Assembly: GCA_051819665.1 (NCBI GenBank)
Contig: JBNJDG010000008.1
Span: forward strand, 1 to 41,082
Length of the DNA stretch: 41,082 nucleotides
Reading direction: 5' to 3'
From: Nanobdellota archaeon
GTDB taxonomy: Archaea; Nanobdellota; Nanobdellia; Woesearchaeales; CAZZGN01
Made by a program: the position numbers and the translations under genes. The notes beneath the pieces are model-generated. The model worked only from the letters and a program-made list of their open reading frames with translations, was not told where the DNA came from and ran no database searches. The stretch's first letter is position 1; each line of letters begins with the position of its first letter. Shown piece by piece: positions 1 to 41,082 of this stretch.

Positions 1-17
1 GGATCCCACCAGGTCCG
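1..17 (+). tRNA. 3' fragment of a tRNA (positions ~59-73), truncated by window start; probably intron-interrupted
   Basis: (GG)ATCCCAC-CAGGTCC-G matches T-loop end, T-stem 3' strand, acceptor 3' strand and G discriminator, followed by a T-run; identical to the reverse complement at 41038-41054. Confidence 0.6.
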
Positions 18-96
18 TTAGTTTTTGTGGGCTTGAGCTTCATTCTTATGCAACAGACAATTAGTTTTAAATATTAATACCTCAAAAATTAAACCG

Positions 97-1425
97 ATGA
101 AAGATCCCTTACATACAATAAAAGAGACCAAGAAGATAGGAGGACTTCTCAAATCAAAGAGTGAACACCTCACTCATCTCCTTCACAAGAAACTATGGCT
201 CCAGGTAATCTTCGCTCTCATTCTGGGAAGCCTTGTAGGAATAATGCTGGGCCCGGATATGGGGCTTGTCAGCAAGAGCATGGCCAAGACTATAACCAAC
301 TGGCTGGCTCTTCCGGGGAACATCTTCCTCGAGATGATAAAGATGATAATCATCCCATTGATATTCTCCTCGATAATCATAGGGATACTCTCAAGCGGAG
401 ACATAAACTTCCTGAAAAAGATAGGACCGAGGATTGTAGCATTCTTCGTGATTACAACTATAATAGCCATCCTCATCGGCTTCGGCAGTGCTTTTACGAT
501 AAACCCGGGAAATATGATAGACGAATCTCAGCTTGACGCCGAAAGCGAAGTAGAGACTAAAGAGATGGAGGATAAGAACGTCCCCGACAGGCTCGTTGAC
601 CTGCTTCCCAGTAATCCGTTCAAATCAATAGTCAAAGGTGATATGCTCGGTGTAGTCATATTCACCATAATGACAGGTATAGCCCTATTATTCGTGAAAA
701 AGAAACACCTTAATGTAGCTTCAGATTTGCTCCATACTATACAGGATGTGAGCATGAGGATTGTTAAATGGGCGATGTACCTAGTACCTTATGCGGTCTT
801 CGGCCTCATCACTAAAGTCACCTCGCAAATAGGTTTGGAAGCGTTCAGCGGTCTTCTGATGTACATATTGACAGTTCTTCTCGGACTGATCCTGCTTATC
901 TTTGTTTATGCACTGATTGTCACTTTGTTTACAGGGATGGGTCCTTTCAGGTTCTTCAGTAAGATAAGGGACCCTCAACTACTGGCCTTCTCCACCTCGA
1001 GTTCAGCCGCTGTGATGCCTCTGTCTATAAAGACAGCAGAAGACAATCTGAAAGTCAGAGCTTCTATCTCAGAATTCCTTATACCAGTCGGAGCAACAAT
1101 CAACATGGGAGGAACTGCACTATACCAGGCAGTAGCCACAATCTTCCTCGCTCAGGCATTCGGCGTACAGCTCCCTCTGAGCAGTTTAATACTCATAATC
1201 GCGATAACTGTGGGTGCTTCCATAGGTACGCCTTCAGTGCCGGGAGTAGGGATAGTCATTCTTGCAACCATACTTGATTCAGTAGGGATTCCGGCTGCCG
1301 GGATAGCTCTCATTCTTGGAGTTGACAGGATACTTGACATGGTAAGGACAACAGCTAATGTAACAGGGGACCTTTCAGCCTGCACCTTTTTCGAGAAAAG
1401 GATGGGAAAGATATTCGAAAAATGA
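97..1425 (+). CDS. Dicarboxylate/amino acid:cation symporter (DAACS/GltP family)
   Basis: Multi-TM protein with AFSTSSSAA, GATINMGGT and GVDRILDMVRT motifs. Confidence 0.95.
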   Translation: MKDPLHTIKETKKIGGLLKSKSEHLTHLLHKKLWLQVIFALILGSLVGIMLGPDMGLVSKSMAKTITNWLALPGNIFLEMIKMIIIPLIFSSIIIGILSSGDINFLKKIGPRIVAFFVITTIIAILIGFGSAFTINPGNMIDESQLDAESEVETKEMEDKNVPDRLVDLLPSNPFKSIVKGDMLGVVIFTIMTGIALLFVKKKHLNVASDLLHTIQDVSMRIVKWAMYLVPYAVFGLITKVTSQIGLEAFSGLLMYILTVLLGLILLIFVYALIVTLFTGMGPFRFFSKIRDPQLLAFSTSSSAAVMPLSIKTAEDNLKVRASISEFLIPVGATINMGGTALYQAVATIFLAQAFGVQLPLSSLILIIAITVGASIGTPSVPGVGIVILATILDSVGIPAAGIALILGVDRILDMVRTTANVTGDLSACTFFEKRMGKIFEK

Positions 1426-2066
1426 GATACATGATCTTCGATCTTGACGGGGTCCTCATGGACAGCATGCCTAATCATATAAAATCCTGGAAAGAGACCC
1501 TCAGAAGTATAGGGATAAATCCGTCCGAAAGAGAGCTCGCTGTGAAAGAGGGAGAGACTTCCGGCCAGTACATCGATTATTTTACGAAAAAAGAGGGTAT
1601 CAGCCTGAGCGAAGAAAAGAGAGAAGAACTCAATAATATGAAAAAAAGGCTTTTCAGGCAGCTTGACTCCAAACCTTATCAAATCATAGAACACCTGAAA
1701 GAGCTTAAAAGACAAGGCATGAAGATGGCCGTAGCCACAGGATCAAGGAGAGAAGTTGCCTCTGCTGAAATAAAGGAGAATTTCGATGATCTCTTCGAAT
1801 GTATCATCTCAGGAGACGATGTAGAAGAAGGGAAACCAGCCCCTGATACTTACCTTAAAGCGCTTCAATCATTAGGCGGAAATAAGGGAGAAGCAATTAT
1901 CATCGAGAATGCCCCGACCGGCATAACTGCAGGGAAAAGGGCAGGCATGACTGTATTTGCCCTGAAGACAACGCTCCCGGAAGAAGAGCTCCTCGAATCA
2001 GACAGGATATTTGATGACCATGAAGAACTATTCTCGTTCATTACCGATACATATATAAATAAATAG
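1422..2066 (+). CDS. HAD-family phosphatase (beta-PGM-like, subfamily IA)
   Basis: FDLDGVLMDS motif I, ATGS, GKPAPD, IENAPTG; ATGA overlap with the symporter. Confidence 0.9.
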   Translation: MRYMIFDLDGVLMDSMPNHIKSWKETLRSIGINPSERELAVKEGETSGQYIDYFTKKEGISLSEEKREELNNMKKRLFRQLDSKPYQIIEHLKELKRQGMKMAVATGSRREVASAEIKENFDDLFECIISGDDVEEGKPAPDTYLKALQSLGGNKGEAIIIENAPTGITAGKRAGMTVFALKTTLPEEELLESDRIFDDHEELFSFITDTYINK

Positions 2067-2086
2067 TTTCTCCAAAAATCAGCGAT

Positions 2087-2161
2087 GCGGGGGTGGCCAA
2101 GCGGCTAAGGCAAGAGGCTGCAACCCTCTGATCGTGGGTTCGAGTCCCACCCCCCGCTCCA
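2087..2161 (+). tRNA. tRNA-Cys(GCA), CCA encoded
   Basis: Acceptor GCGGGGG/CCCCCGC, anticodon arm AGAGG-CTGCAAC-CCTCT, T-arm GTGGG-TTCGAGT-CCCAC, U73 then CCA; TATA-like TATATAAA at ~2052. Confidence 0.97.
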
Positions 2162-2268
2162 TATTTCTGAAGCGAAATCCTGTTAATGACTTCGAAAAAC
2201 ATTAAAGTCAAGAAAAGATATATTAAGCAATTGCGCATTACCATGAAAAAACGATAAGAGGTATCAAA

Positions 2269-4245
2269 ATGAAAAAAACAATAATCCTGTTGATGGTCAT
2301 CACTATAACCATCCTGGCCGGATGCCAGGAACCTGTCAATCCGCCGGACAAGACAACCCTCTCTGAAAATGAAGGAGAGCTTAAGCTAATGAGCGATGAA
2401 GAGCTGAGATCACTCTCTCAGGACTCATCCGGAGAAGGCTATCTTAAAGGAGGAGAAAGGATGATGGAGGATGATGTCCAGATGAGCACATCTTCTGGTG
2501 ATGCAGGAGGAACCCCTGAATATTCTGAGACAAACATACAGGAAGCCGGCGTTGATGAGGCAGATATAATAAAGACAGACGGAGAATACATTTACACAAT
2601 ATCGGATAAGACACTCTATATAATAAAAGCCGGAGAAGATGCAAGAAAGATCTCGAAGATCTCCCTCAATAACACTCCCGATGCATTATTCATAGACGGA
2701 GACAACCTCGCTGTCTTCGGAAGGACATCAAGTCTTTCTGATTATAACATTCCGACGACCAACGGTCTTACATTCTTCAATACTTATGATATCTCCGATA
2801 AGGAGAGCCCGGAAGAAAGAGAGAATATCCAGATAGAAGGGCAGTATAAGGAAGGGAGGATGATCGACGGAGAGGTCTATATAATAACAACCTCCGGGCC
2901 GAGCATCAAACACCCAAGACCCATAATAATGAAAGACGGGAGAGAAGAGAAGATAGATAGTGTATACAGACTTCCTAATCCTTATGATAATCCGATGATG
3001 AGCAATATCCATTCAATAAATATAGAGAATGGAGAGATGGAGAGCAAATCTATAGTTACAGAGAGTACGCCGACAGTATATATGTCCCAGGAAAATATTT
3101 ATCTTGCGCACACGGAAAGCAGGAACAAATACGAGATCGAAGAAGAGATCAAAAGAGAGAAAGTGGTGCCCGAACTGAATCCTGAAGACAAGGCTCTTAT
3201 AGAAAGGATCAAAGACATTGAACCTGATATTCTGTCTCAAGCCGAGAAGGAAAGGAAGATAGACAGGATCATAAACACCCATGTCCAGTTAATGGATAAA
3301 GAAGAACAGGAAAAACTCAGGGACGAGATAGAGAAAGAGGCAAAAGAGAAGATTGAAGAGATGGAATACCTGGAGAACACGAACATCCATAAGATCAAAG
3401 CTGATGATGGCAGCCTTGAGATAAGCGGGCACGGAAAAGTACCTGGACATCTCAATAACCAGTTCTCGATGGATGAAAAGGACGATGTTTTGAGGATAGC
3501 CACAACCGTTAACCCAGTACATGGCGTAAAGGGAAGGGAAGAGGAAAGCAACCATGTCCTCACACTAGATGAGGATCTTGAAGTGATGGATCATATAAAG
3601 GACATAGCCGTCGAAGAGAGTATATACTCAACAAGATTCATCGAAGACAGGCTCTATATGGTCACTTTCGAACAGATAGACCCGTTCTTTGTCATCGACC
3701 TGAAAGAACCCAAGGATCTCGAGATCCTGGGAGAACTCAAGATAACAGGCTTTTCCAGATACCTTCATCCGTATGATAATGAGACCATAATCGGACTTGG
3801 TAAGGAAGCAAGCGAGACAGGAAGAACTAAAGGCCTGAAGATCTCCCTTTTCGATGTGAAAGATGTGGAAGAACCCGAAGAGATAACCAAATTCGTGACC
3901 GAGGACAGGTACGCAAGCTCAACTGCAGCATATGAACATAAAGCCTTCCTCTTCTCAAGGGACAGGAACCTCATGGTGATACCCGCATACAGCCACGGCC
4001 GTGACGATGAAGGGTACAACGGGGCATTCGTCTTCAACATAACAAAAGACCAGATAAAGCTAAGAGGGCTTATAGACCACAGCAGTGAGAAAAGATACGG
4101 CCCGGCAGTCCAAAGGAGCTTATACATTGGAGATAACCTTTACACCAAATCAGAGAATCTTCTGAGGATCAACGATCTTAAGGATCTGCAGAGTGTAAAG
4201 AACATCACCCTTGTGGACAGCGAGAAGGACATCCCTACTTACTGA
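2269..4245 (+). CDS. Secreted lipoprotein with beta-propeller domain (COG4880-like)
   Basis: Lipobox LAGC; YSETNIQEAGVDEADIIKTDG, NQFSMDE, VTFEQIDPFFVIDL and GELKITGFSRYLHP family motifs. Confidence 0.88.
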   Translation: MKKTIILLMVITITILAGCQEPVNPPDKTTLSENEGELKLMSDEELRSLSQDSSGEGYLKGGERMMEDDVQMSTSSGDAGGTPEYSETNIQEAGVDEADIIKTDGEYIYTISDKTLYIIKAGEDARKISKISLNNTPDALFIDGDNLAVFGRTSSLSDYNIPTTNGLTFFNTYDISDKESPEERENIQIEGQYKEGRMIDGEVYIITTSGPSIKHPRPIIMKDGREEKIDSVYRLPNPYDNPMMSNIHSINIENGEMESKSIVTESTPTVYMSQENIYLAHTESRNKYEIEEEIKREKVVPELNPEDKALIERIKDIEPDILSQAEKERKIDRIINTHVQLMDKEEQEKLRDEIEKEAKEKIEEMEYLENTNIHKIKADDGSLEISGHGKVPGHLNNQFSMDEKDDVLRIATTVNPVHGVKGREEESNHVLTLDEDLEVMDHIKDIAVEESIYSTRFIEDRLYMVTFEQIDPFFVIDLKEPKDLEILGELKITGFSRYLHPYDNETIIGLGKEASETGRTKGLKISLFDVKDVEEPEEITKFVTEDRYASSTAAYEHKAFLFSRDRNLMVIPAYSHGRDDEGYNGAFVFNITKDQIKLRGLIDHSSEKRYGPAVQRSLYIGDNLYTKSENLLRINDLKDLQSVKNITLVDSEKDIPTY

Positions 4246-4271
4246 GAAAAGAAATAATTTTTTGGTCAAAG

Positions 4272-5036
4272 TCATTTCTTCACTTTGGCCTTATCCTTGT
4301 TTCTCAGTTCAAGGACCTTGTCGAAATGCTCCCAATACATGTAAGGCTTCCCCTGCTTATTTAGATCAGCCAGGAAATTATCCACAGCAGATTCAAGGTT
4401 CTTCCTTTTCTTAACGCTCGCCTCACCCATTATCTCCTGGATCATATTCAGGATATCGTTCTTCTCAAGGTCCTTATCCGGACTGATGACCTTACCGCTT
4501 TTCCTGTCACCCACTAAAGCGAATATCTTCTTTAGGGTCTTCTCATCAACCTTTACCTCTCTGTCCCCGAGTTTTATCTTCTTCTCGTCAAAGTCAATAT
4601 CCTCGAGCCTCAATTTTGCTATCTCCGCAAGCTTCACACCGAAATTGAAGAAAAGCTTAGATATAAGCTCTTGCTTATCACCCATCTCATGAGCTTTTGA
4701 GAATATCTTCTTTATCTCTTCCTGATCGAAGAGTTCATCTGAAGCCTTCGCTTTCTTCTTGCTCTTCTTCTTTCCGGTCTTCTTCGGGAGAAGCCCGAGA
4801 TTATCCTTCACATCACGGAATATCTTGTTTATATCAGATTTTAGAAGCCTGTTGTTGTTGAAATCCTCCGAAATAATCCCGATTATCTTCTCGGTTGCCT
4901 TTGCCCTTGCATCAGCCCTGTCAGACTCTCCTTTTTTAGAACTCTTCTTTTTCTCAGGCTCCTTCGTGGATTTTCCTTCAGGCTTAGGATCTTTCTTCTT
5001 CTGGACTTTATTCGCAAGAGAGCTGAGATAAGACAT
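4272..5036 (-). CDS. Lys-rich protein with degenerate tyrosine-recombinase catalytic-domain fold (likely inactive)
   Basis: LFFNFGVKLAEIAKLRLEDIDFDEKKI resembles Xer box I (LLY.TGLR.SE...L...DIDF) with R->K; no HxxR or H...Y box II; ATG at 5036. Confidence 0.65.
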   Translation of the reverse strand: MSYLSSLANKVQKKKDPKPEGKSTKEPEKKKSSKKGESDRADARAKATEKIIGIISEDFNNNRLLKSDINKIFRDVKDNLGLLPKKTGKKKSKKKAKASDELFDQEEIKKIFSKAHEMGDKQELISKLFFNFGVKLAEIAKLRLEDIDFDEKKIKLGDREVKVDEKTLKKIFALVGDRKSGKVISPDKDLEKNDILNMIQEIMGEASVKKRKNLESAVDNFLADLNKQGKPYMYWEHFDKVLELRNKDKAKVKK

Positions 5037-5109
5037 ATACAAAAACAGGAAAACAGAGATTTAAATAATTTTCTTAAGATATATAAAGAAGCCAGGCATC
5101 ATAAAGAAT

Positions 5110-5829
5110 ATGGAAAGGATCAAAAAGATACTGATGACAAAGGAAGGAAGGAAGTTCTTCATCAAGGATACCAACAAAGATTTTCATACCCAGTATGGAT
5201 ACATAAGCAAGGATGATTTCAGGAAAAGGAGGCCAAAAACCAATACTGGGAAGGAACTATCATGCTTCAAGCCGTTCTTCCATGATCTCTACAAGAAGAT
5301 GAAAAGAGGAGCGCAGATAATCCCCCTCAAAGATCTTGCCATGATCATAGCCGAGACAGGCATAAACAATGACACTGTAGTTATAGACGCAGGCTCCGGC
5401 TCAGGTGCTTTATCACTCTATGTAGCAAAATTCGCAAAACAGGTCTATTCATTTGACATTAGGGAAGATCATCTCAAGATCGCTGAAGAGAACAGGAAAT
5501 TCCTCGGTATCAAGAACCTCAAATATGAGAAACACGACATCTATGAGAGCATACCCTACAAAGGTGATGTGATAACGCTTGATGTCCCGGAACCATGGAA
5601 AGTGATAGACCATGCTGCTAAAGCATTGAGACCGGGAGGATTCCTCGTCAGTTATTCACCATCCATACCCCAGATAGCAGATTTCGTTAACTCGATAGAT
5701 GAGAGGTTCGTCCATCTTAAGACCATAGAAGTCTCGAACCGTGAATGGGAGATAGACGGAAGAAGAGTGAGACCTAAAACCAAGGGTCTCGGCCATAGCG
5801 GTTTCCTGGCTATCATAAGGAGAATATGA
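5110..5829 (+). CDS. trmI: tRNA (adenine-57/58-N1)-methyltransferase
   Basis: RGAQIIPLKD, DAGSGSGAL SAM motif, LDVPEPW, YSPSIPQ, GHSGFL. Confidence 0.92.
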   Translation: MERIKKILMTKEGRKFFIKDTNKDFHTQYGYISKDDFRKRRPKTNTGKELSCFKPFFHDLYKKMKRGAQIIPLKDLAMIIAETGINNDTVVIDAGSGSGALSLYVAKFAKQVYSFDIREDHLKIAEENRKFLGIKNLKYEKHDIYESIPYKGDVITLDVPEPWKVIDHAAKALRPGGFLVSYSPSIPQIADFVNSIDERFVHLKTIEVSNREWEIDGRRVRPKTKGLGHSGFLAIIRRI

Positions 5830-6380
5830 AAGACCAGATAAGGATACTCGGGATAGATGACTGCCCATTCGATAAGTTCAAAGAGAAACGCACTAAGATC
5901 ATAGGTACAGTCTATCGCGGAGGGGATTACTTTGACGGAGTTATTTCAACTGATATAGAGATAGATGGGAAAGACTCTACTGAGAAATTGAACAGTATGA
6001 TCTCCTCTTCCAAATTCTATAGACAGATAAAATACATACTTTTGGACGGCATAGGAGTAGGCGGGCTAAACATAATAGACATAGAAGAATTATATAATCA
6101 AACCAATATTCCTGTGATTATCGTTATGAGGAAGATGCCCAATAAGATAAGGGAAACTCTGATGGACCTTGGCATGGATGATAAGATAAACCTTATAGAC
6201 AAAGCAGGTAAAGTGAAAGAGATAGAAGGCATTTACATCCAGAGTATAGGAGCTGAAGAGAAAGAGATAAGGGAGATCCTCAATATGACCTGCACACACT
6301 CGGATCTGCCCGAACCGATAAGAGCCGCGCATATAATCGCAAGCGGAGTGAAGAACGGAGAAAGCAGGGGAAGAGCATAA
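5826..6380 (+). CDS. DUF99 / endonuclease V-like protein
   Basis: ILGIDD, DGKDST, LLDGIGVGGLNIID, LPEPIRAAHIIASG and GESRGRA C-terminus. Confidence 0.88.
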   Translation: MKDQIRILGIDDCPFDKFKEKRTKIIGTVYRGGDYFDGVISTDIEIDGKDSTEKLNSMISSSKFYRQIKYILLDGIGVGGLNIIDIEELYNQTNIPVIIVMRKMPNKIRETLMDLGMDDKINLIDKAGKVKEIEGIYIQSIGAEEKEIREILNMTCTHSDLPEPIRAAHIIASGVKNGESRGRA

Positions 6381-6517
6381 AATTTTCCGGTATAGTTTCT
6401 TCTATAAACAAAGATTCCATCCCAAGCAAAAACAATCCTTGAATTATAAAAATCCTGCATTGAAGACCCAATAAACCATATTAATCAAACATACGGATTC
6501 TCAACCAGGTGATACCA

Positions 6518-7738
6518 ATGAAAAGAATAATAATGATCTTAGTCCTGATACTCATGTCAGGGATGGTAAAAGCGGACCTGGTGATAAACGAAGTCTACTA
6601 TGATCCCATAGAAGACGAGAACGATGGAGAATTCATAGAGCTTTACAATAACGGGAATGAGAGTATAGACCTGTCCGGAACGACAATAACGACACAAAGT
6701 TCTGATCCTGATGCAACACTGCCTGAAACGACTCTGGCCGGTAAGACACATTACCTTGTCGCTGATTCGGGCTTCTCTGGAGGAAAAGACTCTGAAGACT
6801 GGCCTGAAGCTGATCATGAAGAATCAATGACCCTCACCAACGATGAAGGATGGATCGAGATAAGGAAAGACGGGAACATCACCGATTCCATCGGATGGGG
6901 ATCACCTCACCTGGAAGGAGATGCAGCACCGGATGCAGATGAGGGGAAGAGCCTTCAGAGGATAAATTATACAGGCAATGACTCTCTGGACTTTACCGCA
7001 TCAACACCGAACCCGAGGAACAGCATGAACAGGGATGATTCGATAAGCCTTACAGTGGATGTACTGGACCTTGATCCTTCGATAAAGAACATAAGCATAA
7101 CAGATGAGGATGAAAGCAGAAAGGGCAACCAGATAATACCTCTTCCGGGAAAAGAGAAGATGATGGATATTGGAATAATAATAGAAGACAACAACACGAT
7201 AACTGAAGCTTATATAGAATGGAAAGATAACCATTCACTGAACAAGACAGAGGATATAAACGAAACAACGTCATTATATGAAACCCATGTTCCCGTGGAA
7301 TACTTCACTGAAGCTAAAGGATACAACTTATCCATATCCATTAAGAACGATCTGAACCTCACAACAGATGCTAAGACAGGGATAGAGATCATGTCCATGA
7401 CCGCCTTCGAGATAGATAACAAGAGCATCAGCTGCACAGTGGCAAAAGGGAAGAGCTGTCTCATCGAAGGGGACAATAACATGGATACAAAACAACCGAC
7501 CATCAAGAACATAGGTAACACAGGCTTTGACCTTAGCCTCAGTGCAGGGAATGAAGGCAATATGACCATCGATTACGGTTTCGGGGAAGGGATGAGAGAA
7601 CTGAACACAAGCTCGACAATCAATGAACTTGGTCTTAATCCAGCTAATACCGTGCCTTTCGAGCTCAGCATCGATGTACCTGAAACGACTGAAGAAGGGA
7701 CTTACAACAATGAGATTATCATGGAGGCGGTCATATGA
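6518..7738 (+). CDS. Secreted lamin-tail-domain surface protein
   Basis: Signal peptide; LVINEVYYDP...EFIELYN...IDLSG and TPNPRN LTD motifs, then acidic beta-rich domains; GGTGAT SD before ATG 6518. Confidence 0.82.
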   Translation: MKRIIMILVLILMSGMVKADLVINEVYYDPIEDENDGEFIELYNNGNESIDLSGTTITTQSSDPDATLPETTLAGKTHYLVADSGFSGGKDSEDWPEADHEESMTLTNDEGWIEIRKDGNITDSIGWGSPHLEGDAAPDADEGKSLQRINYTGNDSLDFTASTPNPRNSMNRDDSISLTVDVLDLDPSIKNISITDEDESRKGNQIIPLPGKEKMMDIGIIIEDNNTITEAYIEWKDNHSLNKTEDINETTSLYETHVPVEYFTEAKGYNLSISIKNDLNLTTDAKTGIEIMSMTAFEIDNKSISCTVAKGKSCLIEGDNNMDTKQPTIKNIGNTGFDLSLSAGNEGNMTIDYGFGEGMRELNTSSTINELGLNPANTVPFELSIDVPETTEEGTYNNEIIMEAVI

Positions 7739-8196
7739 GATCCTTCATGATAATTCTCTTTCTTCTTTTATTCTTCCCTATTGCTGTTTCAGGATTCGGT
7801 GTCTCGCCGGCTTCTCTTGATATAGAGATGGAAGGGAACGAGAACATCACTAAGAGCATCTTCCTCATCAACGAAAGAAATAATCCTGTCAATTATACCA
7901 TAGAAGGCAACAGGTTCACTCATATTGAAGAGGATGAAGGAACTCTGGAACCGGAAGAGACGAGAGATATAGATGTAGGATTCCTCGGGAATGAAGAAGG
8001 AGAGCATGAAGAAAGCATCAGTATCCTCTTTTCAGGAGAAGATGAAGGCCTTATAAAGAACAGGATAAGGGTCAAGACAAAGATTGATGTAAAAGGAGAG
8101 GTATTCACTCAGAAAAAACCAGAAATGCTCAATGGTATACTCCTCACAATCTTTATAGTAATAACGGGATTGATAATCTTCCTTATAGTAAGATGA
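7735..8196 (+). CDS. Membrane-anchored Ig-like surface protein (hypothetical)
   Basis: Signal peptide, GVSPA start of a beta-sandwich, C-terminal TM; ATGA overlap with the LTD gene. Confidence 0.7.
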   Translation: MRSFMIILFLLLFFPIAVSGFGVSPASLDIEMEGNENITKSIFLINERNNPVNYTIEGNRFTHIEEDEGTLEPEETRDIDVGFLGNEEGEHEESISILFSGEDEGLIKNRIRVKTKIDVKGEVFTQKKPEMLNGILLTIFIVITGLIIFLIVR

Positions 8197-8198
8197 GC

Positions 8199-9353
8199 TC
8201 ATTCATCATGGACATTTTTTATAAGTTCATAATACCATCCATCATCAAAGACGGAAGTATCGATTATCGGTCTCATATATTCCATGAACTTTTTTGTGGG
8301 CCTCATCAGAGCCTTATCATAATAAGATGAGTCAAGAGACCTATAATTTTCCTTCCCGGCCACTTCTGAAAGAGGTATGCTGCCTGTTTTAAAGGCCTCA
8401 TCCTCAAATTCTATATTAGCCATATAACCATGCTTGCCTTCCTTCAGAAGCTCTATACCTTTCTTCCCCAGATGTATTGCAAAGTCCCTGTCCAGCTCAT
8501 AAGATCTTCCGCTCCTTACAATATGGCCGGGTTTTATAGTGGTCGCATCTATCCCAAGGTCTTTTGATATTACCTTCTGGAGCTTATCCACCACATTCTG
8601 ATGCCTCTTGACACCGAAACTGTCCGGCTGGACTTCCTCATCACCTTTGATCTCATCAAACTTTGCCTCTTTCGACACAACAACAACGCCATAATTCCCG
8701 TTCTTCCCATATGTTTTCCTGACAAGCTCAAGGAATGATTGTAGCTTGACCTCATTCTCAGGAACTACTACCAGATCGGCATTACCGAAAACTGAAGAAG
8801 CTGTAAGCCAGCCGGAATCTCCTCCCTGACTTTCTACAAGAAAAAGCCTATGTCTTGGTATCGCAGAATCCCTCCTTATATGGAACACTATGTTGGCCAT
8901 ATTGAATGCGGCTGAGGGGAAGCCAGGTGTAAAATATGTCCCGGAGAGGTCATTATCTGCGGTCTTCGGGGCTGCAATTATAGGGATTCCTTCTTCCTCA
9001 TAAAGCCTTCTGGCAAAGCCTAAAGTATCATCACCACCGATAACATAAAGATAATCGATGCCCTTTTCTTTTATCGTCTTCTTTATCTTTTCCATCCCGT
9101 CTTTTATGTTTCCGGGATTCGTCCTGCTGGTCTTGAGGAGCGTACCACCTATATCCTGTATGCCTTCAATATCCATATCAGTAAGATCGGCTATACTTCC
9201 ATTGATGAGACTCTCCCAGCCCCTTAAGCCACCATACACTTTCATATCATTTTCTCTCGCAGCCTTGATAGCGCCATACAAAGTAGCGTTCAATACCTGG
9301 GTCTCCCCTCCGCCAGTGAATATCAGAATCGATTTCCCTTTCAGATCGTCCAT
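8199..9353 (-). CDS. PfkA-family phosphofructokinase, PPi-type signature, divergent sugar site
   Basis: TGGG..LNA, GGTLLKTSR, IGGDDT, PKTADNDL, GHIVRSG; canonical MGR replaced by QGG. Confidence 0.85.
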   Translation of the reverse strand: MDDLKGKSILIFTGGGETQVLNATLYGAIKAARENDMKVYGGLRGWESLINGSIADLTDMDIEGIQDIGGTLLKTSRTNPGNIKDGMEKIKKTIKEKGIDYLYVIGGDDTLGFARRLYEEEGIPIIAAPKTADNDLSGTYFTPGFPSAAFNMANIVFHIRRDSAIPRHRLFLVESQGGDSGWLTASSVFGNADLVVVPENEVKLQSFLELVRKTYGKNGNYGVVVVSKEAKFDEIKGDEEVQPDSFGVKRHQNVVDKLQKVISKDLGIDATTIKPGHIVRSGRSYELDRDFAIHLGKKGIELLKEGKHGYMANIEFEDEAFKTGSIPLSEVAGKENYRSLDSSYYDKALMRPTKKFMEYMRPIIDTSVFDDGWYYELIKNVHDE

Positions 9354-9376
9354 CTTAAATCCTTCCCATTATCATT

Positions 9377-10735
9377 TTATATACTTTTCTGAGAGTATTT
9401 CATATCAACTTCCCTTGAGCTCGGAACACTCTCCAGATTCAGCTCATAAGTATTATAATCAAGTCTTCCTCTGGTGAATTCCCTGAAATTCTTTTGTGAA
9501 TAATCACCATCATCCCCCACCAGACAGTGATATGATGCGAAATCCAGAGAGAACATGAACTTATCCATCTCATCCATTCCACTAAGGAGCTCAGAGGCAA
9601 TCACCGCTCCCTGAAAATTATCTCCTGCATTAATGGATGTGCCTTTATTATCAAGTTTCCTTGGCATCATCTCATATATACGTGCATAATCACCTTCTTT
9701 TGATGAAAGATAGGCGGAATCAGCATCATTAGTCACGTATATCCTCGCATTTTCCTTGCCCACGATAGAAGTCAGGCCTGCTACAATATCAGTATAAGAG
9801 CCATGGCCATTATCCTTCAATCCGGAATAAGTCCCATCGACTATCTTCCTTGCTTCTTCTGTATTGAGCATAACAATATCAGCTTTTGAAAGCAGGTCCA
9901 GTGTCGACTCTTTATCCTTATTGAACATATCGGTTGTAGGAGCGACTATGATCTTCCCCTCATATCCTTCTGTAAAAGAGGCAAAATTTTTCATAAGATC
10001 CTTATTCTTCAGGCTGTTCACATAACATACATCATACTTCTTTATCTTATCGTGGTTGTTCTCGAACCAACCAGCTATCCTGGAAGGATCAAAACTCTGT
10101 CTCATCTCCTGATACCTTATGAGTGTCCTGCTGACATCAGGAAGGACGAAATTGAAAGCCTTATGCGCCGCCCAGTTGGGATCCCTCAGGAATGAGACAT
10201 CAACATTCCCGCTATCGGAAAGCATATTATCCAGCGTCCCTATATGGTTCTCATACTTATCAGTGGATTCTTCCTCCCCTCCAAGAAGCAGGAAATGGAA
10301 ATTCGGTTTAGCATAACTCTGGATAAGACCATTTCTCATTATCTTTATGGCAGCCTCTATAGAGTTCCTTGCAGGCCCGCCCATCTCTTCACCAAGCCTT
10401 CTTGTTCCGATAGCGTCAGGATCATCCTCTATCTTTTTCAGTTCCTCATCTGTAAGAGGTTCCTTCCGGAAAAGCCCTTTATCATCCTTTGTAAGGGTAG
10501 CTTTTCCTGTCCTCGACAACCTTTCACCATTCACTCCCCATTTCCTGCCGACCTTAAGTTTGCCTATCTCTTTGTTATGCTCATCCACATTAGCAAAATA
10601 AGACTTCTCATTAAGATTCCAGAAATCACCTGAAGGAGCATGATGATCCTCAACTTCGAAAATCTCATCAATACTCGGTTCCCCGCCTACAAGCACTCTT
10701 AGCTCAAGATTCCACTGCTCGTCTCTTCCCTTCAT
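9377..10735 (-). CDS. Divergent PfkB/ribokinase-family kinase with enlarged lid
   Basis: VLVGGEPSIDEIF, GGPARNS, DIVMLNTEEA and NAGDNF (GAGD-like) motifs. Confidence 0.75.
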   Translation of the reverse strand: MKGRDEQWNLELRVLVGGEPSIDEIFEVEDHHAPSGDFWNLNEKSYFANVDEHNKEIGKLKVGRKWGVNGERLSRTGKATLTKDDKGLFRKEPLTDEELKKIEDDPDAIGTRRLGEEMGGPARNSIEAAIKIMRNGLIQSYAKPNFHFLLLGGEEESTDKYENHIGTLDNMLSDSGNVDVSFLRDPNWAAHKAFNFVLPDVSRTLIRYQEMRQSFDPSRIAGWFENNHDKIKKYDVCYVNSLKNKDLMKNFASFTEGYEGKIIVAPTTDMFNKDKESTLDLLSKADIVMLNTEEARKIVDGTYSGLKDNGHGSYTDIVAGLTSIVGKENARIYVTNDADSAYLSSKEGDYARIYEMMPRKLDNKGTSINAGDNFQGAVIASELLSGMDEMDKFMFSLDFASYHCLVGDDGDYSQKNFREFTRGRLDYNTYELNLESVPSSREVDMKYSQKSI

Positions 10736-10890
10736 TCTACTGCATCACTGTTTCATCATACTTTATCATACTTCTTCCGAAATAAGATATATTTATAATT
10801 TTGGTTTTTTGAAAAATATATAATATACCACCCATTTTTGCTTTCCCAAGATTTAAATATCAAATAGAAAATAAAGAACAAGGTGATATC

Positions 10891-11964
10891 TTGAGGATAG
10901 ATAATGAGCCCAAACTTGATTTCGATGATGTTCTTATAAGACCGAAGAGAAGCACTCTCAACAGCAGGAAGGAAGTTGCCCTTGAAAGGAGATTCAAATT
11001 CCTCCACAGCAGGAGAGAATGGACAGGCATACCCATCATACCTTCCAATATGGACACAACAGGTACATTTGAGATGGCCAGAGTACTCTCAGAATATAAG
11101 ATGATCACCGCCCTACATAAATTCTACAGCCTTGAAGAGCTCGAGGGATTCTTCAGAAGCTTTGATAAACCCGATTATATAGCTTACACCCTGGGGATCA
11201 GGGACGAGGATTTCGATAAGCTGAAGAAACTCCTCGAAAAAGGCCTCGGCAGTAAATTCAATTTCATTGTTCTTGACGTTCCCAATGCCTATCTTGAACG
11301 TTTTGTGGGCAAACTCAGCGAACTGAGAGAACTCTGTCCTAATCATACGATCATAGCCGGAAATGTAGTGACCAATGACATGACAGAGGAGATCCTCCTG
11401 AAAGGTGCGGATATAGTTAAGATAGGTATAGGAAGCGGGGCATCATGCCTGACCAGAAGAAAGACAGGAGTAGGTTATCCACAGCTAGGGGCCATAATGG
11501 AATGTTCTGACGCTGCCCATGGTATAACAGGAAGGGAGAAAGGACACGGCCTCATAGTCTCTGACGGAGGGATAAGATATCCTGGAGATATCGCGAAAGC
11601 TTTCTGCGCTGCCTCTGATTTTGTGATGGGGGGCTCGATCTTCGCAGGTCATGATGAGACAGGAGGAGAGCTCATCGAAAAGAACGGCAGGAAATTCAAG
11701 AAATTCTATGGAATGAGCTCAAAGGCAGCCATGAAAGAACATTACGGAAAGGTCGCAAAGCACAGGACCAGTGAAGGGAGGGACCTTGAGATACCGTATA
11801 AGGGAAGCATAAACAACCTCCTCCTGGACATCTTCGGTTCCCTGAGGAGCACAGGTACTTACATCGGCGCATGGAGTCTCAAGGAATTCCCGAGAAGGGC
11901 AACTTTCATGACCGTACACAAACAGCTTAATACCTCACTGGAGAAGTATCAGGTAGGGAACTGA
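10891..11964 (+). CDS. guaC: GMP reductase (long, E. coli-like type)
   Basis: KLDFDDVLIRPKRSTL, KIGIGSGASCLTR, GVGYPQL, SDGG, FYGMSS; TTG start with GGTGAT SD. Confidence 0.93.
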   Translation: MRIDNEPKLDFDDVLIRPKRSTLNSRKEVALERRFKFLHSRREWTGIPIIPSNMDTTGTFEMARVLSEYKMITALHKFYSLEELEGFFRSFDKPDYIAYTLGIRDEDFDKLKKLLEKGLGSKFNFIVLDVPNAYLERFVGKLSELRELCPNHTIIAGNVVTNDMTEEILLKGADIVKIGIGSGASCLTRRKTGVGYPQLGAIMECSDAAHGITGREKGHGLIVSDGGIRYPGDIAKAFCAASDFVMGGSIFAGHDETGGELIEKNGRKFKKFYGMSSKAAMKEHYGKVAKHRTSEGRDLEIPYKGSINNLLLDIFGSLRSTGTYIGAWSLKEFPRRATFMTVHKQLNTSLEKYQVGN

Positions 11965-11988
11965 AACTGAGACAGACCTCAAAAATCG

Positions 11989-12212
11989 TTAAGTGAAATT
12001 GACAATTTCACAAATTATATCCAGGCCACTCAATCTCTAAAGGATGAGACTACACGTGACAGGGAAATAAAAGGCCTGCTTGAAGCGATGGAAAAACATA
12101 ATCTAAAAGAGGCCTGATCCTAACAGATGATGAAGAAGAGGATATAAATACAAAGAACAAAAGAATTAAAGTAAGACCAATATGGAAATGGCTACTGCTT
12201 CAGGACGTGTAA
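11989..12212 (+). pseudogene. Frameshifted C-terminal relic of a COG1373/DUF4143-type AAA+ ATPase
   Basis: Reads EID..IQATQSLKDETTRDREIKGLLEAMEKHNLKE, then after a 1-nt shift at ~12111 GLILTDDEEEDINTKNKRIKVRPIWKWLL; no start or N-terminal ATPase domain. Confidence 0.8.
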
Positions 12213-13966
12213 TAAAGCTTATCCTCGCCCTTCTGTTTCCTGTCCATCTGCGAACCGGGCTTATTGACCCTCGGTCTGTTATTCTCAGGGTCTCTCCTCA
12301 TCGTGGTATCTATGTCCTTAAGGAAAGTGTTCATGCCTTCCGCCATCGGATAAGGGCCTTTCGCTACTCCCTTTATGGCAGGCTTACCATCGAAGACCAT
12401 AATCTTCTGGGAAAGATAATCCACGAAAAGAAGGTCATGGTCAACGATCAATGCAGAAGTGCCCTTGGCTTCCATGACTTCCCTTATCACCTTTGATAAG
12501 ATAAGCCTCTGTTCGACATCGAGATAAGCGGAGGGCTCATCGAATAAGAAAAGATCAGCATCACGGGAGAGACAATGGGCTATAGCCACTTTCTGGAGCT
12601 GTCCGCCTGAAAGCTCATTGAGCTTCTTAAAGAAGAACTTCTCTATATCCAGAGGATCAATTATCTGTCCCTTGTACTTCTTCACCGCATCTCCGAGGAA
12701 TTCCATCACTGTCTTCTCACTTCCCTTCAGATACTGGGGCTTATAAGCGACAGAGATGTCCTCGTTTATCTCTCCCTCATCAGCTTCATCCACACCTGCA
12801 AGCATCTTTACGAAACTGGTCTTACCAATACCGTTTTCCCCGAGTATGCCTATGGTCTCACGGGTGTTTATCTGTCCGCCTTCTGCAGACAAGCTGAACT
12901 TGCCCAGTTTCTTCCTGACATCTTTCCAGGAACTGAGCAGCTTCTGTTCCTTCTCCTTCTTTACAGGCGCTTCATCAAAGAAATGGATCTTATGATCCCT
13001 GAACCTCATGTTCTCGTCTTTCATATATCCCTCGAGGTATATGTTTATACCCTGTTTGGTGGATTTCATGAGGCTCACTATACCATAACCCTCTTCCTTA
13101 CCGTACATAAGGTGTATAAGATCGGTCATATAATCAAGAATGATAAGGTCATGCTCGATAACAAGGACTGCTGTATTCTCATCGGCCATGTCTCTTATGT
13201 ACCTGCTCACCCTTATACGCTGCTTTATATCAAGGTAAGAAGTAGGCTCGTCAAAGACATAGACATTGGCTTTCTTCATGACCGTAGCAGCTATGGCGAC
13301 ACGCTGAAGCTCCCCGCCAGAAACAGAAGAGAGATCATTATCAAGGATGTCCTCAAGATCAAGGTCTTTTATTATGCTGTCATATATGCCCCTCTCATCC
13401 ACTTTCTTAAGAAGATCACCAACCTTGCCTTTGGCTGTCTTAGGCAACATATCAACAGCCTGGGGCTTATAACTTACCTTTATCTCCCCGGATTTCCTCT
13501 TCTCAAAATACTTCTGGGCTTCCGTACCCTTGAAATGTTCTATGAGAGCATCATCATCAGCCTCATGACCCTCTTTACCGAAATTGGGCTTAAGAACATC
13601 AGAAAGTACCTTGATGGCCGTGCTCTTACCTATACCATTCCTCCCTATTATGCCGACCACTTTGCCGAATATAGGGGTGGGAAGATTATAGAGGGCAAAA
13701 CCGTTCTTGCCGAACCGATGCACAGGATCCTTATCAAGCTCCTCCGGGAGCCTAATCATCTCAAGAGCACCAAAAGGGCATTTGTTCGCTGCTATCCTGT
13801 CAGCATCAGTTATAACATCCTCATTTACTTCAACCTTGCCGTCATCAGATTTCACAATAGCATCCTTACCCATCCTGTTCGAGGGGCTGACCTTCATGCA
13901 GAGGTACCCTCCGCAACCGTCGGGATTGCATTTGTCCTTTTTGACGACCATTATCCTGTTTCTCAT
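12200..13966 (-). CDS. rli: Ribosome recycling ATPase ABCE1/Rli1
   Basis: N-terminal Cys domain, two ABC NBDs (GRNGIGKST, SGGELQR, DEPT; GENGIGKTS, SGGQLQK, DEPS) and RPRVNK hinge. Confidence 0.96.
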   Translation of the reverse strand: MRNRIMVVKKDKCNPDGCGGYLCMKVSPSNRMGKDAIVKSDDGKVEVNEDVITDADRIAANKCPFGALEMIRLPEELDKDPVHRFGKNGFALYNLPTPIFGKVVGIIGRNGIGKSTAIKVLSDVLKPNFGKEGHEADDDALIEHFKGTEAQKYFEKRKSGEIKVSYKPQAVDMLPKTAKGKVGDLLKKVDERGIYDSIIKDLDLEDILDNDLSSVSGGELQRVAIAATVMKKANVYVFDEPTSYLDIKQRIRVSRYIRDMADENTAVLVIEHDLIILDYMTDLIHLMYGKEEGYGIVSLMKSTKQGINIYLEGYMKDENMRFRDHKIHFFDEAPVKKEKEQKLLSSWKDVRKKLGKFSLSAEGGQINTRETIGILGENGIGKTSFVKMLAGVDEADEGEINEDISVAYKPQYLKGSEKTVMEFLGDAVKKYKGQIIDPLDIEKFFFKKLNELSGGQLQKVAIAHCLSRDADLFLFDEPSAYLDVEQRLILSKVIREVMEAKGTSALIVDHDLLFVDYLSQKIMVFDGKPAIKGVAKGPYPMAEGMNTFLKDIDTTMRRDPENNRPRVNKPGSQMDRKQKGEDKLYYTS

Positions 13967-14068
13967 GGATTAGAGGGGAAGATACTTTATTTATAAGAGT
14001 AGCGGTCAAGGCATCTGAAAACCCATGAGCGATATTTTTATATATAGCAAATGATTACCTATCACCGT

Positions 14069-14251
14069 ATGGGGGCAATCAAGGAAGTACCTGAGCAGGA
14101 CTATGAATATTTATACAGATGCAAAAGGTGCGGGAATAATATGAACAAACAGGTTAGCTTAACCACTCATAAATTCGGCGGACCTGACCTGGGTTCTACA
14201 AAGATGAGAGTCTGTGCAAACTGCAAGAATGGTTCTGAACTCACCTACTGA
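14069..14251 (+). CDS. Small zinc-ribbon protein (CxxC...CxxC)
   Basis: CKRC and CANC pairs in 60 aa; TATA box at ~14037-14046 favours the ATG at 14069. Confidence 0.65.
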   Translation: MGAIKEVPEQDYEYLYRCKRCGNNMNKQVSLTTHKFGGPDLGSTKMRVCANCKNGSELTY

Positions 14252-14300
14252 ACAAAAGATTTATAAACAAATGAAAGTTCTCGAAAGACGGTGAATATAT

Positions 14301-14705
14301 ATGACGATAATGGGTATTAATTTTACGAAGATGAATGTCGAAAAGAAAGAAGGAAAGAAAGGGAAGGTCAATATATCAAATAATGTGGGCCTGAACAGTG
14401 TTGAGAAAGTGGATCTCAATGTAGGAGGAGATAACCAGGAATCTCTCAAGTTCGGATTCGCATTCAGTTCGACCTATGATCCGGAGATAGGAAAGATCGA
14501 GCTTGAAGGGAATGTTGTCTACATGACTTCCAAGGACGAAGCTAAATCTATCCTCGACGAGTGGGAGAAGAACCAGAAGGTTGACAAAGCAACGACCGAA
14601 AAGGTGCTTCCGAGTGTGCTTAACAAATGCAACACTGAAGCTTTGCTGCTGAGCAAGGAGATAAACCTGCCTTCACCAATCCCGCTGCCAAAGCTCAAAA
14701 AATAA
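14301..14705 (+). CDS. Conserved archaeal hypothetical protein, possibly SecB-like fold
   Basis: GINFTKMNVEK start, alternating beta strands and a C-terminal helix plus LPSPIPLP. Confidence 0.7.
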   Translation: MTIMGINFTKMNVEKKEGKKGKVNISNNVGLNSVEKVDLNVGGDNQESLKFGFAFSSTYDPEIGKIELEGNVVYMTSKDEAKSILDEWEKNQKVDKATTEKVLPSVLNKCNTEALLLSKEINLPSPIPLPKLKK

Positions 14706-14758
14706 TTTTTCCACAATCTTTTTAAATTAATTTCTTATTCATGAACGAAGGTGCTAAA

Positions 14759-17407
14759 ATGGCTGAAAATATAAAACTTAAAGTTGCTGAAGCAATCCAG
14801 GATGATGTCAACAAGGGTATAGTCCGAGTAGATAGCGGCTATATGTCTGAAGCTGGTGTGAAACCGGGAGAGATAGTCGAGATAGAAGGGAGCAGGAAAG
14901 CTATAGCTATAGTCGACAGGGCTTACCCAGGCGATATCGGACTGAACATCATCAGGATGGATGGTATCATCAGGAGGAATGCAAAGACTGGGATAGGAGA
15001 GATGGTCACCATCAAGAAAGCTGAGGTCACTCCAGCCAAGAAGATATCCATAGCACCTGCAAGGAAAGGACTGGTCATAAAAGCATCTTCCAATATATTC
15101 AAACAGGGGCTCCTCGGGAGAGCTCTCCAGAAAGGAGATATTGTCTCGCTGGGAGGAAGCAAGAGGAGGAGGAGCACTATGATGCACAGCTCCATGTTCC
15201 CCGACGACATTTTCAATATGCTTGACGAGAGCCCGATCGGACTGGGATTCTCCGATCTGAAATTCGTGGTGACGAATACGAACCCCAAGGGACCGGTTGT
15301 CATAGTCGAATCCACGGAAGTGGAGTTCAATCCTGAAGCTACAGAAGTAGAGGAAGACTCTTACCCTGAAGTGACCTACGAAGATGTAGGCGGGCTTGAA
15401 GGCGAGATCAAGAAGATAAGGGAGATGGTCGAACTTCCGCTCAAACACCCCGAAGTTTTCGAAACACTGGGCATTGATGCGCCGAAGGGTGTTTTGCTTC
15501 ACGGACCCCCGGGCACAGGGAAAACCCTGCTGGCAAAAGCTGTAGCTAACGAAACTAATGCCAATTTCATATCCATAAACGGCCCGGAGATAATGTCGAA
15601 ATATTACGGGCAGTCAGAACAGAATCTCAGGAAGAAATTCGAGGAAGCAGAAAAGAACGCACCGTCGATAATATTCATAGATGAGATCGATGCCATAGCC
15701 ACGAAGAGAGAAGAGACCAAAGGAGAAGTAGAGAGAAGAGTCGTAGCTCAGCTTCTCGGTATAATGGATGGCCTGAAAGCAAGAGGAAAGGTTGTAGTTA
15801 TAGCCGCCTCGAATATACCCAACCAACTGGACCCTGCACTAAGAAGGCCAGGAAGATTTGACAGGGAGCTGGAGATAAGCGTTCCTTCGAAAAGAGGAAG
15901 GGAAAAGATACTGAAGATCCACTCAAGATACATGCCCATTGACAAGAACCTGAAAAGCATAGGTGTCAACAGCACTAAAGAGGAGGTTGTCAAGCAGGTC
16001 AAGGAAAGCATAAAAGACCTTGACAAGGACAGGATAACAAAGACCCTTCTGTCTTCGACAAAACAGAATAAAGAGTTCTTCGAGATAAAGGACGATGTTG
16101 AAGATACGATCAGAAAGATAATAACAGAAAAGAAGAAACTGAAATCCATCCCTGTCCCCCTGAAAGAGACACTTATCTCAAGGATCTCCGAAGAACTGTG
16201 TTTCAGGGGGATACATAAGAAAGAGAAGGAAGAGATAACCAACAGGCTTGCAGATAAACTGAAAGAGATAAATGAAGACGAAAAGATCTACGAGATCATT
16301 GATACATCTGTAAAAGAGAGCATCCTGAGGAACATCGCCGAGATAACACATGGTTTTGTCGGTGCTGATCTGAGCGCTTTATCGAAGGAAGCAGCAATGA
16401 CCGTCCTGAGGAGGATCATGCCCGACCTCAAGTACAAGGACGAAGAGGAGATTCCGAAAGAGATACTTGAAAAGCTCAAGATAACACATAATGATTTCAT
16501 AGAAGCGCTCAAGTCAGTAAGACCTTCTGCCATGAGGGAAGTCCTGGTGGAAGTCCCTAATGTAAGATGGGAAGACATAGGGGGTCTTGACAGTGTAAGG
16601 CAGGAACTGTCTGAAGTTGTAGAATGGCCGCTGAAAAACCCCAAGGCCTTCTCTAGGATGGGGATCGAGCCGCCGAAAGGAGTCCTCCTGTACGGTGCCC
16701 CCGGAACCGGTAAGACCCTGATGGCCAAAGCGGTGGCTAATGAGAGTGAAGCCAATTTCATCGTCGTGAAAGGTCCAGAGCTATTATCAAAATGGGTCGG
16801 TGAAAGCGAGAAAGCTGTAAGGGAAGTGTTCAAGAAAGCAAGACAGACTGCCCCTACTGTCATATTCTTTGATGAGATCGATTCCATTGCTCCGAAAAGA
16901 ACAGGAGACAGTAACAATAATTCCTCAGAGAGGGTTGTCAACCAGATCCTTACTGAAATGGATGGGCTCGAGAGCCTTCATGACATAGTCATAATAGCTG
17001 CCACGAACAGGCCTGACATGGTGGACACGGCCCTCCTCAGACCAGGTAGATTCGACAGGATCGTCATGACACCTGCTCCTGATGCCAGAACAAGAGAGGA
17101 GATATTCAAGGTGCATACGAAGAACATGCCGCTGGATGATGATATTAATATATCAAAACTCGCGAAGAAAGCTGAAGGGTATGCCGGCGCAGACATTGAA
17201 TCGGTATGCAGGGAAGCTGCAATCTTTGCCCTCCGGGAGAACATAGATTCTGAAGTGGTGAAGAACGAACACTTCGACAAGGCAATGAAGAAAGTTGTAC
17301 CTTCTATCACAAAAGAGATAGAGGATACTTATAAGGAGTTGTCAAAGCACTTCACCTCTGCCAAAGCAAGGCAGATGAAGGAAGAGAAACCCGGCTATTT
17401 CGGCTGA
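14759..17407 (+). CDS. cdc48: CDC48/VCP AAA+ ATPase with an insertion in D1
   Basis: N-domain, Walker A GPPGTGKT and GAPGTGKT, Walker B DEID twice, RPGRFDR twice; SD GGTG before ATG 14759. Confidence 0.96.
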
Positions 17408-18264
17408 GGTTTAGCTTTATTTTTTCTTTCTACTATTTTCATCCTCAATAACATTCCTGAGAAGATTATAAGTCCCCCTCCTATGACCACCTGAAGGGTT
17501 ATCTTATCACCGAAGATAAGGAAACCGAATAGTATATTGAAAACGACTTCCATATACTTGAGCAGGGAGTATTCTATCATCTTCAGTTTTCTCATAGCCG
17601 AGAAGAATATATAGAAAGCCACTATCCCTATCAGGAAACTGTATAGGAGCCCGAGGGAGATTTGTTCATTGGTTGGTCCGGGAGAATTGAAGATTATGAA
17701 CGGCAGGAATATGAAGGCACCGAAAAGGTTCTGGTAGAAAATGGTCTCCCAGTTGGAGAATGTTGAAATTACCTTCTTATAAGAGATGTTCGTCAATGAA
17801 AGCACAACAGCTGATATGAGCATCGCCCCCATGCCGATGAAGTCCCTGTTATCAAAGCTCAATTCTTTACCCAGATTCATGACAATTATTCCGATGAAAG
17901 CAAGAGCAAAGAGCATTATCTGTTTTCTTGTTATATTTTCTTTTAGTATATAGACGCCGAAGATTGCTGCAAAAATGGGCCAGGTAAAGAGCATGATAAT
18001 AGAGTTGGTCATAGTGGTGTAAATATAAGCCACAAAATAGAATATGAGCCTGAGTGCATTCAGGAAAGATGCGAGGAGCATGGTCCTGTACCTTCCAGTG
18101 AAGAGCTTGATACCCTTATACCTTATGACTATGAAAGATATGACTAAGGGAACTATGAAGCGGAAGAAAGCTATACTGGTCGCAGGGAGGTCTATTATCT
18201 TTATGAACACGCCTGAAGAGCTGGCGATAATCATCCCTAACAGGAGCAATAGATATCCGTTCAT
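17395..18264 (-). CDS. EamA/DMT family transporter
   Basis: About 10 TM in two repeats; [15 protein letters not shown] and [15 protein letters not shown]. Confidence 0.9.
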
Positions 18265-18364
18265 GGTCCCTGGGCCGGAGATGGATTATATAAGATTAAC
18301 TGGTCTCCGTTACTTCTTAACAATGGAAACATTTTTATAGTAATCATATATACGTATTTTTTTA

Positions 18365-19444
18365 ATGGATCGCTTAATCCGAGATGGCAAGATAAGAGAG
18401 GCTTACGAGGAACTCTTTCTTAAGACAAAGAAGCCAATATACGGTGCGACACAGAAGAATCCCGAAATAGCACACTCTATGTTTAACGCCTCTGTAAAGG
18501 CACTTGGAGAAGGTTTGTGCCACCCAGAAATCGATCATTATCTGGGTGACCTCACATTCGGAAATGCTGCAGGTTCAAACAAGAACATTGACGTCTCATT
18601 AAATAACATGGCCAGATTGGGATATAATCTTGTCGTTCTGGGCACATTCACTTATGACCCAAGGAAAGGTAACAAAAGACAGAGAGTATGGAGATTTCCT
18701 GATACTGAATCAGTGGTGAACAATTTTGGACTTAACAATATCGGTGCAAAGTTTGCAAACAGGAAATTAGAAAAACAAAGGAACGATTATGATATCTCTG
18801 TGCATGTCAGCATAATGCATAACCCTGTACTTAATGATAAGAGCAAGTATGATAAGAGAGACATCCTGCTTGACCTGAAAAAGAGTTATAATGAATTCAG
18901 GAAAAATGATAAGGTTACTCTTTTTCAACATAACATCTCCTGCCCTAACACAGGGGAAAATATAGAGGAATTCCTGAAGTCCTTAGATGAACAGCTTGAT
19001 GTAGCCTGTGAGTATTCAGGAGACAAAGGTATCCTGTTAAAACTATCACCTGACATGACCCATGAAGAGATATATGAGGTGGTCCAGACAGCAAACCAGT
19101 ATAATCCAAAAGTAAAAGGGTTTGTCGCTTTTAATACTACAACAGATCATGACAAGAGATATATAAGAAAATCTCCCGGCAAGGGAGGAGCAAGCGGACC
19201 GATATTATCACAAAATAAATATATGAACAAATTGAATTTCCTTAATGATATAGTGAATGCAAGCTGGAGAGATTACGAGATTAAGGCTGTTGGCGGGATC
19301 AATCACAAGAATGTTTGTGACAGGCTCATGCTTAATAATGTAACCGGGGTTGAGGCGTATACTTCTATAATATACGGCGGACCTAGAGAGATAAAAGATA
19401 TCAATAAGACAATTCAAAAACATAGGAATTATATAAATAAGTAA
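18365..19444 (+). CDS. pyrD: Dihydroorotate dehydrogenase
   Basis: GNAAGSNKN, GNKRQRVWR..VVNNFGLNN, NISCPNT, KLSPD, NTT, GGASG, VGGI, IYGGP. Confidence 0.88.
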   Translation: MDRLIRDGKIREAYEELFLKTKKPIYGATQKNPEIAHSMFNASVKALGEGLCHPEIDHYLGDLTFGNAAGSNKNIDVSLNNMARLGYNLVVLGTFTYDPRKGNKRQRVWRFPDTESVVNNFGLNNIGAKFANRKLEKQRNDYDISVHVSIMHNPVLNDKSKYDKRDILLDLKKSYNEFRKNDKVTLFQHNISCPNTGENIEEFLKSLDEQLDVACEYSGDKGILLKLSPDMTHEEIYEVVQTANQYNPKVKGFVAFNTTTDHDKRYIRKSPGKGGASGPILSQNKYMNKLNFLNDIVNASWRDYEIKAVGGINHKNVCDRLMLNNVTGVEAYTSIIYGGPREIKDINKTIQKHRNYINK

Positions 19445-19459
19445 ACGAGGTGTTATCAG

Positions 19460-20338
19460 ATGAGCTATAATGAAAAATTAATCGAATCAGCAGAAAAAGC
19501 AGGCAATGTATCCTGCATGGGTCTTGATCCAAAAATAGAGAGCCTGCCTGAAAAACATAAGAACAAAGGCATAGGAGGATTCGTTGATTTCATTGATGAG
19601 ATTACAGACCTCATAGTGGAAGAGGATGCTTCTCCGGCAGCTTTCAAGCCCAATTTCGGTTTTTATCTTTCACATGATGAGCCGATGAAAAAAGAGCATA
19701 TAGGATCTGACTCATTAGTTGATATAATTAACATAATCAGACATAAATTCCCCGATACACCTATAATTGCCGATTTCAAAACAGGTGACATAGGAAAATC
19801 ATCTAAGAGATATGCAGATTCAATACTAAAATGGGATGTTGATGCGACTGTCGTGCATCCTTATATGGGGGATGATTCTGTGACGCCTTATATAGAATCC
19901 TTCGAGAAAAATGACAAAGGAGTTTATGTGCTTACAAGAACTTCGAATAAAGGAGCGAAATCATTCCAGGACCTCACCACAATGCACAAAGAATTATACC
20001 AGAAAGTAGCAGATAAAGTCCTTGAATGGTCCGATTCAAGAGAGAATGTCGGTTCAGTAGTTGGAGCTACATACATCAAAGAACTATCTAACCTTGCAAA
20101 AATGTATAGAGGAAAGAACGTAAGTATGCTGATACCGGGAGTCGGAGGCCAGGGAGGAAGCGCTGAAGAGACCATGAATGAATTGCGAAAGAATGGATAC
20201 GATGAAAGGCTCGCAAGGATAAGCAGTTCAAGCGGGATAACACACCCATGGAAAGACAACCCTGTACCCAATAATTACAAAGAAAGATGCGTGAACAACC
20301 TTAAGGAATTGAACGAAAAAACAGCTATCTATAAATAG
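19460..20338 (+). CDS. pyrF: Orotidine-5'-phosphate decarboxylase
   Basis: CMGLDP, FKPN, DFKTGDIG (DxKxxD), HPYMG, RTSN, VVGAT, LIPGVGGQGG. Confidence 0.93.
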   Translation: MSYNEKLIESAEKAGNVSCMGLDPKIESLPEKHKNKGIGGFVDFIDEITDLIVEEDASPAAFKPNFGFYLSHDEPMKKEHIGSDSLVDIINIIRHKFPDTPIIADFKTGDIGKSSKRYADSILKWDVDATVVHPYMGDDSVTPYIESFEKNDKGVYVLTRTSNKGAKSFQDLTTMHKELYQKVADKVLEWSDSRENVGSVVGATYIKELSNLAKMYRGKNVSMLIPGVGGQGGSAEETMNELRKNGYDERLARISSSSGITHPWKDNPVPNNYKERCVNNLKELNEKTAIYK

Positions 20339-20340
20339 CC

Positions 20341-20556
20341 TCATTCTTCTTTTTCCTGAGCTGCATCGTTCAACTTTTTCACGAACTCATCTATATCCTC
20401 ATCAGATTTCCCGTGAGCCTTAAGGCCCTCCTCGAGAGTCTCGAAATTGGAAGCAGCACAACCGATGCAGCCTATACCCGCATCCATGAACACCTGAGCT
20501 GTATCAGGATTGTTCCTTATGATCTCCATTATGTTCATATCTTTTTTTATTTCCAT
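20341..20556 (-). CDS. DUF1858 domain protein
   Basis: IKKDMNIMEII...GIGCIGC...ETLEEGLKAHG; SD GAGGT upstream of ATG 20556. Confidence 0.88.
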   Translation of the reverse strand: MEIKKDMNIMEIIRNNPDTAQVFMDAGIGCIGCAASNFETLEEGLKAHGKSDEDIDEFVKKLNDAAQEKEE

Positions 20557-20628
20557 AAACGATTGTGAATCACTACCTCTTTTTAAAATTTGTGGAAAAA
20601 ATATAAACTCCGAACCCTTCCCCATGAT

Positions 20629-21027
20629 ATGGGATACATAAACTCCTATGAGCACCTTAAAGGTTTGTTCAACAGATACGGGAATGATATTTCTAAAAAG
20701 GCGAGTCAGGAAGAGAATATAGATTTTGTCGCTTCAAGCTTAAAGAATGTAAAACACGGGGTCAGGCTTGCTAAACAATACGGGGTTGACCACATAATCC
20801 TCCTTGAAAGTGAAGGGAAACCCATACACCGTTCGAATGAGAATGTTTCGTATATCCATTTCGGCAGATACGATAAACCTTTATATGGGGTTTTTCTTAC
20901 AGACGGACAGGATAAATCAAAGATCGATGAACTGACAAGAAAAAACTTAATCTCCAGACCCATGGATATGGAGGAATATAAAAGAACAACCTACTCACAA
21001 TCGATAAAAGATTACAAATCACCATGA
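20629..21027 (+). CDS. Hypothetical protein
   Basis: 132-aa ORF filling the gap before pyrE, TATA-like element upstream; no recognisable motif. Confidence 0.55.
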   Translation: MGYINSYEHLKGLFNRYGNDISKKASQEENIDFVASSLKNVKHGVRLAKQYGVDHIILLESEGKPIHRSNENVSYIHFGRYDKPLYGVFLTDGQDKSKIDELTRKNLISRPMDMEEYKRTTYSQSIKDYKSP

Positions 21028-21087
21028 TGTGACTATTCTCCAATAGATATAAATATGAGTTGAACCAAATGATACTTGTGAAGGAAA

Positions 21088-22113
21088 ATGTTTAGCAAGA
21101 AAGAATATATCAATCTCATCATAGAAAACGGAGCCATAGGAACATTCGATGAACCTAAAACTCTGAAATCCAAGAGAAAGTCCAACTGGTATATCAACAT
21201 GAGAGGTCTTACCTCGGAAGTAAGGACTGTCGATGAGATCAGTGACCATATATTGGATTTTGCAGCAAAGGAGTCATTCAATCCGGACTATTTCTTCGGG
21301 GTTCCGGAAGGAGGGACCACAATAGGGACCATCACCCAATTCAAGAATGCAGAAAATATATTCTCCGGCAATCATATAATAAAAAGAGATGACCTCTTAT
21401 GGGACGTACAAGATATACTGAATAGAGGACAAGGAGAAGTTTCCTTCATGGGACATCCTGATTCTGAATATTCTAAAGCTTTAGGCATTCTGGCCCAATA
21501 TTTCAATGAATTCCATCTTAAAGGGATGAAGCCCTCAGATGATATAAGAATACAGGAAGAGACAGGCCAGATCCCGGTCTACAGGAAAAAGCCTAAATCG
21601 CACGGCTCTGCAAAAGACAGATACACTGTGGGAGAGCCAAGAGATAATATAGTCTTTATCAGAGAAGAGAATGACCAAAGGGCTCCCGACATAGGCAAGA
21701 ATGTTATCAACAATATTACAATCCAGCCAAAGTACACTGAAGGGAAAGGTGATATCTGCCTTATAGAAGATGTTTGCACAACCGGCATTTCTGCTCTAAC
21801 TAAAGCATACGATCTCAAGGAAGAAGGATGGGATGTCAACATGATACTGAGCCTCACTAACAGGGAAGAACTCACCCCCATCCCCGGACATGATGATGAA
21901 GATGTCGTTAAAAGATTCAGCGATATATACAGATCCATGACAGGAAAAGAATACAAGAAAGAGATGAGTGTGGAAGAAGCCATAAAAGATGCAGGGATGG
22001 ATTACAAATACATGGCAGGGGCAAAGTATATTCTGCCCGAATTGGATATGTCAAAGAAAATGGAAGAAGAGATCCAGAAAGAATTCAAAAGATACGGGAT
22101 TAAACAGATCTAG
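21088..22113 (+). CDS. pyrE: Orotate phosphoribosyltransferase, extended form
   Basis: LKSKRKSNWYIN, GVPEGG, RKKPKSHG loop, PRPP motif CLIEDVCTTG; close to pyrD/pyrF. Confidence 0.85.
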   Translation: MFSKKEYINLIIENGAIGTFDEPKTLKSKRKSNWYINMRGLTSEVRTVDEISDHILDFAAKESFNPDYFFGVPEGGTTIGTITQFKNAENIFSGNHIIKRDDLLWDVQDILNRGQGEVSFMGHPDSEYSKALGILAQYFNEFHLKGMKPSDDIRIQEETGQIPVYRKKPKSHGSAKDRYTVGEPRDNIVFIREENDQRAPDIGKNVINNITIQPKYTEGKGDICLIEDVCTTGISALTKAYDLKEEGWDVNMILSLTNREELTPIPGHDDEDVVKRFSDIYRSMTGKEYKKEMSVEEAIKDAGMDYKYMAGAKYILPELDMSKKMEEEIQKEFKRYGIKQI

Positions 22114-22244
22114 GAACTCTATCCCTATATCCACTTTGATCACTTCGAAGAGCCCGATATCATATAGCCTCTATGAAACGGGATATCAAACACAATATGA
22201 AGAAAAGGCAAATTTCTTAAACTACCACTGCATATATTTTCTCT

Positions 22245-23015
22245 ATGAAACTCGTATCATGGAATGTGAACGGAATAAGGGCAGCATTAAGGAAAGATTT
22301 CACCTCTTCCATACAGGACCTCGATCCGGACATCTTCTGCCTTCAGGAGACTAAAGCACAGGAAGGACAGGCCCAGATGCTCATGCCCCAGTATAAGCAA
22401 TACTGGAACTCAGCTGAGAAAAAAGGATATTCAGGAACAGCAGTGTTCACTAAAATTGACCCTGTCAGAGTCAGCTATGGTCTGGATAGTGAAGAGAACG
22501 ACAGTGAGGGGAGGGTCATAACCCTTGAGTTCGAAAGGTTCTATCTGCTGAATGTTTATACACCAAATTCAGGGAGAGACTTAAGCAGGCTTTCTTACAG
22601 ACAGGAGTGGGACAAGAAATTCAGAGGATACATAAAAAAACTGGAAAAGGATAAACCGGTTATCATCTGCGGTGACCTCAATGTAGCACATAAAGAGATA
22701 GATATCGCAAACCCGCAGGGTAATAAGACCACCAAATCAAAGCCAGGTAATGCGGGTTTCACTGATCAGGAGAGGGAAGATTTCACAAAACACCTTGACT
22801 CCGGCCTCATAGACACATTCAGATACCTCTACCCGAACAAAGAGAAATACTCATGGTGGACCTATATGTTCAATGCGAGGTCGAAGAATAAAGGATGGCG
22901 CCTGGATTATTTTCTTGTAACAAGACAACTGGAAGAGAATATAGAAGACGCCTTCATATACGATGAGATCTATGGATCAGACCATTGCCCTATCGGCCTG
23001 AAGATCAGGATCTAA
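22245..23015 (+). CDS. xth: Exodeoxyribonuclease III / AP endonuclease
   Basis: SWNVNGIRA, CLQETK, GYSGTA, YTPNSG, GDLNVAH, GWRLDY, GSDHCP. Confidence 0.95.
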   Translation: MKLVSWNVNGIRAALRKDFTSSIQDLDPDIFCLQETKAQEGQAQMLMPQYKQYWNSAEKKGYSGTAVFTKIDPVRVSYGLDSEENDSEGRVITLEFERFYLLNVYTPNSGRDLSRLSYRQEWDKKFRGYIKKLEKDKPVIICGDLNVAHKEIDIANPQGNKTTKSKPGNAGFTDQEREDFTKHLDSGLIDTFRYLYPNKEKYSWWTYMFNARSKNKGWRLDYFLVTRQLEENIEDAFIYDEIYGSDHCPIGLKIRI

Positions 23016-23635
23016 GATAGCTTCTGCTGTTTCTCCCCTGTATCCTTTATGGTCTTTCCTAAAAACTCGCCCATCTTACGGAAATCACTTTCAAGCACTT
23101 CTTTAAGCTGAGGACGATAGATCATTGCTGCAGGATGATACAGAGGCACTACAGTAAATTCCATCCCATCAACTGTCTTCTTCATGAATTTACCATGCAG
23201 ACCACTTATCCCGCCTATCTTCTTCATTCCCTTCACATCGAAACCTGCAAGGACAAATTTGGTGGAGAAATTACCGAGAGTAGCTATGATCCTTGGTTTT
23301 ATGGCCTTGATCTGTTCAACAAGATAAGGTGTATGCCTCTCTATCTCATCAGGTTTAGGATCACGGTTCTTCGGTGGCCTGTATTTGAGTATATTGGCAA
23401 TATAAATATCATCGAGAGAAAGGCTTATCCTATCAAGGAGATTATCGAGTTTCTTCCCCGCAGAACCCACAAAAGGCACGCCCTTTTCGTCCTCCTTCCC
23501 TCCGGGCGCTTCACCTATGAAAAGGATCTCGGCTTCAGGATTACCTTTCCCGAATACCATGTTCGTGGCATTATCCTTCAAAGGGCAGTCAAGCTCATCT
23601 TCGATCTTCTGTTTAATATGTTCAAGTTTATCCAT
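23012..23635 (-). CDS. udg: Family-4 uracil-DNA glycosylase lacking most Fe-S cysteines
   Basis: GEAPG..ED..G.PFVG, RPP.NR and HPAA motifs; single Cys. Confidence 0.92.
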   Translation of the reverse strand: MDKLEHIKQKIEDELDCPLKDNATNMVFGKGNPEAEILFIGEAPGGKEDEKGVPFVGSAGKKLDNLLDRISLSLDDIYIANILKYRPPKNRDPKPDEIERHTPYLVEQIKAIKPRIIATLGNFSTKFVLAGFDVKGMKKIGGISGLHGKFMKKTVDGMEFTVVPLYHPAAMIYRPQLKEVLESDFRKMGEFLGKTIKDTGEKQQKLS

Positions 23636-23710
23636 GAAAGAAAGTCTTCTTAGATGATTATTAAATTTTACCATTAACTTTAAATAAAACAAAAGCCCTC
23701 TGATGCCCCT

Positions 23711-24949
23711 ATGGCAGAACCAGGAGACAGAGTCAGGATCAGTTCAGAGAAAGGCACCTATGAAGGCATACTCATGCCCGGGAAAGAGAAAGTTATAAAG
23801 CTGGACAGCGGATATAATATAGGCCTGGAAGGGGATATAGAGAAGATCGGGACTATAGAGAAGAAAAAACCGCAATTTCCGGAGATCAAGCACGATGATA
23901 AAAAGAAGAACATTACCGTCCTTCACTGCGGAGGCACTGTAGCATCCAAAGTGGATTATAAGACAGGAGGGGTTACTGCCAGATTCGAACCCGAAGAACT
24001 CATCTCGCTTTTTCCCGAACTAAAGGATATCGCAAACATAAGATCCAGGCTGGTGAAACAGATCATGTCCGAGAACATGAGGTTCTCCCACTATAATATC
24101 ATAGCAGAAGAGATAAAGAAAGAGATTCCAAATTCTGACGGCATAATCATAACTCACGGAACTGACACTATGCATTATACTTCCGCAGCCTTATCATTCA
24201 TGCTGGAGGATCTGCCTGTCCCCGTGATAGTTGTAGGAGCTCAGAGATCCTCTGACAGAGGAAGCTCGGACGCAGCTCTCAATATAATATCAGCAGCAAG
24301 GTTCATAGCAGAGACGGATTTCGGTGATATCGGAGTCTGTATGCACGAGAGCAGCGACGATAATGTATGTAATATAATGCCCGGAACAAAGATAAGGAAA
24401 ATGCACACCTCGAGAAGAGATGCCTTCAAAACTATCAATACAGAGCCGATAGCTAAAGTCGGAGAGAAGATAGAATTCAACCACGACGGATACATAGAAG
24501 CCGATAAGAACAGAGAACTTAAGATAAAGCCTTTCAAGGACCTGAAGATAGGGATCCTCAAATCCCACCCTAATATGTACGCGGAGGAGCTTAGCCCATA
24601 TAAAGAGTTCGACGGCCTTGTCATAGAAGGCACAGGTCTCGGACAGATGCCCAACGATAAAGTGGATGAACTTACCGGAGAGAGCGAGAAGATAATTAAA
24701 GAGATTGAGGAGATGGATATTCCGGTGGTCATGACCTCCCAATGCATAAACGGCAGGATCAATATGAACGTCTACTCTGAGGGAAGGAGGAACCTTCAGG
24801 CGGGCATCCTTGGGGACCATACGGACATGACCCCCGAAACAGCCTTCATAAAATTAGCATGGTTATTATCCAACTTCGATAAAGAGACTGCAAAAGATCT
24901 TTACGGGAAGAACCTGAGAGGAGAGATCACAGAGAGGTCAGTAAGATGA
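23711..24949 (+). CDS. gatD: Glu-tRNA(Gln) amidotransferase subunit D
   Basis: KLDSGYNIG N-domain, GGTVASKVDYKTG, HGTDT, QRSSDRGSSD, KMHTSRRDAF. Confidence 0.95.
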   Translation: MAEPGDRVRISSEKGTYEGILMPGKEKVIKLDSGYNIGLEGDIEKIGTIEKKKPQFPEIKHDDKKKNITVLHCGGTVASKVDYKTGGVTARFEPEELISLFPELKDIANIRSRLVKQIMSENMRFSHYNIIAEEIKKEIPNSDGIIITHGTDTMHYTSAALSFMLEDLPVPVIVVGAQRSSDRGSSDAALNIISAARFIAETDFGDIGVCMHESSDDNVCNIMPGTKIRKMHTSRRDAFKTINTEPIAKVGEKIEFNHDGYIEADKNRELKIKPFKDLKIGILKSHPNMYAEELSPYKEFDGLVIEGTGLGQMPNDKVDELTGESEKIIKEIEEMDIPVVMTSQCINGRINMNVYSEGRRNLQAGILGDHTDMTPETAFIKLAWLLSNFDKETAKDLYGKNLRGEITERSVR

Positions 24950-26358
24950 AAAATACAGGTTTCAAATGCGGAATAGAGATCCACCAGCAGCTTGAAGGAA
25001 GGAAACTCTTCTGCAACTGCCCGACTACCATAAGGAAAGACGAAGCTGATTACAGTATAAAGAGGAATCTCCGGGCGTCAGCAGGCGAAACAGGTAAATT
25101 TGACAAGGCTGCGAAGTATGAACAGGAAAAGAGGAAAGATTTCATTTATAATGGATATTATGACACAAACTGTCTTGTCGAACTGGACGAGGAACCTCCC
25201 AACCGGATCAATGAGGATGCTCTGAAAGCTGCACTTCAGTTCTGCAGCATGATCGGTGCAAAAGTACCTGACAGGATAATGTTCATGAGGAAAGTGGTCG
25301 TGGACGGGAGTAACACTACCGGATTCCAGAGGACTGCTCTTGTGGGTATGGACGGGCATGTAGAGGTTAACGGCAAGAAGATAAGGATCCCTTCAGTCTG
25401 CCTCGAAGAGGAAGCCTGCCAGGTCATGGAAAGGACAGAAGATAAAGACATATACAACCTGTCAAGACTCGGTATTCCGCTTCTTGAGATAGCGACCTCG
25501 CCAGACATCGAGACTCCCGAGGAATGCAGGGAAGTGGCCGGTAAGATAGGAATGCTCCTGAGAAGCACAGGGAAGTGCAAGAGAGGCATAGGCTCGATAA
25601 GACAGGATGTCAACGTATCAATTAGAGACGGAGTCAGGGTCGAGATCAAAGGTTTCCAGGACCTTAAGACAATTCCGGACGTGATCAACCATGAGATAAA
25701 GAGACAGAAAGAGAACATAGAAAAGAATAACAGTATGGAACCACATGTAAGGAAAGCAGAACCTGACTCGACAACATCTTATCTAAGGCCGATGCCGGGA
25801 GCTGACAGGATGTATCCTGAGACAGATGTCCCTCTCATAACGCCGAGCTTCGATCATATAAAGGAAGTCAAGACGATAGAGGAAAGACAGGAAGAGCTGA
25901 AAGAAGAATTCAAACTCAATGATGATTTCGCAAAGGAGGCAGTGGAATTCGAGGATGAGAACGAGCTTAAGCTGAAGGACTTCTTCAAACAATATAGCAA
26001 CCTCAAACCCAAAGACATCATAAATTTCCTGATAAACCAGCCGAAAGAGATAAAGAAAAGACATAGCGTGGATTACAAGCCACTGGATAACAGGGATCTT
26101 CTCGACCACCTTAATAAAGGGGATATAGCCAAGAGCTCTATAGAAGATATACTTGTTAAAAGGGCCAGGGGAGAGGAAGTGAACATAGAAGATTACAAGG
26201 CTATGTCTGAAGAGAAAGTAAGGGAGGAACTGAAAAAGATCCTGGAAGAGAACAAAGACGCACCCTTCGGGGCCCTTATGGGAAAAGCTATGAGCCATTT
26301 CCAGGGCAGGGTTGACGGTAAGACTGTCAGCCGTTTATTAAAGGAACTCTCAAACTGA
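24946..26358 (+). CDS. gatE: Glu-tRNA(Gln) amidotransferase subunit E (short form)
   Basis: GIEIHQQL, VDGSNTTGFQRT, RLGIPLLEI, RGIGSIRQDVN, RPMPGADRMYPETD; coupled to gatD. Confidence 0.94.
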   Translation: MKNTGFKCGIEIHQQLEGRKLFCNCPTTIRKDEADYSIKRNLRASAGETGKFDKAAKYEQEKRKDFIYNGYYDTNCLVELDEEPPNRINEDALKAALQFCSMIGAKVPDRIMFMRKVVVDGSNTTGFQRTALVGMDGHVEVNGKKIRIPSVCLEEEACQVMERTEDKDIYNLSRLGIPLLEIATSPDIETPEECREVAGKIGMLLRSTGKCKRGIGSIRQDVNVSIRDGVRVEIKGFQDLKTIPDVINHEIKRQKENIEKNNSMEPHVRKAEPDSTTSYLRPMPGADRMYPETDVPLITPSFDHIKEVKTIEERQEELKEEFKLNDDFAKEAVEFEDENELKLKDFFKQYSNLKPKDIINFLINQPKEIKKRHSVDYKPLDNRDLLDHLNKGDIAKSSIEDILVKRARGEEVNIEDYKAMSEEKVREELKKILEENKDAPFGALMGKAMSHFQGRVDGKTVSRLLKELSN

Positions 26359-26360
26359 CA

Positions 26361-26789
26361 ATGGCATTAAGATTATATAAACTTGATAAGAAACATGAAG
26401 ATTCTATTCTCCTTTCTGTAGAGATGACCAGGACAGAAAGATGGCACGATGCACTTAAAGATGTTGAGAGAGAGGTTTTCTCCGCATTCAGGAGACATAT
26501 GAAAAAAGCCAAAGAGCATCATTCTGACTGGGGTTTCTCTGCTAAAAAGAAGGATTTCATAATAAAAGAACCTAATTACGGAAAGGTTGCAAAAGTGAGA
26601 TTCAATGTAAAAGACCCATTCCCGAAAAAAGAGAGGAATCGTGATAGAGAAATAATAAAAGAAAGATATTTCATAAATATATTCGTTAATATATGGCCCT
26701 ATAAGATAAAGAGGGAAGACCTTAACTTCTATAACCCGAGAGTAAGGGACAGGATAGCTGAGCACCTTGAGAATTATATGGCTTCATGA
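26361..26789 (+). CDS. Hypothetical basic protein
   Basis: 142-aa ORF starting 2 nt after gatE; no recognisable family. Confidence 0.6.
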   Translation: MALRLYKLDKKHEDSILLSVEMTRTERWHDALKDVEREVFSAFRRHMKKAKEHHSDWGFSAKKKDFIIKEPNYGKVAKVRFNVKDPFPKKERNRDREIIKERYFINIFVNIWPYKIKREDLNFYNPRVRDRIAEHLENYMAS

Positions 26790-26809
26790 GAGATCAGATA
26801 TAAGAAATT

Positions 26810-27853
26810 TCATTTGACCTTCCATTTCCTGAAAGCCTTAACCCTTTCTGAAATCTCTGGTTTTGTATTGCTGTCTTTCAGAAGATTCTCTACCACAACA
26901 CCCCTGATATAAATATAAACAAGACCATATAAGGCCCACATCGAGTCCCTTATCCTGGTGACGAAACTGACTACAAGCCCGAATGATGCCTTGCCGAACA
27001 ATCTGAACAAGGAAATCTGCCCACCTTCAAGAATACCGAGAGCGGTAGGTATCGGAACAAGATAAACAATCCCCACGACGGCAAGCACCAGATAGAGGTG
27101 CAGGAATGATGGAGAATGGCCGAATGCAATGAGAAGATACTTGAACTCGAAAATGGAAAGACCCCATAATATGAAAGACAGAAGGGTAGAGAATATAAAG
27201 ACGTTCTTGTGATTCTGAAGGAAACTCGTCATCTCAAGCTCAGCGTCCCTCACCTTATAAGTATTATCCCTTATGAATTTGATCCTGTTCAGTTTGAGGA
27301 ACCTTATCAGATAAGAGAAGACGGGCCTCCCCTTCTTTATCCTGATATAGTATGTATTGATTACTATGAGCATGATTATGAAGACAAGGATCAGAAGCCA
27401 TCTCAGACCAATAGGGATAACTGAGATGAAACCGAGGATGATGGCTGCAAGAACGGCCATTATAGCATCAGCAGATGCTTCCAGAGACCGGTCTATGAAG
27501 ACGGAAGACATCGCCTTCTCTACCGGCACGCCATCCTTGACAAGGAAATATGTTCTCAATGGCTCACCGCCGAGCCTTGCTGAAGGCGTAAGATAACTTA
27601 TAGAGAAAGCAGCCACCCTGTAATTGAATATGGTCCTGAAATTCACATTCGCCCCAAGGGACTTCAATATCATGTACCACCTGAATACAAAACCTGAGAA
27701 TATCATCACAGATATCAAAAGATATGCAAGGAAAGAAAGACCATCCTCAAGCCTGAATATATCAGTTACTCCACCAAAATCAACATAGTTAAGAGCTATT
27801 ACAAAAAGTACAGTCCCTATTACAATCGATGTATATTTGAATATCCCCTTCAT
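26810..27853 (-). CDS. Flippase-like membrane protein (LPG synthase TM/UPF0104)
   Basis: RW..IL, YLTPSARLGGEPLR, DR and PIPTALGILEG motifs; multi-TM. Confidence 0.87.
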   Translation of the reverse strand: MKGIFKYTSIVIGTVLFVIALNYVDFGGVTDIFRLEDGLSFLAYLLISVMIFSGFVFRWYMILKSLGANVNFRTIFNYRVAAFSISYLTPSARLGGEPLRTYFLVKDGVPVEKAMSSVFIDRSLEASADAIMAVLAAIILGFISVIPIGLRWLLILVFIIMLIVINTYYIRIKKGRPVFSYLIRFLKLNRIKFIRDNTYKVRDAELEMTSFLQNHKNVFIFSTLLSFILWGLSIFEFKYLLIAFGHSPSFLHLYLVLAVVGIVYLVPIPTALGILEGGQISLFRLFGKASFGLVVSFVTRIRDSMWALYGLVYIYIRGVVVENLLKDSNTKPEISERVKAFRKWKVK

Positions 27854-28944
27854 TTTAAGTCAAGATAATTGGCTGCCCATATCATTGAATCGCTGGCATA
27901 GTAAAAAAACGAACCGTAAGGATTGCCATCTGGCTCAAAGACCTCGACATAGTTTTTATATTTTTCGATATATGTTTTATATATCTCAATGTACTTTCCC
28001 GCAAGAGCAGGCCTGACAGACTTCACCATCTTGATGTAGAGGGGACCCATGTGGGTCCAGCAGACATGCTTCTCCCAGTCCCTGGCAAAGAGCTCTATAA
28101 GGATCATATCCACCTCCTCATTATCCTCTGAAGTATATTTGAGGGGGAGAGGGGTATCAAGACGATGTTCCATGAGTGTATCTATAACCTTCCTCTTCAT
28201 GGCCTTATCACTGAATATCCCGGTCCAGAAAGGCCATACCTGTGCATCCCCTGCTACATAATCCCTCCCTGACAGGTCATCAAGGAAATAACTCCCGTTC
28301 CAGTAATTCTCAAGAATCAGTTTCCGGTAATCGAATTTGATCGGATTCCTGAGACCCAGTTTTTCAGCACAAACCTTTACCAGATAACACATTGTGGCAT
28401 CATAACATGACCTGTCCCTTATCGAATAATCCTTCATAGAAGAGAAATGTCCAGGCTTCGGAAGACCTGTCTCATCATCGATGACCTTTTCATAAAATCT
28501 CTGCACTTCACTCTCAAGAAAATGCTTATAAGAACTGACTATCTTCTTATCGCCAAGTACCTTCAAGGAAAGTAGTATAGAAGCGAGAGAATCCGGTGCA
28601 TATTTAGGGAAATCAAAACATTTTCCTCCTGGTGATATGGTCGTGGTTATCCTCCCTTTCTCCCTGAATCTGGAGAGGGCATATTCAAGGGTTTTCCTCA
28701 CCCTTTTCCTGTGGCCAAGATTAATGAGGCTTTCCGTTACCCAGCTGAAATCACGACAGTAGAATTCAGGATAATTACCTGTACTGGTCATGAAATACTG
28801 CCTATCCTTATTCCAGCAATCCTCGATTATCTGTCTGCATATATCCTCATCACTGCCTTCATAAGCTTTAAGTCCTTCCCTTTTTACTTTCCTCGCCCTC
28901 CTGAACATCCTCAGGGCTTCTGAAATGAATAATAAAAAATCCAT
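27850..28944 (-). CDS. Putative (alpha/alpha)6-barrel glycoside hydrolase (debranching/invertase-like)
   Basis: TGNYPEFYCRDFSW resembles the (W/F)xRD sugar-binding motif; YWNG.YF.D, EVF and WAA elements; next to glucan phosphorylase. Confidence 0.6.
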   Translation of the reverse strand: MDFLLFISEALRMFRRARKVKREGLKAYEGSDEDICRQIIEDCWNKDRQYFMTSTGNYPEFYCRDFSWVTESLINLGHRKRVRKTLEYALSRFREKGRITTTISPGGKCFDFPKYAPDSLASILLSLKVLGDKKIVSSYKHFLESEVQRFYEKVIDDETGLPKPGHFSSMKDYSIRDRSCYDATMCYLVKVCAEKLGLRNPIKFDYRKLILENYWNGSYFLDDLSGRDYVAGDAQVWPFWTGIFSDKAMKRKVIDTLMEHRLDTPLPLKYTSEDNEEVDMILIELFARDWEKHVCWTHMGPLYIKMVKSVRPALAGKYIEIYKTYIEKYKNYVEVFEPDGNPYGSFFYYASDSMIWAANYLDLK

Positions 28945-28984
28945 AAATTTATTAAAAAGTGCATGATTTAAATAATTAGCGGAC

Positions 28985-29056
28985 GCGGCTGTGATCTAGT
29001 GGCTATGATACAGGCTTCCCAAGCCTGGTACCCGGGTTCGAGTCCCGGCAGCCGCA
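28985..29056 (+). tRNA. tRNA-Gly(CCC), CCA not encoded
   Basis: Acceptor GCGGCTG/CAGCCGC, anticodon arm CAGGC-TTCCCAA-GCCTG, T-arm CCGGG-TTCGAGT-CCCGG, A73. Confidence 0.97.
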
Positions 29057-29071
29057 TCGAGAGGAATAGAA

Positions 29072-30706
29072 ATGGAACCTAAAGATGCAAAAGTAGCGTA
29101 TTTCAGCATGGAGATCGGCATCGAAAGCTCTATCCCAACTTATTCTGGCGGCCTTGGGGTTCTTGCAGGAGATATGTTAAGAAGCGCATCACAGATGAAC
29201 ATGCCCCTTGTCGGCATCACTCTGATATATCATAAGGGATACTTCAGGCAAAAGCTCGACAGCAACGGTACCCAGCAAGAAAAGGATAATCTGTGGAATC
29301 CCCATATACACCTGAAAAAGCTCCCTGATCAGGTGAAAGTCAATATCGAAGGCAGGGAAGTGAAGATAGGATGCTGGATCTACGAGGGAGATGTCCCTGT
29401 CATATTCCTTGATACTGATATAGAAGGCAACTCTGATTATGACCGTACCATCACAGACAAACTATACGGATTTGATGATTATTACAGGCTTGCACAGGAG
29501 ATAGTCCTCGGGATCGGCGGTACAAAGATGGTAAGGAAGCTGGGAGCTGAAGTGGAAAAATACCATATGAATGAAGGGCATTCTTCCCTTCTGGGCATGG
29601 AACTTTACGAGGGAGATCTTGAAAAGGTAAGGAAAAAATGCGTGTTCACTACCCATACACCTGTCCCTGCAGGACATGATGTCTTCGAGAAGAAGATGGC
29701 GGAAAAGATGCTCGGGAAAAAGATACCGCCGGGCATCAAGAACAAAGTCTTCAATGATAAGAAGATGAACATGACACACTTAGGACTTATGTTCAGTGGC
29801 CATATAAATGGTGTCGCAAAGAAACACACGCAGATCTCCAAAGAGATGTTCCCCGGTTATAACATAGAATCGATAACTAATGGTGTACATTCAGGATTCT
29901 GGACTTCCCCGCATTTCAGGAGACTTTTCAACAAATACATCCCAAACTGGGAGAAAGACCCTAACTCTCTCAGATCTGCCCTGAGCATACCTAATGAGAA
30001 GATATGGGATGCTCACAGGAAATCCAAGAAGGATCTCATCAACTTCGTGAACAAGAAACACAATGCACAGATGAAGGAAAATGTCTTCACTATAGGTTTC
30101 GCCAGGAGAGCTGCCACATATAAGAGAGGAACTCTGCTTCTCAGCAGACCAGAAAAACTTAAAGAGATTGCAAGGGATACAAACGGAATACAGATCATCT
30201 ACTCCGGGAAAGCACACCCTCATGATGAAGAAGGTAAAAAAGTTATCAGAGAGATCATAGGTAAATCGAAAGAACTGAAAGACAAGATAAAAATCTGTTA
30301 TGTTGAAAACTACAATATTGATATAGCAAAGAAGATGGTAGCCGGTGTGGATATCTGGCTCAATACCCCTCTAAGACCAAAGGAGGCTTCAGGTACTTCG
30401 GGCATGAAAGCCGCCCATAACGGAGTTCCTCATTTCTCGGTTCTTGACGGATGGTGGATTGAAGGCCACATAGAAGACAAGACCGGTTGGAGCATAGGGG
30501 AACACCCGAGTAAAGAACCAAAGAATGACGAAGAGAGGGATATAGAAGATCTGTACAATAAACTGGAATATGTGATTCTCCCAAAATACTACAAAGAGAA
30601 AGATGAATGGATAAACATAATGAGCCATGTGATCGCTATAAACGCATCCTTCTTCAATACACACAGGATGGTCCAGCAATACGTCCAGACAGCATATTTT
30701 AACTGA
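29072..30706 (+). CDS. glgP: Alpha-glucan (glycogen/maltodextrin) phosphorylase, short form
   Basis: YFSMEIG, YSGGLGVLAGD, HMNEGH, TTHTPVPAGHD, ARRAATYKR, GKAHP, PLP site EASGTSGMKA. Confidence 0.94.
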   Translation: MEPKDAKVAYFSMEIGIESSIPTYSGGLGVLAGDMLRSASQMNMPLVGITLIYHKGYFRQKLDSNGTQQEKDNLWNPHIHLKKLPDQVKVNIEGREVKIGCWIYEGDVPVIFLDTDIEGNSDYDRTITDKLYGFDDYYRLAQEIVLGIGGTKMVRKLGAEVEKYHMNEGHSSLLGMELYEGDLEKVRKKCVFTTHTPVPAGHDVFEKKMAEKMLGKKIPPGIKNKVFNDKKMNMTHLGLMFSGHINGVAKKHTQISKEMFPGYNIESITNGVHSGFWTSPHFRRLFNKYIPNWEKDPNSLRSALSIPNEKIWDAHRKSKKDLINFVNKKHNAQMKENVFTIGFARRAATYKRGTLLLSRPEKLKEIARDTNGIQIIYSGKAHPHDEEGKKVIREIIGKSKELKDKIKICYVENYNIDIAKKMVAGVDIWLNTPLRPKEASGTSGMKAAHNGVPHFSVLDGWWIEGHIEDKTGWSIGEHPSKEPKNDEERDIEDLYNKLEYVILPKYYKEKDEWINIMSHVIAINASFFNTHRMVQQYVQTAYFN

Positions 30707-30721
30707 TTTATCTTTCACAAA

Positions 30722-30750
30722 TTATAAATAGGTGTTAACAATGGTTAACA
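30722..30750 (+). promoter_or_regulatory. TATA box plus near-perfect 18-bp palindrome (candidate operator)
   Basis: TTATAAATA at 30722-30730, then TGTTAACAATGGTTAACA at 30733-30750 just before ATG 30753. Confidence 0.65.
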
Positions 30751-30752
30751 AC

Positions 30753-31127
30753 ATGAATAAATTACTACCACAAGAAATACAGGTATGGTATGTAATACCT
30801 GTAATAAGGAAAGAGCTTTCCAAATTCCTTGTAAAGGATCAAGGGATTACACAGAAGAAAGCCGCAGAGATGCTCTCCCTTACAGAGGGAGCTGTATCTC
30901 AATACCTGAACTCCAAAAGAGGAACTAAGATAAAATTTAACGATAAGATTCTTGATGAAATCAAGGCCTCAGCGAAAAGGATAAGCCAGAAACCCTCAAA
31001 AGTACTAGAGGAGACCATCAGGCTTCTGAACCTTGAAGATATGAAGAAGGTTATCTGTGATTTCCATAAGAAGAACGATCCTTCCTTAGATGAGGATTGT
31101 GACATCTGCAGGAAATACTGGAAGTGA
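30753..31127 (+). CDS. HTH transcriptional regulator with C-terminal Cys/His motif (COG2522-like)
   Basis: LPQEIQVWYVIP.IR, HTH TQKKAAEMLSLTEGAVSQY..KRG, and ICDFH...CDIC. Confidence 0.85.
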   Translation: MNKLLPQEIQVWYVIPVIRKELSKFLVKDQGITQKKAAEMLSLTEGAVSQYLNSKRGTKIKFNDKILDEIKASAKRISQKPSKVLEETIRLLNLEDMKKVICDFHKKNDPSLDEDCDICRKYWK

Positions 31128-31836
31128 TAGGATCTTAGAAGTAAGGAACATTGGATTCAGTAAAGAGAAGAAGATACTTGATGGTCTATCCTTCACTTTT
31201 GAAGAGAAAAAGACCTATGCAATTGTCGGACCCAATGGTGCAGGCAAATCCACTATCGCAGGAGTGATAATGGGCCTTGAAAGGTACTCGGGCCATACAG
31301 GGAAGGTAATTCTCGACGGAAAGGACATTACAAGCATGAGCATAGACAGGAGAGCCAAGGAAGGCATAACTCTGTCCTGGCAGGAGCCCGCAAGATACAA
31401 AGGCCTTAAGGTAAAAAGATATCTTAATTCCGACAAAGAGAGCATGAAGCAATCCCTCCTCAAAGTCGGCCTTGACCCTGATGATTATCTGGAGAGACCT
31501 ATAGACCATAATCTGAGCGGCGGAGAGAGAAAGAGGATAGAACTTGCCTCTATAATCCTCCTCAAACCAAAGTACGTACTTCTTGATGAACTTGACTCCG
31601 GGATAGATATAGGGGCGATAGAGAAGATATTCGAGGTAATAGACCTGCTTAAAAGTGAAGGAACAACTGTCATTCTCATAACCCACAGCCCCAAAGTCCT
31701 GGAAAGATCCGAATATGCCTATCTGTTATGCCATGGAGAGATTGTAGACAAAGGACCTTCTGAAGAGATCCAGCGATATTTCAGGGATAAATGCCTTACA
31801 TGTACACACAAGAACAAGCCGGGGGGAGAAAGATGA
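31090..31836 (+). CDS. sufC: SufC/SmsC-type Fe-S assembly ATPase (start uncertain: 31090 or 31132)
   Basis: GPNGAGKST, WQEPARY.GL, LSGGERKRIELAS, DELDSGID, C-terminal CLTC.H.N. Confidence 0.9.
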   Translation: MRIVTSAGNTGSDRILEVRNIGFSKEKKILDGLSFTFEEKKTYAIVGPNGAGKSTIAGVIMGLERYSGHTGKVILDGKDITSMSIDRRAKEGITLSWQEPARYKGLKVKRYLNSDKESMKQSLLKVGLDPDDYLERPIDHNLSGGERKRIELASIILLKPKYVLLDELDSGIDIGAIEKIFEVIDLLKSEGTTVILITHSPKVLERSEYAYLLCHGEIVDKGPSEEIQRYFRDKCLTCTHKNKPGGER

Positions 31837-32756
31837 GCGCCTATGACGAGATGCTTGAGATTGCAGGCATCCATGAAAAACTCAAGGATCCCAAGGTTGC
31901 TACTGTCTGTCTTGATTACAATAAAGTTCTGAATGATAAGACCGTGGAAGGCCTTAACGTGGATTACAAAGAAACAGAAGACGGTATAGATGTCAATATC
32001 CATGTAGAGAAAGATGCAATGATAGAGAAACCAGTACAGATGTGCTTCGCTGTAATGCACAGATCAGCTGAACAGAGGATCAACCTTAAAGTTAAGATGG
32101 AAGACAATTCAAGGATATCCATCATAGGCCATTGTATATTCCCTTCAGGTAAGAAGATCAAGCATATAATGCACGGAAAAATCGATATAGGAAAGAATTG
32201 CAGATACGATTATTATGAGAAGCATATCCATAATGAAGAAGGGACCGTCGAAGCATACCCTCAGGCAGAGGTAAATGTCGGGGAGAACTCAAGATTCAAC
32301 ACTATCTTCGACCTCCTGAAAGGGAGGGTCGGGAAACTTCTTATAGACTACAGTACAAAGGGGGCGAAGAACAGCTCTATAAACCTGGATTCCAGAGTCA
32401 GTGGCTCGGGGGATGATGATATCGAGATAAGGGAGACTGCAGAGCTTAATGGCGAGAAAGCAAATGGGGTGTTGAGGTCAAGGGTTGCAGTAAAAGACAA
32501 TGCTGAAGCCCATGTATTCAACAGGCTTATTGCCAGGAGCGCTTATTCAAGAGGGCACGTAGACTGCACAGAAATAATGACAGGTAATGGCAAGGTAAAA
32601 GCCTATCCTGAGGTTGAAGTTCTCCATCCAAAAGCGAGGGCAACCCATGAGGCCAATCTGGGTGGTGTGGACAATAAGCAATTGGAGACTCTCATGGCGA
32701 AAGGGCTAAGCGAAAAAGAAGCCGAAGAGATGATAATAGAAGGTCTCCTCAGTTGA
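31833..32756 (+). CDS. SufB/D-family (SmsB-type) Fe-S assembly scaffold
   Basis: Beta-helix repeats, GHVDCTEI, THEA.LG.VD.KQLETLMAKGL; ATGA overlap with sufC. Confidence 0.9.
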   Translation: MSAYDEMLEIAGIHEKLKDPKVATVCLDYNKVLNDKTVEGLNVDYKETEDGIDVNIHVEKDAMIEKPVQMCFAVMHRSAEQRINLKVKMEDNSRISIIGHCIFPSGKKIKHIMHGKIDIGKNCRYDYYEKHIHNEEGTVEAYPQAEVNVGENSRFNTIFDLLKGRVGKLLIDYSTKGAKNSSINLDSRVSGSGDDDIEIRETAELNGEKANGVLRSRVAVKDNAEAHVFNRLIARSAYSRGHVDCTEIMTGNGKVKAYPEVEVLHPKARATHEANLGGVDNKQLETLMAKGLSEKEAEEMIIEGLLS

Positions 32757-32887
32757 GGACCAGATTCCATAATAAAATAGCTTGATTCTAATAAATATCT
32801 TTTTAAATCATTTATCATTCCCTGTCTCTGATTAAATGGGTTGATCAGGATAAGATATTCAATAATAAGACTTAAGGAGTGATAATC

Positions 32888-34306
32888 ATGAAAAAGACAA
32901 AAATACTCGCAACTGTATCGGACAGGAAATGCGATATAGAATTCCTCAAGAGCCTCTATAATGAAGGCATGAATGGTGTAAGGATAAACACGGCACATCA
33001 GGAACCTGCTGATTCAAAAAAGGTTATAGAAAATGTGAGAAAAGTCTCAGAGAAGCTGCCCGTTGTTATAGACACGAAAGGGCCTGAGATAAGAACGAAA
33101 TGCGAGGAAGAGATATATGTCGAGAAAGGGGAAAAGATCGCCATAAAGAAGAGCGAGAACACAGAATGCGAAGAGAAGAAATACTTCCTTACAAACTATG
33201 AAGATTATGTAACTGAAGTGCCTGTTGATTCATCTGTTCTTGTTGATGACGGGGACATGGAACTCAAGGTCATAGGGAAGAAAGAAGATTATCTTATATG
33301 CGAAGCTCAGAACAAAGGAAAGATAAAGAACAAGAAAAGTATAAACACGCCCGGTGTGGACATAGGTCTTCCTCCACTAACAGAAAAAGACCAAAGATAT
33401 ATTGACTTTGCCATAGAAGAGGACGTGGATTTCATTGCCCATTCTTTTGTGAGGAACAAAGAGGATGTCCTCAGGATACAGGAGAAACTCGACCAACATA
33501 AAAGCAATGTGAAGATAATCGCAAAGATAGAGAACCAGCAGGGAGTGGATAATATAGACGAGATCCTTGATAATGTATACGGGATAATGATCGCAAGAGG
33601 TGATTTAGCGATAGAGATACCCGCACAGAAGATCCCAATGATCCAGAAAAGACTGGTGAAGAAATGCATAGAAAGGAAGAAACTTGTGATAACCGCAACC
33701 CAGATGCTTCACTCCATGATAGAGAACCCAAGACCGACAAGGGCAGAGGTTAACGATGTAGCCAATGCCATTTATGACGGGACAGATGTGATCATGTTAA
33801 GCGGTGAGACAGCTTATGGACAATATCCACTTGAATCCGTAAACACCATGGCAAAGGTTGCCGACGAGATTGAAGAGGATAAACTGTCTACACAAAATAT
33901 AGATGTCGTAGGGATCGCAGATGAAGTCCCCGCATTCCTTGGAAGCACAGCCATAAGGGCCACCCAACATCTACCTGTGAAAGCCATCCTGATAGATACT
34001 CTCACCGGCAGGACAGCAAGGTACATCTCTGCATTCAGGGGCAAAAAACCGATCTTCACCGAAGCTTATGATAAACGGGTAATGAGAGAGCTTGCGCTTT
34101 CTTACGGTGTATTCCCTTCTTACATGGTGAGGGAAGACACAACAACAGTCAACTCTTTCATAAAGAAATCCCTTACACCCTTGCTGGAGAACAGGTTAGT
34201 GGATAAAGAAGACCTTATACTGACTGTTGCAGGAAGCTTCGGACCTAGCCACGGCGCCTCTTTCGTGGAGATAAGTAAAGCGAAGAACATGGTGAATCTT
34301 GAATGA
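32888..34306 (+). CDS. pyk: Pyruvate kinase
   Basis: KTKILAT, RINTAH, DTKGPEIRT, IAKIEN, ARGDL, ATQML.SM, RPTRAEV.D, MLSGETA.G. Confidence 0.96.
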   Translation: MKKTKILATVSDRKCDIEFLKSLYNEGMNGVRINTAHQEPADSKKVIENVRKVSEKLPVVIDTKGPEIRTKCEEEIYVEKGEKIAIKKSENTECEEKKYFLTNYEDYVTEVPVDSSVLVDDGDMELKVIGKKEDYLICEAQNKGKIKNKKSINTPGVDIGLPPLTEKDQRYIDFAIEEDVDFIAHSFVRNKEDVLRIQEKLDQHKSNVKIIAKIENQQGVDNIDEILDNVYGIMIARGDLAIEIPAQKIPMIQKRLVKKCIERKKLVITATQMLHSMIENPRPTRAEVNDVANAIYDGTDVIMLSGETAYGQYPLESVNTMAKVADEIEEDKLSTQNIDVVGIADEVPAFLGSTAIRATQHLPVKAILIDTLTGRTARYISAFRGKKPIFTEAYDKRVMRELALSYGVFPSYMVREDTTTVNSFIKKSLTPLLENRLVDKEDLILTVAGSFGPSHGASFVEISKAKNMVNLE

Positions 34307-34701
34307 AGGAGCTTTCAGGCTGCGCCGTCATAAGAAACGGCAGGCTTTTGCTTCTTTATAAGATAGACGAAGGTTACTTTGAACATCCTGGCGGAAAGAT
34401 AAAGGGAAATGAAACCCCGGCAGAAGCGGCACTCCGGGAACTTAAAGAAGAGACAGGATGTACGGGAAGGATAATAAGTTATCTCGGAAGTTATGATGTA
34501 AGAAGCAAGGGGATAAAGGTTCATCTTTACGAGACAGGAATAGATGAAACTCCTGAAATAAAAGAAAAAGACAAATTCTCAGAGATAATCTGGATGCCTA
34601 TAAAAGAATATAAAAAATATAAATTAGCAGAAAACGTAAAAGAATTCTGCTCTACTTTTTTCTCCGACCGATCAAAACACCTATGCCAAGGGTCACGATA
34701 G
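34303..34701 (+). CDS. NUDIX hydrolase
   Basis: Nudix box GGKIKGNETPAEAALRELKEETG. Confidence 0.9.
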   Translation: MKELSGCAVIRNGRLLLLYKIDEGYFEHPGGKIKGNETPAEAALRELKEETGCTGRIISYLGSYDVRSKGIKVHLYETGIDETPEIKEKDKFSEIIWMPIKEYKKYKLAENVKEFCSTFFSDRSKHLCQGSR

Positions 34702-35866
34702 CGACAACCAGATAATATATCATGGTCATATCCTGGCTTCTCCCTTCTGTCTCTTCTATTGTGATAGAAGCTTTCTCATTCTCAACAAGTACCTCATCAC
34801 CATAGACAGACCTTGTCTCAAGATCAAGAAGGTATTCCTTCGGCATCGCATCCTTATCAACAGTCAGGCTTATCACTGCCTCTCCTGTTTTGCCTTCATC
34901 CAGGTCCCCTATATAATCATACTTCTCATCAAACTCAAAAGGTTGAGAAGATTCCTTGAAAGCCCTCAGAGACAGGGATTCCGCATCCTCACCACCGGTG
35001 TTCCTTACCCTGAACTTCAACATCACACTATCCTCTGCCGTGATCTTTTCAGGAGAAGTCTCCACAGAAACTATCTCGAACCTTGGTCTTTTCATCACCT
35101 TGATGGTAAAAGGCAGGGTAATTTCCTTGTAAGCATAGCCTGATGTTTCCTTCTCCTTGTATTTCACCTTGAGTTCAGCTTCGTGCTCTCCACCATTCAG
35201 ATCTTCATCCAGATCAACGTAGAACTCTGCCCTCTGGCCTTTTCCGGCATAAACCGTACCTATGTTGCTTTCATCAGAAAAGCTGTGAGAGGACCCGAAA
35301 CCATCCGGCAGCACAAGTTCAGTCCTGACGTTCTTCGCATCCTCCTGACCAATGTTCTCAAGATTAACATTAAGGGATACTTCATCCGTACCCGGGACAA
35401 GCTTTTTCGGTGAGGAAACAACAGAACCGAGAACAAGGTCGACATCGTTGCTCTCTCCCACTCTTACATCATATTTTTTGCTCGACCAGCTTTCATTAAG
35501 AGTATGCTTCTCCATCAGAGGAATCTCATAAGTATCCTCTGCTGCGTCATCCGCTACCCTGAGCTTATAATGAAGCATATAATACTCATCACTATAGGAA
35601 TTCCCTTTCCAGCTTCCGACATTCTTTATCCTCTTGCTTGAAGGATCAAGGGAGAAGGGATAATCGGGATCAAGCTTATAGGAAAGGTTCTCTATCTCGG
35701 CATTGCCTTTCTTGCTGACCTTCCACCTCAATTCAAGCGTATCGCCGGGTTCCGCCGGGTCCGGATCCTGGTTGAGCATCACTACATCCGTATAAGCGAA
35801 ATCCACCGCTAAAGCACTTGTTGCGAACATCACGAACATTACCAAAAAGATCATCTTCATTTTCAT
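34652..35866 (-). CDS. COG1361/S-layer-domain-like secreted protein with C-terminal TM (RND-associated)
   Basis: Signal peptide, QDPDPAEPGD, three Ig/CARDB-like repeats, TM plus RRKK tail. Confidence 0.82.
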   Translation of the reverse strand: MKMKMIFLVMFVMFATSALAVDFAYTDVVMLNQDPDPAEPGDTLELRWKVSKKGNAEIENLSYKLDPDYPFSLDPSSKRIKNVGSWKGNSYSDEYYMLHYKLRVADDAAEDTYEIPLMEKHTLNESWSSKKYDVRVGESNDVDLVLGSVVSSPKKLVPGTDEVSLNVNLENIGQEDAKNVRTELVLPDGFGSSHSFSDESNIGTVYAGKGQRAEFYVDLDEDLNGGEHEAELKVKYKEKETSGYAYKEITLPFTIKVMKRPRFEIVSVETSPEKITAEDSVMLKFRVRNTGGEDAESLSLRAFKESSQPFEFDEKYDYIGDLDEGKTGEAVISLTVDKDAMPKEYLLDLETRSVYGDEVLVENEKASITIEETEGRSQDMTMIYYLVVAIVTLGIGVLIGRRKK

Positions 35867-36963
35867 TTTTTACCACCTATTTTCTCTCCGTAAATTGAAA
35901 CTACTGGAATAACAGTTATGGCAGAAAGGAAACAGAAAGTCACGCCATAACTCATTATCGTGCCAAGATCCTGCATGACCGAAAGATCCCCCATAGACAT
36001 CGCCCTGAAACCAATAAGGGCTGCTACAGTTGTCGTAGTCATCGGCATGAGAACATTATTCATGGTTATCTCCATCGCCTCTTCAGGTTTCTTGTCCTTG
36101 ACTTCCTGCCTGAACCTCGAAAGTGTCTGTATCCCGAAGTCAATACCGATTCCCATTATCATTGAGATCGCCCCTGATGTAGCAGGGCTCATGTTTATTC
36201 CAACAAGACCGAAAAAACCGAAAGCCCATAAGATACCTAGACCTATCACAACCAGGGGAGTGATAGCATACCTGAAAGAGAGGAAAAGGGCGAATAATAC
36301 AGCAAGTATTCCAATAAGAGAGTAAATCGAGGTCTTCTGCATATCAGGACCTATCTTCTCCTGGACCACGGGCTGGGTTGCCTCATTACCAGCAACATTG
36401 ACCTTGACTCCCGCAGGAGAAGGCATATCATCAATCAGATCCTGGAGATGATGGACTATTTCCTCTCCATCATAACTCCCGGAAAGTCTTAAGTTTATTA
36501 CAGCCAGGTCTCTCTTATCATTAACATAATCTGAAACAGGAGCCCTATCTGCAAGCTCTATTACATTACGCTTAGAGTTGGGAAGCTTCCCTCCATTCAT
36601 CTCATAAAGGACAGTGGAAAGACTGGAAGCCATGGTAATATCATTATCCCTCTCAGCCATCTGCCCTATTATATGCATATATTCAACCACTTCAGGATCA
36701 TACATGTCCCTTACCTCATCCGATTCTGCATACCTTGGTTCTACCTGTATTGCTATCATAAGGGTATCACTGCCGCCGAAATTGTTCTCAATGATATCAA
36801 AGGTTTTTATGACCTCTATGTCCTCTGGCAGAGTATCCTGATTATCCATACTCTTAGTTCCCACCTGTCCCGAAAGATAGAATGCAGATACAGTTAAGGC
36901 TATTATTATTAAGAGCACCAAAAGCGGCCTTCGCGAAACGAATCTTGAATATAGCCTAATCAT
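35863..36963 (-). CDS. RND/MMPL-family transporter half (HAE3-like)
   Basis: N-terminal TM, extracellular loop, 5 TM; GIGIDFGIQ..SRF.QE, TT.AA.IGF. Confidence 0.88.
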   Translation of the reverse strand: MIRLYSRFVSRRPLLVLLIIIALTVSAFYLSGQVGTKSMDNQDTLPEDIEVIKTFDIIENNFGGSDTLMIAIQVEPRYAESDEVRDMYDPEVVEYMHIIGQMAERDNDITMASSLSTVLYEMNGGKLPNSKRNVIELADRAPVSDYVNDKRDLAVINLRLSGSYDGEEIVHHLQDLIDDMPSPAGVKVNVAGNEATQPVVQEKIGPDMQKTSIYSLIGILAVLFALFLSFRYAITPLVVIGLGILWAFGFFGLVGINMSPATSGAISMIMGIGIDFGIQTLSRFRQEVKDKKPEEAMEITMNNVLMPMTTTTVAALIGFRAMSMGDLSVMQDLGTIMSYGVTFCFLSAITVIPVVSIYGEKIGGKK

Positions 36964-38089
36964 TTTTCAGCCTCTTTCTCTTGTTCATATACATATCATG
37001 CATCTTATGTGTAAACCATACTTCAAAATTCTCTTCGAGCATCAGAAGGGACGGCTGAACGAATACGGCAGCAAGTATGGAAAAGAATATCCCTATTGCG
37101 AGGCTCAGCCCTAGGTTCTGCATCATGGGCATGACCGAGAAAAGCAAGGCCAGGAAACCAACCATAGTCGTCGAACCGGAGCCCATAACAGCAGCACCTA
37201 CCGTAGGAACTGTCTCCCTTACCGAGTCGAGCTGGCTCTTTCCCTTTTTCCTTTCCTCCTTATAACGGGAGAGCATAAAGACACCATACTCTACACCCAG
37301 GCCGAGGACCATCGCCCCTATACCGGCCGTAGCGACTGAAATCTTTATGTCAAGCCAGCCGAGTATACCAAGTGTCCATATGAGTCCCAATAAAAGCGGC
37401 GTGAATATAAGCAGACCTTTAGAGAAAGATCTCTGGGTTATGAAAAGAAGACCGAGTATTATCGTTCCGGCAAGGATTATTGTATATACAGAGTCTTTCT
37501 TAAGCAGGTTTATCACCGCAACGATCACAGAAGGATTGCCTGTTATGGAAACCTTGACACCCGAAGGGACAGACATAGCTTTCACATGATCCCTCATCAT
37601 ATCAGTTACAGACTTTACCTCTTCTTCACCCTCACCTACATCCGCCTTGATCATCATGATCATCTTATCCTTCGCATCATTCACAAAGCCGGAAGCTCTG
37701 GGAGAAACTTCAAAAGCATTAACACCTGCCTGCCTATAATAAGGAGCAACAGACCTCACATCCTCGATAACGCTCTCTTCCTTAAGCCTCCTCTCAAGTC
37801 CTGAAACATACTCAAGGATCTCCTCATCCCTTATGTCATCATGGAGGGGCTCAAGCTCTAATGATCTGTCAAGCTGCAAAAGCACGAATATAGTATCCTG
37901 GCCACCCAGCTCCGCTGTTATCTTATCATTAAGCTGGAATATGGGTAAGTGTTGGGGCATCTCCTCAGACATATCCCCCTGAAACTCTACGTTAAGCAGC
38001 CCATAGACAGAGAATAGGGTAAGGAACACTGCAAACATTACGATAATATAAGGGTACTTGTTCTGGATATCAGCTATCTTCTTAAGCAT
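36956..38089 (-). CDS. RND/MMPL-family transporter half (HAE3-like)
   Basis: Same topology; GLGVEYGVF..SRY.EE, SGSTT.VGFLAL. Confidence 0.88.
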   Translation of the reverse strand: MLKKIADIQNKYPYIIVMFAVFLTLFSVYGLLNVEFQGDMSEEMPQHLPIFQLNDKITAELGGQDTIFVLLQLDRSLELEPLHDDIRDEEILEYVSGLERRLKEESVIEDVRSVAPYYRQAGVNAFEVSPRASGFVNDAKDKMIMMIKADVGEGEEEVKSVTDMMRDHVKAMSVPSGVKVSITGNPSVIVAVINLLKKDSVYTIILAGTIILGLLFITQRSFSKGLLIFTPLLLGLIWTLGILGWLDIKISVATAGIGAMVLGLGVEYGVFMLSRYKEERKKGKSQLDSVRETVPTVGAAVMGSGSTTMVGFLALLFSVMPMMQNLGLSLAIGIFFSILAAVFVQPSLLMLEENFEVWFTHKMHDMYMNKRKRLKND

Positions 38090-38567
38090 CCTTTATCTTC
38101 CTCAATTCCTTCACAGTCTTCCTGACAGTCTTTTTTATCCTGTCTCTCTTCTGGTCATAATCTTTTGAAGACACAAGTTTTATGATTATATCCTTCAGAT
38201 CATCCCAATCCTGTAAAAGATAAGCAATCTTCTTATCATCCCTTAAGAGCTTACCCTCCTTATCCTCGGAAGAGATGTTTATTTCAGAGATGAGATTAGC
38301 TCTCTCCTCCAATAATCTCTCTCTGGATCTTATCACATTATGAAGCTTATCAATACCCTCTCTTGTAAGGGAATAATATTTGCTTTTCTTGAAACTCTCT
38401 GCCGTGATGAGCCCTTCCCCCCTCATCGACTTAAGAAGAGGGTATATCGAACCCGGAGAGGGTTTATAGCCAGTATTAGCCTCAACCCTGTCCATGATCT
38501 GAGTCCCGGAAAGAGCTTCTTTCTCAAGCATCTTGAGGACTATTGCCTTCAAAAAACCCCTGTACAT
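38082..38567 (-). CDS. PadR-family transcriptional regulator
   Basis: RGFLKAIVL..L, KPSPGSIYPLL, KYYSLT..G; first gene of the RND operon. Confidence 0.9.
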   Translation of the reverse strand: MYRGFLKAIVLKMLEKEALSGTQIMDRVEANTGYKPSPGSIYPLLKSMRGEGLITAESFKKSKYYSLTREGIDKLHNVIRSRERLLEERANLISEINISSEDKEGKLLRDDKKIAYLLQDWDDLKDIIIKLVSSKDYDQKRDRIKKTVRKTVKELRKIKDA

Positions 38568-38597
38568 ATCGACTCCCGATAAACCAGAGATTTAAAT
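38567..38597 (-). promoter_or_regulatory. TATA box and TATCG-N5-CGATA inverted repeat (candidate PadR operator)
   Basis: TATCGactccCGATA at 38567-38581 abuts the padR ATG; TTTAAA at ~38591-38596. Confidence 0.55.
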
Positions 38598-38727
38598 AAT
38601 TTATGAAATCCGGGGGAATCAATCATAATCCTGAACGCCAACTGAAAGAGGATGTCATTTTGAAGTAGATACAAACAGAAAGATTTATAAAAGTCAATGC
38701 CAGCCTAGTGTCAGGAAAGGTGATCTT

Positions 38728-39072
38728 ATGAAAGATTTCAAGAACAAAGTCATACAATCATTCAAACTTGCAAAGAACGACATATCAAGACTGGAACAGG
38801 ACCTTATCCTCTTTGCCCAGAGACAGGAGAAGATAATAAAGACCATGGAGGACCTGAAAGAAGAGAACAGGAAACTCAAGGCCAGGCTAGAAGAGAAAGA
38901 GAACGGGAAAGAAAACAAAGGTTCCAGTGATAAATTCGTAGCCGCAAAGAACGGCAAAGTGTTCTTCAAAGCCGATTCACCAGCTGCAAAAAGGATAAAA
39001 CCAGAGAATAAGGTAACATTCAGCACAAGGAAAGAGGCTCTTGATAAAGGACTCAGGCCTTCAAAAAGATAA
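38728..39072 (+). CDS. Coiled-coil protein with C-terminal Ada metal-binding-like domain lacking Cys
   Basis: Heptad-rich N-half; FVAAKNGKVFF...AKRIKPENKVTF.T..EA...G.RPS; GGTGAT SD. Confidence 0.72.
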   Translation: MKDFKNKVIQSFKLAKNDISRLEQDLILFAQRQEKIIKTMEDLKEENRKLKARLEEKENGKENKGSSDKFVAAKNGKVFFKADSPAAKRIKPENKVTFSTRKEALDKGLRPSKR

Positions 39073-39073
39073 G

Positions 39074-39442
39074 TTAACCTTCCATCATTTTCGGGCTTAT
39101 GAGGTCTTTACACCTCATCTCCTCCCCCTCATTATCAAGACGCTCGCATAGAGTCTCATTATTTGTTCTTGTAGCGAATACATAGATACAATCATTCAAT
39201 GCCTGAGAGTTCTCTATCAGGCCACAAAGCTCCGGATCCTTCATCTCCATGGAAAGCGCATAATAACAATGATCTTTCTTATCTATGGGGTTGACATAAT
39301 CCATCTCCCCCATGATAGTCCCTCTCTGTTTCTCCATGCAGTTCTCCATGAATTCAGTCTCTTCATCATTAAGGCTGTCATCAAGACCACTGCAACCAGT
39401 AAGGAAAACCAGCGCCAATATCAGAAGTATTAATCTTTTCAT
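39074..39442 (-). CDS. Cys-rich lipoprotein (hypothetical)
   Basis: Lipobox LTGC; repeated D.C(Y/I)...A....D/N..LC..(I/L) units. Confidence 0.75.
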   Translation of the reverse strand: MKRLILLILALVFLTGCSGLDDSLNDEETEFMENCMEKQRGTIMGEMDYVNPIDKKDHCYYALSMEMKDPELCGLIENSQALNDCIYVFATRTNNETLCERLDNEGEEMRCKDLISPKMMEG

Positions 39443-39466
39443 AGTGAATACTTAAGAATAAAGAAC

Positions 39467-39886
39467 TTATATATTTTTCTGTTTGGATTTTTTCAGTATC
39501 ACACAATCACCTATCTTGCTTACATCGGAAGCAGGTATCTCAAATTCCTCGGTCTCGTTGATTATAATGAAATAATCAGGGTGCTTTCTTTTCATAGCTA
39601 CATTCTTCACACGGCCGATCTCTTTGCCGCTGTAGGTAAGAACCTTTAACCCCTTATACCTTCCCGGGGGGATCGTATTAAGGAAGACCACATCCTTCCC
39701 GAAGTGTTCTATATACTTTATCCCGACGAATATATCGGGCTTCAGGAACCCCGTATCTATTGTTATCCCAACAGTGCCTTTATCCTTCTTTGAGATATGC
39801 AGCTTGGTTATCACACCTATAATCGCCCCTTCAGGGTCAACAGCATGCTTACCGAGGATATCATCAGCCGTTATTATATCTGTCAT
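39467..39886 (-). CDS. Tandem PRC-barrel domain protein
   Basis: ILGKHAVDPEGAIIG.I and GLKVLTYSGKEIGRVKNV...IGDCVIL. Confidence 0.82.
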   Translation of the reverse strand: MTDIITADDILGKHAVDPEGAIIGVITKLHISKKDKGTVGITIDTGFLKPDIFVGIKYIEHFGKDVVFLNTIPPGRYKGLKVLTYSGKEIGRVKNVAMKRKHPDYFIIINETEEFEIPASDVSKIGDCVILKKSKQKNI

Positions 39887-40308
39887 TTTCTCGTATTGAG
39901 TATAATATTCTTCTTGAGTACGTTTATCTCCTTATAAGGTATCTTGAAAGATTTGGAAAAATATCCCTTTTTCAGGATAAGATTGGTGAAATCATTGGAA
40001 TTATCCTTTCTCTCAACACCAATAACCCTCCCCAGATTCTTACCGTCCGAATCGAATACCCTTTTCCTGAGATGATTATAGACTGGTTCTATGGAAAGTA
40101 TTATGGCCTCTTCATCGGAAGAGAAATACTTCTTATCTATGAACATGTATCTCTTTCCCTTCACTATGATTCCTTCAACATAATAATCCCTGATCACAAG
40201 ATCTTTCACCTTGCCCACATGATCTCCCGATTTCGAGAAGACCTTCTTTCCGAGATAAGAGTTTAGCGAATTCTCTGTACTGATTTTCCTTTCTGTTATG
40301 ATTTTCAT
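39883..40308 (-). CDS. Tandem PRC-barrel domain protein
   Basis: LGKKVFSKSGDHVGKVKDL and KRVFDSDGKNLGRV; 4-nt overlaps with both neighbours. Confidence 0.82.
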   Translation of the reverse strand: MKIITERKISTENSLNSYLGKKVFSKSGDHVGKVKDLVIRDYYVEGIIVKGKRYMFIDKKYFSSDEEAIILSIEPVYNHLRKRVFDSDGKNLGRVIGVERKDNSNDFTNLILKKGYFSKSFKIPYKEINVLKKNIILNTRK

Positions 40309-40934
40309 GATATCACCAACACATAAAACGTGCTTATTATCGCATACTTTGCCCCTTGTCCCGCTATGAAATATACATAAAACCTTATCCTGTTATACCT
40401 GAAAACACCGATTATAGCCGATAATGCCTGGGCAGGAAAGGGAAGTATATTGAATATGAATATACCAGGAGGACCGTACTTATTTATGGTCGCCTTTATC
40501 TTATAAAACTTTCTGGTACTTATTATCTTTTTTGAGAGTTCCCTGAGCCTTAGACCAATGAAATAATTGATGTTGAACGAGATGAACATACCTGTAAGAT
40601 AGAGCAGTATTGCCAGAACTGGATTATGTCCCTGGGAGAGGAAAGCGATGAAAAAGCCTTCCATCGGGATGATGAAGAAAAAAAGCCCGCCGAATAATGC
40701 TGTGTAAAAGACAGAGAGGAGACTCTGTCCGCTTATCTGCTGCCCTATATGGCTTATTATCTTATGCGGGATGGAGAGTATAGGATGAGTTGTATTTCTC
40801 AGAAATACAATATATAAAACAACAACAGCGATAATTGCAAAGAAAGTTACGGCTGTCTTGATCCAGAACTTCCTCTTCTCCTCCAGATTATAGGAGAACA
40901 AACCTAATCTTGAAAATTCGACCATAGAGATCAT
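40305..40934 (-). CDS. DedA/VTT (SNARE-associated) family membrane protein
   Basis: INYFIG, KYG..GIF..N.LPFP, G..RY...RF....AG...KY; start at 40934 or 40925. Confidence 0.78.
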   Translation of the reverse strand: MISMVEFSRLGLFSYNLEEKRKFWIKTAVTFFAIIAVVVLYIVFLRNTTHPILSIPHKIISHIGQQISGQSLLSVFYTALFGGLFFFIIPMEGFFIAFLSQGHNPVLAILLYLTGMFISFNINYFIGLRLRELSKKIISTRKFYKIKATINKYGPPGIFIFNILPFPAQALSAIIGVFRYNRIRFYVYFIAGQGAKYAIISTFYVLVIS

Positions 40935-41037
40935 GGAGATTCTTTCATTTATAAATATTGAGGAAAAGCACTTCGTTCGGAATAAGAACAAAGTTCCCAA
41001 TGTTTTAGTCAAGTTTTTCTAAAAAACTTGAGAAGTA

Positions 41038-41082
41038 CGGACCTGGTGGGATCCTGAACAAATTGTTACGCGAATTTGATAC
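41038..41082 (-). tRNA. 3' tRNA exon (41038-41052) preceded by a putative T-loop intron hairpin, truncated by window end
   Basis: Minus strand GTATCAAATT-CGCGTAAC-AATTTGTTCAGG then ATCCCAC-CAGGTCC-G, followed by a T-rich tract. Confidence 0.6.

Follow-up and report, generated by a model that had tools for sequence, protein, structure and literature searches.

An archaeal ABCE1 lacking one of two iron-sulfur ligand sets, and the range of ABCE1 heads in the Woesearchaeales

The ABCE1 gene and its surroundings

The window, meaning the whole 41,082-nucleotide stretch of DNA analysed here, encodes an ABCE1/RLI protein of 588 aa on the minus strand (12200..13966). The gene was recognised with NF009945, tblastn and the RLI model, and a structural model of the protein was compared with PDB 3bk7. 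At full length the protein scored 771 bits against NF009945, for which the curated cut-off is 469, and thus belongs to the orthologous family. Its ferredoxin-like head, which we call type A (residues 1-74, 13745..13966, minus strand), aligned to 3bk7 at E 1e-20, and head, helix-loop-helix insert and hinge were all present. The twin ABC ATPase body with its hinge (12203..13645, minus strand) has Walker A, Q-loop, signature, Walker B (E240, E477) and His switch (H272, H510) at both sites. The initial annotation had described both ATPase sites as intact; in 64 aligned type A proteins the motifs of both nucleotide-binding domains were invariant, as were the hinge-2 arginines.

The annotation had also advised a check for a second, canonical ABCE1. 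The genome searched for such a paralogue comprises 64 contigs and is 96% complete. Neither tblastn nor the RLI model found a second ABCE1 in it, the only match over the RLI cut-off being the window gene itself. In the head search, each of 17 other type A genomes that were checked had a single match to the head.

Divergent from ABCE1 and before CDC48 lie two ORFs (14051-14705, plus strand), one of 66 aa with a zinc ribbon and one of 134 aa with no Pfam or NCBIfam match. The CDC48 gene (14741-17407, plus strand) encodes 888 aa, with a 733-position model matching over residues 11-871. The same three neighbours were found in a second genome, G001. An insertion of roughly 130 residues separates the ATPase domains of CDC48. 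Also near ABCE1 are genes for a phosphofructokinase, a PfkB-like kinase and a GMP-reductase-like protein (8199-11964).

A SufC-like gene and a short SufB/SmsB-like gene form a pair further along (31090..32756, plus strand), with glucan phosphorylase and pyruvate kinase genes around them (29072-34306). Both members of the pair scored below the NCBIfam cut-offs, and the divergent, 321-aa SufB/SmsB-like protein was the sole SUFBD match of the genome. Elsewhere the genome had 12 radical SAM matches, a dicluster ferredoxin and, by motif, several larger multi-cluster proteins. We take the multi-cluster proteins to be PFOR, Rnf, [FeFe] hydrogenase and ferredoxin. A general loss of Fe-S metabolism was ruled out by the radical SAM proteins, the Suf-like pair and the multi-cluster proteins, and the ligand loss described below is therefore not part of a general Fe-S failure.

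One ligand set is missing from the head

Alignment to the ABCE1 of P. abyssi, human and S. solfataricus (the last compared through a canonical relative) identified C13, C18, C23 and C63 as ligands 1, 2, 3 and 8. Ligands 1-3 lie at 13898..13930 and ligand 8, within K-C-P, at 13778..13780, both on the minus strand. With C465 they make up the whole cysteine content of the protein, and the ORF reading and the alignment both bear out the earlier statement that the head has no other Cys. Ser27 (13886..13888, minus strand) stands at the position of Cys 4. The second-cluster loop (13790..13813, minus strand), where a helix is predicted at residues 55-61, is remodelled, with I52, D56 and A59 for Cys 5, 6 and 7 and a one-residue insertion. 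The codons at the replaced ligands 4-7 are AGC, ATA, GAC and GCA. Of the residues first proposed for these positions, S27, D56 and A59 held, but T53 did not. Family f57 relatives still keep the ligand-5 Cys directly before the same T-D-A motif, so ligand 5 corresponds to Ile52, and T53 lies one residue after it. Ala36 (13859..13861, minus strand) occupies the position of a ninth Cys, human C38, that was followed in an order-wide ligand survey.

Four of the eight Cys of a canonical two-cluster ABCE1 are thus present. Which set is ABCE1-type and which ferredoxin-type is reportedly laid out by Barthelme et al. 2007. The two cluster names themselves are confirmed in PMC8153317. The human sets are C16-C21-C25-C65 and C29(38)-C55-C58-C61 in a review table (PMC13255074). 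This matches the grouping into 1/2/3/8 and 4-7 on which the initial annotation was built and, with the human sets as given there, one whole ligand set is missing from the window head.

Type A heads are conserved

A search with the window head kept 104 proteins of 115 candidates, the query counted in. All 96 full heads retain C13, C18, C23 and C63 and have no Cys at 27, 52, 56 or 59; in the remaining 8 of the 104 the start was called downstream and the head is incomplete. C63 was found in 104/104. The replacements were nearly as constant as the ligands: D56 occurred in all 104 homologues, position 27 was Ser in 102/103 and Ala in one, position 52 was hydrophobic in 104/104, position 53 was Thr or Ser throughout, and position 59 was Ala or Ser. 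I58, N48, E49 and D42-G43-K44 were also invariant in type A heads. Between families, with the Cys columns excluded, type A heads shared 73% identity versus 56% for canonical heads, and body identity was 61% for type A and 57% for canonical proteins.

As judged from these alignments, the type A pattern is one of purifying selection on a new design. "Selection rather than decay" had been proposed for the window gene, and the fixed replacements, the higher head identity, the invariant ATPase motifs and the finding of no canonical paralogue all support it. A sequencing or assembly error was ruled out by the 96 homologues and by a genome of the same family that shares both the head and the upstream neighbours. 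Named homologues were mostly labelled Woesearchaeota or Nanoarchaeota, which is why we call the order Woesearchaeales. Some titles read "uncultured Methanosarcinales" and one "Bacteroidota" (labels as recorded), with heads of the same types.

A series of head states across the order

The head was used to search 401 Woesearchaeales genomes, and ABCE1 was read in 204 genomes (202 of these and two others). The 204 genes were picked by score or family and not at random, and their counts should not be read as frequencies; two additional partial copies in G013 and one unpublished genome were excluded. Written as ligands kept of 1/2/3/8 and ligands kept of 4-7, the states were (4,4) in 89 genes, (0,4) in 57, (4,0) in 31, (4,1) in 12, (4,3) in nine, (4,2) in three, (3,4) in two and (0,0) in one. 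At least one complete ligand set was present in 203/204 genes. Since either set was the one lost, each ligand set is dispensable, at the level of sequence. The alignment of relatives' N-domains, recommended at the outset for mapping the loss, thus confirmed it and showed it to be wider than noted, with reciprocal losses and intermediates.

The two sets were lost in different ways. Set 1/2/3/8 is nearly always either whole or entirely gone: 202/204 genes have four of its ligands or none. Set 4-7 erodes stepwise with ligand 5 first, 24 of the 204 genes being part-way, and the replacing residues differ between families. Nine natural heads have seven Cys, ligand 5 being the missing one. Independent losses carry at least four distinct replacement motifs for set 4-7, with unrelated residues in families f99, f129 and f86, and three for set 1/2/3/8. 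One type A motif with the same indel recurs in nine families, and most type B genes share one motif. At L028 (G027) and L041 (G015), just one ligand of set 1/2/3/8 was missing.

Type B is the reciprocal head, in which Cys 4-7 and the ninth Cys are kept and 1/2/3/8 are lost. It was found in 57 genes of 25 families (loci L029, L031-L035 and L094-L150; proteins P0105-P0224), with three different replacement motifs, and all of the 120 best of 758 matches to a type B search had the pattern. Its structural model was confident, with a helix at 15-24 where ligands 2-3 had been. All 148 order genes in which set 4-7 is complete have the ninth Cys, and all 43 that keep 1/2/3/8 and no more than a single ligand of 4-7 have lost it. 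Since P. abyssi and S. solfataricus have two clusters but lack this Cys, it is not required as a ligand.

Outside the order, 28 genomes of the same class yielded 22 ABCE1 genes, of which 20 were read. Ligands 4-6 were absent from seven of them, with a different motif (one of the seven was read short of ligand 8), and ligand 5 alone from one; type B occurred in none of the 20. A second single-set head type was seen at L178, L181, L184 and L185 (f86) and at L311, L322-L325, L328 and L329. Ligand positions 4 and 6 of this type hold an Asp and a His that are conserved and might form a small metal site, and the type resembles the cysteine-free head.

The cysteine-free end of the series

The only (0,0) gene belongs to G155. 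Of 79 matches to its head, 78 had no Cys in the first 95 residues, among them proteins of cultured Haloplanus, Haloarcula, Halosimplex, Natronobacterium and Halopiger and of two nanohaloarchaea. Ten haloarchaeal plasmid records matched the cysteine-free head, and two Haloarcula sinaiiensis plasmid proteins fell inside a cysteine-free 90% cluster. P0227-P0301 stand for the cysteine-free ABCE1 of cultured haloarchaea, in part plasmid-borne; one gene lies at L331:6001-7791 on Haloarcula sinaiiensis pHsi204, and one near an IS1595 transposase. As in the window protein, ligands have been lost and the head conserved. However, the window head is only 17-20% identical to the cysteine-free head, represents a separate lineage and keeps one full set. 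A D-P-x-N-R-S-G...G-F-H motif is common to the cysteine-free heads, f86 and seven of the 20 genes from other orders. This shared motif suggests a path of cluster loss from two to one to none.

Heads and bodies have different histories

An unrooted FastTree of 194 bodies, from which 10 short ones had been dropped, largely recovered families and genera, with the head states scattered over it. Each of the genera g41, g123, g153 and g155 holds both canonical and type B genes. A single clade of the eleven type A bodies was rejected (AU p 1.9e-6, based on a quick LG+G4 search), and the heads of the same rows formed a 100/100 clade, a result built in part into the definition of the type. In a tree of RNA polymerase from 28 genomes the same two main groups appeared as for the bodies, a type A clade was again rejected (p 0.0008), and the family of the window was placed among canonical and type B families. 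On RNA polymerase, G308, which has a canonical head, is the close sister of the type B genome G363, with branches of 0.06. Deep nodes were weakly supported in the trees, and an initial 40-row tree left most of its branching unresolved. Because bodies follow the RNA polymerase tree and heads do not, heads have likely been exchanged between lineages by recombination, as these phylogenies indicate. Upstream synteny gave no usable signal of a head swap.

For the window gene itself, the sequence comparisons amount to moderate evidence of a swap. Its head is 82-85% identical to the heads of family f58, the bodies of which are about 60% identical; the best matches of its body outside its own family are canonical (65-66%). 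The linker to Walker A1 (residues 75-115, 13622..13744, minus strand) is closest to f58, at 90-93% versus 85% to a member of its own family, and may have travelled with the head, depending on the donor considered. The signal after the head was significant with one of three donors, with segment bounds set after seeing the data, and the test with f1 and f58 together gave p 0.024. The crossover zone likely lies near the end of residues 75-115.

A sharper case is P0225 (L142, G155), the head of which is 78% identical to the RLI of Haloplanus aerogenes and the body 45%. To a type A genus-mate the body is 56% identical and the head 20%. After the head, informative sites side with the haloarchaeal protein 10 to 0, with a sharp breakpoint. 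P0225, P0226 and P0273 are chimeras of a haloarchaeal-type cysteine-free head and a Woesearchaeales-type body, with the breakpoint near residues 93-99. Third-position GC of the G155 gene is 0.73 versus 0.37 in the genus-mate, and its bin is uncertain. Contamination was first suspected, but other assemblies contain this chimera too, as P0226 within a four-member cluster.

Recent DNA transfer was considered and rejected: four-fold sites were saturated (head 0.30 vs body 0.29) and gave no date. Because synonymous sites are saturated, the exchanges appear to be old, and because the trees are unrooted their direction is not fixed. Ser27 codons were mixed (24 AGY and 6 TCN of 30).

Predicted structure and ribosome contacts

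The AlphaFold model of the window protein agreed with P. abyssi 3bk7 at TM 0.92 over 593 columns. The head was its weakest part, with pLDDT <50 at residues 25-33. A helix is modelled at 55-61 behind a T-D-A-D cap (T53-D54), with local pLDDT of about 66-74, and from the model we infer that it fills the lost second-cluster site. The C1-C3 loop is almost identical to that of canonical relatives (e.g. L090 and L157). The single-cluster Pfam model Fer4_15 matched residues 8-70 below its cut-off (18.5 bits vs gathering 22.4, E 0.0035), and a canonical relative matched Pfam dicluster models.

In PMC7196836, the ribosome contacts of the S. solfataricus head are R2, P25, R28, K59, I68 and N70. The first three are kept in the window protein as R4, P28 and R31. 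The K59 equivalent is Asn, which is common in canonical relatives too, while I68 is Met and N70 is Arg. Across 43 reduced heads, the R2 equivalent was Arg in 40, P25 was kept in all, R28 was Arg or Lys in all, and the I68 position was Met in 30. Lys or Arg at the N70 position occurred in 15/43 reduced heads versus 1/91 canonical heads.

A one-cluster head and its alternatives

Taken together, the comparisons indicate that the window ABCE1 is probably a working recycling factor, with a head that carries one [4Fe-4S] cluster instead of two. In single-cluster ferredoxins, the lost cluster site is replaced by a helix and packing. By likeness to these, we propose that the second-cluster loop became a capped, slightly longer helix, with the bulk of Met6 and Met70 filling the space. 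Such a head would still be a rigid wedge, pushed against aRF1/Pelota by ATP-driven closure, and would also block subunit rejoining. The clusters would then be scaffolds, either one replaceable. Set 4-7 may have worn away stepwise several times and set 1/2/3/8 been dropped as a block elsewhere, and finished heads would have moved through recombination close to Walker A1 and the conserved linker, the ATPase body being inherited vertically.

Four Cys would also suit Zn or another single ion, in a head without any Fe-S; the cysteine-free heads (78/79 matches) mean that a cluster is perhaps unnecessary, and the model is uncertain at residues 25-33. We consider this unlikely, since in spacing and sequence both the C1-C3 loop and the K-C-P-F are like those of two-cluster relatives, a Zn site, being smaller, should have remodelled both, and the cell encodes many Fe-S proteins. 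It is far less probable still that a second cluster or metal is held by oxygen ligands, namely Ser27, Thr/Ser53, Asp54 and Asp56. The constancy of D56, the near-constancy of S27 and the restriction of position 53 to Thr or Ser would fit such a site, and P. furiosus ferredoxin has a single Asp ligation. However, Ile and Ala stand at two of the four positions, loop glycines are replaced, one residue is inserted, and the independent losses in f99, f129 and f86 left unrelated residues. Thr and Asp at the start of helix 55-61 would explain the conservation without a metal, and we know of no natural cluster without any Cys ligand.

The loss could also be real, with the shared heads arising by convergence, or from a single ancestor seen through poorly resolved trees, and no recombination at all. 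The weak deep nodes, the missing synonymous signal, the quick LG+G4 search behind the AU tests and independent recurrences such as Met at I68 and Lys/Arg at N70 leave some room for this. It nevertheless seems improbable to us, given that independent losses differ in motif, yet one motif and indel is shared by nine families, that type B G363 and canonical G308 are such close sisters on RNA polymerase (0.06), and that all ten informative post-head sites of P0225 side with the haloarchaeal protein. We give very little credence to a protein that no longer recycles, or does so poorly, with another factor or an unassembled canonical paralogue taking over. In its favour, the assembly is 96% complete, in 64 contigs, and yeast genetics finds the ligands essential. 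Against this, no second copy was found, the 17 further type A genomes had one head match each, and catalytic, hinge and ribosome-contact residues are conserved.

Comparison with known systems

The window ABCE1 shares the twin ATPase motifs, the hinge and the R2, P25 and R28 ribosome contacts with canonical ABCE1 (P. abyssi 3bk7, S. solfataricus 6tmf, eukaryotic ABCE1/Rli1). It differs in that four of eight ligands are gone as a set, one residue is added, the replacements are fixed and the N70 equivalent is Arg. Single-cluster [4Fe-4S] ferredoxins derive from dicluster ferredoxins, and they too keep one ligand set; the Fer4_15 match of the window head is weak. Unlike these ferredoxins, the window head is a wedge fused to an ATPase, keeps the wide C-x4-C-x4-C spacing and implies no electron transfer.

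In PMC13255074, PMC6088178 and PMC3442406, ABCE1 is described as needing eight Cys and two clusters. The viability of yeast requires no fewer than seven of Rli1's eight Cys (PMC13255074, PMC3442406), so simple ligand loss is not tolerated there. Rli1 C58A (Cys 6) is viable, with a [3Fe-4S] cluster and sensitivity to oxidants (PMC3442406). The 4-7 cluster is thus the one that tolerates damage, in parallel with the nine natural seven-Cys heads. C58A differs in losing ligand 6 and retaining a partial cluster, whereas ligand 5 is the one gone from the seven-Cys heads, and type A has none of the four. We found no literature report of natural ABCE1 ligand loss or of single-cluster, reciprocal or swapped heads, in a search of openly accessible papers, supplements aside.

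On balance we lean towards the ABCE1 head being an exchangeable module, with DPANN archaea having both clusters, either one or none, and heads traded by recombination between families and even with haloarchaea, some of whose cysteine-free copies are plasmid-borne. If so, neither cluster would have a chemical role in splitting, both serving as scaffolds that can be replaced, and a naturally occurring head could relieve ABCE1 of some or all of its need for Fe-S. The candidate roles of the clusters are structure, redox sensing or both. The order offers a natural matched series on closely related ATPase bodies, with two clusters, 1/2/3/8, 4-7, seven Cys or none. With it, the role of each cluster can be probed using evolved, stable heads and not destabilised point mutants. 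The domain-level exchange indicated here inside a core translation factor also bears on the use of ABCE1 as a phylogenetic marker for DPANN archaea.

Oxygen and iron stress

Oxygen and iron stress were considered as drivers in a comparison of 70 hand-picked genomes, with strong SufB defined as E below 1e-40. In yeast, cluster loading into Rli1 is a target of oxidants (PMC3442406). Strong SufB was found in 20/24 genomes with type A or partial heads, 18/20 with type B and 10/26 with canonical heads, i.e. in 38/44 reduced versus 10/26 canonical heads before correction for kinship. Superoxide dismutase occurred in 16/24, 17/20 and 14/26, and the pyruvate:ferredoxin oxidoreductase family in 13/24, 9/20 and 19/26, respectively. 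With kinship removed, 11 pairs gave 7.2 to 1.5 for SufB (median p 0.11) and nothing for superoxide dismutase or pyruvate:ferredoxin oxidoreductase. Oxygen or iron stress as the driver was set aside, as it did not pass the kin-corrected test. That the loss is favoured because cluster loading becomes cheaper or less fragile towards oxidation is a lead only. A SUFBD match was absent from 17 of the 70 related genomes, 13 of which have a canonical ABCE1. The window genome is itself an exception to the SufB trend, having the weak Suf-like pair alone.
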